Assembly (NCBI GenBank): GCA_963724495.1 | Contig: CAVRUZ010000002.1 | Location: 463,425-527,424 of the forward strand | Direction of reading: 5' to 3' | DNA length: 64,000 bases | From: an uncultured Actinomycetota bacterium | Lineage (GTDB): Bacteria > Actinomycetota > Actinomycetes > Propionibacteriales > DAIQRJ01 | Shown: positions 1 through 64,000 of the stretch, piece by piece | Numbering within the stretch: position 1 is the first letter of the stretch | Layout: every line of letters begins with the position of its first letter | The notes under the pieces: generated by a model | The model's database searches: none | Told to the model about the DNA's origin: nothing | Seen by the model: the letters and a program-made list of their open reading frames with translations, nothing else | Made by a program: the position numbers and the translations under genes

Positions 1-248
1 ACCCCGAGCTCGTGCGGGCCTACGCACGGGGGAGCTGGATCTGGGTCGGCCAGTACGCGCTTCGCATGGCGGTGCTCTGGCCCTTGTGGTTCCTCGACCA
101 GGTCGTGGCGCTCGGTCTTGCCCGCGTGCTTCTTTCCTGGCCACTCGTCGTGGTCTGCCTCGGCGTCAGTTGGTGGGTGGTGCGGCGGTCGCTCGGTGAA
201 CACCCGGGGCTCCGTCACCCACGCGTGGCCGAGGGACGCCACGGATGA
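1..248 (+). CDS. membrane protein, C-terminal fragment (5' end lies left of the window)
   Basis: Frame-3 ORF is open to position 1 (PELVRAYARGSWIWVGQYAL...). It has W/L/V-rich hydrophobic segments and mostly G/C-ending codons. TGA 246-248 overlaps the next start (ATGA). Confidence 0.45.
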   Translation, partial: PELVRAYARGSWIWVGQYALRMAVLWPLWFLDQVVALGLARVLLSWPLVVVCLGVSWWVVRRSLGEHPGLRHPRVAEGRHG

Positions 249-1006
249 CGATCGACTCAGCCCGTTCGGGATTGATCCTCCTGCTCGGAGGACGGTCGGA
301 GATCGGGGTCGAGGTCGCACGCCGGCTGGTGGCCGACCGAAGTCGTGCGGTCGTGCTCGCTGCCCGGCGCGCGCATGACCTTGATGAGCAGGAGCAGACG
401 ATTCGCGCTGCCGGCGCCAGCGAGGTTCATCGGGTGGAGTTTGACGCCGACGACCTCGGGTCGCACGAGTCGTTCCTGAGCGGCGTCATTGCTGACCACG
501 GACCGATCGGCACCGCCGTGGTCGCCTTCGGAGTGCTGGGTCACCAGGCACAGGCCGAACGGGACGCCGACCACGCGGTAGCGATCGTCCATACCGATCT
601 CGTCGCACAAATCAGCGTGCTGACACGTCTGGCCATTGTTCTTCGCTCACAAGGAAATGGCCAGATCGTGGTCTTCTCGTCGATCGCAGGAGTGCGGGTG
701 CGCAGGGCCAACTACGTCTACGGGGCAGCGAAGGCCGGCCTCGACGGGTTCGCCTCCGGCCTGGCGGACGCGCTGCACGGTACTGGCGTGCGGCTCCTCG
801 TGGTACGGCCCGGTTTCGTGGTCGGGCGGATGACCGAGGGGATGACGCCTGCTCCGATGTCGAGCACTCCTGCCCAGGTTGCGGATGCGGTCGTCTCCGC
901 TCTCCGGACCGGACGGACCGAGGTGTGGGTTCCCGGTGGCCTGCGCGTTCTGTCCGCGATGATGCGCGTGACCCCGCGATGGCTGTGGCGCCGGATGCGC
1001 CGATGA
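245..1006 (+). CDS. SDR family oxidoreductase, DprE2-like (decaprenylphospho-pentofuranosid-2-ulose 2-reductase family)
   Basis: 253 aa. Rossmann motif LLLGGRSEIG and catalytic YxxxK (YVYGAAK). End-to-end resemblance to mycobacterial DprE2 as I recall it. ATGA couplings at both ends. Confidence 0.8.
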   Translation: MTIDSARSGLILLLGGRSEIGVEVARRLVADRSRAVVLAARRAHDLDEQEQTIRAAGASEVHRVEFDADDLGSHESFLSGVIADHGPIGTAVVAFGVLGHQAQAERDADHAVAIVHTDLVAQISVLTRLAIVLRSQGNGQIVVFSSIAGVRVRRANYVYGAAKAGLDGFASGLADALHGTGVRLLVVRPGFVVGRMTEGMTPAPMSSTPAQVADAVVSALRTGRTEVWVPGGLRVLSAMMRVTPRWLWRRMRR

Positions 1007-1800
1007 ACACGCGGGTCTGGCGAAGCTATGTCGCGGTCGGAGACTCGTTCACCGAAGGTATGTGTGACGACGACGGAGCCACTCCCGGTGAGTTCCGCGG
1101 GTGGGCCGACCGGTTGGCCGAGGCGCTGGCGCACCGCACCGCTCGCATCGGCCAGGAGTTCCGCTATGCCAACCTCGCCGTGCGCGGGCGACTGCTCGAC
1201 GACATCGCCGGTCCGCAGCTCGACACCGCCCTTGCCCTTCAGCCCGAGCTCGTGAGCATCGTCGGTGGCGGAAACGACATCCTGCGTCCGCGTTCCGACG
1301 TCGACGCGTTGCTGGCGCAACTCGAAGCTGCCGTGGTGCGCGCGCGCTCGACCGGTGCCGACGTGCTGATGTCGACCGCCGCCGACCCGGTGCGGTCTCC
1401 ACTCATCCGCCTCACGCGTGGGCGGGCGGCCATCTTCACCGCGGGAATCTGGTCGATTGCCCGCAAGCACGAGTGCTACCTCATCAACCTGTGGTCGCTG
1501 CCCGCGTTGCAGAGCTGGCATGCCTGGGCAGACGATCGGATCCACCTGACCACCGCCGGGCATCGTGCGGTGACTGCCGCCGCACTCAGCGCGCTGGCCC
1601 TGGACGTGTCCGACGCCGACGAGGCCGTGGTGGCCAAGGACGCGCCGATGCGGTTCGTCGAGCGACTGCAGTGGAACGCGCGTTGGGGCAGGGAGTACGT
1701 GCGTCCGTGGGTGCGTCGGCGACTTGCCCGTCGTTCCTCGGGCGATGGCAGGCAGGCCAAACGCCCAGAGCTCGACGCCTGGCCGCCCGGCCGAGATTGA
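1003..1800 (+). CDS. SGNH/GDSL family hydrolase
   Basis: Block I GDSFTEG, block III GGGNDIL, block V DRIHLT. ATG 1003 overlaps the upstream stop 1004-1006. The ORF-track start at 925 is rejected as an upstream extension. Confidence 0.8.
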   Translation: MNTRVWRSYVAVGDSFTEGMCDDDGATPGEFRGWADRLAEALAHRTARIGQEFRYANLAVRGRLLDDIAGPQLDTALALQPELVSIVGGGNDILRPRSDVDALLAQLEAAVVRARSTGADVLMSTAADPVRSPLIRLTRGRAAIFTAGIWSIARKHECYLINLWSLPALQSWHAWADDRIHLTTAGHRAVTAAALSALALDVSDADEAVVAKDAPMRFVERLQWNARWGREYVRPWVRRRLARRSSGDGRQAKRPELDAWPPGRD

Positions 1801-1802
1801 CG

Positions 1803-2309
1803 ATGGCGTTCACGGAGCCTCGAGCCGAAGGGAACCCCTTGCTCCGGTTGATGTTCTACCGACCCGAGATCCCGTCGAACACCGGCAACGCGCTGAGGCT
1901 GGCTGCCGCGCTCGGTGCCGAACTCCATCTGGTGCGGCCGTTGGGCTTCCGGACGGACGACGCAGCGTTGAAGCGAGCCGGCCTCGACTACGCCGAGCTG
2001 TCTCGGCTCGTCGTGCACGTGGACCTGGCGGCTGCCTGGGCCGCGATCGGTGATGCCGGGGTGTTCGCGTTCACCAGCCGGGGGAGCGTGCTGCACACCG
2101 AGGTGTCGTACCGGAGTGGCGACGTGCTGCTGTTCGGGCCGGAGCCGACCGGCTTGCCGGCCGAGGTGCTCGCCGACGCTCGCGTTTCGGAGCAGGTGCG
2201 CATACCCATGGTCGCCGGCGTCCGATCGCTCAACCTCGCCAATGCGGCGGCTATTGCGGGGTACGAGGCCTGGCGCCAGTTGGAGTTCCGGGGGTCGGAG
2301 TCGGGGTAG
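1803..2309 (+). CDS. trmL: tRNA 2'-O-methyltransferase, SpoU/TrmL family
   Basis: 168-aa product MAFTEP...LRLMFYRPEIPSNTGNALRLAAALGAELHLVRPLGF...SLNLANAAAIAGYEAWRQL, typical of TrmL. It is the in-frame tail of track ORF 1101..2309. Confidence 0.8.
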   Translation: MAFTEPRAEGNPLLRLMFYRPEIPSNTGNALRLAAALGAELHLVRPLGFRTDDAALKRAGLDYAELSRLVVHVDLAAAWAAIGDAGVFAFTSRGSVLHTEVSYRSGDVLLFGPEPTGLPAEVLADARVSEQVRIPMVAGVRSLNLANAAAIAGYEAWRQLEFRGSESG

Positions 2310-2389
2310 GACTCACGGGCACGGGCATGTGGGGAGCCCGCTGGTGTGTCCAGGTCAATCGGCGGACCGGCAGGTCGAACAGGCGGGGA

Positions 2390-2968
2390 TCAGCGACGGA
2401 CGCGGTAGTGGATGTGCGTCGCCTCAGGGGTGTCGATCACCCGGACAACCTCAAGCTCGACGCGCGACGGCAGCACGTCGAACAGTCGTCGGCCGCGCCC
2501 GAACAGGACCGGGATCTGATGGATCTCGAGCTCGTCGAGCACACCCGCCTCGAGCGCCCGCTGCGCCGTGTAGGCGCCATGGACCATCACGTTGCGGTCG
2601 CCGGCAGCCGCCTTCGCCTGTGCCATGGCAGCTTCGATCCCGTCGGTCACATAGGTCACCAGCGGGTACTGCGCGGCCGATGGGCCAGGCGGCCGGTGAC
2701 TGGGCACGAAGATCGGGACGCCGTGGTGGTCACCCTTCCAGTGATCGACCTGCTCGACGGTCCGCCGCCCGGCCAGCACGGCGCCGGTCGCCTGCATCTC
2801 GTCCCACAACTGCCTGCCCGGGCCGGTCGGCGGCCAGGTCCCGTCTGCATTGACCGTCCACGCGTGGAGCCGGTCCATGCCGTCGCCGCCGGGGTTGTCC
2901 GGCTGGTCGTTGGGTCCCGCGATGTAGCCATCGAGAGACATCGACATGTACAGCACCGATGAGGACAT
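2390..2968 (-). CDS. dihydrofolate reductase family protein (RibD C-terminal domain)
   Basis: Starts MSSSVLYMSMSLDGYIAGPND and ends ...VMVHGAYTAQRALEAGVLDELEIHQIPVLFGRGRRLF. ATG at 2968 is preceded by GGAGG. Confidence 0.75.
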   Translation of the reverse strand: MSSSVLYMSMSLDGYIAGPNDQPDNPGGDGMDRLHAWTVNADGTWPPTGPGRQLWDEMQATGAVLAGRRTVEQVDHWKGDHHGVPIFVPSHRPPGPSAAQYPLVTYVTDGIEAAMAQAKAAAGDRNVMVHGAYTAQRALEAGVLDELEIHQIPVLFGRGRRLFDVLPSRVELEVVRVIDTPEATHIHYRVRR

Positions 2969-3069
2969 TCGACCTCCGGGATCGCCGCGGACAGGCTGGC
3001 TCATGGTGGAGACCCGTCCCGCCGGGAATCCTCATCGGCCAGCTGATCAGCACAGTCGATGGTGACGCC

Positions 3070-4987
3070 TTACGGTGCGGTGACCACGAGGTCGTCGAAG
3101 GCGATCAGGATCGGGGCATTGGTCGTTGCGGTCGAGAGATACCCGGCGAATCCCACTGCTCCTGCGGTCTGAAGCCCCGCTGTGGAGTCGGTGGTGGACA
3201 CAGTCCAGGTGCTCGGCTCGGTCGCGGATGCGAGCCACGCCCTGGCCCGCAAGGTGGTGGGGCTGCTGCCGGTGACCTGCACGCGCACCTTGAGCTTGGT
3301 GCCAGGCTGCAGCACGATCGTGCCGACGCGAGTCTCAGCCGCGAGGATCGTCTCGGTCCCGGTACTGCTCGTGCGGATCGGCGTGAGCGTCACCGCCCCT
3401 GCGGCGGTGACCTTGACCTTGACGCGGTACTGGCCGGCGGCGGTGGTCTTGCGACCGACGGTGCTGAGGTGCACTCCACTGCCCGCGATCGGGAGCTTGT
3501 TGACGGCCATCGTGAACAGCATGTCGGTGCTGGCGGTGCTGACCTGGTTCAGCGAAGCGGTGGGTCCGGTTCCAGCATTCAGCTGCATGACCCCCTCCCC
3601 GCCGGCAACGGAGAAGTACGTGGCTCCGCCTAGCGTCCACGGACCACCCTGCGTCGCAGTACCCCAACTGCCGGTCGACGTGCGCTGGAAGTCATCGGCG
3701 GCGACCGTTGGTGGCCCCGTCGGACCCGTGACGGTGATCGACCGCGTCTGACTGTCGGTCAGCCCGCCGCTGTCGGTGACCGTCAGCGTGACCGGGTAGG
3801 TCCCGGCCGCCGGGAAGGTGTGAGTCGCGGTGGATCCGGTGGCCGTGGCGCTGCCGAAGTCCCACGCGTAGGAGGCGATGGGAGCCTTCGGAGTCACTCG
3901 AGCCGGTCCCGTTGAAGCTACAGGCCAGATTGGTGCAGCTGTTCGTGAACGAGGCCGTGGGAGGTGTGTTCGGCGGAGTGACCCCTGCTGTGATCGTGAA
4001 CGCGTCGGAGAAGGTGGTGGAGCCGCTGGCGCGGTGGAAGCTGCCCGAGAGGGTGGTGTCCGTGGCGGTTACCTCGAGCACACCCCAGGTGGGCGTCTTG
4101 TTGAGGCCCTGGGAAGCGGCGAAGTAGCCCGCCTCCGGGTCGCTGGCGTTAACGTCGCGCAGGACCTGGCCGCCAGTGCCCACGGTGGCCCAGATCGTGC
4201 CCGCACCTTGGCTGTAGGCGTTGTCCGCGTCGGCGATGCAGTCGTTGTCGAACGAAGGAGGTGTCAGCTGCGGGCAGCTGGCCGAGAGGCCCAGTTGATG
4301 TGTGCGCTGGTAGAGGTGCTCGTGACCGTTGAGCACCAGGTCGACCTTCTTGGTCTCCATCAGGTTGGCGATGTCAGCACCGATCTCGCAGCCGTACATC
4401 CCGATGCTCATGCATGGCTTGTGCATGGTGACGACGACCCAGGGGACCCCCTTCGCCCGCGCACCGTCGATGGCGGCCGACGTCCACTGGTAGCCCTGCG
4501 TGCCGGACGCGTAGCTCACCTCGCCGGCACCGAAGTCGAGGTCCGGCGAGATGTTGATGAACCGCACGAGTGGCGTCACCTGCGGATAGTCCATGTAGTA
4601 CTGACGACCGTACGTGCCGATGACGCCCGGGATCTGATTCGGCAGGCATGCCGAGAAGTCGTTGATGTTGCCGTTCTGACCATTGGACTCGTGGTTGCCG
4701 GCCAGCAATTCGAACGGGAACCCGGCGCCGACGCGGGATGTGACGAAGTCACACCACGTCTGTTCCTCGCCAGTGACACCGTAGGAGAGGTCGCCGACGC
4801 TGAGGTGCAGGTCGTGGTCAATTGAGCCGATGGTGTTCATGACCGCAGAGGTGTTGGTCCCCATGGCGTAGTCACCGGCCGCGGTGAAGTGCACCGACTC
4901 GTCACCCGGTGCCGCCGTCGCACCCCAACCACCGGCGACGAGGACCAGCACGACAACCAAACCGAGGACACGACGCCAGCGCTTCAT
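3070..4987 (-). pseudogene. secreted metallophosphoesterase with PKD domain and C-terminal beta-sandwich region, reading frame broken by one extra base
   Basis: Signal peptide MKRWRRVLGLVVVLVLVAGG and metallophosphoesterase motifs GDLSY, GNHE, GHEHLY. The PKD domain is split: ...CSFNGTGSSDSEGS (ORF 3692..4987) continues as IASYAWDFGSATATGSTATHTFPAAGTYPVTLTVTD (ORF 3070..3897). The span is 1918 nt = 3n+1. The extra base is in the run at 3880-3882. Confidence 0.75.
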
Positions 4988-5151
4988 AGCCGGAATGTAG
5001 TCTCAGCCTGGCGTGACCCGATAGGTCAGCGCATAACAATTCGTCTCAAATACCGTTCGAAAAGATGGAATCGCGATCAGCTGCGCCCTTCTGGCGAATC
5101 CCGTGACGCGCTGTGAGGATGCGATCACTTTGCGCTTCAAGGCCTCTTGAA

Positions 5152-5592
5152 TTACCGCGACACCGAGCCAAGTCTTGTATGCACCTCGCGAACGGTCAGA
5201 ACGGTGTTGATTCCTCGGGTCCTCGGTTGCTGGTCGGATGCCTGCCACGAACCGCCCACCACCTTGAACCGAACGTGTCCCCAGGTGACGTCGACGCGGG
5301 CCGCGTACGTCCCAGTGTGTTCGTAGGGGTGCGTGATCTCCAAGGACGGGTAGGGCTTGCCCGGATGTGACGTCCCCGCGCTCGCTCCGTCGCCGAATGT
5401 CCAGTGGAACTCGACTGGAGTCGTTTCGAAGTCGACCCGCAGCGTGTGGTCGAAGAACCACAGCGAACCGGTCTGCTTCGTGGCGATCGTGTAGACGTTG
5501 GTGTCCAGCCCCAGGATCAGGTCGTCTTTGCCAGGCTGGGTTATTACGCGGAGGCGAGGCAGGGCATGGGCACGGAGCTCGTTGATGACCAT
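5152..5592 (-). CDS. hypothetical protein with PKD-like segment
   Basis: Contains FHWTFGDGASAGTSHPGKPYPSLEITHPYEHTGTYAARVDVTW. Codons mostly end in G/C despite the low-GC surroundings. TAA stop. The start is uncertain because the track ORF extends to 5823. Confidence 0.4.
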   Translation of the reverse strand: MVINELRAHALPRLRVITQPGKDDLILGLDTNVYTIATKQTGSLWFFDHTLRVDFETTPVEFHWTFGDGASAGTSHPGKPYPSLEITHPYEHTGTYAARVDVTWGHVRFKVVGGSWQASDQQPRTRGINTVLTVREVHTRLGSVSR

Positions 5593-6270
5593 GGCTTCGG
5601 TGACGGTCCTGGCGGCTCGCTGGGAGTCGTCTGCAGGGATCGCGGCAGCACAGTTGCTGATCCTGCCTGGGTGAGCCCCAGGCACCCTGAATCCAGGTGA
5701 GCTTGGTAGATCCAAGACGCGCACGCATGGCCGGCATCGGGCAGGCTCCTGATACTGGGCACAATCCTCCTGGCCTCCTCCGAACGGGCGTTGCGTCGGT
5801 GGGCTCGTTCCCTGGACAGGCATTGACCCAATACGTCACTGTCTTCGGAGCGCTGCGCGTCCCGGCGTCGCCCTCGGGCCGATGCGGCATTGTCTCGTCG
5901 GCTCCGGCATCTCATCTTCTGCTGGGTCGTGCAGACGGCACGTCTTGCACGAAGTGGTCAGGCTCGCGGCAGTTGCCTCGGCTGAGGACGCCGCAGCACA
6001 GAATGCAACTAGCAGCGAAAGCGAGAACCAGCATCGAGCATAGAGGTTCTCTGCACTGATAGAGACAACTCGCCACCCCCCATCTCCGAGGCTCAAGTCG
6101 AAGACGACGCGCGACGTGCTCTGCAGGTTCGTTGTATGTCTCGTCGATGACTGATCTCGTGACTTCCACTGATCTCGCCGATCAGCGTCACCATCGCACG
6201 CCGCCGGTGTCAGCGGAGATAGTCAGACGATCGAAGAAGCGTGGCTGTGTAGCGAGGATCTCCGAGGTAG

Positions 6271-6663
6271 CTATTGCCCTTGCCAATGATTATAGATGAA
6301 CCGGGACTCCAATTGCCGACACAATGTGCATGCTGCGGCGCTCAGCGCACGCGCCGGCGCTGCGTCTGCTGTGAGGATGACGTAGTTGAGCATTCCGACG
6401 TAGTACTTGCCGAACGCCACCGAGCCAGCCTTCGTGTGCTCCTTGGCCGCAGCTGGCATCGGCGGGACGGGGATGTCGGCGGGCTCGGTCTGCCACTCGG
6501 TGAAGTCGGGCAGCGCGGCGGCCGTTGGGGTGGGCGTGGGAGTCGGCGAGGTGACGGGTGTGGAGGTCATTGGCGGCGGCTCGGGGGAGTCACCCTGGCA
6601 GGCCGCGGCGGACAGCATGAGGACGGCTGCGAGCATCGTCGCGGCGATGCGGTTGGCCCTCAC
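6271..6663 (-). CDS. lipoprotein, DUF6318-like
   Basis: GTG 6663 is preceded by GGAGGAGG. Signal plus lipobox: RANRIAATMLAAVLMLSAAAC. Pro/Thr linker, then the KEHTKAGSVAFGKYYVGMLNYV...CTLC block. The C-terminus looks short and runs into low-GC DNA. Confidence 0.6.
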   Translation of the reverse strand: MRANRIAATMLAAVLMLSAAACQGDSPEPPPMTSTPVTSPTPTPTPTAAALPDFTEWQTEPADIPVPPMPAAAKEHTKAGSVAFGKYYVGMLNYVILTADAAPARALSAAACTLCRQLESRFIYNHWQGQ

Positions 6664-6914
6664 GTCTGTCCTCCTCCCGGGTGGGTCCGGACAGTACTTC
6701 CTGATTCGCGGGCTCGCCATCATGGCTGCGGGAGCTGTGGACAAGGTGGTTCGGCGGCGCACAGGTCACCATCTGGCCACCGGTTACGCCCCGTCACGCT
6801 GGCGGCACACGACAGATTCGCCGGGACACTGCACGACCAGCGAGGCCCCTGGGCTTGCGAGCCTGCTCGGGCTGCATACCCTCGTCCCATACCGATCCAG
6901 AGGAGACGCGACCC

Positions 6915-7106
6915 ATGCCGGCCGACAAGAAGCCCGCCAAGGACGACGACGTGCGCCGCAAGTTCCGCGAGGCACTGGACCGCAAGAACAAGAAGGCCAA
7001 CGCGCACATCGACGACAGCGAGGCCATCCACGACGACTCAGCGGTCCGTCCGGACGTCCCGCCGCCGAAGCAGTTCATGCGCCGCAAGGCCGGCGGGGGC
7101 AGCTAG
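6915..7106 (+). CDS. small conserved actinobacterial protein, DUF5302-like
   Basis: Product MPADKKPAKDDDVRRKFREALDRKNKKANAH...KQFMRRKAGGGS. AGGAGA RBS at 6901-6906, 8 nt upstream of the ATG. Confidence 0.7.
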   Translation: MPADKKPAKDDDVRRKFREALDRKNKKANAHIDDSEAIHDDSAVRPDVPPPKQFMRRKAGGGS

Positions 7107-7620
7107 TCCGGGTCACGACCTTTGCGCCAGGTAGCGCCGCCGCCTGCGTCGCGTTCCATCACCGCCGCGACGTGGCCTGCCCGCGACGCGAAACATGCAG
7201 GAGCAGGCCGCAAAGCGGTCGATGTCGGGCCATATCGGACGCGGTCGGTCCTCGACTGCATGTTTCCCGCGGGTCATCAGGCAAGCCGGCCTCGCCCGGC
7301 GCCGCGTCCGCATGCGGGTCCAGGCCAGGCGCTGCGACCGCAAACATGCAGCAGCAGGCCGCAAGGCGGTCGATGTCGGGCCATATCGGACGCGGGTGGT
7401 CCCGACTGCATGTTTCCCGCGGGGTCATCAGGCCAGCCGGGCTCGCCCGCCGCCGCGTCCCGCATGCGGGTCCAGGCCAGGCCGCGACCGCAAACATGCA
7501 GTAGCAGGCCGCAAAGCAGCCGATGTCGGGCCATATCGGACGCGGGTCGGTCCTCGACTGCATGTCTCCCGCGGTACATCAGGCCAAGCCGGCTCGCCCC
7601 GGCGCCGCCTCCGGACGGTC
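7107..7620. repeat. tandem array, about 3.4 units of 150/151 bp, each unit = ~75-nt palindromic element plus ~76-nt conserved linker
   Basis: AAACATGCAG starts at 7191, 7342 and 7492. Element cores are 7191-7265, 7342-7415 and 7492-7567, with termini AAACATGCAG...CTGCATGTTT. The linkers are also conserved and contain the CCGCATGCGG palindrome. Confidence 0.9.
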
Positions 7621-7771
7621 TGAGCCCGCGGCGCGTGCCGACACCAGCGCCACCGAGCGCCGGCCATAGGCTCAGGTGACCGTTTCTCCAGAACCGCGGA
7701 GCCCGCATGCCCGGCCACACAGACCGCGCCGTGACTGACCAGCGAAGCCGACCCACCACCGGCCGCGGTTG

Positions 7772-8788
7772 ATGGCACCGCTCATCCAGGTCGACAAGCT
7801 CGCCAAGCACTTTCGCCGCCCGCAGCAGTTCGACGGCCCGTTCGGCGGACTTCGCAGCTTCTTCACGCACCGGTACAACACGATCAAGGCCGTCGAGGGT
7901 GTCAGCTTCTCCATCGAGGAGGGCGAGCTCGTCGGATACCTCGGTGCCAACGGCGCCGGCAAGTCGACCTCGATCAAGATGCTGTCCGGAATCCTCACGC
8001 CCACGTCTGGAACGGCCACGGTTGGCGGGCTCGTGCCCTGGCGGCAACGGGAGCACAACGCGCTGCAGATCGGCGTCGTCTTCGGCCAGCGCACCCAGCT
8101 CTGGTGGGACCTGCCGCTCCGCGACTCCCTGAAGCTCATCGGCCGGCTGTACCGGATGGATGAGGAGCGTTACCAGCGCAGCCTCGGGCGAATGACCGAG
8201 CTGCTCGGACTCGAGCCGTTCCTCACCACGCCGGTGCGGCAGCTGAGCCTCGGCCAACGGATGCGAGGCGACCTCGCAGCCGCCATGCTCTACGAGCCGC
8301 GCGTCCTCTATCTCGACGAGCCGACGGTGGGTCTCGACGTGATCGCCAAGGAGCGCACCAGGCAGTTCATCGAGCAGGTCAACGTGGAGACCGCCACCAC
8401 GGTGATCCTGACGAGCCACGATCTCGCCGACGTCGAACGGCTGTGCAAGCGGATCATCTTCATCGACGCCGGCAAGGTGCTCTATGACGGACCCGTCGTC
8501 GACCTCAAGCTTCGCTACGCGCCGACCCGCATCCTCGATGTCACCTTGGCTGAGGACGATCTCCAACCAGGACAGGAAGAGCTGACTGCCGGTGACGTAG
8601 CCGGCGTAGTCGGTGCCACCCGATCACCGGCGAGACTGCAGGTCGAGTTCGACCCAGCCGTCATCCCGGTGCCCGACCTCATGGCCGAGGTCCTGCGGCG
8701 CTACACGGCCTCCGATGTCGCGATCGTCGAGGCGGACCTGGAGTCCGTAGTGCGGCAGATCGTGGAAGAAGGAGGAGTGCGGCAGTGA
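7772..8788 (+). CDS. ABC transporter ATP-binding protein (ABC-2 system)
   Basis: Walker A GANGAGKST, signature LSLGQRMR, Walker B VLYLDEPT. Stop overlaps the next start (GTGA at 8785-8788). Confidence 0.9.
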   Translation: MAPLIQVDKLAKHFRRPQQFDGPFGGLRSFFTHRYNTIKAVEGVSFSIEEGELVGYLGANGAGKSTSIKMLSGILTPTSGTATVGGLVPWRQREHNALQIGVVFGQRTQLWWDLPLRDSLKLIGRLYRMDEERYQRSLGRMTELLGLEPFLTTPVRQLSLGQRMRGDLAAAMLYEPRVLYLDEPTVGLDVIAKERTRQFIEQVNVETATTVILTSHDLADVERLCKRIIFIDAGKVLYDGPVVDLKLRYAPTRILDVTLAEDDLQPGQEELTAGDVAGVVGATRSPARLQVEFDPAVIPVPDLMAEVLRRYTASDVAIVEADLESVVRQIVEEGGVRQ

Positions 8789-9630
8789 CCGCAGCTCCGG
8801 TCAGGCCGCTCGCACCCCCGCGGACTGGCCCACTCCGGATGGTTCCGGCCTGGACGACGTATGCCCAGATGGCGGCCCGCAAGGTCTACATCTACCGGAT
8901 GAACGTCATCTTCGGGATCGTCCTTACCGGCCTGACGATCTACCTGCTCACGGTCGTGTGGACTACCGGGTACGCCGGGCGTAGCGAGGTCGACGGCATC
9001 GCCATCGGTCAGCTCCTCACCTACCTCACGATCGCCAACCTGCAGGTCAGATTCCTGACGGCAGACGTGGATGAGGACATCCGCGAACGGATCCGTGAGG
9101 GCCAGATCGCCTTCGACATCAACCGACCCACGCCCTTTCCCAGCATGCTGATGGCGGGGGCTGCCGGAAAGATGCTCGGAATGGTGCCCATGCTCGTCAT
9201 CGGGCTCCCAGTCGCAATGGTGGCGGGCGAGCTACGGCCACCGCCGAGCGTGAGCGCGGGCCTGGGTTATGCAGTCTCGTTGCTCCTGGCGTGGGTGATC
9301 GCGGTCGAGCTCAACCTGGTCATGGGGTTGATTGCGTTCTGGACCCTCGAACTCACTGGCTTTCAGATGATGTACCGGCTGATTGGCCAGTTCTGCACCG
9401 GAGCCTTGATTCCCCTGTGGTTCATGCCGGACGCCATCCGGGTCATCGTGCAGCTCTTGCCCTGGCAGGCCATGGGATTCCTCCCTGTCTCCATCTATGT
9501 CGGGGAGCCCGTCACCGGATCGCTCTACACCGCACTCGGCGTCCAGCTGCTCTGGATCGCCGTTCTTGTGGGCATCATCGCCTGGGTCTGGCACAAGGCG
9601 TTCAGGAACGCGGTGATCCAGGGTGGCTGA
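8785..9630 (+). CDS. ABC-2 family transporter permease
   Basis: 281 aa, multi-pass hydrophobic. Translationally coupled to the ATPase, and it overlaps the next ORF. Confidence 0.75.
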   Translation: MTAAPVRPLAPPRTGPLRMVPAWTTYAQMAARKVYIYRMNVIFGIVLTGLTIYLLTVVWTTGYAGRSEVDGIAIGQLLTYLTIANLQVRFLTADVDEDIRERIREGQIAFDINRPTPFPSMLMAGAAGKMLGMVPMLVIGLPVAMVAGELRPPPSVSAGLGYAVSLLLAWVIAVELNLVMGLIAFWTLELTGFQMMYRLIGQFCTGALIPLWFMPDAIRVIVQLLPWQAMGFLPVSIYVGEPVTGSLYTALGVQLLWIAVLVGIIAWVWHKAFRNAVIQGG

Positions 9631-10471
9631 GATCATGACTCGGCAGGAGACGCCGCGGCCCGGCGGGTTCGTCGTCAAACTTCAGTGTCTCGGAGCCCTG
9701 GCATCTGCGGCGATCCGTGCCGAGTTCCAGTACCGAGCCAACGTCGTGAGTTCGGCGATCGGCGGCTTCATCTACCAGCTCACGGGTTTCGTGACGATCT
9801 GGATCATCGTGGCGAAGTTCTCGGAACTCGGCGGCTGGACACTGGCCGACATCACCTTCCTCTACGGGATGCGGCTCGCCTCGCACGGCGTGTTCTACGC
9901 GTGCTTCAGTCAGATGTTCGAGATCGACCGCGTGCTGGTGACGGGGGAGTACGACCGGTTCCTTCTCCGCCCGATGCCGACGTTGGCTCAGCTGTTCACG
10001 CGCAAGCTCCGGATCAACTGCCTGGGCGACCTGGCCGGCGGGGCGCTACTGCTCGTCGTCGCGACGATGCACGTCGATGCCGCGTGGACGGCGGGGAAGG
10101 TCGTCTTTCTGGTATTGGCGGTTCTTGGCGGAGCCATGATCGAGGGAGCCGTGCAGATCATCCTGGGCTCCCTCAGCTTCCGCTTCCTCAACACGTTGGC
10201 GATTCGCATGACGGGCAACGAGATCTTCAACCTGTACGGCAACTACCCGACCAAGATCTTTCCCACGCTGGTGGAGTATCTGCTGACGTTCGCCCTGCCG
10301 GTCGCGTTCGTCGCCTACCTCCCGGCCTCCGCGATCCTGGACCGGACGGACGACCTGATCGTCGCGCCGTGGATCGCCTGGGGAGCCCCGGCGCTCGGTG
10401 TCGTGCTGTTCGCGCTGGCCGTTTACGTCTGGCGCTGGCAGGGGCGCAACTATCAGAGCTCGGGTACGTGA
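9623..10471 (+). CDS. ABC-2 family transporter permease (second subunit)
   Basis: 282 aa, multi-pass hydrophobic. GTG 9623 overlaps the upstream stop. ATG 9635 is an alternative start. Confidence 0.75.
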   Translation: MAEIMTRQETPRPGGFVVKLQCLGALASAAIRAEFQYRANVVSSAIGGFIYQLTGFVTIWIIVAKFSELGGWTLADITFLYGMRLASHGVFYACFSQMFEIDRVLVTGEYDRFLLRPMPTLAQLFTRKLRINCLGDLAGGALLLVVATMHVDAAWTAGKVVFLVLAVLGGAMIEGAVQIILGSLSFRFLNTLAIRMTGNEIFNLYGNYPTKIFPTLVEYLLTFALPVAFVAYLPASAILDRTDDLIVAPWIAWGAPALGVVLFALAVYVWRWQGRNYQSSGT

Positions 10472-10505
10472 GCCCGCGGCCCGCACACCCGGCCCAGACG
10501 ACGAT

Positions 10506-10533
10506 GGGGCGCTCCGCAACAGCGGAACGCCCC
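10506..10533. terminator. hairpin between convergent genes (putative bidirectional terminator)
   Basis: GGGGCGCTCCGC-AACA-GCGGAACGCCCC, a 12-bp stem with one mismatch. It lies between stops at 10471 (+) and 10550 (-). Confidence 0.5.
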
Positions 10534-10549
10534 ACGGTCGATTGCCGGG

Positions 10550-11548
10550 TCACATGTCGGAGAGCGTCACCGTGCGCTTCTCGTCCACTGACTGGTAGGC
10601 ACCCAGAATCACCTTGAGGACGTTGATTCCCTCGACGTGGTTGTGGATGGGTCGCTCGCCCGTGGTCAGCCTGCGGGCGAAGTCCGCGACCTCGGCCGGG
10701 ATCGTGCTGACGCTGTCGAACTCCTCGTGCACCGGGTCCTCGCCGCGCTTGGCGATCGACAGCGTGGTGCCGTCGCTCCACAGCGCGCCTTCGGAGCCGA
10801 CGACCGAGAAGCGCTCGGTGCAGCCGGCGGCCTGGTAGGCCCACGACGTCACGATGTGCCCGACCTTCCCGTCGGCGAACCGCACGAGCACCTGGGCGGA
10901 GTCCTCGCCGTCCATGAACTCCAGACGGTGCTTCGACAACATCGCCGTGACCTCGGTGGGAACCTCGCCGGCCAGGTACAGCATCAGATACGTCGGGTGG
11001 TAGCCCGTGTCGATCAGCTCACCGCCGCCGATCTTCGACTTGTCGGCACGCCAGCCCATGTTCGCGGGGTCGAAGTTGTTGTAGAAGCTGTCGGTGGTGC
11101 GGATCTCGTACACGTCACCGATGGCACCGGAGGTGAGGAGCTCCTTCGCCTTCGCCACTGCGGGGAAGTAGAGCTGGTTGTGCGCGCACATCAGCGTGAC
11201 GCCGTTGCTCTCGACCGCCGCGGCGATCTCGTCGCCCTGGCTCACGGAGAGGCACAGGGGCTTCTCGCAGATGATGTGCTTGCCTGCCTTGGCGGCAGCG
11301 AGGATCGCCGGTGCGTGCAGGTGGTGCGGCAGGCAGATGTCGACAGCGTCGACGTTGTCGTCGGTGACGAGATCGTTGAAGTCCGCGTAGATCTTCACGT
11401 CGCCACCAGCCTGCTCGGCCCGGCGCTTGGCGTTCTCCTCCGACACGTCGGCGACAGCCGTGATGACGGCGTCAGGGGAGGCGTTGTAGCCGTCTACGTG
11501 AGGCCTGGCGATGCCGCCGGCCCCGATGAGTCCGATTCGAATGGTCAT
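10550..11548 (-). CDS. Gfo/Idh/MocA family oxidoreductase
   Basis: N-terminal IGLIGAGGIARPH Rossmann motif and a conserved EKPL motif (ICEKPLC). AAGGAG RBS upstream. Confidence 0.85.
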   Translation of the reverse strand: MTIRIGLIGAGGIARPHVDGYNASPDAVITAVADVSEENAKRRAEQAGGDVKIYADFNDLVTDDNVDAVDICLPHHLHAPAILAAAKAGKHIICEKPLCLSVSQGDEIAAAVESNGVTLMCAHNQLYFPAVAKAKELLTSGAIGDVYEIRTTDSFYNNFDPANMGWRADKSKIGGGELIDTGYHPTYLMLYLAGEVPTEVTAMLSKHRLEFMDGEDSAQVLVRFADGKVGHIVTSWAYQAAGCTERFSVVGSEGALWSDGTTLSIAKRGEDPVHEEFDSVSTIPAEVADFARRLTTGERPIHNHVEGINVLKVILGAYQSVDEKRTVTLSDM

Positions 11549-11598
11549 GCGAGTGAGATTCTCCTTGTGTTCTTAGGCATTGACGAGTTTGAAGCCTG

Positions 11599-12588
11599 TC
11601 AGGCGGGCAGATCGGCGACCGAGACCGCCTGACCGGACGCAGCGGACCGGTTGGACGCGTCCATGAGCTTGGTGAGGCTGAGTCCGTGCGCGACGTTCTC
11701 CTCGGTCTTGCTACCGCCCTCGACCGCCTTGACCCACTGGTCGAAGGCCATCGGCAACCGGTCGCCGATGGGGATCTCCACGAACCCGTCGTCGCCAGCC
11801 GCGCGGACCAGGAGCTTCGCCTCCGGCGTGCCGAAGAACAGCGAGCCCTCGGTGCCGTGGATCTCGATCTCGAACGGGTTCATCTTGTTCACGAACCCGG
11901 CCTCGGCGACACCGATGGCGCCGTTGGGGTAGCTCAGCACCGCGACCGCGGAGTCCTCGACCTCACGTCCGCTGACGTAGCCGTACGTGGCCGACACCGT
12001 GTCGGGAAGGCCGCCGAGGAACTTCGCCGTGAGGTACATCGGGTGGCAGCCGAGGTCGATGAGCGCGCCACCGAGGGTCTGCTCCTTGTTGTAGAAGTGC
12101 TCCGGCAGCCAGTTGGCGAGGGCGCCGCCGTGGGACAGGCGGACGCGCACGAGCGTGAGCTGGCCGAGACGTCCGGACGCGATGACCTCGTCGATGGTCT
12201 GCGTGTAGGGGTCGTAGAGCCGGGGGAGCGACAGGGTCAGGACCACGCCCGCCTCGTCGACCGCCGCGAGGATCTCGTTGGCCTCGGCGAGCGTCGGTGC
12301 CAGCACCTTCTCGGTGAAGATGTGCTTGCCGGCCTTCGCCGCCTTGACCAGCACGTCGCGGTGCAGGTTGGTGGGGGTGTCGCAGATGACGGCGTCGACG
12401 TCGTCCCGCGCCAGCAACGTGTCGAGGTCGGAAACGAACTCCACACCGATCTCGGCGGCCTTGGCCTTGCCCCGATCAGGTTCCTCGTCCCAGACCGCCA
12501 CCAGTTCGGTGCCGGGATTGTTGGTGGCCTGGCGAAGGTAGTCGCCGGCGTGGACGTGCCAGAAGCTGAGCATGGCAACGCGAATCAT
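11599..12588 (-). CDS. Gfo/Idh/MocA family oxidoreductase
   Basis: Product starts MIRVAMLSFWHVHAGDY at ATG 12588 and contains a FTEKVLA motif. The track ORF start at 12786 is rejected as an extension. Confidence 0.8.
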   Translation of the reverse strand: MIRVAMLSFWHVHAGDYLRQATNNPGTELVAVWDEEPDRGKAKAAEIGVEFVSDLDTLLARDDVDAVICDTPTNLHRDVLVKAAKAGKHIFTEKVLAPTLAEANEILAAVDEAGVVLTLSLPRLYDPYTQTIDEVIASGRLGQLTLVRVRLSHGGALANWLPEHFYNKEQTLGGALIDLGCHPMYLTAKFLGGLPDTVSATYGYVSGREVEDSAVAVLSYPNGAIGVAEAGFVNKMNPFEIEIHGTEGSLFFGTPEAKLLVRAAGDDGFVEIPIGDRLPMAFDQWVKAVEGGSKTEENVAHGLSLTKLMDASNRSAASGQAVSVADLPA

Positions 12589-12776
12589 GTGGCTTCGAAT
12601 CTCCCAAAGGGGTGAGTGACGTGATGGGCCCGACTGGGCCACCTGCCAGCCTAGGCGGCGCTCCACCGGGCGCCGACTCCAGTGCCGGGAGCAGACGGCC
12701 CTGGCCGCAATCGGCCGCACGCTCCGAGGCGACACTGAGTCGGCCTGGGTGGAACGCGGCGCCCGAACTCGAGCAT

Positions 12777-12838
12777 TAGTGGCCACCAGATCCGCGAAAG
12801 GTGCGTCGCCCGCCCGGATTCGGGCGACCAGTGGCCAC
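12777..12838. promoter_or_regulatory. nested inverted repeats upstream of uvrA (candidate operator or structured leader)
   Basis: TAGTGGCCAC at 12777-12786 and GTGGCCAC at 12831-12838 flank the hairpin GTCGCCCG-CCCGGATT-CGGGCGAC (12805-12828). The site is about 105 nt upstream of the uvrA ATG. Confidence 0.3.
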
Positions 12839-12942
12839 TTCTGCCCAGCCCGATGGCGGTGCTCCAGACCGCCCGGGATGGAAGCCGCAGCGGACTGTCG
12901 GTGGCGCTGCCTACGATGACAGTTGTGCCTGGACCTACCTCA

Positions 12943-16023
<3,081 letters not shown>

Positions 16024-16047
16024 GGCTCGGGCCGAGCCCGCGTCCGG

Positions 16048-16740
16048 TCAGTCGAGTTCGAACGTCCTGCCCTCCGTCGCCATCTCCCGCAGCTCCTCGA
16101 TCAGGTCGTCGCCCGCCGGCAGCAGGCTGGGGAGCAGGTCACGCTCCGTGGTGATCGCGCGGAAGGAGAGGCCGATGCTCACGTCGTGCGTTGGCCGGTG
16201 GACGACCGTGAGCGCATCACCCGAGGCGATCTCGCCGGGAGTGAGCACCTTCAGGTAGGCGCCCGGCTTGCCCGCCTGGGTGAAGGTCTTCAGCCAGCCC
16301 TTGATGCCCATCCGCCCGCGGAAGGTGACACACGGGATGCGCGGACTGGTGATCTGGAGGCGGCACCCGCGGCCGGGCTCGTCCGCCGGCCCGATCTGCC
16401 AGATCTCGCCGAGCCGCGCGTCCGTGACGTCGATGCCGAGCGTGGTGAGGTTCTCCCCGAACGACCCGCCAGGGAGCTGACGGTCGAGCTCACGCTCCCA
16501 GTCGTCGAGATCCTCACGCGCGTAGGCGTAGACGGCCTGCTCGTCGCCGCCGTGGTGCTCCCGGTCCATCACCGCGTCGCCCACCAGTCCACTGCCCAGG
16601 CCGCCGTGCTTGGCACCCGGCGCCCGCACCAGAACGAGCCCGGGAGCAGGCCGCTTGCCGATGCCGGTGCTGCCCGCACTCTTGAACGGATTGGGCTCGG
16701 GGGAACCGACGTTGACGGTCAGCACAGCTGGGTTCGGCAC
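16048..16740 (-). CDS. MOSC domain-containing protein
   Basis: Contains HGGDEQAVYAY...FGENLT...ITSPRIPCVTF, typical of YiiM/MOSC proteins. The start is uncertain: GTG 16740 is preferred over the track start at 16770. Confidence 0.75.
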   Translation of the reverse strand: MPNPAVLTVNVGSPEPNPFKSAGSTGIGKRPAPGLVLVRAPGAKHGGLGSGLVGDAVMDREHHGGDEQAVYAYAREDLDDWERELDRQLPGGSFGENLTTLGIDVTDARLGEIWQIGPADEPGRGCRLQITSPRIPCVTFRGRMGIKGWLKTFTQAGKPGAYLKVLTPGEIASGDALTVVHRPTHDVSIGLSFRAITTERDLLPSLLPAGDDLIEELREMATEGRTFELD

Positions 16741-16832
16741 GGCGCAACGATAGTGCCCGAAATGGGACACCGATCGCGTTCGGGTCCGGCGGCAAAGGGG
16801 TAGGGAGGCGCCGGGAGACCTACCCTGTTTCG

Positions 16833-18401
16833 GTGACCCAGGCTCAGCAGACCACCGCCCCGTCCCCGCCCGCGCTGGAAGCGACGTCCATCCGGCTGCG
16901 CGGCGACGACAACGTCGTGCTCGTCACCGAGGACCTCGAACCCGGGGACTACACCGAGGACGGACGCCCGATCCACGTCGACGTGGCGGTTCCACGCGGG
17001 CACAAGGTCGCCACTGCCGACATCGCCGAGGGCGAGCCGGTGCGTAAGTACGGCCAGGTCATCGGGTTCGCCGACCGGCTGATCGGCCGCGGCAATCACG
17101 TGCACACCCACAACGTCGCGTACCGGACCTTCGTCCGCGAGGCTGACTACGGCGCCGACGCGGTTCCGACCCAGTACGTCCCGGAGTCGGAGCGGGCGAC
17201 GTTCCAGGGGATCCGCCGACCCGACGGCAGCGCGGCCACCCGCAACTACCTCGGCATCCTCACCACCGTCAACTGCTCGGCCACTGCGGCCAAGCTGATC
17301 GCCGAGCGGATGCGCGGCATCATCGCGGAGAACTTCCCGACCGTCGACGGCATCGTCGCGCTGACGCACGGGACCGGCTGCGGCATGGCCGGCCCGGGCA
17401 GCGAAGGCTTCGAGATCCTTCGGCGGACGATGACGGGGTACGCAAGCCATCCCAACTTCGCCGGCTTCCTCGTTCTGGGGTTGGGCTGCGAGGTCAACGA
17501 GGTGCAGCGCCTCACCAGGTCGTGGGAGATCCCAGACCACAAGATGGTCCAGGCCATGACCATCCAGGAGCTCGGCGGAACCAGGCGGGCGGTCGAGGCC
17601 GGCACCGCAGCGCTGAAGGAGATGCTGCCCGAGGCGTCGAACGTGGAGCGGGAACCGATCTCGGCCAGCGAACTCGTGCTCGCCATGGAGTGCGGAGGCT
17701 CCGACGGCTACTCCGGCATCACGGCCAACCCGGCCCTCGGCGCCGCTGCCGACCTGCTCATCCGTCACGGCGGCACCGCCGCTTTCGGCGAGACACCCGA
17801 GATCTACGGCGCTGAGCACCTGTTGATGCGGCGGGCAGTGAGCGACGAGGTCGCGGACAAGCTCGCCCGGCGCATCGCCTGGTGGGAGGACTACACCGCC
17901 AAGAACAACGGCTCGATGGACAACAACCCCTCGCCGGGCAACAAGGCCGGTGGGCTCACGACGATCCTGGAGAAGTCGCTGGGTGCCGCCGCCAAGGGTG
18001 GGTCGACGAACCTGGTGGACGTCGTCGAGTACGCAGAGCCGTTGACGGCCAAGGGCCTGATCTTCATGGACACTCCCGGCTACGACCCGGTGAACGCGAC
18101 CGGACTGGTGGCGGGCGGCGCGCAGGTGCTGTGCTTCACCACCGGTCGCGGCTCCGCGTTCGGGTGTTCGCCCACGCCGAGCATCAAGCTCGCCACGAAC
18201 TCCGACGTGTACCGCCGGATGGACGAGGACATGGACATCAACTGCGGCGACATCGCCGACGGGGTGACCAGCGTGCCGGAGAAGGGTGCGGAGATCTTCG
18301 CCAGGATCCTGCAGGTCGCATCGGGGGAGAAGACGTTCTCCGAGGACCTCGGCTACGGCCAGGAGGAGTTCGTCCCCTGGCAGCTCGGCGCGACGATGTA
18401 G
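16833..18401 (+). CDS. UxaA family hydrolase (altronate/galactarate dehydratase-like)
   Basis: 522 aa. SAF-like N-domain (VPRGHKVATADIAEGEPVRKYGQVIG) followed by the NYLGILTTVNCSA...GCG dehydratase core. GTG start. Confidence 0.85.
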   Translation: MTQAQQTTAPSPPALEATSIRLRGDDNVVLVTEDLEPGDYTEDGRPIHVDVAVPRGHKVATADIAEGEPVRKYGQVIGFADRLIGRGNHVHTHNVAYRTFVREADYGADAVPTQYVPESERATFQGIRRPDGSAATRNYLGILTTVNCSATAAKLIAERMRGIIAENFPTVDGIVALTHGTGCGMAGPGSEGFEILRRTMTGYASHPNFAGFLVLGLGCEVNEVQRLTRSWEIPDHKMVQAMTIQELGGTRRAVEAGTAALKEMLPEASNVEREPISASELVLAMECGGSDGYSGITANPALGAAADLLIRHGGTAAFGETPEIYGAEHLLMRRAVSDEVADKLARRIAWWEDYTAKNNGSMDNNPSPGNKAGGLTTILEKSLGAAAKGGSTNLVDVVEYAEPLTAKGLIFMDTPGYDPVNATGLVAGGAQVLCFTTGRGSAFGCSPTPSIKLATNSDVYRRMDEDMDINCGDIADGVTSVPEKGAEIFARILQVASGEKTFSEDLGYGQEEFVPWQLGATM

Positions 18402-18462
18402 GCCAGCGGGGCGGGTCCCAGCCGCTACGGCTACTGCCCGCCCTGGCCGGCGCAATCGCGCC

Positions 18463-18537
18463 AAACATGCAAGCGCCACGCGTCCTGCGGGCAACAAAGC
18501 GGGACATGTCCGGACTCGTCCGGCTCGGCTGCATGCC
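18463..18537 (+). repeat. solo copy of the ~75-nt AACATGCA...TGCATG palindromic element
   Basis: AAACATGCAAGCGCC...GGGACATGTCCGGACTCG...GGCTGCATGCC. It starts 62 nt after the uxaA-like stop and lies upstream of the Rieske gene. Confidence 0.8.
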
Positions 18538-18761
18538 TCGTGGCCGAGGCACGGACCGATCTGCCCTGAACCGGCCCCACAGCAGATGCGGACGAACTGA
18601 TCGGCGCGTGAACCGTTCGCAGGTTGCGGTCGTCACGGATCATGACGGGGAGTGACCGCTTTCAGGAGGCAGCTCTCTAGGAGTCCATTCGTTCAGTCAC
18701 TGCGTGCCTGCGGTGAGTGCACTGTCGACGGCCAGGACCGACCCAGACGATCGGAGATCCC

Positions 18762-19316
18762 ATGACCGACCAGCGCGAGGCCACCGGCCCGCAACCCTCT
18801 GTGACACCCGCCGCGATCACATCCACCGGCATGACACCCGGCGGACTGACCCGGCGCGGCGCGATCGCCGGCCTGTGTGGCGTCTGTGTCGCCGCCGCGC
18901 TCGTGGCCTGCGACGACTCCGATGACAACGCCGGCACCCAGGTGACTCCGCCGGCCACGTCCACGCCGGATGCCCCATCGCCCACTCCGGACGAGACGCC
19001 GAGCGCCGAAGCCACCGAGGCCCCGAACCCGAAGCTGCTCGCGAAGCCGAGCGACATCCCCGTAGGCGGGGGCGTGGTCTTCGCCGCGAAGAACGTGGTC
19101 GTGACCCAGCCGGAGGAGGGCACGTTCAGAGGGTTCAGCGCGACCTGCACCCATCAGGGCGCCAAGCTCAACTCGGTCGCCGACGGCGCGATCCACTGCC
19201 CTCGGCACGGCTCGGCCTTCAGCATCAAGGACGGCTCGGTCGTGAACGGGCCGGCTGCGGCGCCCCTGCCCAAGCAGGAACTCGACGTGGCCCGCAACAC
19301 CATCTCCCTGCCCTAG
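18762..19316 (+). CDS. Rieske (2Fe-2S) protein, Tat-lipoprotein type
   Basis: Tat motif TRRGAIAG, lipobox LVAC, Rieske ligands CTHQG...CPRHGSAF. GGAGA RBS before ATG 18762. Confidence 0.85.
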   Translation: MTDQREATGPQPSVTPAAITSTGMTPGGLTRRGAIAGLCGVCVAAALVACDDSDDNAGTQVTPPATSTPDAPSPTPDETPSAEATEAPNPKLLAKPSDIPVGGGVVFAAKNVVVTQPEEGTFRGFSATCTHQGAKLNSVADGAIHCPRHGSAFSIKDGSVVNGPAAAPLPKQELDVARNTISLP

Positions 19317-19390
19317 CAGGCAAGCCCCGAGCCTCTGCCATGGCGCCGGCATGTCCGCGCGGTAGCGGAAGGTGTGCGAGGGCAACGGTC

Positions 19391-19430
19391 GCGCGCCCGC
19401 CCGGTTGCCGTCCCAACCGGGCGGGCGCGC
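19391..19430 (+). terminator. perfect 17-bp stem hairpin downstream of the Rieske gene
   Basis: GCGCGCCCGCCCGGTTG-CCGTCC-CAACCGGGCGGGCGCGC followed by TTCGTGG. It starts 75 nt after the stop at 19316. Confidence 0.55.
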
Positions 19431-19549
19431 TTCGTGGTCCTGAGCTTCGTGGGCTGAGTTCCGCCGTTGGGCATGGAGTTTCCGCCGCGGGCACCGCGAG
19501 CCGTCGTGGCTCGTCGAGCGGTGTCCTGGGCCGGTCGTAGGGTGCACAG

Positions 19550-21550
19550 GTGGCCGATCCGTCCAGCTACCGCCCCGCGCCGGGCTCGATTCCCGTCGAC
19601 CCGGGCGTCTACCGGTTCATCGACGCAGATGGCCGAGTCCTCTATGTGGGCAAGGCGAAGTCGCTGCGGTCCCGGCTGAACTCCTACTTCGCCGACCTGA
19701 CCCTGCTCGCTCCCCGGACGCAGGCCATGGTCACCACGGCCGCCAGAGTCGTGTGGACCACGGTGTCCACCGAGGTCGAGGCGTTGCTCCTGGAGTACTC
19801 CTGGATCAAGCAGTACGACCCCCGGTTCAACGTCAAGTACCGCGACGACAAGTCCTACCCATGGCTCGCCGTCACCCTGAACGAGGAGTACCCGCGGCTG
19901 CAGGTGATGCGCGGCGACAAGAAGCGGGGCGTGCGCTACTTCGGGCCCTATACCCACGCCTGGGCGATCCGCGAAACCCTCGACCAGTTGCTCCGCGTGT
20001 TTCCGGCCCGCACCTGCTCGAAGGGCGTCTTCAACCGGTCCCGCCAGATCGGCCGCCCGTGCCTGCTCGGCTACATCGACAAGTGTTCCGCGCCCTGTGT
20101 CGAGCGCGTTTCGGCCGAGGAGCACCGCCAGATCGTCCTGGACTTCTGCGACTTCATGGGCGGCAACACCGGCCGCTTCGTCAAGCGGCTCGAGCGACGG
20201 ATGAACGACGCGGCGACCGAACTGGACTTCGAGGTCGCTGCCCGGCTGCGCGACGACCTCGCGGCGATGCACAAGGCGCTCGAGCGCACCGCCGTCGTTC
20301 TCCCCGACGGCACCGACACCGACGTCGTCGGGATCGCCGAGGACGAGCTGGAGCTGGCCGTCCAGGTGTTCCACGTGCGCGGCGGGAGGATCCGCGGACA
20401 GCGCGGCTGGGTCGCCGACAAGGTCGACGATGCCAGCCGTGCCGATCACGTGCAGGCGCTGATCATGCAGCTGTATGCCGACGACGCCGACGCCGGTGAT
20501 GCGGCCGGTCTTCCGCGGGAGATCCTCGTGCCGGAACTGCCGACCGACGCCGACGTCCTGAGCACGTGGCTCTCGGAGCGTCGCGGCAGCCAGGTCGCCA
20601 TCCGGGTGCCGCAGCGTGGCGACAAGGCCGCGCTCTCCCGGACCGTGACCCAGAACGCCCAGCAGGGCTTGGTCCTGCACAAGACCAAGCGGGCCAGTGA
20701 CCTCAGCACCCGCAACCGGGCTCTGGAGCAGATCGCCGAGTCGCTCGAGCTGGACGAGGTGCCGCTGCGGATCGAGTGCTACGACGTGTCGAACCTGCAG
20801 GAGACCAACGTGGTCGCCTCGATGGTGGTCTTCGAGGACGGGCTGCCGCGCAAGTCCGACTACCGCAGGTTCTCCATCACCGGCGCCGACGGCAGCCACG
20901 ACACGGCAGCCCTGGCCGAGACCCTGCGCCGTCGGTTCCGGCGCTACCTGATGGAGCAACGGGAGTTGTCCGAACTCGCGTCGGGTGGCGGTGAACACGA
21001 CGAGGTGACCGGGCTGCCAACGGCGTTGATCGACCCGGAGTCGGGTCGGCGGCGCCGGTTCGCCTACGCGCCGGGTCTGGTGGTCGTCGACGGCGGACAG
21101 CCACAGGTGGCCGCCGCACGGGAGGCCCTCGATGAGCTCGGACTACAGCGGATTCCCGTGTGCGGGTTGGCGAAACGCCTCGAGGAGGTCTGGATCCCGG
21201 GGGAGGACGACCCGCTGATCCTGCCCCGCACCAGCGAGGGCCTCTACCTGCTCCAGCGCGTGCGCGACGAAGCTCACCGGTTCGCGATCACCTACCACCG
21301 CGCCAAGCGCAGTCGCTCGATGACCCTGTCGGTCCTCGACGAGGTGCCCGGGCTGGGCGACAGCCGCAAGCGTGCGCTGATCAAGGCGTTCGGCTCGCTG
21401 AAGAAGGTACGCACCGCGACAGCGACGCAGATCGCGGCGACGGTTCCCGGAATCGGTCCGGCAACGGCAGCCGCGGTCGTCTCGGCACTGGCCACGGAGG
21501 AACCGGCTCCGTCGGTGAACACGGCGACCGGCGAGATCCTGGACGACTAG
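19550..21550 (+). CDS. uvrC: excinuclease ABC subunit C
   Basis: GIY-YIG N-terminus [29 protein letters not shown]. 666 aa, with a helix-hairpin-helix-like C-terminus. GTG start. Confidence 0.95.
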
Positions 21551-21685
21551 AACGTCGACGCGATTGCGACGTTGTCCGGGCCTCTGCCGGGCGTGGGAGA
21601 CTGGCGTGGTCTCGGCTACCCGCTGGACGCCGAGTGTCCTCGGCTGTTGTTCTGAGCCGAGCCGCTGCCACGGGAGGGACCGGAC

Positions 21686-22589
21686 ATGACCGAGTCCGAC
21701 GCGCTCGTGATCACCGACTCCGCGCCTCCACCTCCCGCGGTGCTCGTCGTGACGGGGATGTCCGGAGCCGGGCGCAGCACCACCGCGCACGTGCTGGAGG
21801 ACCTCGGCTTCTTCGTCGTCGACAACCTTCCGCCCAAGCTGCTGTGGTCGGCTCTCGCGGCGATCCAGTCCGACCCCGCCGGGGCGCACAAGGTGGCGGT
21901 GGTCGTCGACGTCCGCACCGGCTCCTTCTTCGCCGACCTGGTCGGATCCCTCGACGAGTTGCGAGAGCAGGGCATCTCCCCGACGATCCTGTTCCTCGAG
22001 GCCGACGACAACGTGCTGGTCCGCAGGTTCGAGAGCGTGCGCCGGCCTCATCCACTCCAGGGTGACGGACGGGTCGTGGACGGCATCCGGGCCGAGCGCG
22101 CGCAGGTCGCCGACCTCCGCGGCTCGGCGGACCTCGTGATCGACACGAGCATGCTGAACGTGCACGACCTGTCCCGGAAGCTGGTAGCGGCCTTCGGCGA
22201 CGACGAGACGAGGGCACTGCGGACGACGGTGCTTGTCGTTCGGCTTCAAGTACGGGATCCCGGTGGATGCGGACCTCGTCTTCGACGCGCGCTTCCTGCC
22301 GAACCCGTTCTGGGTGCCGGAGCTCCGGCCGCACACCGGCCTCGAGACCGACGTCAGCGACTACGTCCTCAGCCAAGCCGCAGCAGGTCCGTTCTTCGAC
22401 GCGATCGAATCTCTGATCAAAGTCGTGTCGCCGGGATATCTCAACGAGGGAAAGCGATTCGCCACCATCGCGATCGGCTGCACCGGTGGCAAGCACAGGT
22501 CGGTCGCGATCGCCGAGGAACTCGCTCGTCGGCTGCGCACGCAAGGCGTGCAGTCTCTGGTCATGCACCGCGACCTAGGGCACGAATGA
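21686..22589 (+). pseudogene. rapZ: RNase adapter / nucleotide-binding protein RapZ, interrupted by a +1 insertion
   Basis: The N-half carries the P-loop GMSGAGRST and reads to ...ALRTTV in frame A. The C-half [32 protein letters not shown]...CTGGKHRSV is in ORF 22233..22589. Observed GTGCTTGTCGTTC versus expected GTGCTGTCGTTC. The span is 904 nt = 3n+1. Confidence 0.85.
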
Positions 22590-23575
22590 GCGGTTCCAAC
22601 CCCGTTCCCAGTGCAGTCACACCCAAGGTGGTCGCACTCGGCGGTGGCCACGGCCTCGCCGCGAACCTCTCTGCCCTTCGCCGGGTGACCCGGGAGCTGA
22701 CCGCGGTGGTCACGGTCGCCGACAACGGGGGCTCGTCCGGCCGGCTGCGGCGCGAATTCCCCTACGTGTTGCCGCCAGGAGACCTCCGACAGGCGCTGGC
22801 TGCGCTCTGCGGCGACGACGAATGGGGCAGTACGTGGGCGCAGGTGATGCAGCACCGCTTCGGCGGTGAGGGGCAGCTCGCCGGGCACGTCGTCGGCAAC
22901 ATGCTGATCGTGGCGCTGTGGGAGATGACCGACGCCGTCGCCGGTCTCGACTGGGCGGCGCGACTGCTGGGGGCGGAGGGCCGGGTGCTGCCGATGGCCG
23001 CGGTGCCGATCGACATCGTCGGCGAGATCGGCGGCCTGGTTCCGGGCGATCCGGGCGCCCTCGTGACGATCCGCGGCCAGGTCGAGGTGGCCGGAACCAC
23101 GGGCTGGGTCGCCGGAGTCAGGCTCGACCCGATGGATCCGCCGGCCTGCCCGGAGTCGGTGCAGGCCATCCTCGACGCCGACGTCGTGATCCTCGGACCG
23201 GGCTCGTGGTTCACGTCGGTGATGCCGCACCTGATGGTCCCCGAGCTGGCCGCGGCCCTCCGCGACACACGGGCCCGCCGCATCCTGACCCTCAACGTCG
23301 CCGCCCAACGCGGGGAGACCGACGGCTTCAGCCCCGGTCGCCACCTCCAGGCACTGCGGGAGCACGCCGAGTGGCTTCGGCTCGACCGGATCGTGGTCGA
23401 CTCCGGCTACGTCGACGCGGCTCGAGTGGCTCCCGAGGAGCTGGCGCGGGCGGCGTCGGAGTTCGGGGCGCAGCTGGTGGCTGCTGATGTGGCCGACCCC
23501 ACGGGTCGCCCGCGCCACGACGTGGACAAGCTCGCAGCCGTCTATCGCGACCTGGTGCTCGAACCGACTGGCTGA
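22586..23575 (+). CDS. yvcK: YvcK/CofD-family gluconeogenesis factor
   Basis: Contains [10 protein letters not shown]...[14 protein letters not shown]...[11 protein letters not shown] 22586 overlaps the rapZ stop (ATGA). Confidence 0.9.
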
Positions 23576-23697
23576 ATCGTCAAGCAGGTCTGCGATTCCG
23601 GCTCGGCGACCACGCTGACAGGGATGTTTCCCGGCCGCTGGGGAAGTTGACCCCGCGAAGCCAGTACCGGCGTGTCGTCGGCGTGTCATGATGCCGT

Positions 23698-24678
23698 ATG
23701 GCAATGACCTCCCGCGTGAAGGCAGAGCTGACGACCATCTCGGTCACCAAGCCCTGCTGCCGCAAGGCCGAGGTCTCGGCGACGTTGCGGTTCGCGGGGG
23801 GCCTGCACATCGTCTCCGGCCGGATCGTGGTCGAGGCTGAGCTCGACACCGGCGCTGCCGCTCGCCGGCTCCGGCGCGAGATCGGCGAGGTCTTCGGCCA
23901 CGCCAGTGAACTGCTGGTGGTGCAGCCGTCCGGACTCCGCAAGTCCAGTCGCTACCTCGTGCGGGTGGTGGCCGACGGCGAGGCACTGGCCCGCCAGACC
24001 GGATTGCTCGACCAGCGTGGCCGCCCGGTCCGTGGCCTGCCGCCCGCGATCGTCAACGGCGCCGTGTGCGACGCCGTCGCCACCTGGCGCGGCGCCTTCC
24101 TTGCGCACGGCTCGCTCACCGAGCCGGGGCGCTCGTGCTCGATGGAGGTCACCTGCCCCGGTCCGGAGGCGGCGCTGGCACTTGCCGGGTCCGCGAGGCG
24201 GATGGGCATCTCGGCCAAGTCGCGGGAGGTCCGAGGCGTCGACCGGGTGGTGATCCGTGACGGCGACGCGATCGCCGGACTGCTCACCAGGCTCGGCGCG
24301 CACGAGGCGCTGATGGCCTTCGAGGAACGACGCATGCGGCGCGAGGTGCGGGCGACCGCGAACCGGCTGGCCAACTTCGACGACGCCAACCTGCGCCGCT
24401 CGGCCCGGGCGGCGGTCGCCGCCGGCGCACGGGTGGAACGGGCGCTGGAGATTCTTGGCGAGGACGTGCCGGAGCATCTGCGTGCGGCCGGTGAGCTGCG
24501 AGCTCAGCACAAGCAGGCCAGCCTCGAGGAGCTCGGGCAACTGCACGACCCACCACTCACCAAGGATGCGATCGCCGGCCGGATCCGCAGGCTGCTGGCC
24601 ACCGCGGACAAACGTGCGAGCGATCTGGGCATCCCCACCACCGAGGCCAGCCTCACGCCCGACATGCTGGACAACTGA
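23698..24678 (+). CDS. whiA: DNA-binding sporulation/cell-division regulator WhiA
   Basis: 326 aa. Starts [37 protein letters not shown] and has a C-terminal HTH region. Conserved position after rapZ-yvcK. Confidence 0.95.
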
Positions 24679-24857
24679 CGCGAGTGACGCCGGCCGCCGC
24701 CCGCGTTGCCACAGCGTGACCGTGTACGGACGGACCGCCGACGCCATATAAGGTGCTCCTGGCCAGCACGAAGGCGTCCTGGCCGCACGCCGGATGTGGC
24801 ACGAGCCAACCGGCCCGCCCGCGGGTACGCCCGCGGACCGAAATCTCGAACGACTAG

Positions 24858-25934
<1,077 letters not shown>

Positions 25935-25963
25935 CACTCCGGTCGTTCGCGGCTGATCGTTTC

Positions 25964-25996
25964 GCGCGGGGCTGGGGTGCTACCCCGGCCCCGCGC
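25964..25996 (+). other. strong intercistronic stem-loop between gap and pgk
   Basis: GCGCGGGGCTGGGGT-GCT-ACCCCGGCCCCGCGC, a 15-bp stem with one G-U pair. It ends 8 nt before the pgk GGAGGA RBS. Confidence 0.6.
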
Positions 25997-26014
25997 TCAT
26001 ACCTGGAGGACCCG

Positions 26015-27208
26015 ATGAAGACCATCGACGACCTGTCCCAGAACCTGGGCGGCCTGTCCGGCAAGCGGATCCTGGTCCGGAGCGATCTCAACGTCCCACT
26101 CGACGAGGGCACGATCACCGACGACGGGCGCATCCGCGCGAGCGTGCCGACGATCACCCGGCTGCTCGACGACGGGGCCGGCGTCATCGTCATGGCCCAC
26201 CTGGGTCGCCCGAAGGGTGCGCCGGAGGACCGCTTCTCCCTTGCTCCGGTGGCGGCCCGACTGGGCGAACTGCTCGAGGGCGTGCCGGTGCGGCTGGCCG
26301 ACGACCTCACCGGGCCGTCTGCCCGCGAGGCGGTCGGGGCCCTGCAGCCCGGGCAGGTCGTCCTGCTGGAGAACGTGCGCTTCGATCCGCGAGAGACCAG
26401 CAAGGACGACGCGGAGCGCGGCGAACTCGCCGACGAGCTGGCCGGCTTCGCCGACGGCTATGTCTCCGACGGATTCGGCGCCGTGCATCGCAAGCATGCG
26501 TCGGTTTTCGACGTGGCCGGTCGGCTCCCGCACGCCGCCGGCCTTCTCGTGGCAGCCGAGATCGAGGTCATGCGCAGCCTCACCGAGGACCCGGCCCACG
26601 AGTACGTGGTGGTGCTCGGCGGAGCCAAGGTGTCCGACAAGCTGGCGGTCATCGACAACCTGCTCGCCGTCGCGGACAGGCTCCTGATCGGTGGCGGGAT
26701 GGTGTTCACCTTCCTCGCCGCACAGGGCCATGACGTCGGGAAGAGCCTGCTGGAGTCGGACCAGATCGACACCGTCAAGGGCTACCTCGACGAGCACGGC
26801 GACAAGATCGGCCTTCCCACCGACATCGTCGTTGCCGGCGCCGTGTCCGCCGACGCCGAGGCTCGCGTGGTGGCAGTCGACGGCATCGGGTCCGACGACC
26901 TCGGGCTGGACATCGGCCCTGAGTCGGCGCGTGCGTTCGCCAAGACCGTGGCCGCGGCGAAGACCGTGTTCTGGAACGGTCCGATGGGGGTCGCCGAGAT
27001 CGACCAGTTCGCCGGCGGAACGCGGGCAGTGGCCGAGGCCCTGACCAAGGTCGACGGTCTGTCGGTGGTGGGCGGCGGCGACTCCGCGGCAGCCGTGCGC
27101 AACCTGGGCTTCGACGAGGGTGCGTTCGGCCACATCTCCACCGGAGGCGGCGCCAGCCTGGAGTACCTGGAAGGCAAGACGCTCCCGGGCATCGCCGCGC
27201 TGGACTAG
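26015..27208 (+). CDS. pgk: phosphoglycerate kinase
   Basis: Starts MKTIDDL...[30 protein letters not shown] and ends ...[27 protein letters not shown]. Confidence 0.95.
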
Positions 27209-27211
27209 TCC

Positions 27212-27805
27212 TCAGCCCTCCGCCTGCGCTGTCGCGGCGTCGGGGTCGGGATCGGCAACGCGGTACTGGCTGCCGTCGGGCGTGCGCACCAGGAAGCCCC
27301 GATCGACAAGGGCACGCCGCAGCCCGGCATAGTCGTCGGTGACCTGCAGCAGGACTCCGTTGACCGCGGGTTCGGCGTAGTCGCGTCCGGCCTCGAACAG
27401 CGGCAGCACGCGCCGGGCGAGTCGGTCGGCCAACTCCGGATCGCTGGGGAGGCCCTGGAGTCGTCCCCACGGCAGGAACGGGCCGAGGTCGTGATCGGCG
27501 ACCTCGGCTCCGACCGGACTCTGGGCCACGAGGGCATCGACGGTCGACCGCACGGCGACCGCGTCGAAGGCGATCCGGTCCGGCGTGGGCGCGGTCAGCA
27601 CGCCGGCGTCCAGCCCTCGCCCGATGGCGTCACCGAAGGACCGCAGTGCCAGCCCCGTCTGCGGACGCAGCTCGTCCAGCAGCGCCGGGGTGCCAGGTCG
27701 GCGGGGGAGGGCGGCCAGAACGGCCGCGACATCCGGGTGGGCCAATGCGGCGAGCATCTGCGCAGAGCGAGCGGCTAGCCGGAAGCGTTCGACGTCGTCG
27801 ACCAT
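27212..27805 (-). CDS. DUF2087 domain-containing protein
   Basis: The C-terminal block [52 protein letters not shown] is typical of DUF2087. ATG 27805 is preceded by GAGGA. It is antisense to the glycolytic operon. Confidence 0.7.
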
Positions 27806-27868
27806 GCGGGGATCCTCGCCGATTCCTGGTCGGTCGAACCAGGGGCTCCGGAGCATCGTGCTGGCGCG

Positions 27869-27942
27869 AAACATGCAGCGGCCCTCGTGGCGGGCCGGAC
27901 AAATGCGCGCATGTCCCGACTCGGGCGTCGCGGCTGCATGTT
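27869..27942 (+). repeat. copy of the ~75-nt palindromic element
   Basis: AAACATGCAGCGGCC...GCGCATGTCCCGACTCGGGCGTCGCGGCTGCATGTT, with 10-bp perfect terminal inverted repeats. It lies between the GNAT stop and the DUF2087 start. Confidence 0.85.
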
Positions 27943-27982
27943 GGGCGTCACGGTCGAAGTCGGCGTGTGCGGACCTGACGCG

Positions 27983-28792
27983 TCACAGCTCCCGCCAGTT
28001 GGCCCGGACGAACTGCACGCGCATGCCCACTCGCTCCATGTTGCGATGGCTGGTGGAGAGGTAGTTGGCGCCGCTGCAGACGAACTCGGCGTCTGCCCGG
28101 CTCGCGTCGGCGATCCGCCGGCGCAGGAGAGCGGACTGGAGGCCGCGACCGCGGAACGCTGGGTCGGTGGCCGCGTCGGCGCAGTAGCCGATGTTGTCGT
28201 GCAGGAAGAGGATTCCTGCCGCGGCCGGGACGCCATCGGCGCGCGCGAGATACAGCCGCCAGCCAGGAAGCCCCAACCACGGGCGCACATTGGCCTTGAA
28301 CCCGTCGCCGTCCGGAATCTCTCGTCCCGCGATGTAGGCGTCGAGGAAGACTTCCATCGCCTCTGCCGTCGTCACCTGCTCCACGGACGTGTCGCCCGCG
28401 TCGGCATCCGCATCGGGTTCGCAGATCAGCGACGCATGGAAGTCCGCCTGGAAGTAGCCGAACCGGGCGAGCTCCCGTCCGAGGGCTTCGTCGTCGATGC
28501 CGGGCACGATCTCGAAGTTCGTCGTGGCTTCGGCTTGTCGGTACCACTCGACCAGGGGTGCGATGTGGCGCTCGAGCCCGGCCCGCAGCCCGGTGACGCC
28601 GTTGAAGTAGGGCAGGTGGCGCGCCATCACCGCCGTGACCCCGTCGTCGAGTTGGCGATAGGCGACGCCGACCGGGTTGCCCGGGATCCGCTCGAGCACC
28701 TGCAGGCGCGAGAGCTTGTAAGCGGTCTCGACAGCGACGGTCCGGCGGACCAGGTCGGCCGACGGTACGAGGTGGGGCATCGGGTCGACCAC
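27983..28792 (-). CDS. GNAT family N-acetyltransferase
   Basis: The C-terminal acetyl-CoA fold contains [17 protein letters not shown]. The GTG 28792 start is chosen by analogy with the identical RBS/start module of the neighbouring gene. The track ORF starts at 28828. Confidence 0.7.
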
Positions 28793-28852
28793 GGGCGGAT
28801 CCTCGCCGATCGCTGTCCGTCCCGCCACGTCTGCGTCGCGGGTTCCCGCGCC

Positions 28853-28926
28853 CTACATGCACCGGACCTCGACCCGCGCCCGACGAATGCGGGTATGTCT
28901 GGATTCGGGCGTTGCGGCTGCATGCG
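28853..28926 (+). repeat. copy of the ~75-nt palindromic element (diverged termini)
   Basis: CTACATGCACCGGACC...GGGTATGTCTGGATTCGGGCGTTGCGGCTGCATGCG. It lies between the divergent GNAT and tpiA starts. Confidence 0.75.
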
Positions 28927-29044
28927 TCGTGTCCGTGGCCGACCGTGCGGGGAGGCGACGGCCGCGGCCATGAACAGCTGGCCGCCGGACCGAGCCGCGC
29001 CACTATCCTGCGGACGACCGCGAGCCCCCAGGCACAGGAGCAGC

Positions 29045-29842
29045 ATGAGCAACCGCACGCCGTTGATGGCCGGCAACTGGAAGATGAACTGCGACCATCG
29101 CGAGGCCGTTCACCTGGTGCAGAAGCTGGCCTGGACGCTGTCGGACAAGAACCACGACTTCGGCGCGGTGGAAGTCGTGGTGCTGCCGCCGTTCACGGCG
29201 ATCCGGTCGGTGCAGACGCTGATCGATGGCGACCGGCTCGAGCTGAGGCACGGGGCGCAGGACCTGTCCCCGCACGACAGCGGCGCGTACACCGGCGACG
29301 TCTCGGGTTCGATGCTCGCCGGACTTGGCTGCGCCTACGTGCTCGTGGGTCACTCCGAGCGGCGCGAGTTCCACGCCGAGGCCGAGACCGAGTGCCAGGC
29401 CAAGGTGCAGGCAGCGTTCCGGCACGGGCTCGTGCCGATCCTGTGTGTCGGGGAGCCGTTGCCGGTGCGGCAGGCGGGGGAGCAGGTGGCACACGCGCTG
29501 GCCCAGCTCGACGGTGCTCTCGCCGGTCTCGACGCCGATCGGGCTGCCGAGATCGTGGTCGCGTACGAGCCGGTGTGGGCGATCGGAACCGGCGAGGTGG
29601 CTACGCCGGCCGACGCGCAGGAGGTCTGCCACGCCATCCGCGGCCGCCTCGGCGAGCTGTACTCCGACGATCTCGCCGATCGGGTCCGCATCCTCTACGG
29701 CGGTTCGGTCAAGGCTGGAAACGTCGCCGGCATCATGGCCGAGGACGACGTCGACGGCTGCCTGGTGGGCGGCGCGAGCCTGGACGCGGACGAGTTCGGT
29801 GGCATCTGCCGCTTCGCCGACATGCCTTTGCTCCCGGCCTGA
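29045..29842 (+). CDS. tpiA: triose-phosphate isomerase
   Basis: Motifs AGNWKMN, VGHSERR and [19 protein letters not shown]. Only the last 265 codons of track ORF 27887..29842. Confidence 0.95.
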
Positions 29843-29922
29843 CCGGTTAGCATGGGCTGCCGGTCCGCCGCTCTGGTGGGCCGGCGACGGGTGGACAAGT
29901 CGGGTTGCGTCGAGAGGGTTCC

Positions 29923-30153
29923 ATGATCCTGGGCTTCCAGATCGCGCTGATCATCGTCAGCGGGTTCTTGCTGGTCCTCATCCTGCTGCACCGCGGCGGT
30001 GGCGGCGGTCTGAGCGACCTCTTCGGCGGTGGCGTGAGCACCAATCTCGGCGGCTCCAGCGTCGCCGAGCGGAACCTCAACCGGTTCACGGTCGCGCTGG
30101 CCATCGTGTGGACGGCCCTCATCGTCTCGCTGCTGCTGCTCGCCAAGATCTGA
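29923..30153 (+). CDS. secG: preprotein translocase subunit SecG
   Basis: 76 aa. Two TM helices flank the Gly-rich loop HRGGGGGLSDLFGGG. Conserved position after tpiA. Confidence 0.85.
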   Translation: MILGFQIALIIVSGFLLVLILLHRGGGGGLSDLFGGGVSTNLGGSSVAERNLNRFTVALAIVWTALIVSLLLLAKI

Positions 30154-30201
30154 CGCAACGGCCTGAAGGGGCGGAGCGCTCCGGCGCCAGCCGTCAGGCG
30201 G

Positions 30202-31063
30202 TCACCGCGGCGGACCGCTCGTGATCCGTCGCCGGATCTCGGCGAAGCCCTCGGGCCCTCCTTCGAGATCCCACCAGCTCTCCACCCACCAGGTCGCGCC
30301 GGCTTCGGCCCAGGCCGTCTTGTCGTTTGTGGTCTGAGCCGTGAAGTCGCCGAAGCTGTCGGCCTCCTTCACCACGTCGTAGCCCGTCCAGGGCAGCCCG
30401 GCCGCCTCGCGGTAGCCGCGCACCAAGATCGACGATCTCCGCCAGCCGTTCCGGGCTCTCCGCCTTGCGGTCGTCGCCGGGCGGGTTGTCGCCTCGCTGA
30501 GGCAGCAGACCCTCCCACCTGGCCGCGCGTTCCAGCGACGGCTGCTTCTCGCGTCCGGGCACGTAGGCACCAACCAGCCAGACCGGTGGATGTGGCTGCT
30601 GCACCGGGGGCGCCGGAAGCATGAAGTCGGTGGCCCGGACCTGGTACTCGACGCCGTCGTAGGCGAACGGCTGGCCCTTCATCAAACCTGCATAGATGTC
30701 GAGGCACTCCGTGAGCCTCCGGACGCGGGCGGCCCGGCCGTCGTCGGCCTCGAAGGCGGTCCAGCCGTCGTGCAAGGCACCCAGGCCCGCACCGAGGATG
30801 GCCCGGCCGTTGCTGACGGTGTCGAGGGTGCGCACGGTGGTGGCCAGATCCCAGGGTCGCCACCGCGACACCGGAGTCAGCAGCGTTCCCAGTCGGATCC
30901 GCTCGGTGCGACAGGCGGCGGCGGTGAGCGCCACCCACGCGCTGACGCCCCACAACGCCTCCCACCCGAACACGGCGTCCCACTCGTGCTGCTCACCCAG
31001 TTCGGCCAGTTCGGCGAGGTCGGCCGCGTCACCGAAAGGAACCACGAATCCGTAGCGCATCAC
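30202..31063 (-). pseudogene. LLM-class (luciferase-like) oxidoreductase, interrupted by a +1 insertion
   Basis: The N-part reads to ...SPERLAEIVDL in ORF 30194..31063. The C-part VRGYREAAGLPWTGYDVVKEAD...WWVESWWDLEGGPEGFAEIRRRI is in ORF 30202..30573. Observed GATCTTGGTGCGC versus expected GATCTGGTGCGC. The span is 862 nt = 3n+1. Confidence 0.65.
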
Positions 31064-31120
31064 GGCAGGCTAGTGGTGCAGACCGACGGTCCGGCCGCCG
31101 GCAGCGCCGCCTGACACGCC

Positions 31121-31175
31121 GAGTGGGCGCAATCTGTCGCCTGGACCGCGCGCAGGCGCCAGATTGCGCCCACTC
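31121..31175 (-). terminator. long perfect inverted repeat after the last gene of the pentose-phosphate operon
   Basis: GAGTGGGCGCAATCTG (31121-31136) pairs with CAGATTGCGCCCACTC (31160-31175), 16/16 bp, with an inner GCCTG/CAGGC pair. It lies 28 nt downstream of the stop at 31204. No U-tract. Confidence 0.5.
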
Positions 31176-31203
31176 GACGAGGGCGTTGGGGCTGCGGCGC
31201 CGA

Positions 31204-32514
31204 TTAGTTCGGCATCCGCTTCCAGCTCAGCCCGCCGTCGTGGGTCCGGTAGACGTAGCCGTGCACGGTGGAGAGGTAGCCGGTGGTGAAGTCGGCCATC
31301 GAGATCCGGTCGACCGCGTCGTCGACCAGGGTGAGATCAGCCTGCCGCGGCCGGCCCTTGTCGGACAGCACAAGGAGGCGCTCCTCGACATTCAGCAGCA
31401 TCCGGTGGTCGGACACCGTGGCGACGCCCGTTGCGCGCACCCTCCCGGTGTTGATCTTGGTCCAGTGCACGCCGTCGCGGCTCCGGTAGACGTGGCTCAC
31501 GCGGTCGACGTTGCACAGCATCACGATGTAGTTCTCGCTGGTCGCCATTCCTTCCCGCTCCGGCGCCGGGCACGGGACCGGCGCGGTGGCCCAGTGCCGG
31601 CCGAGATCGCTGCTCCGGGCGAGGACTTCGTGTCCGCTGCCGTCGTCGGCCACGAAGGCCCAGAATCCGTGGACGACCAGTGCCCGGCCGACGCCACGTA
31701 GTCCCTTGGGCAAGGCGACCTTGGTCCACGCGTCGCTGCCCAGCGCCGAGACGAAGACCTCACCGGTGCCGTTGGCCAGGACCGTGAAGGCCTTGCGGTG
31801 CTCGAGATCCGCGATGGGCATCGAGTTGGTGGGGAACGGCAGCGAGCTCCAGCCCTGACCACCGTTGTGGGTGCGGTATCCGGCTGGTGCTCCACCGGCC
31901 CAGCCGTTCATGCCGTCGTGTGACATGAGGATGAGTGCGCCGGGGGCCACCGTGTCGTAGGACTGTGACCGCGAGCTGTCCGCCTCGAGCGCCATGATCG
32001 TGTGCCACTTGTCGTCGCGTCCCAGCTTCTGCATGATCGAACAGAGTTCGAGCCCGCACTTGCCCGACGTGGCCCGCCACACGCCCTGCGGCGTCGCCGA
32101 GACCGACAGCGTGAACGTTGCCCGCGGCTTCACTACCCGGGCGCGGCCGTCCGGGCCCCTTGTCAGCGAACCAGGGGGAGCTGTGGCGACCACCTGTCGG
32201 TCTTGAACCGCTGCAGTGTGCGGCCCGCTCGCCAGCGGAACCAGGCCGGCGTCGAAGATCACCCCGATCAGCAGCGCGATGAGCGCCACCCCACCGACCT
32301 CCAGGTAGCGACGGTGCCGGCTCTCCTGGCGCTTGCGAAACTCTGCCCGGGCTTCGCGTTCGCCCGCGTCCGGGTCCTCGTCGTCGGCCTCTGGCTCCTC
32401 GTCGTCCGGCTCACTCGACCATCTGCCGGTCGAGGCGGAGGAGGTGCGCGACCCGAAGGTCGACACCGGAGGATCCGGCGCCGAGGCGGTTCCGCCTACC
32501 GGATCGGGGTCCAT
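31204..32514 (-). CDS. single-pass membrane protein with extracytoplasmic BNR/Asp-box beta-propeller-like domain
   Basis: Acidic N-terminus (EPDDEEPEADDEDPD) and TM helix GGVALIALLIGVIF. Asp-box-like motifs SSDLGRHW, SRDGVHW and THDGGLSW. The start overlaps the pgl stop (TGATG). Confidence 0.6.
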   Translation of the reverse strand: MDPDPVGGTASAPDPPVSTFGSRTSSASTGRWSSEPDDEEPEADDEDPDAGEREARAEFRKRQESRHRRYLEVGGVALIALLIGVIFDAGLVPLASGPHTAAVQDRQVVATAPPGSLTRGPDGRARVVKPRATFTLSVSATPQGVWRATSGKCGLELCSIMQKLGRDDKWHTIMALEADSSRSQSYDTVAPGALILMSHDGMNGWAGGAPAGYRTHNGGQGWSSLPFPTNSMPIADLEHRKAFTVLANGTGEVFVSALGSDAWTKVALPKGLRGVGRALVVHGFWAFVADDGSGHEVLARSSDLGRHWATAPVPCPAPEREGMATSENYIVMLCNVDRVSHVYRSRDGVHWTKINTGRVRATGVATVSDHRMLLNVEERLLVLSDKGRPRQADLTLVDDAVDRISMADFTTGYLSTVHGYVYRTHDGGLSWKRMPN

Positions 32515-33239
32515 CAGGGCAGGCTAGCTCCGGCAGCCTCGTCGAGGAGCCAGCCAGTGATCTCCAGGCCCTGCACGCCGGTTGCCGGGAGGTCGGAGTA
32601 GCCCGCGCCGCCGAACGCGCTGGCCACGGCTTCGGCCTTGTCGGCGCCGGCGACGAGGAACCACACCTGCCGCGCCCGGTTGAGTGTGTCGATGCTCATC
32701 GACAGCCTGGTGGGTGGCGGCTTGGGAGAGTCGCGCACCACCACGACACTCGACGACCGGTCGGCCAGGCCCGGGTGGTGGGGGAAGAGCGACGCCACAT
32801 GCCCGTCCGGGCCCACGCCGAGCAGCAGAAGGTCGAACAGCGGCTCGCCGGCCGCCGCGAACGCGTCGAGTTCGGCTGCGTACGCGGCCGCACCGGCGTC
32901 AGCGTCGGCGGCGTCATCCAGCGCGGCCATCCGGTGGACGCTCGGGATCTCTCCTGCCCCTGGAAGGGCGTCGAGCAGCGCTGCGTCGTTGCGCTCGGGG
33001 TCGCTGCCCGGCACGAACCGCTCGTCGCCCCACCACAGGTGCACGTCGGCCAGATCCTCGGCGGGGTCGCCAAGACCTGCCGCCCACTCCTGGACCGATC
33101 GGGTCCCCACGCCGCCACCGGTGAGCACCACCGAGGCGCGGCCTCGCTCTTCCTTGGCGGCGGTGATCGTGGCGCGGATCAGGTCAGCGGCGGCGGATGC
33201 GACGGCGGCAGCGTCGGCCAGCCTGCGCACCTCGGTCAC
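32514..33239 (-). CDS. pgl: 6-phosphogluconolactonase
   Basis: Contains VVLTGGGVG...WWGDERFV...LLLGVGPDGHVASLFP. GTG start overlaps the upstream stop (GTGA). Confidence 0.9.
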   Translation of the reverse strand: MTEVRRLADAAAVASAAADLIRATITAAKEERGRASVVLTGGGVGTRSVQEWAAGLGDPAEDLADVHLWWGDERFVPGSDPERNDAALLDALPGAGEIPSVHRMAALDDAADADAGAAAYAAELDAFAAAGEPLFDLLLLGVGPDGHVASLFPHHPGLADRSSSVVVVRDSPKPPPTRLSMSIDTLNRARQVWFLVAGADKAEAVASAFGGAGYSDLPATGVQGLEITGWLLDEAAGASLP

Positions 33240-34434
33240 GTGGGCCGCTTCCGCGCCCGTGCGGAACCTGCCGCCTTCTTGACCGTCCCGCGGGCGCTGG
33301 TCTTCTTGGTTGCTGTCTTCTTTGCCGCCGTCTTCCTGCCGGCCGCCTTCTTGGGCTGAGCGGCCTTCTTCGCCGCGGTCTTGCTGCCCGCGGTCTTCTT
33401 CGCCCTGTTCCCGTCGGCGCGAGTCCTGGCCGGTGCCCGCTTCGCTGCAGACGACGTGACCTCGCCGATGGTCGCAGCCGTCTTGCGCGGCTGACGGCCA
33501 CTCCGCCTTTCGAGGTGGTGTCGGAGTCGGCGTGGGCCAGGTACTCCTTGACGACGGCCGCGTAGACGTCGTCGGGGTCGAGCCGCAGCAGCTCCTCCCG
33601 CAACAGGTCGGCGACGCTGCGCCGCTTGAGCGCGACGTGCCGGATCGGCTGCCCGGGCACGGAGTACTCGGCGAGCATGCCGTCGGGCCGGAAGATGCTG
33701 ATCTCGCCTTCGGGCATCACCAGCCGCGCCGCGGTGATCCCGGGACCGGTCGACTGCTTCTCGGTCACCGGCACCTTGAGTCGCTGCGCCAACCAGGCTG
33801 ACAGCAGCCGCGCACTGGCGTTGGACGGCTCCGACTCCACGATCGCCGCCCTCACCCGGCCCGGGTGCTGGTCGAGCGCGGCCGCCAGCAGGGTGCGCCA
33901 TGGCGTGAGCCTGGTCCAGGCCATGTCGGTGTCGCCCGGGCTGTAGTTCTCCGAGACCTTGCGCAGGGCGGTCACCGGCCGTTTGGACATGTACGTGTCC
34001 GCGATCCGCCGGTCGGCGAGCCCGCCGAGCGGATCGGCCAGCATGTCCGCCGGCGGGGTGTCCGGCCACCAGATCACCACCGGCGACTCGGGCAGCAGTA
34101 GCGGCATCACCACCGTCTGCGGGTACCGGCTGACCTCCCCGTTGAACTCCAGCAGGACGCTCTCGCCGGCCGAGTCGTGGCCGCCGACCTCCACCACGGC
34201 GTCGAGCCGGGAGTGACCGCGGCCGCCGAGGTACGACACGACGATCACGCGGGCGGGGTGCTGTTGCGCGGCCTGGCTGGCCTCGTGCAGTGCCCGCATC
34301 TGGTGCTCGGCGTCGGTGACGATGATGATCGTCAGCACCATGCCGGCGCCGCCGCTGGCGCCGATCCTGGCCCGGCAGTCGGCCAGACTCGAGGCGATCT
34401 TCGCCGTGCTGGTGTCGGACAGTGCGACTTTCAC
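33236..34434 (-). pseudogene. opcA: glucose-6-phosphate dehydrogenase assembly protein OpcA with Lys/Ala-rich tail in a shifted frame (net -1)
   Basis: GTG 34434 overlaps the zwf stop. An OpcA-like body of about 310 aa reads in frame A to ...YLAHADSDTTSKGGVAVSR. The G/C-ending-codon frame then switches to KTAATIGEVTSSAAKRAPA...KKAAQPKKAAGRKTAAKKTATKK, which ends in a GTGA overlap with pgl. The span is 1199 nt = 3n-1. Confidence 0.7.
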
Positions 34435-36008
34435 GGTCGCCTCCAGGTGCGGCCACCGTCGCGGGCCAGCATCTCGTCGGCCTCCGGCGGTCCCCACGAG
34501 CCAGGGAGATACGGGACTGGTTGGGCCCGCTCGGCCCAGAACTCCTCGATGGGGTCGAGGATCCGCCACGACAGCTCGACTTCCTCGTGGCGGGGGAACA
34601 AGGGCGGTTCACCGAGCAGCACGTCGAGGATCAGCCGCTCGTAGGCCTCGGGCGAGGACTCGGTGAAGGCACCCCCGTAGCCGAAGTCCATGGTGACGTC
34701 GCGGATCTCCATCTGGGTGCCGGGCACCTTCGAGCCGAACCTGATCGTCACGCCTTCATCGGGCTGCACGCGCAGGACCAGCGTGTTGTGGCCCAGTTCC
34801 TCGGTATCGGTGGTGGTGAACGGCAGGTGCGGTGCGCGCTTGAACACGATGGCGATCTCGCTGACCCGGCGGGCGAGGCGCTTGCCGGCGCGCAGGTAGA
34901 ACGGCACTCCGGCCCAGCGACGGTTGTCGACCTCGAGCTTGATCGCGGCGTAGGTCTCGGTCTTGGACGAGGCGGGGATGCCGTCCTCGTCGAGGTAGCC
35001 CTTGACCTTCTCCCCGCCCTGCCAGCCACCGGCGTACTGACCCTGCACGGTGGTGAGGTCGAGACGGCTGGGCAGCATCACCGCGCCGAGCGCCTTCTGC
35101 TTCTCGATCCGCAGGCTGGTGGCGTCGAACGACGTCGGCTCCTCCATCGCGGTGAGCGCCAGCAGCTGGAGGAGGTGGTTCTGGATGACGTCGCGGGCGG
35201 CACCGATGCCGTCGTAGTACCCGGCGCGGCCGCCGATGCCGATGTCCTCGGCCATCGTGATCTGCACGGAGTCGACGTAGTTGGCGTTCCAGATCGGCTC
35301 GAACATCGTGTTGGCGAACCGCAGCGCCAACAGGTTCTGCACCGTCTCCTTGCCGAGGTAGTGGTCGATGCGGAACACCGAGTGCGGCGGGAAGACCTCG
35401 GAGGTGATCTGGTTCAGCTCCTGTGCGCTCTGCAGGTCGTGGCCGAACGGCTTCTCCACGACCACCCGGCGCCAGCCCGCGTGGCCGGAGTCGGCGAGGC
35501 CGACCTGCCGGAGCTGCTGGATCGTGATCGGGAACAGACCCGGGGGGACCGACAGGTAGAACGCGTGGTTGCCCATCGTGCCGCGCTCGGCGTCGAGTTC
35601 GTCGATCGCATCCTTCAGCCGGTGCATCGACTCCGCGTCGCCCAGTTCCCCGGGTACGAACCGGAAGCCCTCGGCCAGCTGTCGCCAGACCTCCTCGCGG
35701 AACGGCGTCCGCGCGTTCTCCCGCACGGCGTCGTGGACCACGTCGTGGAAGTCCTCCTGCGCCCAGTCGCGGCGGGCGAAGCCCACGAGGGCGAACCCGG
35801 GCGGGAGCAGGCCGCGGTTGGCGAGGTCGTAGACGGCCGGCATGAGCTTCTTGCGGGCCAGGTCGCCGGTGACGCCGAAGATGATCAGCCCGCAGGGACC
35901 GGCGATGCGGTGCAGCCTGCGGTCCTGAGGATCACGCAACGGGTTGTCCGCCCACCAGGTCGGTGGGATGTCCGCCGAACCGACACCGACGGGAGTGGCT
36001 GCGGTCAT
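34431..36008 (-). CDS. zwf: glucose-6-phosphate dehydrogenase
   Basis: NADP motif IFGVTGDLARKKL and active site RIDHYLGKE. ATG 36008 is preceded by AAGGA. Confidence 0.95.
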   Translation of the reverse strand: MTAATPVGVGSADIPPTWWADNPLRDPQDRRLHRIAGPCGLIIFGVTGDLARKKLMPAVYDLANRGLLPPGFALVGFARRDWAQEDFHDVVHDAVRENARTPFREEVWRQLAEGFRFVPGELGDAESMHRLKDAIDELDAERGTMGNHAFYLSVPPGLFPITIQQLRQVGLADSGHAGWRRVVVEKPFGHDLQSAQELNQITSEVFPPHSVFRIDHYLGKETVQNLLALRFANTMFEPIWNANYVDSVQITMAEDIGIGGRAGYYDGIGAARDVIQNHLLQLLALTAMEEPTSFDATSLRIEKQKALGAVMLPSRLDLTTVQGQYAGGWQGGEKVKGYLDEDGIPASSKTETYAAIKLEVDNRRWAGVPFYLRAGKRLARRVSEIAIVFKRAPHLPFTTTDTEELGHNTLVLRVQPDEGVTIRFGSKVPGTQMEIRDVTMDFGYGGAFTESSPEAYERLILDVLLGEPPLFPRHEEVELSWRILDPIEEFWAERAQPVPYLPGSWGPPEADEMLARDGGRTWRRP

Positions 36009-36053
36009 CTGGGTCCTTTCAGGCAACGGGCGTCGGCGGGGTGGTCAGGCGTC

Positions 36054-37692
36054 TCACCGTGGGGTCAGGGCCGATGCCGTCGCGGCGGCGAGTAGCTGCT
36101 GCAGTCCGGCGACCCGATCGGTGAGGTGGAGGCGGAGCGTGGGGAAGCCCTTGTCGGCGAGGACGGCCAGGTCGCCTGCTGCCTGCGCGGTGATCAGCGA
36201 CCCGAACGTGTACGGGCGGTCGGGGACCTCGAGGTCTTCCTCGATGGCGCCGGTGACCTGCAGGAAGGCACCGTTGGGATGGCCGCCCTTGTGGTACTGC
36301 CCGGTCGAGTGCAGGAACCGCGGTCCCCACCCGAACGTGACCTGGAACGGCTGGTCACCGCCAAGGGCCGATCGCAAGTCGGCCGCGTCGGCATCGGCAC
36401 CGGTGCGGTCGAGGTAGGCCATGACGGCGAGGTATCCACCCGGCGGCACGGCTTCCCTTGCCGCCGCCAGCACGCCGGCCAGGTCGGAGGCGTCGCCCAG
36501 GAGCGCTGCGTCGGCGAACACCTGCACGCTGCCGTCGGTGAAGGCCGGGTCGGGTTCGTCGCCGCCGTCCTGCGGCGCGTCGAGCAACGCGCGCGCGGCG
36601 TTCTTGGCCTCCTCGACGTTGGGCTGGTCGAACGGGTTGATGCCCAGACCGATCCCGACGAGCGCGATCGCGGACTCCCAGAACTGGAACAGACCTCCGA
36701 GCGTGCCCGCGGTGATCACCTGCGCCGCACCGCTCGGGTCGGTGCCGATCGCCGCGCGGGTGATCGTGTCGGCGGGATCGTGCCAGCCGACCGACGGACG
36801 CCGCGGCCTGGTCGACGTCGACGGGCAGGATGCCGCGGCCGAGCTTGCCGGTCGACTCCGCGACGAGCTGCTCGGCCCACGCGGGGAGTCCGGCGACGCC
36901 GTCGATGGCCCCCTCGCCGAGAACGAGCTTCTCGCGGCCCGCATCGTGCGCGGCGGTGAGCAGGGCAGCCAGCCGGAGGGCCGGATTCGACTCGTCGTCG
37001 CGCGCGAGGTCGGCCACAACGGCTTCGGCATCGTCCAGCAGCGTGGCGATGTCGGCACCGGCCAGACCGGACGGCACCAGCCCGAAGGCCGTGAGTGCCG
37101 AGTAGCGACCGCCGACGTTCGGGTCGGCATGGAACACCCGCCGGTAGCCGGCACTTGTCGCGAGGTCGCTCATCGGCGAGCCCGGATCGGTGACCACCAC
37201 GATCCGCCGCTTGCCCTCGATTCCCGCCTGCTCGAAGGCGCCGAGGAACGCGCGGCGTTGGCTGTCGGTCTCGACCGTGCTGCCCGACTTGCTCGACACC
37301 ACGACCACGGTGCGCTCGAGTCGGTCGGCCAGCGCGCGCCGGACCATCTCCGGATCGGTCGAGTCCAGCACGGTGAGCTCGACGCCGGCCGATCCGGTGA
37401 TGACCTCGGGCGCCAGCGAGGAACCACCCATGCCGCACAGGACGACGTGGTCGACACCTTCGCCGGCCAGATCAGCACGCAGGGCGTCGATCTCCGCCAG
37501 CAGCGGGCGGGACACGGTGTGGCATTCGGTCCAGCCCAGCCGCATCGCCGACTCCTGCTCGGCATCCGGCCCCCACAAGGTGGCGTCCTTGGCGTACATG
37601 CGGCTGGCGGCCCGCTGCTCGACCAGTTGGGCCAGGGCGGTGTCGGCCTCGGGCGACCAGCCCGGTAGGTCGACGGAGAGCTGATCGCTCAT
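36054..37692 (-). pseudogene. pgi: glucose-6-phosphate isomerase, interrupted by a +1 insertion
   Basis: The N-part (ORF 36355..37692) carries VVSSKSGSTVET and reads to ...GILPVDVDQAAASVG. The C-part (ORF 36054..37154) continues WHDPADTITRAAIG...FWESAIALVGIGLGINPFDQPNVEEAK...GWGPRFLHSTGQYHKGG. The span is 1639 nt = 3n+1. Confidence 0.85.
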
Positions 37693-38808
37693 ACCGAGGC
37701 ACCGGCCTTGGACAGCTGCGTCGTGACGGTCTCCAGCAACTCGTTCCAGGAGGCGGCGAACTTCTCGACACCTTCGTCCTCGAGCACCTGGACCACGTCG
37801 TCGTAGGCGATGCCCAGTGCAGCCAGGCGATCCAGCACTGCCTGGGCCTCGTCGGCCCGGCCACGCACGGTGTCACCGGTGACTTCGCCGTGGTCGGCGA
37901 ACGCGTCGATGGTCGCCTCGGGCATGGTGTTGACGACGCCCTTGGTCACCAGCTCGGTGACGTAGAGGGTGTCGGGCAGGTCGGGGTCCTTCGTGGACGT
38001 CGACGCCCAGAGCGGTCGTTGCGGGCGAGACGCCGAGTTGCTCGAGTGCCTTCCAGCGGTCCGAGGCGAGAACCTCCTCGAAGGCAGCGAAGGCCAGGCG
38101 GGCATTGGCGATCGCGGCCTTCGCCCGGAGGTCGGCCACCTCGTCGTCGTTTCCCTCCACCTTGTCGAGGCGCTTGTCGACCTCGGAGTCGACGCGGGAG
38201 ACGAAGAACGAGGCCACCGAGATCAGCGTGGTCACGTCGTGGCCGGCGTCGCGCGCCTGCTCGACCCCCGCCAGCCAGGCGTCCATCACGGCCCGGTAGC
38301 GCTCGAGCGAGAAGATCAGCGTGACGTTCACGTTGATGCCCGCGGCCAGGGTTGCCGTGATGGCCGGGAGACCGGCCTTGGTCGCGGGGATCTTGATGAA
38401 CACGTTCGGGCGGCCCACGAGCTTGTGCAGCGTCGCCGCCTCGTCGATGGTGCCCTCGGTGTCATGGGCCAGGCGTGGGTCGACCTCGATCGACACCATG
38501 CCGTCCCCGCCACCGGCGTCGTAGGTCTGCTTCAGCACGTCCGCGGCGTCGCGGATGTCGTCGGTGATGATCGTGCGGACAGCCTCGTCGACCCCTGTGC
38601 CGTCGGCAGCCAGAGACCGCAGCTGCTCGTCGTAGGCATCGCCGCTGGAGAGCGCCTTGGCGAAGATCGTCGGGTTGGAGGTGACCCCGACGACGCCCTT
38701 CTCTTTGATGAGGTCAGCGAGATTGCCCGTCGTCAGCCGAGGCCGGGAGATGTCGTCGAGCCAGATCGCCACTCCGGCCTTCGCGAGCGCCTGCAGGTTG
38801 TCGTTCAT
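37689..38808 (-). pseudogene. tal: transaldolase, interrupted by a +1 insertion
   Basis: The N-part has VTSNPTIF and FIKIPAT and reads to ...[11 protein letters not shown]. The C-part [25 protein letters not shown]...VNTMPE is in ORF 37689..38105. Observed TCGCCCGCAACGA versus expected TCGCCGCAACGA. The span is 1120 nt = 3n+1. The stop overlaps the pgi ATG (ATGA). Confidence 0.85.
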
Positions 38809-38818
38809 GTCCCGTCCT

Positions 38819-38864
38819 CCTGTGCTGATGTGCCCTGTCCTGATGTCCGACTGTTCAGATGTAG
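38819..38864 (-). repeat. three tandem 15-nt repeats directly upstream of the tal ribosome-binding site
   Basis: Gene-sense reading: CTACATCTGAACAGT / GGACATCAGGACAGG / GCACATCAGCACAGG, then AGGACGGGAC-ATG. Confidence 0.6.
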
Positions 38865-38914
38865 ACCGTGCTGGCCGGTGGTCGACCGGCTCGACGAGGA
38901 AGTGTGTGGCGTGG

Positions 38915-41116
38915 TCAGTCCTTCGCCTCGTGGGTGTCGGCCGGGCCGATGGCCCCGGTCCCGCCCTCTGCGTACTGCCGGGCGCGGGCGGTCGCGACCG
39001 GGTAGCTGCCGCTGTGCTCCTTGGCGGCTGCGATCGAGTCCTTGGCCGCAGCCACGACTGCCTCCGCGGTGAACCCGAACTCCTCGAACAACGTGGCGGC
39101 CGCTGCGCTGGCCCCGTAGTGCTCCAGGGAGATGATGCGTCCGGCCACGCCGACGACCTCGTACCAACCCTGCGCCACGCCGGCCTCGATCGAGACCCTC
39201 GCGGTGACGTCCGGCGGGATCACGCTGTCGCGGTACTCCTGGTCGTGCTGGTCGAACCACTGCCGGCACGGCATCGAGACCACCCGGGCCTGGATGCCCT
39301 CGGCGGCGAGCTGCTCGCGGGCTGCCACGGCGTGCTGCAGCTCCGACCCGGTACCGATGAGCACCACGTCCGGCGTGCCCTCGGTGTCGAGGAGGACGTA
39401 TCCGCCGTCGGCCACACCGTCGGCCGAGGCGTAGCCGTCGGTCCCACGCGGGAACACCGGCAGGTTCTGCCGCGACAGCGCCAGTCCGGCAGGCCGGTCG
39501 TTGTGGCCGAGCACGGTCTGCCAGGCGACCACGGTCTCGTTGGCGTCGGCCGGCCGGACCACGTCGAGCCCGGGGATGGCGCGAAGCGCGGCGAGGTGCT
39601 CGACCGGCTGGTGCGTCGGGCCGTCCTCGCCGAGTCCGACCGAGTCGTGCGTCCAGACGTAGGTGACGGGCAACCCCATCAGGGAGGCGAGCCGGACGGC
39701 CGGACGCATGTAGTCGCTGAAGATCAGGAAGGTTCCGCCGTACGGGCGGGTACCACCGTGCAGGGCCATGCCGTTGAGGATCGAGGCCATCGCGTGCTCG
39801 CGGATGCCGAAGTGCAGCACCCGGCCGTAGTAGTCGCCGTTCCACTCCTTGGTGGTGCGGCTCGGCGGCAGGAACGACGGCTCGCCCTTCGGCGTGGTGA
39901 GGTTCGACTCGGCGAGGTCCGCCGATCCACCCCACAGCTCGGGCAGCCCGGCGGCGATCGCCGAGAGCACCTCGCCGGAGGCCTTGCGGGTGGCCATGCC
40001 CTTGGGGTCGGCATCGAAGGAGGGGAGGGCCTTCGCCCAGCCCTCGGGCAGGGTGCGGGTCGACATCCGGTCGAACAGCGCCCGCTTCTCGGGCACCGCA
40101 GTCGACCAGGCGTCGAACACCTTGTCCCACTCCGCATGCGCCTCCCGGCCGCGGTCGACCAGCTTGCGGGTGTGGGCGATCACGTCGTCGGCGATCTCGA
40201 ACGTCTTCTCCGGGTCGAACCCGAGGACCTTCTTGGCAGCGGCCACCTCGTCGTCGCCGAGGGCGTTGCCGTGTGCCTTGTAGGTGTTCTGCAGGGTCGG
40301 CGCCGGCCAGCCGATGATCGTGCGCAAGGCGATGAAACTCGGCTTCGACGTCTCGGCCCGGGCGGCCTCGAGGGCCGCGTGCAGGGCCTCGACGTCCTCG
40401 GCGTACTGCGTGCCGCCGTGGGTCCAGTCGACGGTCTGCACGTGCCAGCCGTACGCCTCGTACCGGAGGGCCACGTCCTCGCCGAGGGAGATCGCCGTGT
40501 CGTCTTCGATGGAGATCTCGTTCTGGTCGTAGATCAGCGTGAGATTGCCCAGTTCCTGCACGCCGGCAAGGGAACTGGCCTCGGCCGACACGCCTTCCTC
40601 GATGTCGCCGTCGGAGGCGATCGCATAGATCTGGTGGTCGAACGGGGAAGAGCCCGGTGCGGCATCGGGGTCGAACAGGCCGCGCTCGCGGCGGGCGGCC
40701 ATCGCCATCCCGACCGCGTTGCCGACGCCCTGGCCGAGGGGACCGGTGGTGGTCTCGACACCGGGCGTGTGCTTGTACTCGGGGTGACCAGGGGTGCGCG
40801 AACCCCAGGTCCGCAACGACTGCAGGTCCTCCATCTCCAGCCCGAAGCCACCGAGGTAGAGCTGGATGTAAAGCGTCAGGCTCGAGTGGCCGGCCGACAG
40901 CACGAACCGGTCGCGGCCCGCCCAATGCGGGTCGCTGGGATCGTGCCGCATCACCTTCTGGAAGAGCAGGTACGCCAGCGGCGCCAGCGACATGGCGGTG
41001 CCGGGATGACCGTTGCCGACCTTCTGAACGGCGTCGGCGGCCAGCACTCTGACGGTGTCGACAGCCTGCCGGTCCAGGTCGGAGAAGATCGGTGTCGTGG
41101 AGGATCCGGTGCTCAC
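38915..41116 (-). CDS. tkt: transketolase
   Basis: 733 aa. Contains [24 protein letters not shown] and GDG..EG thiamine-diphosphate motifs. GTG 41116 follows GAAGGAG. The rest of track ORF 38915..42481 is antisense to ctaB and is rejected. Confidence 0.95.
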
Positions 41117-41506
41117 ACTGCTCCTTCGATCGTTCCGTTCGCCTGCCGCGACTCCCCGGCGTTCCTGCGGGGTCCCGCGTGCCTGCATTGAGTTGTCTGA
41201 CGCGATCTGTGTCGCGAATGCTGCGCCGTACGCTGCCCGTTCGGCAAGCGGGGTAGTACCCATCCGCCTGTCCGGTGAACCTGCATACCCCCTGGTCAGC
41301 CTGGGCACAATCACCCGGGCGCGCAGTCTTGCGAGCGTACTCAGCCGGGCGGCTCCGGTCGGCGGCGGGTGATGGCTGCCCGAGCGCCTGGTCGGCCGTA
41401 GACTCCGGCGCGGCGCGCCATTCATCGGCGGCTCCGTGCGGTCATCGGCGTCCCGCCGGGGGCAAGGATCGCGAGCACCAGCAGCGGAAGGGCGGAACGG
41501 GTCGAG

Positions 41507-42484
41507 GTGACGGCTGTACCTCCTACCACTGGGACCTCCGACACCTCTGTCGCCGTCGTCGACAGCCTGAGCGCGAGCCCGGACAGGCCGCGCACGCGAT
41601 CGCGGCTCGACGTGGTCAAGGGCTATGTGGCGCTCACCAAGCCCCGCATCATCGAACTGCTCCTGGTGACCACCGTGCCGGTGATGTTCCTCGCGGCTGG
41701 TGGCGTCCCCGATCTCGGCCTGGTGGCCGCGACCATGGTCGGCGGGATCCTCGCCGCCGGCAGCGCCAACGCGTTCAACTGTGTTCTCGACCGTGACATC
41801 GACGAGGCCATGCGCCGTACCCGTCGTCGCCCGTTGCCGCGGCACCAGGTCCGCCCCGTTCCCGCCACGGTGTTCGCGGCCGTGCTGGCAGTTGCGGCGA
41901 CCTTCTGGCTCGGCTTCGCGGTGAACTGGCTGTCGTCGATGCTCGCCCTGCTGGCGAACGGCTTCTACGTCTTCGTCTACACGATGCTGCTCAAGCGCCG
42001 GACCGCCCAGAACGTCGTGTGGGGCGGGATCGCCGGCTGCTTCCCGACGCTCATCGGCTGGACGGCGGTCACAGGACAGCTCGCGCTCGCACCGTTCGTG
42101 CTGTTCGCTGTCGTGTTCTTCTGGACGCCTCCGCACACGTGGGCGCTGGCGATGCGCTACCGCGACGACTACGCGGCGGTCGGAGTGCCGATGCTGCCCG
42201 TGGTCGCCGGACCGGTGAAGGTCGCCGCCGAGATCTGCACCTACACGGTCGCGATGATCGCCTCGTCGTTGCTGCTCTGGCCGGTCGCGAACACCGGTCC
42301 GCTGTATCCGCTCGCGGCCGGCGTCTTCGGACTGGCCTTCCTGGCCGAGGCCATCGGCCTGCTGCGCCGGGCCCGTGCCGGTCTCACCGGCCCTGCCCTG
42401 AAGCCGATGCGGCTGTTCCACTGGAGCAACAGCTATCTGGCGCTGCTGTTCCTCGCGGCAGCGATCGACCCGCTCCTGCACTGA
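41507..42484 (+). CDS. ctaB: protoheme IX farnesyltransferase (heme O synthase)
   Basis: UbiA-type motif [20 protein letters not shown] and a multi-pass membrane profile. GTG start. Confidence 0.9.
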
Positions 42485-42508
42485 CCGCAGGCCTGGGGCA
42501 GCTGCCGG

Positions 42509-43381
42509 TCAGTGCCGGCCGCGTTCAAGAACCTCGAGCAGGTAGTCGCCGTACCCCGACTTGGCGAACCCACGCGCCCGCTGGGCCAGTTCGTCATCGG
42601 ACAGGAAGCCTCGGCGCCACGCCACCTCTTCGGGCGACCCGATCTTGAGCCCCTGTCGTAGTTCGACCGTGCGCACGTAGTTGTTGGCGTCGTTGAGCGA
42701 GTCGAACGTGCCCGTGTCGAGCCAGGCCGTCCCACGTGGTAGGACCTCGACGTACAGCCTGCCCTGTCGCAGGTATTCGTCGTTGATGTCGGTGATCTCG
42801 TACTCGCCGCGTGCCGAGGGTCGCAGATCACGCGCGATGGCCACGACGTCGTTGTCGTAGAAGTACAGGCCGGGCACGGCGTAACTGCTCTTCGGCTTGG
42901 CCGGCTTCTCCTCCAGCGACAGCGCCTTACCGTCAGAGTCGAACTCCACCACGCCATAGGCCGACGGATCTGCAACCCAGTAGGCGAAGATGGCCGCGCC
43001 GTCGACCTCGACGAACCGATTCATCCAGCCACCCAGGCCGGCGCCGTGGAAGATGTTGTCACCGAGTACCAGGGCCACGTGGTCGTCGCCGATGAAGTCG
43101 GCACCGATGACGAACGCCTGCGCCAGCCCATTCGGTTCTGGCTGGGGCGCGTAGGTGATCGAGATTCCGAATTGGGAACCGTCACCCAGGAGCGCACGGA
43201 ACTGCTCGGCATCGCGGGGCGTGGTGATCACGAGGACGTCGCGGATGCCGGCGAGCATCAACGAGGACAGCGGGTAGTAGATCATCGGCTTGTCGTACAC
43301 GGGGACGAGCTGCTTGCTCAGTCCCAGCGTGATGGGGTGCAGTCGGGTCCCAGATCCACCGGCAAGAATGATTCCGCGCAT
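42509..43381 (-). CDS. rmlA: glucose-1-phosphate thymidylyltransferase
   Basis: Starts [38 protein letters not shown]. 290 aa. Confidence 0.92.
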
Positions 43382-43520
43382 CCCCGTACTGTGCCTCACC
43401 TCGGGCTCCGCGGTGGGAGGCTGGGTCATCCGATCGACAGGACCTGGGCACAACGCGCGCAGTCTTTGGGATCGGGGACAGCCGACCCATGGTGGAACGG
43501 GAATCCCCTACTCTCGCGAG

Positions 43521-44030
43521 ATGGACACGAGCGCCGTCTTCCTTGATCTGTTCGACCGCATCCCACCGCTGCTGGAGGAGGCCGTGACTGGCCTCGACGC
43601 CGAGACCCTGGCGACAGCACCTGCCCCGGGCACCAACACCATCGGCTGGCTCACCTGGCACCTCACCCGGGTGCACGATTCCCACGTCGCCGAGCTCCTG
43701 GACGAACCGCAGCTGTGGGAGACCGGGAACTACGCCAAGAGCTTCGGGCTCGAGCCCGACCCGCACAACACCGGCTACGGGCACTCGGCTGCCGACGTGT
43801 TGTCGGTGCGACCAGTCGACCCGGAAGCCGTTCTCGCCTACCACGGGGCCGTGTTCGAGCGAACCCACGCCTATCTGTCCCGGCTGACCGACGGCGACCT
43901 TGACCGGATCGTCGACGAGAACTGGGATCCGCCGGTCTTGCTAGGGGTCCGACTCGTGAGCGTCGCGGACGACTGCCTCGAGCACGTCGGCCAGGCGAAC
44001 TTCGTCCGCGGCATGCTGGCCAGGCGTTAG
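43521..44030 (+). CDS. DinB family protein (mycothiol-transferase-like)
   Basis: Contains NTIGWLTWHLTRVHDSH...HAYLSRL...HVGQANFVRG, a DinB_2-type four-helix His triad pattern. Confidence 0.7.
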   Translation: MDTSAVFLDLFDRIPPLLEEAVTGLDAETLATAPAPGTNTIGWLTWHLTRVHDSHVAELLDEPQLWETGNYAKSFGLEPDPHNTGYGHSAADVLSVRPVDPEAVLAYHGAVFERTHAYLSRLTDGDLDRIVDENWDPPVLLGVRLVSVADDCLEHVGQANFVRGMLARR

Positions 44031-44650
44031 CGAACCGTTCGGCTGCCTCCGGTCAGGACGGCGTGGCGACCGGACAGCCAGCTCCACACGCGGTCGAACA
44101 CGGCAGCCTCCGAACGCCCGGTGGTGTCCAGCATCAGATCAGGGTCGGGGCAGATCGGCCCACGGCGTGACTGGCTCACGGCCAGCCCCGCAGGCCGCTG
44201 GTGCCGCGCCTGGCGGTCGATCAGGTCGCGGTCGTGCGCCGTGAGCTCGATGACGCTGGCCTCGATAGCCCCGTCGTGCGCGGCTGCCCGGAGCGCGTCG
44301 TGGAACTCGGCGTTGACGATCGGTTCGTAGCCCTGGCCGTCGACGATCACGTGGTGACCAGCCCGGACCATGCCGAGGACGCCGGCCTGCAGCGCCCGCA
44401 GCATCTCTACTGCGTCGCGGCCGTTCACGATCGCGCGGCCAGTCGGGTCGTTTTCATCAGGCACGTAACGGAATCCAACGTCTGCGTGTTCTGCGTCCGG
44501 TGTCCCGCCGGCCCACTGGGCAGGGACCATCCGGTAGAGCTCGTCGATGCCGAACCGCAGGAGGGGCACGCTGGCGCGATCCTGTATCGCCGTCACCAAG
44601 GTCGACTTGCCGACGGCTGAAGGTCCGTTCACCACGATGCAGACGGCCAC
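44027..44650 (-). CDS. P-loop kinase, chloramphenicol phosphotransferase-like family
   Basis: Walker A NGPSAVGKST at the N-terminus. GTG 44650 follows AAGGAG. The 3' end overlaps the DinB gene by 4 nt (convergent). Confidence 0.6.
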   Translation of the reverse strand: MAVCIVVNGPSAVGKSTLVTAIQDRASVPLLRFGIDELYRMVPAQWAGGTPDAEHADVGFRYVPDENDPTGRAIVNGRDAVEMLRALQAGVLGMVRAGHHVIVDGQGYEPIVNAEFHDALRAAAHDGAIEASVIELTAHDRDLIDRQARHQRPAGLAVSQSRRGPICPDPDLMLDTTGRSEAAVFDRVWSWLSGRHAVLTGGSRTVR

Positions 44651-44750
44651 TGCTGCTCCTTTCCCTGAAAAGTGGTGTCGCGATGCGATAGCGGGCCGTT
44701 GAACGGCCGCTGCGGCCAACTCGACACCACAAATCAGGGCCAGTGGCTGC

Positions 44751-45377
44751 CTACGACCCCTGTCCTGGCGTATCTGCCGACGGACCCGATCGCGCGGCCC
44801 GCCACTCGCCGGCCAGGATCCCCATCAGCACCTCGTCGTGGAACGCGCCGTCGTGGAACACGAACTGGCGGATGCGGCCCTCCTCGACGAAGCCCGCCTT
44901 GTGGTAGGCCGCGATCGCACGGTCGTTGAACGCGTACACCTGCAGGCCGATGCGGTTGAGTCCCAGTTCGGCGAAGCCGTAGTCGACCATCAGTTGGCAG
45001 GCCTGTGATCCCAGACCCTGACTCTGGAACTCGGGGCCCATGATGATGCCGAACGTGGCGGCTCGATCCTTGCCGTTGGCGCCGAAGAGAGCTACATGCC
45101 CAGCCAGCACGCGGTCGGAGCGCCGCTCGACGCAATAGCCGACGGAGCCGGGCCCGGTGTTCTCCGACCAGTTGCGGAACTGTCCCTCGGTGCTCGCTGG
45201 GAGACCTGCGCGGATCTGGTTGGTCTGGAAGACCTGGACCGCCGGGTCGTACCACCACGACTCCAGCGTCGGGAGATCCGCTTCGACCAGCCCGCGCAGG
45301 CGTACCTGGTCGCCAACGAGCAGGGACTCGGCGTACGACGTCGCGTCGCTGATCCTCTTCCAGGTCACGGGCACCAC
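44751..45377 (-). CDS. GNAT family N-acetyltransferase (RimJ/RimL-like)
   Basis: Contains FGIIMGPEFQSQGLGSQACQLMVDYGFAELGLNRIGLQVYAFNDRAIAAYHKAGFVEEG. Confidence 0.8.
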   Translation of the reverse strand: MVPVTWKRISDATSYAESLLVGDQVRLRGLVEADLPTLESWWYDPAVQVFQTNQIRAGLPASTEGQFRNWSENTGPGSVGYCVERRSDRVLAGHVALFGANGKDRAATFGIIMGPEFQSQGLGSQACQLMVDYGFAELGLNRIGLQVYAFNDRAIAAYHKAGFVEEGRIRQFVFHDGAFHDEVLMGILAGEWRAARSGPSADTPGQGS

Positions 45378-45410
45378 CTGCGTGATCGGTCGCCGAGCGG
45401 CGACGCCGGG

Positions 45411-47585
45411 TCAGGCGCGAACGATACGCACCAACCTGGCCGACGGCGCGGCCGTCAGGCGGACGTTGAGCCGGCCGTGCTCGAGGTGCCAGTCGGCCGG
45501 GAAGCCGTCACCGGTCGGATAGACCGGCTCGATGCGGCTTCCGGCGTCCACCAGGTGCCCGACGTCGAGCGTGGCCGAGTCCTCGCCTCCGCGGCGCCAG
45601 ACGGCGAGATAGCTGTGCCCGTCCGGGTGGGTGAGCGCGAGGGCGAGCCAGGGATCGTTCCACCGCGGCAGTCCGAGCGGCCAGCTCGGCAGGCAGTCCC
45701 GCAGGTCGTGGCGGATCTCCTTGTAGGCATCGGTGGCCCGGCGAAGCTCGGCTCGCTGCCGCTCGTCCATCAGATGCGGGCGCCCCGAGAGGTGGATGCG
45801 GCCCATCATCGAGTTCACCATCGTGAGCGCATTCGTCTCGTCGCTCCAGTCGGGCTGGGGGTAGGCCCAGGTGGCCGACTGCTCGGGGGCAGCCGCAGAC
45901 GGGACAGCAGCGGCGATGGCGGCGTAGCGCACCGGATCCATCTGGTCGGAGGTCGAGACCAGCGTGAAGGTTCCGAGCTGGCCGTACTCCATCCGGCAAC
46001 CACCCGAGCTGCAGTTCTCCAGGACGAGCCCGGGGTGGCGGTCGAACAGGCCGTTGATCCAGTCGAGGAAGGCACGGTTGTGGCCAAGGAGGCCGTCGCC
46101 ACGACTGACGCCGCCGGCCTCGGTTCCGTGGCCCGGGTTGATGTTGTAGTCGAACTTGAAGTAGCCGAGGTCGAAGCGGGCGATCAGGCCGTCGATGATG
46201 CGGTCCATCCGCTCGACCACAGCGGGGTGCCGGAAGTCCAGCTGGTACCGGCCGTTCTCCTCGATCCGCTTGCCGGCAACGCTGAAGTAGGCGTCGTCGG
46301 GCAGTTCGTCGAGCATGGTGGAGCGGACTCCCACCACCTCGGGCTCCACCCAGAGGCCAGGCACCATCCCGCGTGCCTTGATGTGGTCGATCACCGCGTC
46401 CAGACCGCCGTCTGGGAACCGCTGGGTCGAGGGCTCCCAGGCACCGACGGTGTCCCACCAGTTGCCGTCGTCGGCGTACCAGCCGGCGTCGATCACGAAG
46501 TACTCGGAACCTGCCTCGGCAGCCGCGTCGATGACCGGGATCAGCTTCTCGGTGGTGGGGTCTCCCATCAGGCAGTTCATGAAATCGTTGAAGATCAGGG
46601 CCATCGCCTGGTGATCAGCATGCTGACGTCGGTGCGCACGCCGGCTACGGGTCAGCTGCCCGAGCGCGACGTCCAGGGTGTCGTTCACGGCAACTGTCGT
46701 GGCGGGGACGGCCTCGAATGTCTCGCCAGGGCTGAGGATGTGGCGCCAGTCGTGTTCGGCATCCGTCGGTCCTGCGATCCTGACACCTACCTCGTGGTCG
46801 GAGTCGAACAGCTCGTATCCCCAGGCACCGTTGTGCTCGATCTGCCAGAGCAGGCACAACGGGTTCTCTCCCGACAGCGTCAAGGCTCCCATCGGCAGGA
46901 ACTCCGCCGTCGACCACGTGCCGTATGCCGCGACCAGCACCCGGGCCTTGGAACCGCTCGGACTTGCTCGATGGGCTTGTGGATCCGGCCATGCGGCGAT
47001 GTCGGCCAGGCCGGTGTCCGGCAGCGGGACAGCGTGCCAGCGCGCCTCGGCGGTCCAGGCGTTGTGGGGAACGTGGAAGACGACCTCGGGGTCGTTCAGG
47101 ACGTTGCCGGGATGGAACCTGCCGATCCCGCGCACGAGCGCGGACGAGAGGTAGGTCAAGGTGACCGGAGCGGCGCCGTCGTTCCGGGCAGAGGTGTGCC
47201 AGCGCAGGACACCGGTGCCCTGGTCGGCGGTGATGCGGACCTCGACCACCAGACCCGTGTCCGGATCGGCCTGACGCACCAGCAGACTGCCGCGTTCATC
47301 CACGTCGACGGTGTCGGGCCGCAGCCGTCGGGAGGTGGAGTGGTGCTGGTGGCGCGAGCTGGCGTGGGCTCCGGTCGTCGACTCGCCGATCTGGGCAACC
47401 TCCACGAGCAGGCCGCCGACCGGCTTGTCGGCCGCGGACGTGAGGGAGTCGACATCGGGCCGGCCCTTGGGCCGGATCGCCAGCAGGGACACGGGTTCAT
47501 CGGGAGCGACGCGGAGGTCCAGGGTCACCTGGCCGAGCGTGACCGAGCGGACGTCAGCGGAGGTGGATGCGGTGTTGTCGGCCAT
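45411..47585 (-). CDS. alpha-galactosidase (GH36 family)
   Basis: 724 aa. Central TIM-barrel block FNDFMNCLMGDPTTEKLIPVIDAAAEAGSEYFVIDAGWY...GLWVEPE...YFKFDYN. Confidence 0.75.
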   Translation of the reverse strand: MADNTASTSADVRSVTLGQVTLDLRVAPDEPVSLLAIRPKGRPDVDSLTSAADKPVGGLLVEVAQIGESTTGAHASSRHQHHSTSRRLRPDTVDVDERGSLLVRQADPDTGLVVEVRITADQGTGVLRWHTSARNDGAAPVTLTYLSSALVRGIGRFHPGNVLNDPEVVFHVPHNAWTAEARWHAVPLPDTGLADIAAWPDPQAHRASPSGSKARVLVAAYGTWSTAEFLPMGALTLSGENPLCLLWQIEHNGAWGYELFDSDHEVGVRIAGPTDAEHDWRHILSPGETFEAVPATTVAVNDTLDVALGQLTRSRRAHRRQHADHQAMALIFNDFMNCLMGDPTTEKLIPVIDAAAEAGSEYFVIDAGWYADDGNWWDTVGAWEPSTQRFPDGGLDAVIDHIKARGMVPGLWVEPEVVGVRSTMLDELPDDAYFSVAGKRIEENGRYQLDFRHPAVVERMDRIIDGLIARFDLGYFKFDYNINPGHGTEAGGVSRGDGLLGHNRAFLDWINGLFDRHPGLVLENCSSGGCRMEYGQLGTFTLVSTSDQMDPVRYAAIAAAVPSAAAPEQSATWAYPQPDWSDETNALTMVNSMMGRIHLSGRPHLMDERQRAELRRATDAYKEIRHDLRDCLPSWPLGLPRWNDPWLALALTHPDGHSYLAVWRRGGEDSATLDVGHLVDAGSRIEPVYPTGDGFPADWHLEHGRLNVRLTAAPSARLVRIVRA

Positions 47586-47700
47586 ACAGCCGACGCTAGG
47601 GCCGCAGCGGTGCTGGGTGGTGTCGATGCATCAGGGCTGACCGGTGCTGGTCGGTCGTAGGACACTCGACTGGTCGTGCCGGGGCATGACGGCGCAGCCG

Positions 47701-48822
47701 TCAGGCTCCAGGGCCGTGTCCGGCGAACGCCGCGTCGCGCCAACGCTGTCCGAAGCGTTCGGTCGTGTATGCGAGTTCGTACGACTTGCGGGCAAGGCTG
47801 CCCGCCCCGGTAACCACGTCGCGGTCCAGACTGGCCAGCACCCCGCTCAACGCAACCGCGTCGCCGGGCGGGTAGAGCCACCCGTTGACGCCGTCGTCCA
47901 CGATGCCGAGGAGACCTCCGACCGCGCTCCCGATCACCGGCCGTGCCCTGGCGAATGCCTCGATCGCCACCAGCCCAAAAGGCTCCGGCTGGTCAGAGGG
48001 GACGATCACCACGTCCGCGTCGTCGATGTAGATCGACGGGTCGGCGACCTCACCCACCACGGTGACCGAGTCGGGCCGGTCCAGAGCGGAGACCAGGGCT
48101 GGCACATCGACAGACTCGCCGCTCAGGGGTGGACCGCCGAGGACAGTGAGATGCCCCGGTGCGTCGGCGATCCCCCATGCGTCGAACAGGGTGCGATGGC
48201 CTTTCCAGCCATTCCACCGACTGGCCACGACGTACCGCAGCTCGCCGACGCGCCCCTCGAGGGACGTCACCCGTTGAGGTTCCGGCGTGGCGTTCACCAC
48301 AATGACCGTGCGCCGCCGCAGGTCCGCGGGCAGCGCGCTGGTCACCGCTTCCGAGACGGCCAGCAGCGTGTGGCATGTCCGGGCGGCGACCGCCAGCACG
48401 TGGGCTTCCGGCCCTGCCCAGATCTCCTGGAAGTGCGCGATCACCCTCGGGACGCGGGCCATTCGGGCCGCCGGTGCCCCGAGCAGTGCGGCACTGGTGG
48501 TGCAGTACACGACATCGGGACGAGCGGCGCGCAACCGCCGGACCAGCTGCGCGACCTGGCTCGCCAGGCGCACCATCCCGCGCGGGTTGCGGTAGGCCCG
48601 GCGCATGATGGGCAGCGCCACGTGTCGCGCCGCGATTCCGGACCTCTCCAAGGTGTTGCACAGTGCGAGCTCGTCCGGGGAGTGGGTGAGATCGTTCGGC
48701 AGCCAGACCTCGACATCGAAGGTTTCATCGACCGCTTGGAGCATCTCCAGCAGCATGCGGTCGGCGCCGTAGAGCTCGTCCGACGGGTGCAGGAAGATCA
48801 GCCGCTGGGACTTGGCGGTCAT
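47701..48822 (-). CDS. glycosyltransferase family 4
   Basis: 373 aa. C-terminal GT-B motif VIVPSDQPEPFGLVAIEAFARARPVIGSAVGGLLGIVDDGVNGWL. Confidence 0.85.
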   Translation of the reverse strand: MTAKSQRLIFLHPSDELYGADRMLLEMLQAVDETFDVEVWLPNDLTHSPDELALCNTLERSGIAARHVALPIMRRAYRNPRGMVRLASQVAQLVRRLRAARPDVVYCTTSAALLGAPAARMARVPRVIAHFQEIWAGPEAHVLAVAARTCHTLLAVSEAVTSALPADLRRRTVIVVNATPEPQRVTSLEGRVGELRYVVASRWNGWKGHRTLFDAWGIADAPGHLTVLGGPPLSGESVDVPALVSALDRPDSVTVVGEVADPSIYIDDADVVIVPSDQPEPFGLVAIEAFARARPVIGSAVGGLLGIVDDGVNGWLYPPGDAVALSGVLASLDRDVVTGAGSLARKSYELAYTTERFGQRWRDAAFAGHGPGA

Positions 48823-48933
48823 GACAGCGAACCGGCCTGGTGTCCCTGGTCGTTGTCGCTAGTCCGTGCGGGCCGGTCACCGGCAGGGTCTGCGTCCCGG
48901 GGCCGAAGACGTTCTGCAGCCGAGGGTTCCAAA

Positions 48934-49704
48934 CTATCGATTCTTGGCTGTGGCGCTGCCGAAGATCCTCGTTTTTGCCTTGACCAAGGTGTCGTAATGC
49001 CGCGCAACGGTTCGCTTCAAGGCATTGCCCTTGTCGGGTGACCAACCGGTCGTGCGGGCCGTCACGGACCCTTCCGGGACCAGCTCGTAGGCGTAGGTCG
49101 CGATCGACTTCCGGGTGACACCGGGCGGGAGCGACATCTTCTTGAACCCGTGGAACGTGTGGGCATCGGTGAGCATCAGCACGCCGCGGTTGAACAGCGG
49201 CTCGATACCGACGGGCTCGTCTTCCTGCCGGGCCTTGATCATCAGCCGGCCGTCGTACTCCTTCTTCCAGTCCTTGTTCAGGTACACGAGAATGTTGAGC
49301 GTACGCAGCCAGTCCGGATGCAGCGGGTGCATGTTGAAGTCGACGTGGGTGTCCAAGAAGCCGCCGTCGCCGCTCTGGTGGAACCCTCCTCCGTGGAAGG
49401 CCGGATCCACGAACAGGTCCTTGCCGGTGAGCTTGCCGATGAACTGCTTGAACTCGTCGGACAGCAGAGCGTCGTAGAAGGCTCTCGAGGTCGGACCCTG
49501 CTCGGCGACGCTCGACAGCTCCCGCTTCTCACCGAACATGTAGTCGCGGGACTTCGGCATCGCGTCGGGCGACGGGAATTCCGCCAGGAGCCCTTCTGCG
49601 ACATCCACGTCGAGGAAATCGTCGATCACCAACAGCGGAAACGGGGATGCGTTGTGAAACTCTGCTGAGAGGCTTTCACCTTGGCCGACCCACGACTTGA
49701 ACAT
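48934..49704 (-). CDS. 2OG-Fe(II) oxygenase family protein
   Basis: 256 aa from ATG 49704. HxD motif in FLDTHVDF and a distal His in AHTFHGF. Only this part of track ORF 48934..50583 looks coding. Confidence 0.6.
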   Translation of the reverse strand: MFKSWVGQGESLSAEFHNASPFPLLVIDDFLDVDVAEGLLAEFPSPDAMPKSRDYMFGEKRELSSVAEQGPTSRAFYDALLSDEFKQFIGKLTGKDLFVDPAFHGGGFHQSGDGGFLDTHVDFNMHPLHPDWLRTLNILVYLNKDWKKEYDGRLMIKARQEDEPVGIEPLFNRGVLMLTDAHTFHGFKKMSLPPGVTRKSIATYAYELVPEGSVTARTTGWSPDKGNALKRTVARHYDTLVKAKTRIFGSATAKNR

Positions 49705-49944
49705 GCGCGGAGCATAGCCGAGCAGTCTGGGCCGGTGCTGCCCTCTCGCGGGCAGCGCGGCCAGGTCCTGTCCGGCCCGTGACCGTCCCGGCCCGGGTTC
49801 CTGAGCTGCTGTCAGGCTTGATCTGCGAGCCGATCGCGAGTCCAGGCTCCTCGGTTGGCGTAGCGTCCCTTTGGGACGCGGCGTACTCCTCGGCACCGTG
49901 AAACGCAGGAGAATCAGCTTGAGATCTGTCGTTGGGGGCACGTG

Positions 49945-50721
49945 ATGTCGGAGCAGGGGGGCCCACGCGGCTTCAGGGACGCACACTCGCGGCTGCGGCA
50001 TGTCCAGAAGAGCGCCAAGGGTGGCCCGCCTTACTCCTTGTTCGTCAACAGGCCGCTCGGACGGTTGATCGCAGCCGCGGCGTATCAGGTGAACCTCACG
50101 CCCAACCAGGTCACCTATCTCAGCGCCGCGCTCACCGCAGCCGGGCTGATCGTCTTGTCGTTGGCTCCGGCCACCTGGCTGACCGGGATCCTGGTCACCT
50201 GCTGCCTGGCCCTTGGCTATGCATTCGACTCCGCCGACGGTCAGCTGGCGAGGCTTCGTGGCGGAGGCAGCTTCGCCGGGGAGTGGCTCGACCACATGAT
50301 CGATTCGGTCAAGGTCGCCGCGATTCACGTTGCGGTCCTGATCAGCCTGTACCGCAACTTCGATCTGCCGCATGGCTGGCTGCTCGTTCCACTCGGATTC
50401 ACGGTCGTGTCGAGCGTGCACTTCTTCGGAATGATCCTGGTCGACCTGATGGTGCGTATCCATCGCGCCACGGTTGGGGCCCCGGCACCGCCGCGAGCCC
50501 CGGCCGAAATGCTCAAGACCCTGCTGAAGCTGCCTACCGACTACGGGATCTTGTGCCTGACCTTCCTGTTGCTCGGGGCCCACCAGGTGTTCTTCGGGAC
50601 CTACACCGTGCTGGCAGTGGCAACCGGCGGGTACACCGTGCTGGTCGCAGGAAAGTGGCGTCGCGACGTCCTAGCCCTGGACGCGGAGCGGCGGGCGGGA
50701 CGCACGGTTCCGACGCCATAG
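49945..50721 (+). CDS. CDP-alcohol phosphatidyltransferase family protein
   Basis: Signature D-x2-DG-x2-AR...G-x3-D-x3-D in FDSADGQLARLRGGGSFAGEWLDHMID. Multi-pass membrane protein. Confidence 0.8.
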   Translation: MSEQGGPRGFRDAHSRLRHVQKSAKGGPPYSLFVNRPLGRLIAAAAYQVNLTPNQVTYLSAALTAAGLIVLSLAPATWLTGILVTCCLALGYAFDSADGQLARLRGGGSFAGEWLDHMIDSVKVAAIHVAVLISLYRNFDLPHGWLLVPLGFTVVSSVHFFGMILVDLMVRIHRATVGAPAPPRAPAEMLKTLLKLPTDYGILCLTFLLLGAHQVFFGTYTVLAVATGGYTVLVAGKWRRDVLALDAERRAGRTVPTP

Positions 50722-50769
50722 CGGGCCGCGCCCAAACACTTGGCCGAATCGCTGCGGAGAAGGCGGACG

Positions 50770-51162
50770 TCAGCGGTGGCGGTTGGCGGCGTTGAAGATG
50801 AAGTTGACGCAGACGATCCCGATCCACACGACCAGGATGCCGATCAGCGGGTTCAGGCCGCCTGCGTTCGCCGCGATGGCGGTGAGCGGAATGCCCACGC
50901 CGAGCGAGACGATCGCCAGGGCCAACTGCGGACCGGAACCCGCTTGATGTGCGGGCGGCGGAGGCGGCGTGGCCTGGACGGGCAAGCGGCGTTCGCGCAG
51001 TTCGGCCTCGACCTTGTCGGCCAGCGACTCGGCCAGGGCGTCGTGGTACTGCGGGCCGAGTTCCTGCGCAGCCTGGGCGGTGGCGCGCACATCGGCGGCC
51101 AGGTCGGACGGCAGCCCGCGCCGCGCGCCTGGCGCGCCGGATTGCGGGTGGGAACTGGACAT
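50770..51162 (-). CDS. hypothetical membrane protein
   Basis: 130 aa. Helical charged N-half, a Pro run, and two C-terminal TM helices (LALAIVSLGVGIPLTAIA, LIGILVVWIGIVCVNFIF). Confidence 0.5.
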   Translation of the reverse strand: MSSSHPQSGAPGARRGLPSDLAADVRATAQAAQELGPQYHDALAESLADKVEAELRERRLPVQATPPPPPAHQAGSGPQLALAIVSLGVGIPLTAIAANAGGLNPLIGILVVWIGIVCVNFIFNAANRHR

Positions 51163-51365
51163 GAGCGAACTGTAGGCCGAAAGGGGTCATCAGGCGCCAG
51201 GTATCGCCCTGACGCGACCCCGAGCGGCACTCGCGGCCTCCGGCACGCGGGGTGTGACGCACGGCTACATCCGACCCATTCCCTGATCCCCGAAATGGCC
51301 GCCCCAGCGGCAGCCCTTTGACAGACTCCACCGATGCGGCTGAAGCGGACGGCTAGGGCAGCAGG

Positions 51366-53237
51366 GTGATCCGGTTGTGGCGGTACGCCCTGCTGCTCGC
51401 CCCCTTCCGGGCTGCCGCGATCGGCCTGCTCGCCGTCGCCCAAGGCTTGCTCCTGATCGCTGCGCCGCTAATGCTGGGACAGGTTGTCGGGCAGCTCCCT
51501 GGTCTGTCGGAGGCCCGCCTGTCCGGTGGTCTGGTCGCCTTGTTGGTGGCGCTGTTGCTGGTTCTCCCGCTGACCAACATCCTGGGCCTGCTGGGCGGCG
51601 TGTTGATCGAGTCGATCGATGGACTGGGCGAACGGGACGTCATCGTGCGCACAGGTCAGGGACCTGCCCGCCGGCCTTCCCTTGCGACGTTGGACGACCG
51701 GCAACTGTTGTCGGACCTCGAGAACGTCCGCGGCCGGCAGTGGGAGATCCAGGCCGGACTGCAGGTGGCGTTGAACAACGTCGTCTCGATGCTGGTCGGT
51801 GTGGCGGGGTCGTGCGTCACCCTCGGCTTGATGCTGCGTTGGTGGGCTCCGCTGCCCTTGCTGGTCGGTATGGCCATTCAGGCTGTCGCGGTGAGGCAGA
51901 CGATGCACAAGCAGATGGACGCCTGGGGAGGGCAGAGCGAACAGGCCAAGCACGCCCGCTACGCCTTCAGTCTCGGCATGGGTCTGGCAGCGACCGAGGT
52001 TCGCGTGTTCGGTCTGTCGGAGTTCCTCCGTGGGCGCTACTGGAACCGCATCACCGAGGCATGGCGCCCGTACTGGCGACAACGCCGCAACGGCACGGTC
52101 CTCGACGTGACGAGCGGGAGCGTCCGTGCGCTGACGAGTCTGGTCGCGGTGTTCGTGGCCTACCGGATGTTCCAGCAGGGCACGCTCTCGTTGGGATCGT
52201 TCACGACCTCACTTGCCCTCGTGGTGACGCTCGCGGGGGCCGACACGTGGAGTTTCGCGATGCTGGAACGCGCGGGCTCCACTCTGCGGTGGCTGGAGGG
52301 ACTCAGCCCCGGTGGCCCGCTGCGCGGCCTCGACGATCCGGCCGGCATGCGGGAGAACAGACTGCAACCGGCGCGCGGTCCAGGCGACGCCGTGCCTGTA
52401 GGTGGGTCCGGTGGTCAAGGTCCGTCGGTCGTCTTCGACGACGTGACGTTCGCCTACCCCGGCGCGGACCGGCCCGTGCTCGAAGGACTCACGCTGGAGT
52501 TGCCTGCCGGCGCGGCGGTGGCGTTGGTGGGCGTGAACGGTGCCGGCAAGTCGACGCTGGTGAAGCTCCTGGCCGGTGGCTACCGCCCCGGCCGCGGCCG
52601 GGTGCTGGTCGACGGCGTGGACCTGGCGACGCTCGACGACGAGGCGCTCGCGGCCTGGCAACGTCGAGTGGCACCTATCACCCAGGACTTCGTCCGATTC
52701 CCGCTCACCGCAGGCGACAACGTGGAACTCGGCGGCGGGCGGCTGTGGTCCGGCCGGATCGAGGCGGGTGACTGGCCGCCGACCACGGCCCTCGACGCGG
52801 TCGCGGAACGGGGCGGACTGACCGATCTCGTGGACCGGTTCCCAGCAGGCTGGGCCACTCCGCTCGACAAGACGCTGCCGGGAGGACGGGACCTGTCCGG
52901 TGGTGAGTGGCAGCGGATCGCGCTGGCGCGGGCGCTGCGTGCCGTGGACCTGGGGGCCGGGGTCCTGGTGCTGGACGAACCCGCTGCTGCGCTGGACGTC
53001 CGGTCCGAGGCACGGCTGGTCGGTCACTATCTCGGGCTCGCGAGCACGGTGACGTCGTTGGTGATCTCCCACCGGTTCTCCGTTGTGCGCCCGGTCCCCT
53101 CGATCTGCGTCCTCGAATCGGGCCGCATCGTCGAGCAGGGCTCTCATGCGGAGCTGATGGCGAGGGGCAGTCGCTATTCCGCGATGTTCACCGTGCAGGC
53201 GGGGCGATATCTCGACGCAGCGGAGACCACGCCATGA
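51366..53237 (+). CDS. ABC transporter permease/ATP-binding protein (exporter half-transporter)
   Basis: 623 aa. N-terminal 6-TM domain, Walker A GVNGAGKST, signature LSGGEWQR, Walker B VLVLDEPAA. GTG start. Confidence 0.9.
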   Translation: MIRLWRYALLLAPFRAAAIGLLAVAQGLLLIAAPLMLGQVVGQLPGLSEARLSGGLVALLVALLLVLPLTNILGLLGGVLIESIDGLGERDVIVRTGQGPARRPSLATLDDRQLLSDLENVRGRQWEIQAGLQVALNNVVSMLVGVAGSCVTLGLMLRWWAPLPLLVGMAIQAVAVRQTMHKQMDAWGGQSEQAKHARYAFSLGMGLAATEVRVFGLSEFLRGRYWNRITEAWRPYWRQRRNGTVLDVTSGSVRALTSLVAVFVAYRMFQQGTLSLGSFTTSLALVVTLAGADTWSFAMLERAGSTLRWLEGLSPGGPLRGLDDPAGMRENRLQPARGPGDAVPVGGSGGQGPSVVFDDVTFAYPGADRPVLEGLTLELPAGAAVALVGVNGAGKSTLVKLLAGGYRPGRGRVLVDGVDLATLDDEALAAWQRRVAPITQDFVRFPLTAGDNVELGGGRLWSGRIEAGDWPPTTALDAVAERGGLTDLVDRFPAGWATPLDKTLPGGRDLSGGEWQRIALARALRAVDLGAGVLVLDEPAAALDVRSEARLVGHYLGLASTVTSLVISHRFSVVRPVPSICVLESGRIVEQGSHAELMARGSRYSAMFTVQAGRYLDAAETTP

Positions 53238-55024
53238 CCGCGGTGCGGGTGATCTGGCTGTCGATCGCCACCGCGTTCCGTGCCGACCCGATGCTCACGT
53301 CGTTGCTCTGCCTTTCCACTGCCGTCTCCGCGATCACGGCGCCGTTGGCGATTCTCGGCATCAGCCTCCTGGTGACGGCGGCGGCGGACGGCACTTCGCT
53401 CGTGCCGGGGCTCGCCCTGCTGAGCGGGTCGCTGGTCGGCTTCTCGATTGTCAACGGTCTTGCCTTCAACGCGGTCGACACGGTTGACGACAAGGTGTCG
53501 CGCTACGTGCACCACGACCTCATGCGCATGGCCTCGGAGGTACCCACGATCGCGCACCACGAGAACCCGGAACTCGCCGACCGGATGTCGATGCTCGAGC
53601 GCGACGCCCACCAGCTCGGTGGCGCCTATCGCATGCTCGCCATGGTCGGGGCGGTTGCGGGCACGGCAACGGTCGTCGGGCTGCTGTGGACGGTGCACCC
53701 GCTGATGTGCCTCCTTCTGGTGATCGCGCTGGTTCCGTCGGTGCTAGAGGGGCGCGGCGAGTCCGTCCGACATCAACTGTGGCTGGCCAACGAGCGGCAC
53801 CGACGGGTGGCCCACCGGCTCATGGAGGTGTTGTCGAATCCACGGAACGGCCTGGAGGTTCGCTGCTTCGGTCTCATAGCCCCGTTGGTCGAGGTGGCCG
53901 CATCGTCTCTCAGCCTGCGACAACGGCCGTGGATGGCAGCGACCCGGCGCTTCGCCCTGCTGACCGGGTTGTCGTGGGTGCTCTTCGGCGTTGCCTACGC
54001 CGCGTGCGTCGCCTGGACGTTGATGGAGTTTCGTGCCGACCGGACTGGGCTGGGCGCCATGACGCTCGTCCTGCTCGTCGGACCCCAGATCGTCACGACG
54101 GGTCAGACGATCAGCTCCAGCGTGCAAATGGTCGCCAGCAGCCTGAACACCTTCGGCCGCTACCAGTGGCTTCGCCGGTTCGCCGCCGCCAACTCCTGGT
54201 CGGAGAGCACGACGCAGCCGCCCGAACGGCTCCACGACGGCATCAGCCTCGAGCATGTCGACTTCGCCTACCCCACGACCGAGGAGGGAGAGCCCGCGTC
54301 GAGCCTGGTGTTGCGCGACGTCTCCTTGCGGCTGCCCGCGGGGAGGACGATCGCCTTCGTGGGGGAGAACGGCGCCGGCAAGTCGACGCTGGTCAAGTTG
54401 CTGGCCCGGATGTACGACCCGGTCGCGGGGCGAGTGCTCGTCGACGGCGTGCCGATGACCGACCTGGAACCCGTCGCGTGGCGGGCCAGAATCTCTGCCG
54501 GGTTCCAGGATTTCGCCAGCCTGGAGTTCGTCCTGCACGAGTCGGTGTCGGTCGGCGACCTGACTCGACAAGACGATCGGTCGCTGATTCGGAGGGCGGT
54601 GTCGGCGGGGCAGGCCGACTCGGTGGTGGCTTCCCTGGACGCGGGGTTGGACACCCAGCTCGGGTCCGGCTTCGAGGATGGAGTGGGGCTGTCCGGTGGG
54701 CAGTGGCAGCGCATCGCCCTGGCGAGGGCGTTCATGCGGGAACGCCCGCTGCTGATGTTGCTCGACGAACCGACGGCGGCTCTGGATCCTGAAGCAGAAC
54801 AGGCGATCTACCAGCAGTACGGCGATACGGCTCGCGCGCTGGCACGCGAGACCGGTGCCGTCACCGTGCTGGTCTCCCACCGGTTCTCCACCGTCCGCAT
54901 GGCTGACCTGATCGCCGTGGTCGCGGACGGTCGGATCGCCGAAGTGGGGTCACACACAGAGCTGATGCAGGCCGGCGGCTCGTACGCCCAGCTGTTCGAG
55001 CTGCAGGCCGGGGCCTACCGCTGA
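53234..55024 (+). CDS. ABC transporter permease/ATP-binding protein (partner half-transporter)
   Basis: ATG 53234 overlaps the upstream stop (ATGA). Walker A GENGAGKST, signature LSGGQWQR, Walker B LMLLDEPTA. Confidence 0.9.
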   Translation: MTAVRVIWLSIATAFRADPMLTSLLCLSTAVSAITAPLAILGISLLVTAAADGTSLVPGLALLSGSLVGFSIVNGLAFNAVDTVDDKVSRYVHHDLMRMASEVPTIAHHENPELADRMSMLERDAHQLGGAYRMLAMVGAVAGTATVVGLLWTVHPLMCLLLVIALVPSVLEGRGESVRHQLWLANERHRRVAHRLMEVLSNPRNGLEVRCFGLIAPLVEVAASSLSLRQRPWMAATRRFALLTGLSWVLFGVAYAACVAWTLMEFRADRTGLGAMTLVLLVGPQIVTTGQTISSSVQMVASSLNTFGRYQWLRRFAAANSWSESTTQPPERLHDGISLEHVDFAYPTTEEGEPASSLVLRDVSLRLPAGRTIAFVGENGAGKSTLVKLLARMYDPVAGRVLVDGVPMTDLEPVAWRARISAGFQDFASLEFVLHESVSVGDLTRQDDRSLIRRAVSAGQADSVVASLDAGLDTQLGSGFEDGVGLSGGQWQRIALARAFMRERPLLMLLDEPTAALDPEAEQAIYQQYGDTARALARETGAVTVLVSHRFSTVRMADLIAVVADGRIAEVGSHTELMQAGGSYAQLFELQAGAYR

Positions 55025-55064
55025 CCGCAGCCACAGCGCGAGCCTGCCGAGGCTCGGGGCGGCG

Positions 55065-55673
55065 TCACAGCAGCCAGCCGTTGGTCTCGGCGATCCGGAC
55101 GGCTTCGGCGCGGGTGGCGGCGCCGGTCTTGCCGATGGCCGCGGAGAGGTAGTTGCGGACCGTTCCCTCGGAGAGGAACAGCTCTCGCGCGAGCTGGCTC
55201 ACGGTGCCGCCGCCGCGGGCGGCCCTGAGTACCTCGGTCTCCCGCTCGGTGAGGGTGCTGGGGCCGGTGGCCAGCGTCTCGGCCGCCAGAGCGGGATCGA
55301 CGACCCGGAGCCCTGCGTGCACGCGGCGTACGGCATCGGCGAGCTCCCGGGCGGGAGTGTCCTTGACGACGAACCCACTCGCGCCGGCCGCCATCGCCCG
55401 GCGCAGATAGCCCGGGCGACCGAACGTCGTCACCATCAGCACCCTGACATCCGGCAGCTCGGCCCGCAGGGCAGTGGTGGCGGTGATGCCGTCGGCGCCC
55501 GGCATCTCGACGTCGAGCAGCGCAACATCCGGTCGGTGCTCGCGGGCGGCCGCGACCACCTCGTCACCTCTGCTGACCTGGGCCACCACCTCGAGGTCGT
55601 GCTCCAGCCCGAGCAGCGCTGCCAGCGCGCCGCGGACGAGCGCCTGGTCGTCGGCCAGCAGGACCCGGATCAT
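55065..55673 (-). CDS. NarL/LuxR-family response regulator
   Basis: Starts MIRVLLADDQALVRGAL...DVALLDVEMPGADG. C-terminal HTH is TERETEVLRAARGGGTVSQLARELFLSEGTVRNYLS. Confidence 0.92.
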   Translation of the reverse strand: MIRVLLADDQALVRGALAALLGLEHDLEVVAQVSRGDEVVAAAREHRPDVALLDVEMPGADGITATTALRAELPDVRVLMVTTFGRPGYLRRAMAAGASGFVVKDTPARELADAVRRVHAGLRVVDPALAAETLATGPSTLTERETEVLRAARGGGTVSQLARELFLSEGTVRNYLSAAIGKTGAATRAEAVRIAETNGWLL

Positions 55674-56946
55674 CTCGTCGCCTTGGCCGGGCCCGCGCCG
55701 GCTGCTGCGAGGCCGGATCGGCGCGCGCGTCCGGGGCTGCGCTGGACGCTGATGCGGACGCCGCAACCGGAAGCGGATGCTGCCTCGGTACTGGCTGCCA
55801 GTCCGCTGGCAGGTCAGCTCGCACCTCGAAGCCCTTCGTCAGCGTCGACGCCACCGTGAGCGACCCGCCGGCCTCGCTGATCCGGGCTCTGAGCCCTGTC
55901 AGTCCCTGCCCACACGGCTGGGCGTCAACGCTGTGGCCGCCGCCGTCGTCGGTCACGCTGATGGAGCGTTCGGTCACGCGGACCCAGCAGTTCGACGCGC
56001 CGGAATGCCTGACGACGTTGGTGACGCCTTCACGCAGCACCCAGCCGAACAACGTCGAGGCACCGTCGGCCACGTCGTCCACCGAACCGGGCAGGTGCGG
56101 CTCGATGCCGGCGGCGACGAGCGCCGATCGGGCGTGGACGAGCTCCCGGCTGAGGGTGACCTCCTTCGAGCCGGAGATCGTCGCGCGCACGTCGGCAAGG
56201 GCACTGCGGGCGAGGCGCTCGATGTCGGTCACCTCGGCAGCGACCCGGCCGGGTTCCCGGTCTGCGAGCAGCCTGGCCAGCTCGGCTTTCATCACGATCA
56301 CCGTGAGGGAGTGGCCGAGGATGTCGTGCAGGTCGCGGGCCATTCGCTCGCGCTCGTTGGCGATCGCGAGGTCGGTCATCTGCGCGCGGACGCGCTCCAG
56401 CTGGATGCTTCGCTCGCGTGCCCGCTGGCCGAGGAGCATCGCCGCAACAGCGAGCACCAGGCCGAGCAGGGTTCCGGAGACGTTGCTGCGGTCCTCTGGT
56501 CGCAGGACATAGGTGGTCACCGTCAGGGCGGCGGCGATCGTCACCACGGCCATCGCCAGGCGCATCGGCAGGACCGCGATGCTGGCGGCTGCGATGTAGA
56601 CCGCGAACACCAGGGCGTCCGCGTGCAGCGCCGGCACCGTCACGAGGCCGAGCAACCCGAGGACAACGATCACGAACAGGGCCGAGGCAATCCTCGGTCT
56701 TCTCTCCGAGTCGACCGATTCGCGGTAGGAACCACGGAAGCCGCGGCTGATCGTCACCAGGTAGAGGGTGGCGAACGCGAGCGTTGCCGCCACCGTGGAG
56801 ACGCCCACAACCGTCGTGACGTCCTGCAGACCCTGGACCAGGGGCTCGATGAGGAAGACGAGCCACACGCCGACGAGGAGGGTGGCCTGCCAGCGGGTGA
56901 ACAACCGCCGCCCGCCGGCAGGCACCTCGGTCTCGCTCGTGGCCAC
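55564..56946 (-). CDS. sensor histidine kinase (HisKA_3 / DesK-like)
   Basis: Multi-TM N-terminus, H-box ARDLHDILGHSL, ATPase region VLREGVTNVVRHS...DDGGG...GQGLTGLR. The 3' end is uncertain: the ORF runs 110 nt into the response-regulator gene with poor codon bias. Confidence 0.8.
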   Translation of the reverse strand: MATSETEVPAGGRRLFTRWQATLLVGVWLVFLIEPLVQGLQDVTTVVGVSTVAATLAFATLYLVTISRGFRGSYRESVDSERRPRIASALFVIVVLGLLGLVTVPALHADALVFAVYIAAASIAVLPMRLAMAVVTIAAALTVTTYVLRPEDRSNVSGTLLGLVLAVAAMLLGQRARERSIQLERVRAQMTDLAIANERERMARDLHDILGHSLTVIVMKAELARLLADREPGRVAAEVTDIERLARSALADVRATISGSKEVTLSRELVHARSALVAAGIEPHLPGSVDDVADGASTLFGWVLREGVTNVVRHSGASNCWVRVTERSISVTDDGGGHSVDAQPCGQGLTGLRARISEAGGSLTVASTLTKGFEVRADLPADWQPVPRQHPLPVAASASASSAAPDARADPASQQPARARPRRRDDPGPAGRRPGARPRRAGSAARAGARPRGGGPGQQR

Positions 56947-56966
56947 GTCGCCAGCCTAGGTCGGGA

Positions 56967-57824
56967 TCAGACGCGGGCGGTGTCGCGACGGAACCGCCAG
57001 GCGGCGCCGGCGACGAACACCACGGTCCAGGCGAGCACGTTGACGATGGCACCCAGTCCCAGATCGCCTGTGAGCGGCGCGTGGGTGATCGCTCCGACGC
57101 CGTACATCGGAGTGAACCTCGCGATCGTGGCGAACGTGTGTCCCATCGAGTCGAGCGGCACGAACAGTCCGCCCAGGAAGGCCATCAGGGCGAGCGCGGG
57201 CCCGAGAATCTGCATCGCGTTCTGGCTGGGGAGCAGGTATCCCATGAACAGGCCGAAGGCCGCGAACACGATCGAGCAGATCCAGCACAGCGCTGCTGCG
57301 AGGAGCCAGCGGCCCAGGGGTAGGTCCGCGCCGAAGACCTCGCCGACGATGTTGGTCACCAGCACCGATGCCAGGCCGGTCGCCATGGCCGCGATGGCCT
57401 TGAGCGAGATGTAGGAGATGGGGTGCAGGGGAGTCAGCCGCAACTGGCGGCTCCAGCCGGCCGCGCGCTCGATCGAGACCGCCGCCCCGCCGGACGTCAC
57501 CGCGATCATCGCGCCGTAGGCCGCCATGCTGATGAGGATGTAGGCCGTGACGTTGCCATGGCCAGCCGACTGCGTGCGGTAGCTGTCGGCCGACCCGAAC
57601 ATCACGAAGAACAGCGGCGGCATCAGGATCGTGAAGATGATCGAGCGCTTGTTGCGTAGAACCCGCTTCAACTCGATGCCGAGGAGGGTCGTGTTGAAGC
57701 CGCCGAACGGCGGGGCGGTCCGGCGTTGCAGTTCGCCGGCCACCGAAACGCGAAGGGCCTCGGTGCGTCTGGCCGAAGCCGAGGTGGGCGCGTAGGGCAC
57801 AGCGGTGGAGGTCGTGGTGCTCAT
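56967..57824 (-). CDS. ABC-2 type transporter permease
   Basis: 285 aa, six predicted TM helices. The start overlaps the upstream ATPase stop. Confidence 0.8.
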   Translation of the reverse strand: MSTTTSTAVPYAPTSASARRTEALRVSVAGELQRRTAPPFGGFNTTLLGIELKRVLRNKRSIIFTILMPPLFFVMFGSADSYRTQSAGHGNVTAYILISMAAYGAMIAVTSGGAAVSIERAAGWSRQLRLTPLHPISYISLKAIAAMATGLASVLVTNIVGEVFGADLPLGRWLLAAALCWICSIVFAAFGLFMGYLLPSQNAMQILGPALALMAFLGGLFVPLDSMGHTFATIARFTPMYGVGAITHAPLTGDLGLGAIVNVLAWTVVFVAGAAWRFRRDTARV

Positions 57825-58879
57825 GGGCTACTTCCTGTCCAGGGAATCATCAATGAGGTAAGGGATTTCCGTGGCGTCGGCGTCGGCGTCGCTGAGGTGA
57901 GGTCGAGGAACGCCTGCTCGAGGTTGCGCGAGGTGATCTCGAGGTCGCGGGCGTCGGTCTCGGTCAACAGCCACCGCGCCACGGCATCGGAGTCGTCGGA
58001 GTGCACCAGTACCGAGTCGCCGCGCACCTCGACCGAGTCGACCTGGGGGAGGGCGGCCAGGCGGGCCGCGTCGGCATCGACCAGCGTGGCCCGCACGGTC
58101 CGGCCGGACGCGAGGTTCTTGATCTGCGCGGACGTCCCGTCGGCGACGATCCGGCCGCGCTGCATCAGCACGATCCGGTCGGCGTACTCGTCGGCCTCCT
58201 CCAGGTAGTGGGTGGCGAAGAGAATCGTCCGGCCCCGCTCGGCATCCCGCCGGATCGACGTCCAGAACGCCCGCCTGCCCTCCACGTCCATTCCGGTGGT
58301 CGGCTCGTCCAGGACCACCAGCATCGGGTCGGAGACCAGCGCCATCGCGAACCGCAGTCGCTGCTGCTGACCGCCCGAGCACTTGGTCACCCGTCGGTTC
58401 CCGATCTCGGAGATCCCGGCGCGGGCCATCACCGAGTCGATGTCGGCGTGCGCCGCGAACACACTGGCGGTCAGCCGCACGGTCTCGCGCACCGTGAGAT
58501 CCGGGAGCAGCCCGCCGTTCTGCATCACCGCGGAGACGAGCCCGTGGCTGATCGCCAGTTCGGGGGCCAGGCCGAACACGTGCGCCGACCCGGAGTCGGG
58601 ACGACTGAGTCCGAGCACCATGTCGATCGTGCTGGTCTTGCCCGCTCCGTTGGGGCCGAGGAACGCCACCACTTCGCCGGGAGCGATCGTGAGGTCGAGG
58701 TTGTCGACGGCACGCACGGAACCGAAGCTCTTGGACACTCCGGCGAGGCGGATGGCGTCTATCGGCGGGGCCGCGCCGTGGCCGGTGGCCGTCGCGGTGT
58801 CGGACGCAGATGTTTGCGGGAAGGCGTCCTGCCGGGATGTGCCGGGAGCAGTGGACGCGTCGAGGGAGGTCGCTGTCAT
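57821..58879 (-). CDS. ABC transporter ATP-binding protein
   Basis: Walker A GPNGAGKTS, signature CSGGQQQR, Walker [14 protein letters not shown] 58879 is preferred. The track ORF starts at 58945. Confidence 0.88.
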   Translation of the reverse strand: MTATSLDASTAPGTSRQDAFPQTSASDTATATGHGAAPPIDAIRLAGVSKSFGSVRAVDNLDLTIAPGEVVAFLGPNGAGKTSTIDMVLGLSRPDSGSAHVFGLAPELAISHGLVSAVMQNGGLLPDLTVRETVRLTASVFAAHADIDSVMARAGISEIGNRRVTKCSGGQQQRLRFAMALVSDPMLVVLDEPTTGMDVEGRRAFWTSIRRDAERGRTILFATHYLEEADEYADRIVLMQRGRIVADGTSAQIKNLASGRTVRATLVDADAARLAALPQVDSVEVRGDSVLVHSDDSDAVARWLLTETDARDLEITSRNLEQAFLDLTSATPTPTPRKSLTSLMIPWTGSSP

Positions 58880-58984
58880 GCCAAGCAGCGTGTCCTGACG
58901 AAGCCGATCGCGCCGCTGTGCCTCGTCACCTTCGCGGGCTGACATCTGTCACGTTCGCGCAGCAGCTGCGAAGAGGCTCGCGCC

Positions 58985-59060
58985 AGACATGCAGCCGCAC
59001 TGTTCGCGCGCCGCGGATAGCCGCACATGTCCGGATCTGCGGCCTTGGCCGTGCATGTTT
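58985..59060 (+). repeat. solo copy of the ~75-nt palindromic element
   Basis: AGACATGCAGCCGC...CCGCACATGTCCGGATCTGCGG...CCGTGCATGTTT. It lies between the MMPL stop (59088) and the ABC ATPase start. Confidence 0.8.
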
Positions 59061-59087
59061 GGCGCGTATCGAGGCCGGCGGGTGCGG

Positions 59088-61358
59088 CTAGTGCTGCAAC
59101 CCCAGGCGTGCCTGCAGGCGCAACAACGGGGCAGGTGCCCACCAGTTCAACCGGCCGAGCAGCGTCATCGTCGCGGGCACGAGCAGCATCCGCACCAGCG
59201 TGGCATCGATGAAGACCGCAACGGCCAGCGCGACGCCGGTCTGCTTCACGACCAGCAGCTCGCCGAAGATGAAGCCGGAGAACACGATCACGACCAGCGC
59301 CGCTGCGCAGGTGATGATGCGACCGGTGTTCTGCAGGCCGTGCCGCACAGCTGCGTTCGTCGTCTCGCCGGCGCGGTGGTGGTCGAGTATCCGGGCGAGC
59401 AGGAACACCTCGTAGTCCATCGACAACCCGAACCCGAACGCGAGCATCAGCACCGGGACGGTCGACTCGACGCCGCCGGCAGGCGTGTAGTCCAGCAGGC
59501 GGGTGAGGTGGCCGCCGGTGAAGATCCAGGACACGATGCCGAGGCTGGCTCCCAGGGACAGCGCGTTCATCAGCAGTGCCTTGATCGGGATCAGTAGCGA
59601 GCCGGTCATGGCGAACAGCAACACGCCGGTCGCGACGACCACCAGGCCGAGCGCGAGCGGTGCACGGTCGACCATGGCTTGGGTGAAGTCAGCCAGCAGG
59701 GCGGCCGGGCCGGTGACCAGGCCGTCCTGTCCGTCGGGCGGGTTGTCGCGGAGCTCCTGTACGAGTTCGCGCGACTGGTCGGAGAGCGGGTCCCCGCCAG
59801 ACCGTAGGGAGACGAGCTGGAACGGCGGGTTGCCGTCCGCAGCCTCGAACGCGCGTACCGGGTCGACGCCGGTGACCTGATCGAGCTCGCCGGCAGCTTG
59901 TGCGTAGCTCGCTGCCTCCGCGCTGGTGGCATCAGGGAGGACGACCTGCACGTCGGAAGCGCCGGCGAGGGGGAATCGGTCGTCGATCTCCTCGATCACC
60001 TGCCGGACCGGGTCGTCTGCCGGGAGCAGCCCGACGCCGGAGGCGGTCAGCCGGAAGTTCGTCAGCGGCAGGCACAGGGTCAGCAGCACGAGCGTGACCG
60101 CCACGACCCAGAGCAGGGGGCGACGCTGCACGAGGGCGCCAAGCCGCGAGAACACACCGTGTGGTGGAGCGATGTCACCCACCCGCCGCAGCACGTGGCG
60201 CAGTCCGGGAACGCGGTACAACGACCCCGGTCTGACCAGCCGCTGACCGAACAGCGCGAGCATCACCGGCGTGGCGAAGATCGCTACGAGCATCGCCACG
60301 ATCACGACGCTGATGGAGGCGGCGCCGATCGCCCGCAGGATCGATGCTTCGAACACCAGCATGCCGCCGACGGAGATCGTGACCGTGATCCCGGAGAACA
60401 GCACCGTCCGCCCGGCGGTGGCCACGGTTCGGCCGATGGCGGCGATCAGCTGTTCGCGGTCGGGCGAGGCTCCCGCAGGCAGATCCCGTCGGACCTCCTC
60501 GCGGAACCTGCTGACCATCAGCAGGCCGTAGTCGATGCACAGGCCGAGGCCGAGAACCGACACCACGTTGACGACTGTCGCGTCGAGGTCGAGGAAGGTG
60601 GAGAACACGAACAGTGAGGCAAGGGCACCGGCTATCGAGGCGATGGCGCCCACGATCGGCATGCCCGCCGCGATGAACCCGCCGAACACCAGGGCCATCA
60701 CCAGCAGGCTGACCGGAAGCGCGATCCCCTCGCCGGTTCGCAGGTCCTTCTCGATCTGTCCGGTGATGGCTTCGACCAGCAGGTCGACACTCGTGATCCC
60801 GGCGGTGCTGCCGGGTACGTCGTCCGCGATGGCGAGCAGGTCGTCCTCCACGGCAAGGCGAGCGGCCTCGCCCTCCTCTTCGCCGAGGTCGGGCTTGAGC
60901 GTCACCGAGACCAGCAGAGCGTTGCCGTCGGAGGCGATCAGAGCCTTGCCGGCCTCGCCGTCGTAGGGGGTGCCGACCTGGAGGACGTCGGGATCACTCC
61001 GGAGGTCCTTCGCCGAGGCCTGGACCGCAGTCCGGGTGGCGGTTGCGGAGGGGTCGACATGGTCCAGCAGGAGCGTGGTCGTTCCGCCCGTGCCTTCGGC
61101 GTCGTTGATCATGTTCAGGGCCTGGACTGCCTCGCCGGACACTTGGGGCGCGCCGGAGGTCAATCTCTCGAACAGGGAACCGGTGCCGAAGGCTCCCGCG
61201 GCGAGGGCGAAGGCGAGCAGCACTGCCGCCACCCAGACCGCACCCACGATGCGGGCGTTGCGGGCGCAGAACCGGCCGGCGGAGTCGAGTCTCGACAGCC
61301 GCTGCCGGCGGTGGGCGCCGGGCACCCGGGCAGGGGCAGTCTGGGTCGAAGTTGACAT
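59088..61358 (-). CDS. MMPL family transporter
   Basis: 756 aa. Two 6-TM RND-like bundles separated by periplasmic domains, which is typical MMPL architecture. Confidence 0.85.
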   Translation of the reverse strand: MSTSTQTAPARVPGAHRRQRLSRLDSAGRFCARNARIVGAVWVAAVLLAFALAAGAFGTGSLFERLTSGAPQVSGEAVQALNMINDAEGTGGTTTLLLDHVDPSATATRTAVQASAKDLRSDPDVLQVGTPYDGEAGKALIASDGNALLVSVTLKPDLGEEEGEAARLAVEDDLLAIADDVPGSTAGITSVDLLVEAITGQIEKDLRTGEGIALPVSLLVMALVFGGFIAAGMPIVGAIASIAGALASLFVFSTFLDLDATVVNVVSVLGLGLCIDYGLLMVSRFREEVRRDLPAGASPDREQLIAAIGRTVATAGRTVLFSGITVTISVGGMLVFEASILRAIGAASISVVIVAMLVAIFATPVMLALFGQRLVRPGSLYRVPGLRHVLRRVGDIAPPHGVFSRLGALVQRRPLLWVVAVTLVLLTLCLPLTNFRLTASGVGLLPADDPVRQVIEEIDDRFPLAGASDVQVVLPDATSAEAASYAQAAGELDQVTGVDPVRAFEAADGNPPFQLVSLRSGGDPLSDQSRELVQELRDNPPDGQDGLVTGPAALLADFTQAMVDRAPLALGLVVVATGVLLFAMTGSLLIPIKALLMNALSLGASLGIVSWIFTGGHLTRLLDYTPAGGVESTVPVLMLAFGFGLSMDYEVFLLARILDHHRAGETTNAAVRHGLQNTGRIITCAAALVVIVFSGFIFGELLVVKQTGVALAVAVFIDATLVRMLLVPATMTLLGRLNWWAPAPLLRLQARLGLQH

Positions 61359-61369
61359 GGGACGGCGGC

Positions 61370-62327
61370 TCAGGCCGGTTGCTCGAGGAACGCGTACGTC
61401 GACAAGACGAGTCGCGTGGTGACGGCAGCCACGAGCGCGGCGCCGAGGAGATGGAGACCCACGAGGGCGATCGGCAGCGACGTCGCGTACTGGACGGCGC
61501 CGATCAGTCCCTGCGCCAGTTGGACAGCGAGGGTGATGACCGACCAGCGACGCAGCTCGGCGTCCCCGATGGCGAACGCAGCGGCCACCGTCCCAATCGA
61601 CAGCCCCACCAGAAGGCAGACGAGGTCGGCGTGCAGCTGACTGGTGGCCAGCGGGCTCAAGCCGTTACGCGCCGCACCGGAGTCGCCGGCATGCGGGCCG
61701 CTGCCAGTGACGACGGTGCCGGTGGCCAGCACGGCCACGGTCAGAACGGCCACACCGCCGACCAGCCAGGAGATCGAGCGGGGGAGCGCCCGGCGCCCGA
61801 GGGACCGCCCTCGACGGACCCGGTTCAGGAAGACCACGCAGAGCGCGATGAGCGCGGGCGACAACAGGAAGTGCAGGCTCACCACCCACGGGTTGAGCCC
61901 AGTCAGGACGGTGATGCCGCCCATGACCGCCTGGGCCGGCACGGAGAGCGCGACGAAGAAGGCGAGAACGGCCACGCCGCGATCCCGCCGCCACCGGGTC
62001 AGTGCGAGCGCGAAGTTCACGACCACGATCGAGAGCCAGGAGCACACCGATCAGCCGGTTGCCGAACTCGATCGCACCGTGCAGGCCGAGATCGGGGTGC
62101 GACACCAGGGACGTCTCGGTGCACCGCGGCCAGGTGGGGCACCCGAGCCCCGAACCGGTGAGCCGCACGGCGCCACCGGTGACCACGATGGCGATGTTGC
62201 CGACGAGGCTCGCCCAGGCGGTGACCCGCAGGGCGGCGCCCGGCGCCCTCTCCATGAGATCCGGTAGGTCCGGCGGCGTGCCGACGGTCAGGCCACCGCC
62301 GGTCGGCGGGATAGGGGAGGCCGGCAT
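61370..62327 (-). pseudogene. ctaA: heme A synthase (COX15/CtaA), interrupted by a +1 insertion
   Basis: The N-part has VRLTGSGLGCPTWPRC and reads to ...AIEFGNRLIGVLLA in ORF 61665..62564. The C-part LSIVVVNFALALTRW...GGITVLTGLNPWVVSLHFL...GSGPHAGD is in ORF 61370..62047. The span is 958 nt = 3n+1. Confidence 0.8.
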
Positions 62328-62328
62328 G

Positions 62329-62886
62329 TCAGCCGAGCACTTGGGCGAGCGTCGGCGCGCTCCGGTCCTTGTGGGAGAGGCGGGAGAGGTCGGCGGGGTC
62401 GATCTCGAGGGGCCACCGGATGCCCAGTGCAGGATCCAGGGGTGACACCGCGAGCCCCGCACCCGGGACCCACTCGCTGGTGAAGCAGTAGACGTACTGG
62501 GTGGGGCTGGGTGAGGTCGACTGGAAGCCGTTGCACACACCTTCCGGAACCAGAACCTGGTCACCCGGCTGGAGGACCTGCTGCACGACGGCTCCTCGCG
62601 TCGGCGAGTCGGCCCGCGTGTCGATCCAGGCGCCGTAGGCGGTGCCGTGGGCGATGGCGACGACCTTGGTCATCGGCTCGGCATGCATCCCGCGGATCGC
62701 GCCAGGCACGGTCTCGGTCACGTTGATCTGCTGGAAGGGCGGCAACTCGATTCCCACCCCGGCGAACGCAGATGCCCGGAAGAACTCGCGGACGGCCCCT
62801 CGGTCCTCGATCACCTGCTTCATCCGGATCAGTCGGAGGCCGGGGATCTCCGTGCCGGACGCGTCGAACTCGATGATCTGGAACAC
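62329..62886 (-). CDS. rmlC: dTDP-4-dehydrorhamnose 3,5-epimerase
   Basis: 185 aa cupin. Contains GAIRGMHAEP...VLVPEGVCNGFQS...YCFTSEW. Confidence 0.85.
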   Translation of the reverse strand: MFQIIEFDASGTEIPGLRLIRMKQVIEDRGAVREFFRASAFAGVGIELPPFQQINVTETVPGAIRGMHAEPMTKVVAIAHGTAYGAWIDTRADSPTRGAVVQQVLQPGDQVLVPEGVCNGFQSTSPSPTQYVYCFTSEWVPGAGLAVSPLDPALGIRWPLEIDPADLSRLSHKDRSAPTLAQVLG

Positions 62887-62997
62887 CGGGCAACGGTACC
62901 GAGGGCGAGCCGTAGGTTGGTCGCCGATCTCCGGCGCGCCCTGCCGACACGCCGCCGCTGTGGGGCACCGATCGGAGGTTGCAGGTTAGGCAAGCCT

Positions 62998-63029
62998 TCG
63001 TTGCGGCCGTTTGGGTAAATACGCAACGA
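62998..63029. promoter_or_regulatory. 8-bp perfect inverted repeat in the rmlC/sufR divergent promoter region (candidate SufR operator)
   Basis: TCGTTGCG-N16-CGCAACGA with an AT-richer spacer GCCGTTTGGGTAAATA. It lies immediately upstream of the sufR ORF. Confidence 0.35.
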
Positions 63030-63036
63030 TGGCATA

Positions 63037-63903
63037 GTGAAAACGATCGACGTGCAGGAGCGACCCCGTGACGGGGTCTCTTCGAGCGCGCCGACGCCCG
63101 GCTCCAGGCAGGTGAACGTCCGTGCCGGCGGGGATCCCGGTGACCAGTTCGACCATGGCACCCGCGAGCGCGTGGCCAGGGCGCTGTTGCTGGAACGGGC
63201 CGTCACCGCGTCGGCCATCTCGACCGAGCTGGGCCTCACCGCCGCCGCGGTCCGTCGTCACCTGGACGCGCTCGAAGCAGACGGACTGGCCGAGCCGTAC
63301 GAACTGCTCGCCACCGGTCAGCGTGGCCGTCCCGCCCGAGCCTTCCGGCTCACCGAAGCGGGACGCGATCGCTTCCCCGACGGCTATGAGGACCTCGCGC
63401 TGTCAGCGATGCGCTTCCTCGGCGCCAACGGCGGCCAGCAGGCGGTGGACGCGTTCGCCCGCAAGCACGCCGAGCGGCTGGAGCGAAGGCTCGGCGACTG
63501 GGCCTCCCGACCGGCCCCGACAGAGACCGACGCAACCGGCACTGCCGACTCGGAGGCTCCCAGCGACGACGTGCTCGCCGCCAGGTTCGCCGAGGCACTG
63601 ACCCAGGCCGGGTACCCGTCCTCGGTCCGGCCCGTCGGCACCGGCGTGCAGCTGTGCCAGCACCACTGCCCGGTCGCCCACATCGCCACCGCCTTCCCGC
63701 AGCTGTGCGAGGCGGAGACCGAGGTGTTCGCCCAGATCCTCGGGCGGCACGTCCAGCGTCTCGCCACGATCGCGCACGGCGACGGGGTCTGCACAACCCA
63801 CATACCGGCACGACCCGAGACCGCAAGCCCCCGAAGCACCTCACCCGAACCTCTTGAAACGCCTGATACCGGCTCCGCCGGACGGAAGGACATCTCTCGA
63901 TGA
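63037..63903 (+). CDS. sufR: SufR-like transcriptional regulator (HTH plus Cys-rich sensor domain)
   Basis: HTH region AISTELGLTAAAVRRHLDALEADGL. Cys cluster CQHHCPVAHIATAFPQLCEAE...GDGVC. The stop overlaps the sufB ATG. The start codon is uncertain. Confidence 0.75.
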   Translation: MKTIDVQERPRDGVSSSAPTPGSRQVNVRAGGDPGDQFDHGTRERVARALLLERAVTASAISTELGLTAAAVRRHLDALEADGLAEPYELLATGQRGRPARAFRLTEAGRDRFPDGYEDLALSAMRFLGANGGQQAVDAFARKHAERLERRLGDWASRPAPTETDATGTADSEAPSDDVLAARFAEALTQAGYPSSVRPVGTGVQLCQHHCPVAHIATAFPQLCEAETEVFAQILGRHVQRLATIAHGDGVCTTHIPARPETASPRSTSPEPLETPDTGSAGRKDISR

Positions 63904-64000
63904 CCGTCACCGACAAGCTGCAGAGCACCGACGCCACCGTGCCCGTGGCCGACAGCAAGGCCGAGCAGGACCGCACGATCGACGCCCTCGGTCGCTACAA
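63900..64000 (+). CDS. sufB: Fe-S cluster assembly protein SufB, N-terminal fragment (continues beyond the window)
   Basis: Product MTVTDKLQSTDATVPVADSKAEQDRTIDALGRY.... GGAAGGA RBS. ATGA overlap with sufR. Conserved position after sufR. Confidence 0.7.
   Translation, partial: MTVTDKLQSTDATVPVADSKAEQDRTIDALGRY

Follow-up and report, generated by a model that had tools for sequence, protein, structure and literature searches.

We consider, with moderate confidence, that the repeat family described here is a lineage-specific REPIN/MITE-like element of ~85 bp that is under selection and that is predicted to act as a protein-binding module of double-stranded DNA, in which the geometry is selected and the filler is not. 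The family was studied in a window of 64,000 nt, by which we mean the whole stretch of DNA that was analysed. It has many traits in common with REPINs, but it has no spacer hairpin, no tag, and no target-site duplication, and is therefore best described as a variant of the REPIN/MITE kind. To our knowledge, bacteria rarely carry small repeats that persist, and the best-studied example, REPIN/RAYT, comes mainly from Proteobacteria. The window has a G+C content of 68.8% and carries, among other genes, uvrA, uvrC, whiA, and gap-pgk-tpiA. Among named organisms, the best match to its TpiA is that of Phycicoccus (76% identity), which is surpassed only by two metagenome proteins (97% and 94%); this places the host in a poorly sampled actinobacterial lineage. 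Exact-protein look-ups of the dehydratase, the 281-aa GNAT ORF, TpiA, and the Rieske protein returned no record.

The element is bounded by inverted ends of 15-16 bp, CGCGCS-AAACATGCAG and CTGCATGTTT-SGCGCG. In the consensus of the solo copies, CGCGCS-AAACATGCAG is followed by a filler of ~18-22 nt, by CCGACAAGTGCCGACATGTCCGGAYYYG, by ~10 further nucleotides, and by GGCTGCATGTTT-SGCGCG. The asymmetric internal block, referred to here as block B, reads CCGAYAWGnnCCGACATGTCCGGAYYYG (..CCGACATGTCCGGAYYYG), and its core, GGACATGTCC, is a palindrome. The filler of ~18 bp is free in sequence and fixed in length. In 20 of 28 copies, 57 nt separate CATGCA from TGCATG (range over all copies 55-58 nt), which puts the centres of the two hexamers ~63-64 bp, or about six helical turns, apart and hence on the same face of the duplex. 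The alignment of the 28 copies is nearly gap-free, and pairwise identity among independent copies falls from 0.78-0.82 in the ends through 0.60-0.65 for block B to 0.37-0.47 for the fillers, compared with a calculated ~0.3 for random sequence of this composition. There is no conserved column for a GTAG or CGTC tag in the 28-copy alignment. No target-site duplication was found among 15 aligned solos, where a palindromic GCGC duplication would be indistinguishable from an extension of the inverted repeat. Block B was also considered as an internal copy of the end motif; its position-weight-matrix scores fall within the null range, and the ACATG core alone is common to the two. A small peptide was rejected, as the reading frame varies between copies, and a link to CATG avoidance or restriction was likewise rejected, with CATG at 0.94 of expectation.

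In the window, the family is present as a tandem array and as four solo copies, at 18463, 27869, 28853, and 58985. The array consists of three tandem 150/151-bp units that span 7191-7567, as the initial annotation had described, and it is borne out both by Tandem Repeats Finder (a single array at 7174-7612, period 151, 2.9 copies, 88% matches) and by a shuffle control: when up to one mismatch is allowed, the window contains 11 matches to AAACATGCAG where 0.86 would be expected, and none of 100 shuffles reaches this count. Inverted pairs of AAACATGCAG ends lie at 7191/7256, 7342/7406, 7492/7558, 27869/27934, and 58985/59051, with a single match at 18463. The copy at 28853 is more degenerate (its end, CTACATGCAC, has two mismatches); it came to light with a profile HMM derived from the copies. 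That HMM finds seven in the window, exactly those already listed, which together with the gene map upholds the earlier count of seven copies at five loci, all seven intergenic. The density is about one locus per 13 kb. The internal GATGTCGGGCCATATCGGAC core and the linker CCGCATGCGG are present as first described. The motif (A/G)CATGTC(C/T)GG, which had been attributed to all solo copies, is exact in two of the four; the other two read GCATGTCCCG and TATGTCTGG.

The array opens with a degenerate partial linker (7107-7190), the end of which, gtggcctgcccgcgacgcg, resembles the linker ends gtccaggccaggc(g)ctgcgaccgc; Tandem Repeats Finder places the array start at 7174. Unit 1, which belongs to a tandem-type subfamily, occupies 7186-7270 (core 7191-7265) and is followed by linker 1 (7271-7336), which carries the palindrome CCGCATGCGG, falls in repeat families D2 and D8, and has diverged homologs in the related loci L009 and L010. 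Unit 2 (7337-7420, core 7342-7415) and linker 2 (7421-7486, again with CCGCATGCGG, from the sequence and Tandem Repeats Finder) precede unit 3 (7487-7572, core 7492-7567), the right end of which, CTGCATGTCT, has one mismatch. The partial linker 3 (7573-7620) runs into a conserved region upstream of an ABC transporter gene and is itself conserved in L009 and L010. All three units lie on the minus strand. A profile of the solos gives units 1, 2, and 3 scores of 34.2, 31.0, and 25 bits, respectively, on the minus strand, compared with 20.0 and 16.9 bits and no match on the plus strand, and the orthologous arrays in L009-L012 also score higher on the opposite strand. When reverse-complemented, the units align to the solos almost without gaps, and the copy in L019 is intermediate between both subtypes. 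We thus see a single family that comprises two subfamilies, with the array lying in inverse orientation to the four solos. The uniform plus-strand orientation that had been proposed therefore stands for the solos but not for the array units. Downstream of the array, the ~170 nt up to the ABC-2 operon (7600-7768) are well conserved in L009 and L010 despite the remodelled array next to them, and they may be a promoter or leader for the ABC-2 transporter.

The solos all lie on the plus strand. The copy s1 (18458-18543, core 18463-18538) is situated between a dehydratase-like gene, which ends at 18401, and a Rieske gene, which starts at 18717. The copy s2 (27864-27948, core 27869-27943) lies between the 3' end of a GNAT gene and the 5' end of a DUF2087 gene, both on the minus strand; the longest ORF overlapping it begins within the element, though 27807, preceded by a GAGGA ribosome-binding site, is the likely start. 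The copy s3 (28848-28932, core 28853-28927) occupies the divergent gap between GNAT (minus) and tpiA (plus), and s4 (58980-59065, core 58985-59060) is found between the 3' end of an MMPL gene and the 5' end of an ABC ATPase gene, both on the minus strand. At four of the five window loci the nearest gene 3' end is 85, 62, 40, or 28 nt away, in agreement with the 28-85 nt reported initially. That four solos should share one strand has a probability of 1 in 8 by chance alone, and on one metagenome contig (L021) two copies point in opposite directions. No uniform orientation relative to the flanking genes is seen: at six loci the left end is turned towards a gene start and at four towards a gene end, which amounts to no bias and shows that element orientation is independent of the flanking genes. 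As for orientation relative to replication, the GC skew of the window is too flat for a call. Copies occur in divergent gaps between gene starts at 28853, at 858-945 of L031, and in L002. On L021, three TGACGTCA palindromes at 2930-2990, upstream of a small ORF, adjoin a head-to-head pair of elements and have an operator-like appearance.

The family extends beyond the window. A scan of a genome collection with the perfect 10-nt ends as the query returned eight loci, most of them with the same 53-nt gap. One of these, in a Lapillicoccus MAG (L002 1118-1190), is a true relative, as its interior matches too (AATGTCGGGGTATGCCGGGCG). In a metagenome scan that returned 42 loci, all profile-confirmed matches, 14 copies on 11 contigs, came from the JGI sample Ga0190275. 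One of these contigs is orthologous to the locus at 18463, with 95% identity; the others are thus most likely further loci of a near-identical genome. Relatives come from samples JGI 3300018432 and ENA ERZ27310924 and ERZ27311206. In total, at least 16 independent loci carry the element, and the copies outside the window are all intergenic, in tandem, convergent (L027, L054), and divergent (L031 858-945, L002) gaps. Further copies, 14 in the 95%-identical relative and one in Lapillicoccus, therefore exist, and the earlier description of a dispersed REP/MITE-like intergenic repeat agrees with the copies in the near-identical relative and with the absence of the family from Rfam. The proposal that the family is uncatalogued holds in both Rfam and the literature: searches with sequence strings gave primers only, and keyword searches on actinobacterial MITEs and on REPIN/RAYT in Actinobacteria found nothing relevant.

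Several other matches have different origins. Those in Mangrovibacter and Methanotrichaceae are attributed to chance, since they fall within ORFs, one for a 471-aa protein and one a UspA-like gene, and a family that crosses domains was rejected. The Ensifer/Sinorhizobium matches were rejected as family members; they belong to a separate 101-bp tandem repeat that has only the termini in common with ours. This repeat (Sinorhizobium sp. L005 818-1167; Ensifer L001 and L004) consists of a 73-nt element and a 28-nt palindromic linker, CCTTAAATCG-GATA-CGATTTAAGG; its termini are AAACATGCAG/CTGCATGTTT, its interior is unrelated to that of the window element, its architecture parallels that of the window array, and in L005 it adjoins an FMN riboswitch. 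Two scans of viral contigs contained no family member, and a phage link was dropped; the cluster of 70-nt matches there is conserved coding sequence of low-GC phages. A Bifidobacterium MAG (sp. UBA6881, L007 4533-4648) has, in a stretch of 116 nt that follows a dipeptidase gene, four GTGCCAAACATGCAG, two in each direction. This extended end is the same as that of the window solos (nhmmer E = 9e-4), and the locus may be a distant relative, a weak match which suggests that the family may reach other actinobacterial orders.

The evidence for selection comes from orthologous loci in graded relatives, which were reached via homologs of the flanking proteins. Copies orthologous to s1 are present in L018, L156, and L157, those to s2 in L156 and L159, and those to s3 in L055, L156, and L159. 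At ~90% relatedness (L156), the elements (0.91-0.92) and their flanks (0.71-0.92) diverge at the same rate, so that the signal of selection rests on three more distant loci. Between s1 and L157 (Rieske protein 82%), 44 of 47 positions from block B to the right end are identical (0.94) and the left end is at 0.73, compared with 0.47 for the filler and 0.39 and 0.62 for the flanks. Between s2 and L159 (GNAT protein 78%), the left end is conserved at 0.93 and the stretch from block B to the right end at 0.79, with the filler at 0.44 and the flanks at 0.54 and 0.28; for s3 and L159, the latter stretch is conserved at 0.87 and the flank at 0.53. The flanks of s2 and s3 compared with L159 range over 0.28-0.54, and the neighbouring coding DNA is at 0.77-0.80. 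As the blocks are kept while filler and flanks diverge, these three loci, seen at greater distance, show purifying selection acting on the blocks in place, with the filler free.

Turnover is seen as well. The s1 copy is absent from L158 (Rieske protein 70%, from the same sample as L159) without a remnant, which represents one gain or loss; a clean empty site was not seen in L158, where the intergenic region is too diverged. The array has three units in the window, three in L009, and two in L011, and its period changes from 150/151 bp in the window to 167/164 bp in L009 and 141/163 bp in L010. Neither a RAYT, a transposase, nor another partner protein was found in the 64-kb window and the short related contigs, nor was a full-length parent element with the same ends found in the window or in ~150 kb of related loci.

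Three other non-coding features of the window may be mentioned here. The long leader of the Rieske gene (18600-18716) is highly conserved and retains 0.56-0.66 identity in L158, where the surrounding intergenic DNA is saturated; in Rfam it gives a weak malK-II match (21.8 bits, threshold 52.9), and it is a possible cis-regulatory leader of an undescribed kind. At 19391-19430, ~75 nt past the stop codon of the Rieske gene, a perfect GC-rich stem of 17 bp with a 6-nt loop is a plausible terminator without a T-run. An intergenic hairpin of 95 nt at 31101-31195 has arms of 43 nt that are 79% complementary and a loop of 9 nt; its sequence is unrelated to that of the element family.

The pgk-tpiA junction deserves separate attention. 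In a relative with a TpiA of 76% identity (L056), pgk and tpiA overlap, whereas the window has, at 27209-29044 between these genes, DUF2087 (27212-27807) and GNAT (27983-28792), both on the minus strand, together with two elements. DUF2087 and GNAT also lie between pgk and tpiA in L156 and L159, each followed by an element in plus-strand order. Both genes carry a near-identical ribosome-binding-site/start-codon module, ATCGGCGAGGATCCsCsCrTGGTCGAC, on the minus strand at 27797-27823 and 28784-28810, ~60 nt from s2 and s3, respectively. The two modules are conserved in L159, lie outside the family consensus, and occur only at these two loci and their orthologs; judged by this distribution, the module is a local duplication. 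It accounts for the ~40 nt common to the left of s2 and s3, at those two loci only, and an extended element was therefore rejected. The arrangement at the junction has the look of a cassette; in L031, likewise, a deaminase gene is flanked by two element copies.

Whether the element acts as RNA or as DNA is the question on which the alternatives first divide. RNAalifold, run on 14 and then on 28 copies, finds a single conserved pairing, the CATGCA/TGCATG end stem of 7-10 bp around ~57 nt, which is sequence-invariant and shows compensatory changes in none of seven pairs. With the ends fixed, the interiors fold like shuffled interiors (mean z -0.16, 28 copies). The initially proposed imperfect palindrome of ~75 nt thus holds for the terminal 10-16 bp but not for the interior, and it is really an inverted repeat of 10-16 bp. 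No Rfam family is matched at its gathering threshold, and at permissive thresholds no meaningful match appears, the top weak one being mir-4000 (21.6 bits, threshold 58). No canonical intrinsic terminator (a GC-rich hairpin followed by a T-run) is found in the elements, a promoter inside the element was rejected for want of a sigma-70-like match, and ARAGORN gave no support for a tRNA-like origin. Taken together, the invariant stem, the lack of covariation, the absence of terminator, promoter, and Rfam matches, and the mixed orientation argue for recognition as double-stranded DNA. We therefore regard as unlikely a structured RNA that acts once transcribed, whether as a terminator (intrinsic or bidirectional), as a stabiliser of mRNA 3' ends, or as a small RNA. 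Such an RNA would suit the position of four of the five window loci shortly after a gene 3' end, the AAA and TTT that flank the end stem, the folding of the whole element (z = -2 to -3.7 in five of seven window copies), and the conservation of copies at orthologous loci. However, the sole common helix does not covary, the end change in s3 is not compensatory, the interiors gain nothing over shuffles, no T-run is present, permissive Rfam thresholds yield no match, and copies lie in either orientation to transcription and even in divergent promoter gaps. For the same reasons, the terminator or mRNA stabiliser originally suggested is not supported, and among the functions first offered a protein docking site appears to be the best fit.

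Among DNA-level alternatives, recombination sites like attC that bound gene cassettes would explain conserved ends, a variable middle, and a fixed length, and they would account for the GNAT gene in the window and the deaminase gene in L031, each between two co-oriented copies, and for DUF2087, GNAT, and two elements within an otherwise contiguous pgk-tpiA junction. Nevertheless, we find this explanation very improbable: the interior lacks self-complementarity, CATGCA/TGCATG are the bases that do not vary, in place of the AAC/GTT known from attC (AAAC and GTTT are variable positions in our copies), the pgk-DUF2087-GNAT-tpiA order is old and stable, being shared with L159 at a GNAT identity of 78%, no integrase is nearby, and the orientation of the element relative to the enclosed gene differs between the GNAT and deaminase cases. 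A classical, currently active MITE of an insertion sequence with a DDE transposase, selfish and decaying and with no role for the host, has in our estimate a low probability. Such an element would be expected to be small, to end in inverted repeats of 15-16 bp, to lie between genes at many loci (at least 16 here), and to differ in presence between lineages (one case here), but it should also leave a target-site duplication and near-identical subfamilies from a recent burst, neither of which is seen: the copies have only the ends and block B in common. Nor is there a full-length element in the 64-kb window or in ~150 kb of related loci. In addition, three copies are kept at the same loci with conserved blocks while the flanks are saturated. 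Binding sites encoded by the host that were never mobile, either operators of a regulon or sites of a nucleoid or architectural protein, seem about equally doubtful to us. The palindromic core GGACATGTCC, the fixed helical phasing, and the purifying selection at orthologous loci would all fit, and several neighbours are exporters or modifying enzymes (ABC-2, MMPL, GNAT, deaminase). On the other hand, copies are found in convergent 3'-3' gaps without a promoter (L027, L054), they form tandem arrays that vary in copy number, they occur at a density of about one locus per 13 kb, and an 85-bp composite with a neutral filler would be an unusual form of operator. The REPIN/MITE-like reading, which we prefer, also has points against it, namely the missing partner protein in the window and related contigs, mobility that is represented by one presence/absence difference in a highly diverged region, the lack of a target-site duplication, of a spacer hairpin, and of a GTAG or CGTC tag, divergence at the rate of the flanks at ~90% relatedness, and the resemblance of block B to the end motif in the ACATG core only.

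In the model that follows from the REPIN/MITE-like reading, a non-autonomous element would spread through intergenic DNA and be amplified locally by unequal recombination, giving rise to the tandem array. The element would then persist under selection as a platform of double-stranded DNA, with a sequence-specific protein contacting both ends and the internal block; this protein could be the mobilising enzyme of the element or an architectural protein of the host. That a protein binds, which protein it is, and how the element spread are inferences of the model. If the reading is true, the expected partner, whether a Y1/HUH protein (PF01797), a DDE transposase, or another DNA-binding gene, should be flanked by CGCGCSAAACATGCAG. 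As a more tentative extension, to which we give a rather small chance, the elements could be the DNA half of a vertically inherited partnership of element and protein in Actinobacteria, either a symbiosis like that of REPIN and RAYT or a domesticated transposase or architectural protein with its platform. Such a partnership would have a new geometry, with double-stranded ends six helical turns apart, an internal palindromic site, and no hairpin, and it would be maintained by selection at individual loci. From a practical point of view, the array is a ready-made variable-copy marker for strains of the host lineage.

The comparison with known systems shows where the family stands. The REPs of E. 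coli are stem-loops of 20-40 bp with a GTAG tag, for which binding of IHF, gyrase, and Pol I is documented. Like BIME-1/RIP in E. coli, the window element has inverted ends around an internal block, which in BIME-1 binds protein (IHF). Like the REP/BIME system as a whole, it occurs at about one locus per 13-15 kb without target duplication, in single and tandem forms with conserved linkers and strain-variable copy number. The Correia elements of Neisseria are also ~100 bp long and intergenic, with terminal inverted repeats and an internal site for a host factor; however, they have TA duplications and are similar to one another over their whole length, whereas our family has no duplication and only blocks are conserved. 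MIRUs are direct repeats of 40-100 bp without inverted ends, often within operons. Like MIRU/VNTR loci, our family has actinobacterial intergenic tandem units that vary in copy number between strains, but there is no sequence similarity between the two. With integron attC sites the element shares conserved inverted ends, a variable middle, a constrained architecture, and some copies that flank single genes; in contrast, attC works when its single strand folds and the arms pair, and it has a conserved AAC/GTT; our element shows neither feature. It resembles MITEs in being a small non-coding element with terminal inverted repeats and many copies, but differs from them in having no visible target-site duplication.

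REPs have been defined as stem-loops of 20-40 bp with a stem of 5-13 bp and a loop of 2-20 nt, and GTAG and CGTC REPs have been listed in other phyla but not in Actinobacteria (PMC3733652). In contrast to these, the ends of the window element are not themselves stem-loops and carry neither a GTAG nor a CGTC tag. REPINs, REP doublets that form hairpins and are mobilised by RAYT transposases, pair two conserved repeats of opposite orientation, set at a constant distance of 71 bp in Pseudomonas GI, around a poorly conserved spacer (Bertels & Rainey 2011, PMC3116915). The spacer retains a hairpin although its sequence changes, and the repeats flank a cognate single-copy RAYT, a Y1 transposase. REPINs are distributed randomly in extragenic DNA, mostly singly and in part in ordered tandem clusters, and combine long vertical persistence with high diversity within a genome (PMC3116915; RAREFAN preprint). 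The window family has inverted ends of about 16 nt at a fixed distance of ~66-70 bp, as compared with 71 bp in Pseudomonas GI, and a spacer less conserved than the ends (fillers 0.37-0.47, ends 0.78-0.82), as in REPINs. It is likewise extragenic, mostly single with some tandem clusters, and vertically persistent yet diverse. Unlike REPINs, it has no conserved spacer hairpin (mean z -0.16, with no interior pairs in RNAalifold) and has an additional conserved asymmetric internal block, and this combination implies a different mode of recognition, on double-stranded DNA. The family thus presents a REPIN-like evolutionary signature, with conserved ends, a free middle, vertical persistence, and tandem clusters, in an uncultured lineage of Actinobacteria.

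Follow-up and report, generated by a model that had tools for sequence, protein, structure and literature searches.

Our in silico analysis of a 64,000-nucleotide stretch of DNA (referred to as the window throughout) revealed that its gap, pgk, and tpiA genes are present in their canonical order on a single (+) strand, but that the adjacency of pgk and tpiA is broken by a gap of 1836 nt into which two minus-strand genes are placed. The explanation that best accounts for the locus as a whole, and which we hold with considerable confidence, is that an insertion split the pair on the branch leading to this lineage, that the insert was kept, and that palindromic repeats arrived later. Two unrelated genes would have entered the pgk-tpiA junction on the branch to a poorly sampled actinobacterial lineage, whose closest named relatives appear, among the matches listed, to be Actinopolymorpha and the Nocardioidaceae. 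This event would have broken an ancestral, tightly spaced whiA-gap-pgk-tpiA-secG string. The genes for a putative tandem-GNAT acyltransferase and for a BtmL-like protein would have been retained ever since, leaving the layout fixed in the lineage, and the repeats would have colonised the newly formed spacers after the insertion rather than having caused it.

The first-pass annotation of this DNA had placed the end of pgk at 27208 and the start of tpiA at 29045, with two antisense genes in the 1836 bp between them, and we found these coordinates to be exact. It had also noted that the stop codons of pgk and of the DUF2087 gene are only 3 nt apart; the sequence bears this out, with the pgk stop codon TAG at 27206-27208 and that of the convergently oriented DUF2087 gene at 27212-27214. 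The gap reading frame begins with a GTG codon preceded by an AGGAGG Shine-Dalgarno (SD) sequence, and that of the DUF2087 protein with an ATG codon that has the SD sequence GAGGA 8 nt ahead of it. The GTG start of the GNAT gene is confirmed by a 269-aa database protein (P0026) of 100% identity. In related metagenome contigs described below (L081, L082, L083, and L088), the Gap orthologue of L081 comprises 341 aa, and the Pgk orthologues of L081-L083 are of the same length as Pgk in the window. A putative frameshift in rapZ is situated around 22231. The features of the locus and of the repeats are compiled in the table.

Table. Genes, palindromic repeats, and the tpiA leader region in the window (strand "." denotes no strand assigned).
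Feature	Position	Strand	Basis
Palindromic repeat, tandem array of three copies, 151 nt each	7174-7600
Palindromic repeat copy	18465-18536
whiA	23698-24678	+	ORF list, sequence, Pfam scan
gap, glyceraldehyde-3-phosphate dehydrogenase, first gene of the cluster	24909-25934	+	Pfam Gp_dh_N and Gp_dh_C
pgk, phosphoglycerate kinase, 397 aa	26015-27208	+	PF00162, 470.7 bits
Inserted gene 1, predicted BtmL-like protein, ArsR-like winged helix and DUF2087, 197 aa	27212-27805	-	PF09860
Palindromic repeat copy C, inside the 177-nt GNAT-DUF2087 spacer	27864-27950	.	Pattern, fold
Inserted gene 2, predicted tandem-GNAT acyltransferase, 269 aa	27983-28792	-	PF13480, PF00583
Palindromic repeat copy D, degenerate arms, in the interval between GNAT start and tpiA leader	28848-28930	.
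Conserved non-coding tpiA leader, candidate promoter and AGGAG SD sequence	28987-29044	+	Identity across relatives
tpiA, triosephosphate isomerase, 265 aa, ATG at 29045	29045-29842	+	PF00121, 293.9 bits
secG, 3' of tpiA as in relatives	29905-30153	+	PF03840, 52 bits
Palindromic repeat copy	58987-59058

For a comparison with other actinobacteria, we scanned with TpiA one genome per species, which yielded at least 80 loci with a top identity of 76% among the matches listed, searched these loci with the proteins of the window by tblastn, and looked for homologues of the inserted genes within +/-6 kb. In 79 of the 79 informative loci among the matches listed, pgk and tpiA are separated by 3-168 nt, and their stop and start codons often overlap (e.g., TGATG). 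These loci span the Dermatophilaceae, Nocardioidaceae, Actinopolymorpha, Streptomyces, and Nonomuraea, and tblastn detected no homologue of either the DUF2087 or the GNAT protein within +/-6 kb in the loci among the matches listed. The order whiA-gap-pgk-tpiA-secG is kept in most of the listed loci that are long enough to display it, and secG comes after tpiA in most of the at least 80 loci. One locus (L009) that lacked pgk upstream of tpiA was rejected as a second split since a scaffold gap of 100 N is situated just upstream of its tpiA gene. These data agree with the earlier statement that pgk and tpiA adjoin or overlap in most actinobacteria, and the empty site whose presence in related genomes had been proposed as a check was seen at the pgk-tpiA junction in all 79 informative loci listed. 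Since the two genes are adjacent there and free of the inserted genes, this sequence comparison supports the split arrangement as derived, the result of an insertion into a cluster that is otherwise conserved. The best matches of WhiA, Gap, and Pgk were found, among the matches listed, in Actinopolymorpha rutila and the Nocardioidaceae, which suggests a Propionibacteriales affinity of the lineage.

In Corynebacterium glutamicum, the gap-pgk-tpi genes are co-transcribed (PMC3996851). The locus studied here shares gene order and strand with this bacterium's gapA-pgk-tpi(-ppc) gene cluster and with the actinobacterial whiA-gap-pgk-tpiA-secG cluster, and its gap-pgk spacing is normal; it differs from both in the 1836 nt between pgk and tpiA, an interval occupied by a pair of antisense genes and by two copies of the repeat.

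An identical pgk, DUF2087, GNAT, and tpiA layout, with the DUF2087 gene pointing toward pgk, is present on four independent metagenome contigs, and this recurrence excludes an assembly artefact. At the nucleotide level, identity to the window amounts to 94-96% for L081 and to 80-84% for L082, L083, and L088, the latter three being roughly equidistant from each other. In all five loci the DUF2087 reading frame ends at the pgk stop codon or no more than 3 nt from it; in the relatives, the two stop codons fall on a shared CTAG. Orthologues of the DUF2087 protein with 77-96% identity were found in metagenomes only, and a metagenome scan with this protein retrieved one short contig. When we searched 5.8 billion proteins with TpiA, clusters at 97% and 94% identity were followed by matches of at most 76%. 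This drop marks the lineage as isolated, and this protein search argues against the existence of closer relatives beyond the matches listed. Owing to the drop in TpiA identity from 94% to 76%, no lineage or genome intermediate for the insertion was found in this search or among the listed loci. Since every sampled member of the lineage carries the insert, it is best viewed as ancestral within the lineage and not as recent; the sequence comparisons thus depict an insert that appears to be fixed and not a recent mobile island. The first-pass annotation had reserved an ancestral arrangement for the case that the same two antisense genes sit between pgk and tpiA across a whole family or order; they do so in all sampled members of this lineage but not in other families (79/79 informative loci listed).

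Homologues of the inserted genes reside elsewhere in unrelated surroundings. Those of the DUF2087 protein (44-50% identity) are encoded between genes for an MFS transporter and an aldehyde dehydrogenase. A GNAT homologue of Actinopolymorpha sp. B17G11 (72-73% identity class) follows a DUF1707 gene, and another (73%) follows mfd on a contig that also carries a gene for an outer-membrane beta-barrel protein and hence derives from a diderm bacterium; a protein from the Hyphomicrobiaceae is 64% identical to the GNAT. Since the homologues of the two proteins occur in separate, unrelated contexts, the genes are not a pre-formed pair, and the GNAT family, by its sequence relationships, seems to be horizontally mobile. 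Across the region, GC content stays level at about 0.70. For the inserted genes, GC (0.69-0.73), GC3 (0.84-0.87), and codon distance lie within the range of the window, so that the measurement of deviating GC and codon usage proposed earlier, when carried out, found both genes to be typical for their surroundings. Such a composition would fit genes that were acquired long ago and have since ameliorated.

A fully native composition, along with the occurrence of the insert in every sampled member of the lineage, would also be expected if both antisense genes had already been present in an early actinobacterium and had been lost repeatedly elsewhere. We regard this as extremely unlikely, however, since it demands many independent and precise deletions in at least five families (79/79 informative loci listed), and since the homologues of both genes in other organisms never adjoin pgk or tpiA. 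Furthermore, the 73% identity of the GNAT to its homologue on the contig with the outer-membrane gene is similar to that of housekeeping proteins to other actinobacteria (66-76%), and this pattern points to horizontal transfer.

The insertion of two genes into the junction of a conserved pair has precedents in operon death by insertion, a described process in which opposite-strand intervening genes are taken to mean that a pair no longer forms one operon (Price, Arkin & Alm 2006, 'The Life-Cycle of Operons', PMC1480536). Common to the described cases and to the locus studied here are an ancestrally adjacent, co-directional pair that has remained near each other on the same strand and outgroup-absent genes in between: pgk and tpiA are adjacent in the outgroups, and the intervening genes are missing there but present elsewhere in other genomes. 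In contrast to the described cases, the pair affected here is a very widely conserved one of central metabolism, and the insert is fixed in a small whole lineage. We consider the locus a clear new example of a known process. Adjacent pgk and tpiA genes form one of the most stable pairs in Actinomycetota, and a lineage in which the two are permanently separated serves as a natural experiment on the need to co-transcribe the genes of lower glycolysis. This locus is, in addition, a concrete candidate case of a downstream gene gaining a new promoter after an operon split, and it serves as a marker for an isolated and mostly uncultured lineage whose TpiA is at most 76% identical to any other. Otherwise it is an ordinary genome rearrangement and not a new kind of system.

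The palindromic element that the first-pass annotation had noticed ahead of each antisense gene is indeed present at both positions (copies C and D in the table). It is 70-90 nt in length with ACATGCAG...CTGCATGT ends; its exact pattern has five matches in the window where none is expected by chance, and seven copies are present once degenerate ones are counted. Intact copies fold into long hairpins (z-scores of -2 to -3.8; copy C, -2.6), whereas copy D, with 78% identity to copy C, has no stable fold (z-score of +1.4). Copies B to E share one common chromosomal orientation irrespective of the direction of the neighbouring genes, and those outside the insert occupy ordinary spacers between co-directional genes. 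L081 contains three and L082 two members of the family; in about 0.96 Mb from the at least 80 other actinobacterial loci, only nine loose, chance-like pattern matches were detected. The site of copy C is filled in the window, L081, L082, and L088 and empty in L083, and an orthologue of copy D was found in L081 and L082; the flanking sequences have diverged considerably between filled and empty sites. No Rfam family matched, either in the whole window at gathering thresholds or in 27780-29060 at E<=5; the repeats and leaders therefore do not belong to a known RNA family. Terminal inverted repeats, dispersed intergenic copies, and orthologous sites that are filled in some genomes and empty in others give the repeats the look of a MITE/REP-like family specific to this lineage. 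With REP/BIME and MITE repeats, they have in common a size of about 70-90 nt, terminal inverted repeats, and an intergenic, multi-copy, partly tandem, and lineage-specific occurrence, and differ from the known ones in that Rfam holds no match to them.

Could these elements have carried, or recombined, a two-gene cassette into the operon, as the first-pass annotation had proposed? The family is dispersed and polymorphic, and hence is or was mobile; a copy precedes each inserted gene, and the GNAT and DUF2087 genes share about 170 nt of homologous upstream sequence (about 75% identity), including the SD sequence, ATCGGCGAGGATCC, and the start codon. Yet the copies are found only inside the insert and on its tpiA side; none is present at the pgk/DUF2087 boundary, where just 3 nt separate the genes, so that repeats do not flank the cassette. 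L083 possesses both genes with a spacer of 60 nt (177 nt in the window) and without the internal copy, which speaks against a role of that copy in the insertion, as does the location of other family members in ordinary co-directional spacers. The insert consists of two genes only and hence encodes no transposase or integrase, no tRNA gene was found within the 64-kb window, and in composition and codon use the two genes resemble the rest of the window. None of the hallmarks of a composite transposon or repeat cassette (flanking on both sides, a mobility gene, a tRNA site, or an odd composition) is thus displayed by the locus, and we consider repeat-mediated insertion very unlikely. Of the earlier proposal of a repeat-mediated insertion into a core operon, the insertion that splits a conserved cluster has stood up to analysis, but the mediation by repeats has not.

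The product of the first inserted gene matches PF09860 with 64.1 bits (cut-off 22.4) over residues 138-205 of the long open reading frame, and has a weak sequence match to YgaV/ArsR proteins (YgaV, E = 0.016). Its AlphaFold model (pLDDT 90.9) consists of tandem winged-helix domains, the N-terminal one of which aligns with the ArsR-family proteins NolR and HlyU (probability 0.99-1.0; TM 0.60-0.64 normalised to target). The N-terminus is hence predicted, at the level of the fold, to be an ArsR/SmtB-like winged helix, and the model depicts the protein as a BtmL-like double winged-helix protein and putative regulator. BtmL from Streptomyces scabies likewise is a protein of about 20 kDa with a predicted N-terminal ArsR/SmtB-like winged helix and a C-terminal DUF2087 (PMC7113386). 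It is the only studied DUF2087 protein, a "cluster-situated modulator" with a modest positive effect on bottromycin biosynthesis, its function is partly understood, and no DNA target has been demonstrated for it (PMC7113386). Unlike BtmL, the protein studied here is encoded outside a biosynthetic cluster, and the two are likened to each other by description.

The second inserted protein matches PF13480 (27.3 bits; cut-off 22) and PF00583 (22.6 bits; cut-off 20.7), and its model (pLDDT 89.7) displays a two-domain GNAT fold. The top Foldseek matches are two-domain GNATs as well: 3frm, 4ius, VipF, MshD, and Sba18 (E values of 1e-9 to 1e-12). On comparison with the acyl-CoA binding motif A (R/Q-x-x-G-x-G/A), R214 and G217, which stand in the context FRGRGLQ, proved to be conserved without exception in 41 homologues; the sixth position is occupied by Q, not G/A. 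Pfam matches and model characterise the protein as a predicted tandem-GNAT acyltransferase. With MshD, VipF, the Kribbella protein (PDB 4ius), 3frm, and the aminoacyl-tRNA-dependent enzymes Sba18/Sbb17, it shares two GNAT-fold domains, a length of about 270 aa, and TM scores of 0.5-0.65, but only 12-17% sequence identity. NCBIfam contains no named equivalog for either inserted protein, and this includes MshD for the GNAT. We also considered the pair as a GNAT-RHH toxin-antitoxin system of the TacT/AtaT type and rejected this assignment, as the GNAT is a 269-aa tandem-domain and not a small single-domain protein, and its partner is a 197-aa winged-helix protein encoded downstream, not an upstream overlapping RHH/DUF1778 protein. 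PADLOC and Pfam gave no toxin-antitoxin or defence matches for the pair, and a defence role was rejected as well for this lack of support.

After the split, tpiA-secG would have to be expressed separately from gap-pgk. The 58 nt ahead of tpiA are strongly conserved (about 95-100%; 92-98% identity to L082, a locus that is about 82% identical overall), while the other non-coding spacers are 32-78% identical. Within this leader lie an AGGAG SD sequence and a conserved, -10-like hexamer of the TANNNT type (TATCCT, 29004-29009). A scan for the TTGACA/TATAAT consensus detected no sigma-70 promoter; negative scans of this kind are common in high-GC actinobacteria. A search for a motif shared by the tpiA leader and the promoter region of gap found none. 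It had been claimed that tpiA-secG must use a promoter of its own within 28793-29044; the conserved leader with its hexamer and SD sequence makes such a promoter plausible, although the consensus scan came out empty. Thus, tpiA and secG are probably expressed from a promoter and leader of their own within these 58 nt. For the GNAT and DUF2087 genes, no -10 hexamer was evident. Their spacer is short (60 nt) in L083, which suggests that they are co-transcribed, divergently from tpiA; they would form a small leftward unit, probably bicistronic, that is driven from the spacer shared with tpiA.

At the other end of the insert, transcription of gap-pgk and that of the DUF2087 gene would converge without a spacer or recognisable terminator. 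The consensus scan found terminator-like sites only inside pgk and secG, and when the pgk/DUF2087 junctions of three genomes were folded, no conserved hairpin emerged (z-scores of -0.7 to +1.6). With neither a spacer nor a conserved terminator hairpin at this junction, the pgk and DUF2087 transcripts probably overlap at their 3' ends, or may be stopped by a factor. Read-through from pgk over 1.8 kb into tpiA may also occur.

A further conceivable reading is that the module has become wired into central metabolism: the BtmL-like protein could control tpiA-secG by binding to the promoter region shared by the divergent GNAT and tpiA genes, the GNAT could acylate a glycolytic enzyme, or convergent antisense transcription could tune the 3' end of pgk and, with it, gap-pgk. 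Such a recruitment would fit with the maintenance of the module at its site across a divergence of 80-96% nt identity, the zero-spacer convergent junction in all five loci, and the highly conserved tpiA leader that adjoins the divergent spacer. The upstream sequence shared by the two inserted genes would fit as well, as would the fact that ArsR-type regulators commonly autoregulate. On the other hand, the homologues elsewhere have no association with glycolysis genes, the conserved tpiA leader contains no operator-like inverted repeat, BtmL itself lacks a demonstrated DNA target (PMC7113386), and retention of the module may simply reflect that its deletion would deprive tpiA of its promoter. 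We therefore view recruitment as unlikely and continue to favour an insertion whose genes were kept. If recruitment had taken place, tpiA-secG would respond to a new signal, and the module would owe its retention in this lineage to its uncoupling of triose-phosphate isomerase from the other steps of lower glycolysis.

The spacer between the GNAT and DUF2087 genes is only 60 nt long on L083 (positions 290-349), a metagenome contig sharing the pgk-DUF2087-GNAT-tpiA layout, compared to 177 nt at the orthologous position of the window (27806-27982), and it lacks the palindromic element. L083 290-349 is a natural empty site of the repeat family. The four non-tandem copies of the element in the window share a central GGACATGTCC-like palindrome, and all of them lie in one chromosomal orientation, regardless of the direction of the flanking genes; this uniformity is reminiscent of the strand bias of REP and IS200/IS605-type elements. 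The tandem array of a variant of the element fills the spacer between two plus-strand genes; its copies are mutually 82-89% identical, and a strong hairpin is predicted for each unit (fold z-score -3.8).

Positions of repeat copies and further features
Feature	Sequence	Position	Remarks
Tandem array, variant of palindromic element	window	7174-7600	3 copies, period 151 nt
Non-tandem palindromic repeat copies (n = 4)	window	18465-18536, 27871-27941, 28855-28925, 58987-59058	
rapZ region, with frameshift	window	21686-23575	shift near 22231
GNAT homologue	L087 (ENA ERZ27247320 k141_592658)	8001-8825	73% identical to window GNAT

The final 15-20 codons of the DUF2087 gene (27212-27262) are weakly conserved relative to the orthologues of L081, L082, and L083, three contigs with the same layout (50-78% nucleotide identity), and tail length varies. 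In these three contigs, the reading frame continues to the CTAG that also terminates pgk. The protein tail looks like translated spacer.

Small insertions at the pgk-tpiA junction are tolerated in other lineages as well. A few Dermatophilaceae and Angustibacter relatives (L001, L004, L011, L051) possess larger spacers of 106-168 nt, with GC-rich hairpin-like sequences located about 100-170 nt before tpiA.

Alongside its GNAT homologue, the contig L087 encodes an outer-membrane beta-barrel protein as well as Sdh5 and TrcR, so it appears to derive from a diderm. The identity of its GNAT homologue to the window protein equals the level found for housekeeping proteins among actinobacteria, and this match suggests inter-phylum transfer of the GNAT family.

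The rapZ gene of the window carries a single additional G (ACGGTGCTTGTCG, compared to ACGGT-CTTGTCG in L081), and its reading frame is lost past approximately residue 185, while the +1 frame still encodes an intact C-terminal RapZ domain. This G reflects either an assembly error or a genuine frameshift or pseudogene. A 629-aa rapZ-yvcK fusion in the ORF list is an artefact.

Follow-up and report, generated by a model that had tools for sequence, protein, structure and literature searches.

A GNAT gene that probably took its translation start from a neighbouring DUF2087 regulator gene within a split glycolytic operon

The window analysed here, a 64,000-nt stretch of DNA from an uncultured soil actinobacterium of a lineage related to Actinopolymorphaceae (Propionibacteriales), carries two minus-strand genes lodged between the plus-strand genes pgk (phosphoglycerate kinase, 26015–27208) and tpiA (triosephosphate isomerase, 29045–29842). 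Next to pgk lies an ArsR-like winged-helix/DUF2087 gene encoding 197 amino acids, followed by a GNAT-family gene (Acetyltransf_6/Acetyltransf_1) encoding 269 amino acids; with start codons at 27803–27805 (ATG) and 28790–28792 (predicted GTG), the two coding sequences span 27212–27805 and 27983–28792, respectively. By translation and homologue search, the pgk product matches a 397-aa PGK at 100% and is 75–77% identical to Actinopolymorpha PGK; the tpiA product begins with MSNRTPLM, and a Pfam TIM domain is found in the orthologous loci. In the outgroup locus L129, the gap-pgk-tpiA operon, of which pgk is the upstream member split from tpiA in the window, is intact: pgk is followed by a 66-nt spacer and tpiA, with neither the insert nor the palindromic element described below. 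The GNAT and DUF2087 genes form a clade-wide antisense insert between pgk and tpiA, as judged from eight related metagenome loci; the tpiA-GNAT-DUF2087-pgk arrangement is common to L003, L004, L005 and L131, and L007 shows the GNAT-DUF2087-pgk part, the GNAT 5′ end and tpiA lying off its contig. The pgk and DUF2087 genes converge with 3 nt between their stop codons. The region upstream of tpiA (28975–29044, plus strand), presumed to be its new promoter and 5′ UTR after the operon split, is almost invariant within the clade in an alignment of four orthologues and is unrelated to the 66-nt spacer of L129; across 28967–29100, the window and L003 show zero differences. Scans for sigma-70 promoters and intrinsic terminators located no transcription start, promoter or terminator, and the convergent pgk/DUF2087 stops carry no terminator in the latter scan.

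The 197-aa protein is a BtmL-like putative regulator. Its C-terminal DUF2087 domain (PF09860) is matched with E = 1.1e-17 and 64 bits (cut-off 22.4), and 24 of the 25 family members contain this match. For the N-terminal domain, Pfam HTH models gave marginal matches only; the family profile aligned with PDB 3cuo (YgaV, ArsR family; E = 5.3e-5, residues 10–94), the AlphaFold2 model (mean pLDDT 91) has an H-H-H-beta-beta topology in this domain, and Foldseek retrieved NolR and HlyU with a probability of 0.99–1.0 and a target TM of ~0.6, at E-values of merely 0.045–0.085. The N-terminal domain is an ArsR-type winged helix-turn-helix. The predicted product has an exact copy in public collections, and a search of genome contigs with the protein gave a sole match in an unrelated Acidobacteriota. 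A coding reading of the leader of this gene (“IGEDP”, or a start at ATG 27874 within the terminal repeat) was rejected, L004 being frameshifted, L005 carrying a stop and L007 having no start codon there. BtmL, encoded in the bottromycin cluster of Streptomyces scabies, combines an ArsR-like N-terminus with DUF2087 and modulates one neighbouring gene, and the available text of that report contains no direct BtmL–DNA binding assay (PMC7113386). So far as BtmL is described in that text, the 197-aa protein resembles it in two-domain architecture and size (~20 kDa) but differs in the genomic context of its gene; by analogy, it could modulate GNAT, itself, or both.

The GNAT product is recognized by Acetyltransf_6 (27.4 bits, cut-off 22) and Acetyltransf_1 (22.7 bits, cut-off 20.7), has 763 homologues and, as predicted, likewise has an exact copy in public collections. 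Its GTG start is a predicted assignment because, in the four full-length orthologues checked (window, L003, L004 and L005), another possible RTG start occurs in frame 12 codons further 5′; a coding GNAT leader, via GTG at 28828, is a minor possibility. With dN/dS values of 0.22–0.31 for GNAT and 0.17–0.34 for DUF2087, both genes are under purifying selection, yet they are decayed or lost in some lineages.

The two genes start within paralogous 27-nt blocks. Block A (27797–27823, minus strand), ATCGGCGAGGATCC-CCGC-ATG-GTC-GAC, has the Shine–Dalgarno (SD) sequence GAGGA, which lies 7 nt before the start codon, and ends with codons 2–3 of the DUF2087 gene; block B (28784–28810, minus strand), ATCGGCGAGGATCC-GCCC-GTG-GTC-GAC, occupies the same position at the GNAT start. 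The identity of 24/27 nt between them, given in the initial annotation, was borne out: the block has a Smith–Waterman score of 39, whereas the null is 14.1 ± 2.6 and none of 2000 shuffles scored as high. The predicted SD-N4-RTG-GTC-GAC arrangement at both genes likewise held: with up to three mismatches allowed, the motif ATCGGCGAGGATCC-N4-RTG-GTCGAC has just two matches in 64 kb and none in shuffled sequence. The genes had also been said to share ribosome-binding site, start codon and first codons, which is correct for the SD sequence, its spacing, the start position and GTC GAC but not for the start codon itself (ATG vs GTG). Among the relatives, L003, L004, L005 and L131 have a conserved block B 5′ of GNAT and L130 has a degenerate one, and the block is present at every GNAT and DUF2087 start lying on a contig in L003, L004, L005, L131 and L007. 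In metagenome contigs, GGCGAGGATCCNNNNRTGGTCGA occurs at at least 120 loci; among the matches listed, all lie within coding regions of unrelated genes and none has DUF2087, GNAT or the element. A GGATCC-centred palindromic operator within the block was considered and rejected, as it is not conserved among orthologues.

Beyond the blocks, the similarity between the two 5′ regions is discontinuous. A continuous direct repeat of ~180 bp had been proposed; alignment instead gives two islands exceeding chance, the 27-nt block and a palindromic element, separated by spacers of ~45 nt (spacer A, the non-coding leader at 27824–27870, minus strand) that are unrelated in sequence (score 9, null 11.7). 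The weaker similarity reported further out, between 27943–27975 and 28927–28955, proved to be at chance level (score 12, null 15), as is, in this window, the coding sequence past GTCGAC (codon 3). In most lineages, element and block are ~43–48 nt apart at both genes. Blocks are spaced by 987 nt and elements by 984 nt, in agreement with the earlier estimate of a ~985-bp period equal to one GNAT gene, i.e., the 810-nt GNAT coding sequence plus a 177-nt intergenic gap.

The paired palindromic elements reported upstream of both starts are real. Element A (27871–27941, ACATGCA...TGCATGT, measured from terminal repeat to terminal repeat; nhmmer E = 1.7e-25) is predicted to fold into a strong hairpin (−43 kcal/mol); element B (28855–28925; nhmmer E = 4e-24) has decayed terminal repeats and no stable predicted fold (fold z-score +1.35). 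Over 27864–27940 and 28848–28924, the two are 78% identical (score 70, null 15.5 ± 2.5), and they are mutually closest among the window copies, at 65–72% identity versus 44–64% to the others. The family comprises seven copies at five loci in 64 kb (nhmmer), every one intergenic: besides A and B, three copies (7193–7263, 7344–7413 and 7494–7565) lie in a tandem array of a 151-nt unit repeated 2.9 times (7174–7612), one (18465–18536) is flanked by genes for an altronate/galactarate dehydratase and a Rieske protein, with an 85% identical orthologue at 20314–20390 of L004, and one (58987–59058) is flanked by genes for an MMPL protein and an ABC ATPase.

The element measures ~71–77 nt, and its terminal inverted repeats ACATGCA/TGCATGT, which extend to ~15 nt, are invariant in 15 copies; these 7-bp termini are its sole invariant parts, and the terminal 7-mer occurs seven times against 1.5 expected. 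Covariation analysis gave just an invariant 7-bp stem, with zero compensatory changes and hence no covariation in the stems. None of the seven copies has a target-site duplication, the flanks continuing the palindrome (GCGNNAA/TTNNCGC) without direct repeats. Rfam gave no match at gathering score in the whole window and none at E ≤ 5 in 27700–29100; the element gave no hits in unrelated metagenome DNA (641 kb), in the plasmid collection or in the outgroup loci, and our literature searches turned up no matching repeat family. Small palindromic dispersed repeats of bacteria include the Correia elements of Neisseria, which are MITEs, the enterobacterial ERIC/IRU sequences, and REP/BIME. Like MITEs, the present element is short (<300 bp), non-coding, dispersed in multiple copies and bounded by terminal inverted repeats, with presence/absence polymorphism; like REP/BIME sequences, it is an extragenic imperfect palindrome with a tandem array and a strong hairpin. 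Unlike these repeats, it has neither a target-site duplication nor the REP-type GTAG at its ends, and its internal sequence varies between subfamilies. It is a member of a dispersed, probably genome-wide MITE/REP-like family, apparently one undescribed so far.

The origin of the shared codons can be read from the N-termini of homologues. DUF2087 proteins of the clade begin with MVDDVER(F/L), and homologues just 45–50% identical begin with MTPDDVR, so the codons that were copied (DDV.R) are the DUF2087 gene's own. The clade's GNAT proteins begin with MVDDVQRL (L005, P0003), MVDVVEG (L131) or VVD (window, L003), and in L005 codons 1–8 of GNAT and DUF2087 match at 21/24 nt; more distant GNAT homologues begin with M..LxPS, lie in unrelated gene contexts and have no block upstream. 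Codon 5 of the window GNAT (28778–28780) is a Met codon, and the stretch ATG CCC CAC CTC starting there aligns with the L130 start, ATG ACC CAG CTC. On this alignment, the presumptive native ATG of GNAT survives internally as Met5, and codons 1–3 (V-V-D), as judged from sequence, derive from the DUF2087 gene.

Since the GNAT N-termini copy MVDDVER(F/L) and the native ATG is kept as Met5, we propose that the DUF2087 5′ region was probably duplicated, the copy being joined in frame to a GNAT gene of foreign origin, with the element most probably carried in the same segment, and that the operon was split in the process. An ancestor of this Propionibacteriales lineage would have duplicated the SD-containing leader block, the start codon and about the first 7–8 codons of the DUF2087 gene, most probably together with the palindromic element ~45 nt upstream, and the copy would have been fused just 5′ of the native ATG of the horizontally acquired GNAT. 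The resulting cassette, element-leader-GNAT followed by element-leader-DUF2087, would have come to lie antisense between pgk and tpiA, splitting the ancestral gap-pgk-tpiA operon. The original event could have been a tandem duplication followed by replacement, a Campbell-type integration, or a recombination at microhomology in the R-L codons. Functionally, the copied GAGGA-7 nt-RTG GTC GAC would let the foreign ORF be translated, and the same initiation context in both genes may allow their coordinated expression. Purifying selection would have held the 14+9-nt block in both paralogues while the spacers were randomized; the elements would be dispensable for the cassette, and at most they would form hairpins in the RNA or insulate transcription units from each other.

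The initial annotation had suggested duplication or capture by recombination between the elements. Its first half agrees with the 21/24-nt match in L005 and the DUF2087-native codons; for recombination between elements nothing speaks. Window and L003 share a recombination tract from 28966 to ~28080 that is not bounded by repeats, and because it ends within GNAT, not at element A, the elements are rejected as breakpoints. None of the loci compared shows a clean DUF2087-only state from before the arrival of GNAT, or any intermediate. The only DUF2087-only loci found, L132 and L133, apparently keep a degenerate B block, a weakly supported candidate (8/1000 shuffles), which suggests that their GNAT was lost by secondary deletion; on this slender support, we rejected them as an ancestral “empty site”. 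The L132 deletion kept element B and removed A, and was not a precise excision.

How the elements came to accompany the blocks is less firmly settled by these data. As the spacers hold no residual similarity, co-duplication of element and block is deduced just from order, spacing and subfamily similarity, and a two-event history, in which the ribosome-binding site and first codons alone were duplicated and fused and each element reached its own one of the two neighbouring intergenic regions separately, through MITE-like transposition or a B-to-A hop within the locus, is possible, if rather unlikely. The unrelated spacers fit such a history, as does the density of the family with its presence/absence polymorphism: element A has orthologues in L003, L004 and L005 and is missing from L007 and L131, where the block and both flanking genes are still present, with boundaries not clean enough to count as precise insertion or excision, and on the tree two gains and two losses of A are equally parsimonious. 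Element B has orthologues in L003, L004, L005, L130, L131 and L132. Against independent arrival, A and B resemble each other more than they do the further copies and share orientation and the ~45-nt spacing to the block in both paralogues; no target-site duplication marks a separate transposition; and the two major subclades have A at an identical offset of 41 nt from the GNAT stop, a sign of a single old insertion.

There is also a slim chance that the block is a DNA or mRNA recognition site of the ArsR-like/DUF2087 protein, by which it would autoregulate and co-regulate GNAT, with the antisense cassette tuning the glycolytic genes by transcriptional interference; such interference could occur because the cassette is antisense between pgk and tpiA and no terminator lies at the convergent stops. 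Very improbable is a composite transposon-like unit of element B, GNAT and element A, in which two MITE copies mobilized GNAT into the locus. Same-subfamily elements do bracket GNAT, which has homologues in unrelated contexts in other taxa and is missing in L132/L133; however, this would leave unexplained why the unit contains the block and the DUF2087-derived codons but not their twin, no target-site duplication was found, the unit is not known from any other place in a genome, the L132 deletion was an imprecise excision, and the L003 tract ends inside GNAT rather than at element A. The suggestion that the hairpin travels to various genes as a portable 5′ end supplying promoter or leader, ribosome-binding site and start codon draws on the element-then-block order at similar spacing in both copies here, and is implausible in the extreme because the block is absent within ±200 nt of all five other window elements (best matches with 4–6 mismatches in 14, equal to background), occurs just twice in 64 kb, contains codons native to DUF2087 and is retained in L007 and L131 in the element's absence, the element itself being invariant only at its termini.

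The proposed duplication and in-frame fusion of the DUF2087 initiation region has precedents in kind. Chimeric 5′ ends arising by segmental, including tandem, duplication and the capture of promoters or ribosome-binding sites by horizontally acquired ORFs are general phenomena. The present locus resembles such 5′-end capture in that directly oriented paralogous segments cross the start codon, the donor is identifiable as DUF2087 from homologue N-termini, and the acquired ORF is fused behind a resident initiation region with its native ATG kept internally. The GNAT fusion is a new example of known processes, a piece of ordinary genome tinkering, and the locus does not overturn current understanding. 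It does offer a clean, datable example of a horizontally acquired ORF becoming expressible behind a duplicated resident initiation region, with the highly conserved glycolytic operon gap-pgk-tpiA split in the process. For DUF2087, a domain still poorly understood, it also provides a candidate pair of regulator and target; if the block were indeed recognized by the ArsR-like/DUF2087 protein, DUF2087 proteins would gain a defined target and a mode of action.

The inserted cassette, a GNAT acetyltransferase gene (27983-28792, minus strand; 269 aa; start GTG 28790-28792) and a DUF2087 regulator gene (27212-27805, minus strand; 197 aa; start ATG 27803-27805), runs antisense between pgk (26015-27208, plus strand) and tpiA (29045-29842, plus strand). 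Products with exactly the starts proposed by the initial annotation are present for both genes as called proteins in public collections. The window PGK is 75-77% identical to that of Actinopolymorpha, with Kribbella next closest, so the source is an uncultured Propionibacteriales lineage near Actinopolymorphaceae. Exact protein-sequence look-ups retrieved, besides one outgroup (L129), eight related loci from metagenomes, and trees of PGK and TPI with L129 as root resolve two subclades, (L007,(L130,(window,L004))) and (L005, L132/L133, L131). The outgroup, whose PGK is 77% identical, has the canonical order gap-pgk-(66 nt)-tpiA-secG with neither insert nor palindromic element, while L003, L004 and L005 share the window order of tpiA-B element-block-GNAT-A element-block-DUF2087-pgk. 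Here, "block" denotes a 27-nt segment with the Shine-Dalgarno (SD) sequence, the start codon and GTC-GAC, and elements A and B are the palindromic elements upstream of the DUF2087 and GNAT genes, respectively.

A repeat search of the window detects two pairs of direct repeats, one of 77 nt (27864-27940 versus 28848-28924; 78% identical; spacing 984) covering the elements and one of 32 nt (27797-27828 versus 28784-28815; 84% identical; spacing 987) covering the blocks. The pattern ATCGGCGAGGATCC-N4-RTG-GTCGAC, with up to three mismatches tolerated, has only two matches in the 64 kb and none in shuffles. Segment-by-segment Smith-Waterman alignment against dinucleotide-preserving shuffles (n=2000) gives a score of 70 for the element pair (null 15.5 +/- 2.5) and 39 for the block pair (null 14.1 +/- 2.6), neither reached by any of the 2000 shuffles. 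The element-block spacers, the coding sequences past GTCGAC and the distal flanks (27941-27995 versus 28925-28980) all score no higher than the null mean. Since only the element and the block exceed the null, the continuous direct repeat of about 180 bp once proposed reduces to two significant islands of conserved order and spacing, and the "weaker similarity" claimed beyond the element is at chance level.

The N-termini of relatives bear on the direction of copying. In-clade DUF2087 proteins start M-V-D-D-V-E-R-(F/L)-R-L-A-A-R, and homologues at 45-50% identity start M-T-P-D-D-V-R-x-L-x-R-A-A, indicating that the D-D-V-(E)-R codons are native to the DUF2087 family. GNAT homologues from other taxa (62-74% identical) start M-(0-6 aa)-LxPS, and the block is absent upstream at both fetched loci (L001 and L002), whose contexts are unrelated. 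In-clade GNAT proteins instead begin MVDDVQRL-IPS (L005, P0003), MVDVVEG-PSQ-LVPS (L131), VVD-PMRH-LIPS (L003), VHD-THHHH-LVPS (L004) or, in the window, with [11 protein letters not shown]; in L005, the two genes share 21 of 24 nt across codons 1-8. The native DUF2087 codons and the L005 match indicate that the copy ran from the DUF2087 gene to GNAT, originally over about 7-8 codons, and support the suggestion that GNAT received its RBS, start and first codons from the regulator gene by duplication. The window lineage retains only V-D from the copied codons; its codon-5 ATG (ATG CCC CAC CTC) aligns with the start ATG ACC CAG CTC of L130 and would be the native GNAT start. Shared R-L codons may have served as microhomology for the fusion. 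The segment joining DUF2087-derived codons to native GNAT sequence is hypervariable among relatives, and in L004 (10070-10095) a histidine run (VHDTHHHHLVPS) occupies this position. An alternative in-frame RTG lies 12 codons 5' of the GNAT start in all four full-length orthologues checked (window, GTG 28826-28828; L003, L004 and L005); from it the block would read I/F-G-E-D-P, and gene callers chose it or still longer starts for the proteins P0002, P0004 and P0121. SD spacing favours the GTG at 28792.

An HMM built on three element copies finds seven in the window, all intergenic: 7193-7263, 7344-7413 and 7494-7565, then 18465-18536, element A (27871-27941), element B (28855-28925) and 58987-59058. 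The first three lie in a tandem array (7174-7612; 151-nt unit x 2.9, 88% matches) 5' of an ABC-transporter ATPase gene (7769-8788, plus strand), each unit comprising one element and an 80-nt linker. The 7-mer ACATGCA, expected 1.5 times, occurs seven times, in each case at the end of an element. In an alignment of 15 copies, taken from the window and its relatives, invariance is confined to the 7 bp at each terminus (ACATGCA/TGCATGT), with an interior that varies by subfamily and no compensatory changes. Predicted hairpins are strong for most copies (-43 to -52 kcal/mol), while element B is decayed (fold z-score +1.35). The flanks simply prolong the palindrome and show no target-site duplication, and the element has no match in Rfam, a plasmid collection, 641 kb of unrelated metagenome DNA or the outgroup loci. 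The element behaves like a MITE/REP-type repeat, with an incomplete fit to either class. The copy at 18465-18536, between a dehydratase and a Rieske gene, has an 85% identical ortholog in L004 (20314-20390), so at least some copies are old and stable. REP-like hairpins can affect transcript ends or stability, or insulate between units, and by analogy this would be the most likely effect of the elements here. None of the other five window elements has the block within +/-200 nt (best matches, 4-6 mismatches of 14, equal background); the element thus does not include the block, and the notion of a portable element-linked 5' module fails.

We consider it probable that the element was duplicated together with the block. 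Elements A and B are the closest pair among the window copies (65-72% versus 44-64%), share orientation, keep a terminal repeat-to-block gap of about 43-48 nt in both paralogues of most lineages, and element A sits 41 nt past the GNAT stop in both subclades. Each of these points counts against acquisition of element and block in separate events, an unlikely alternative in whose favour spacers A and B are unrelated, and L007 and L131 carry both genes and the DUF2087 block without element A, gains and losses being equally parsimonious on the tree. The cassette does not depend on the elements, given that L007 and L131 lack element A.

The cassette has eroded in several relatives, although each of the following lesions may be an assembly error. 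L131 (1591-2160) has a premature TAG inside the DUF2087 gene; L130 (4780-5909) retains element B and a degenerate block leading directly into MTQLVPS, its DUF2087 gene reduced by deletion to the last 17 codons and its GNAT gene apparently frameshifted; and L132 (887-1223) and L133 read tpiA-element B-125 nt-DUF2087-pgk without GNAT. The L132 spacer closes with an A-type spacer plus block, and its start resembles a degenerate B spacer plus block including GTCGAC (8 of 1000 shuffles as high; above all control segments). This remnant points, weakly, to secondary GNAT deletion rather than an ancestral empty site. About 70 nt 5' of tpiA (28975-29044) are near-invariant in L003, L004, L005, L130, L131 and L132, conserved above coding sequences and unrelated to the 66-nt spacer of L129, which suggests a new promoter or leader/5' UTR dating from the operon split. 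Between the window and L003, identity falls from 95-100% to about 80% from 28966 to about 28080 (element B and most of GNAT) and then recovers; together with a dS of 0.43 for GNAT versus 0.115 for DUF2087, this indicates an imported homologous-recombination tract, whose ends, upstream of element B and inside GNAT, are not bounded by repeats.

Both cassette genes are under purifying selection (dN/dS 0.17-0.34 versus 0.08-0.14 for PGK), with GC3 close to that of their neighbours, yet the losses in L130, L131 and L132 show that they are dispensable. The DUF2087 protein is predicted to have an N-terminal ArsR-type winged helix: its family profile matches YgaV (3cuo; E=5e-5), and its AlphaFold2 model (pLDDT 91) has NolR and HlyU as closest compact fold matches. 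The same architecture occurs in BtmL of Streptomyces scabies, which PMC7113386 describes as a cluster-situated modulator of one neighbouring gene, making it plausible that the DUF2087 protein regulates itself and GNAT. The block gives both genes a common initiation context (GAGGA, 7 nt, RTG), and its 14-nt upstream part is identical between paralogues despite randomised spacers, which indicates selection on the initiation region. A coding leader 5' of the DUF2087 start is rejected, being frameshifted in L004, interrupted by a stop in L005 and without a start codon in L007. The pgk and DUF2087 stops (27206-27214) converge with 3 nt between them (a 4-nt overlap in L004, L005 and L007) and no terminator-like hairpin, so antisense read-through is possible in either direction; scans for promoter and terminator consensus found no match.

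Among the metagenome-scan matches listed (at least 120 loci, L009-L128), GGCGAGGATCC-N4-RTGGTCGA is common on the antisense strand of coding regions that are conserved and GC-rich, where its recurrent form is ...GTC GGCGAGGATCCG.. GTGGTCGAA GGC..., and is thus a poor probe for collection-wide scans. Overall, the initial interpretation is supported for the duplication but not for the portable module. The locus adds a further case of familiar processes, with a chimeric 5' end formed by segmental duplication beside MITE/REP-like repeat copies.
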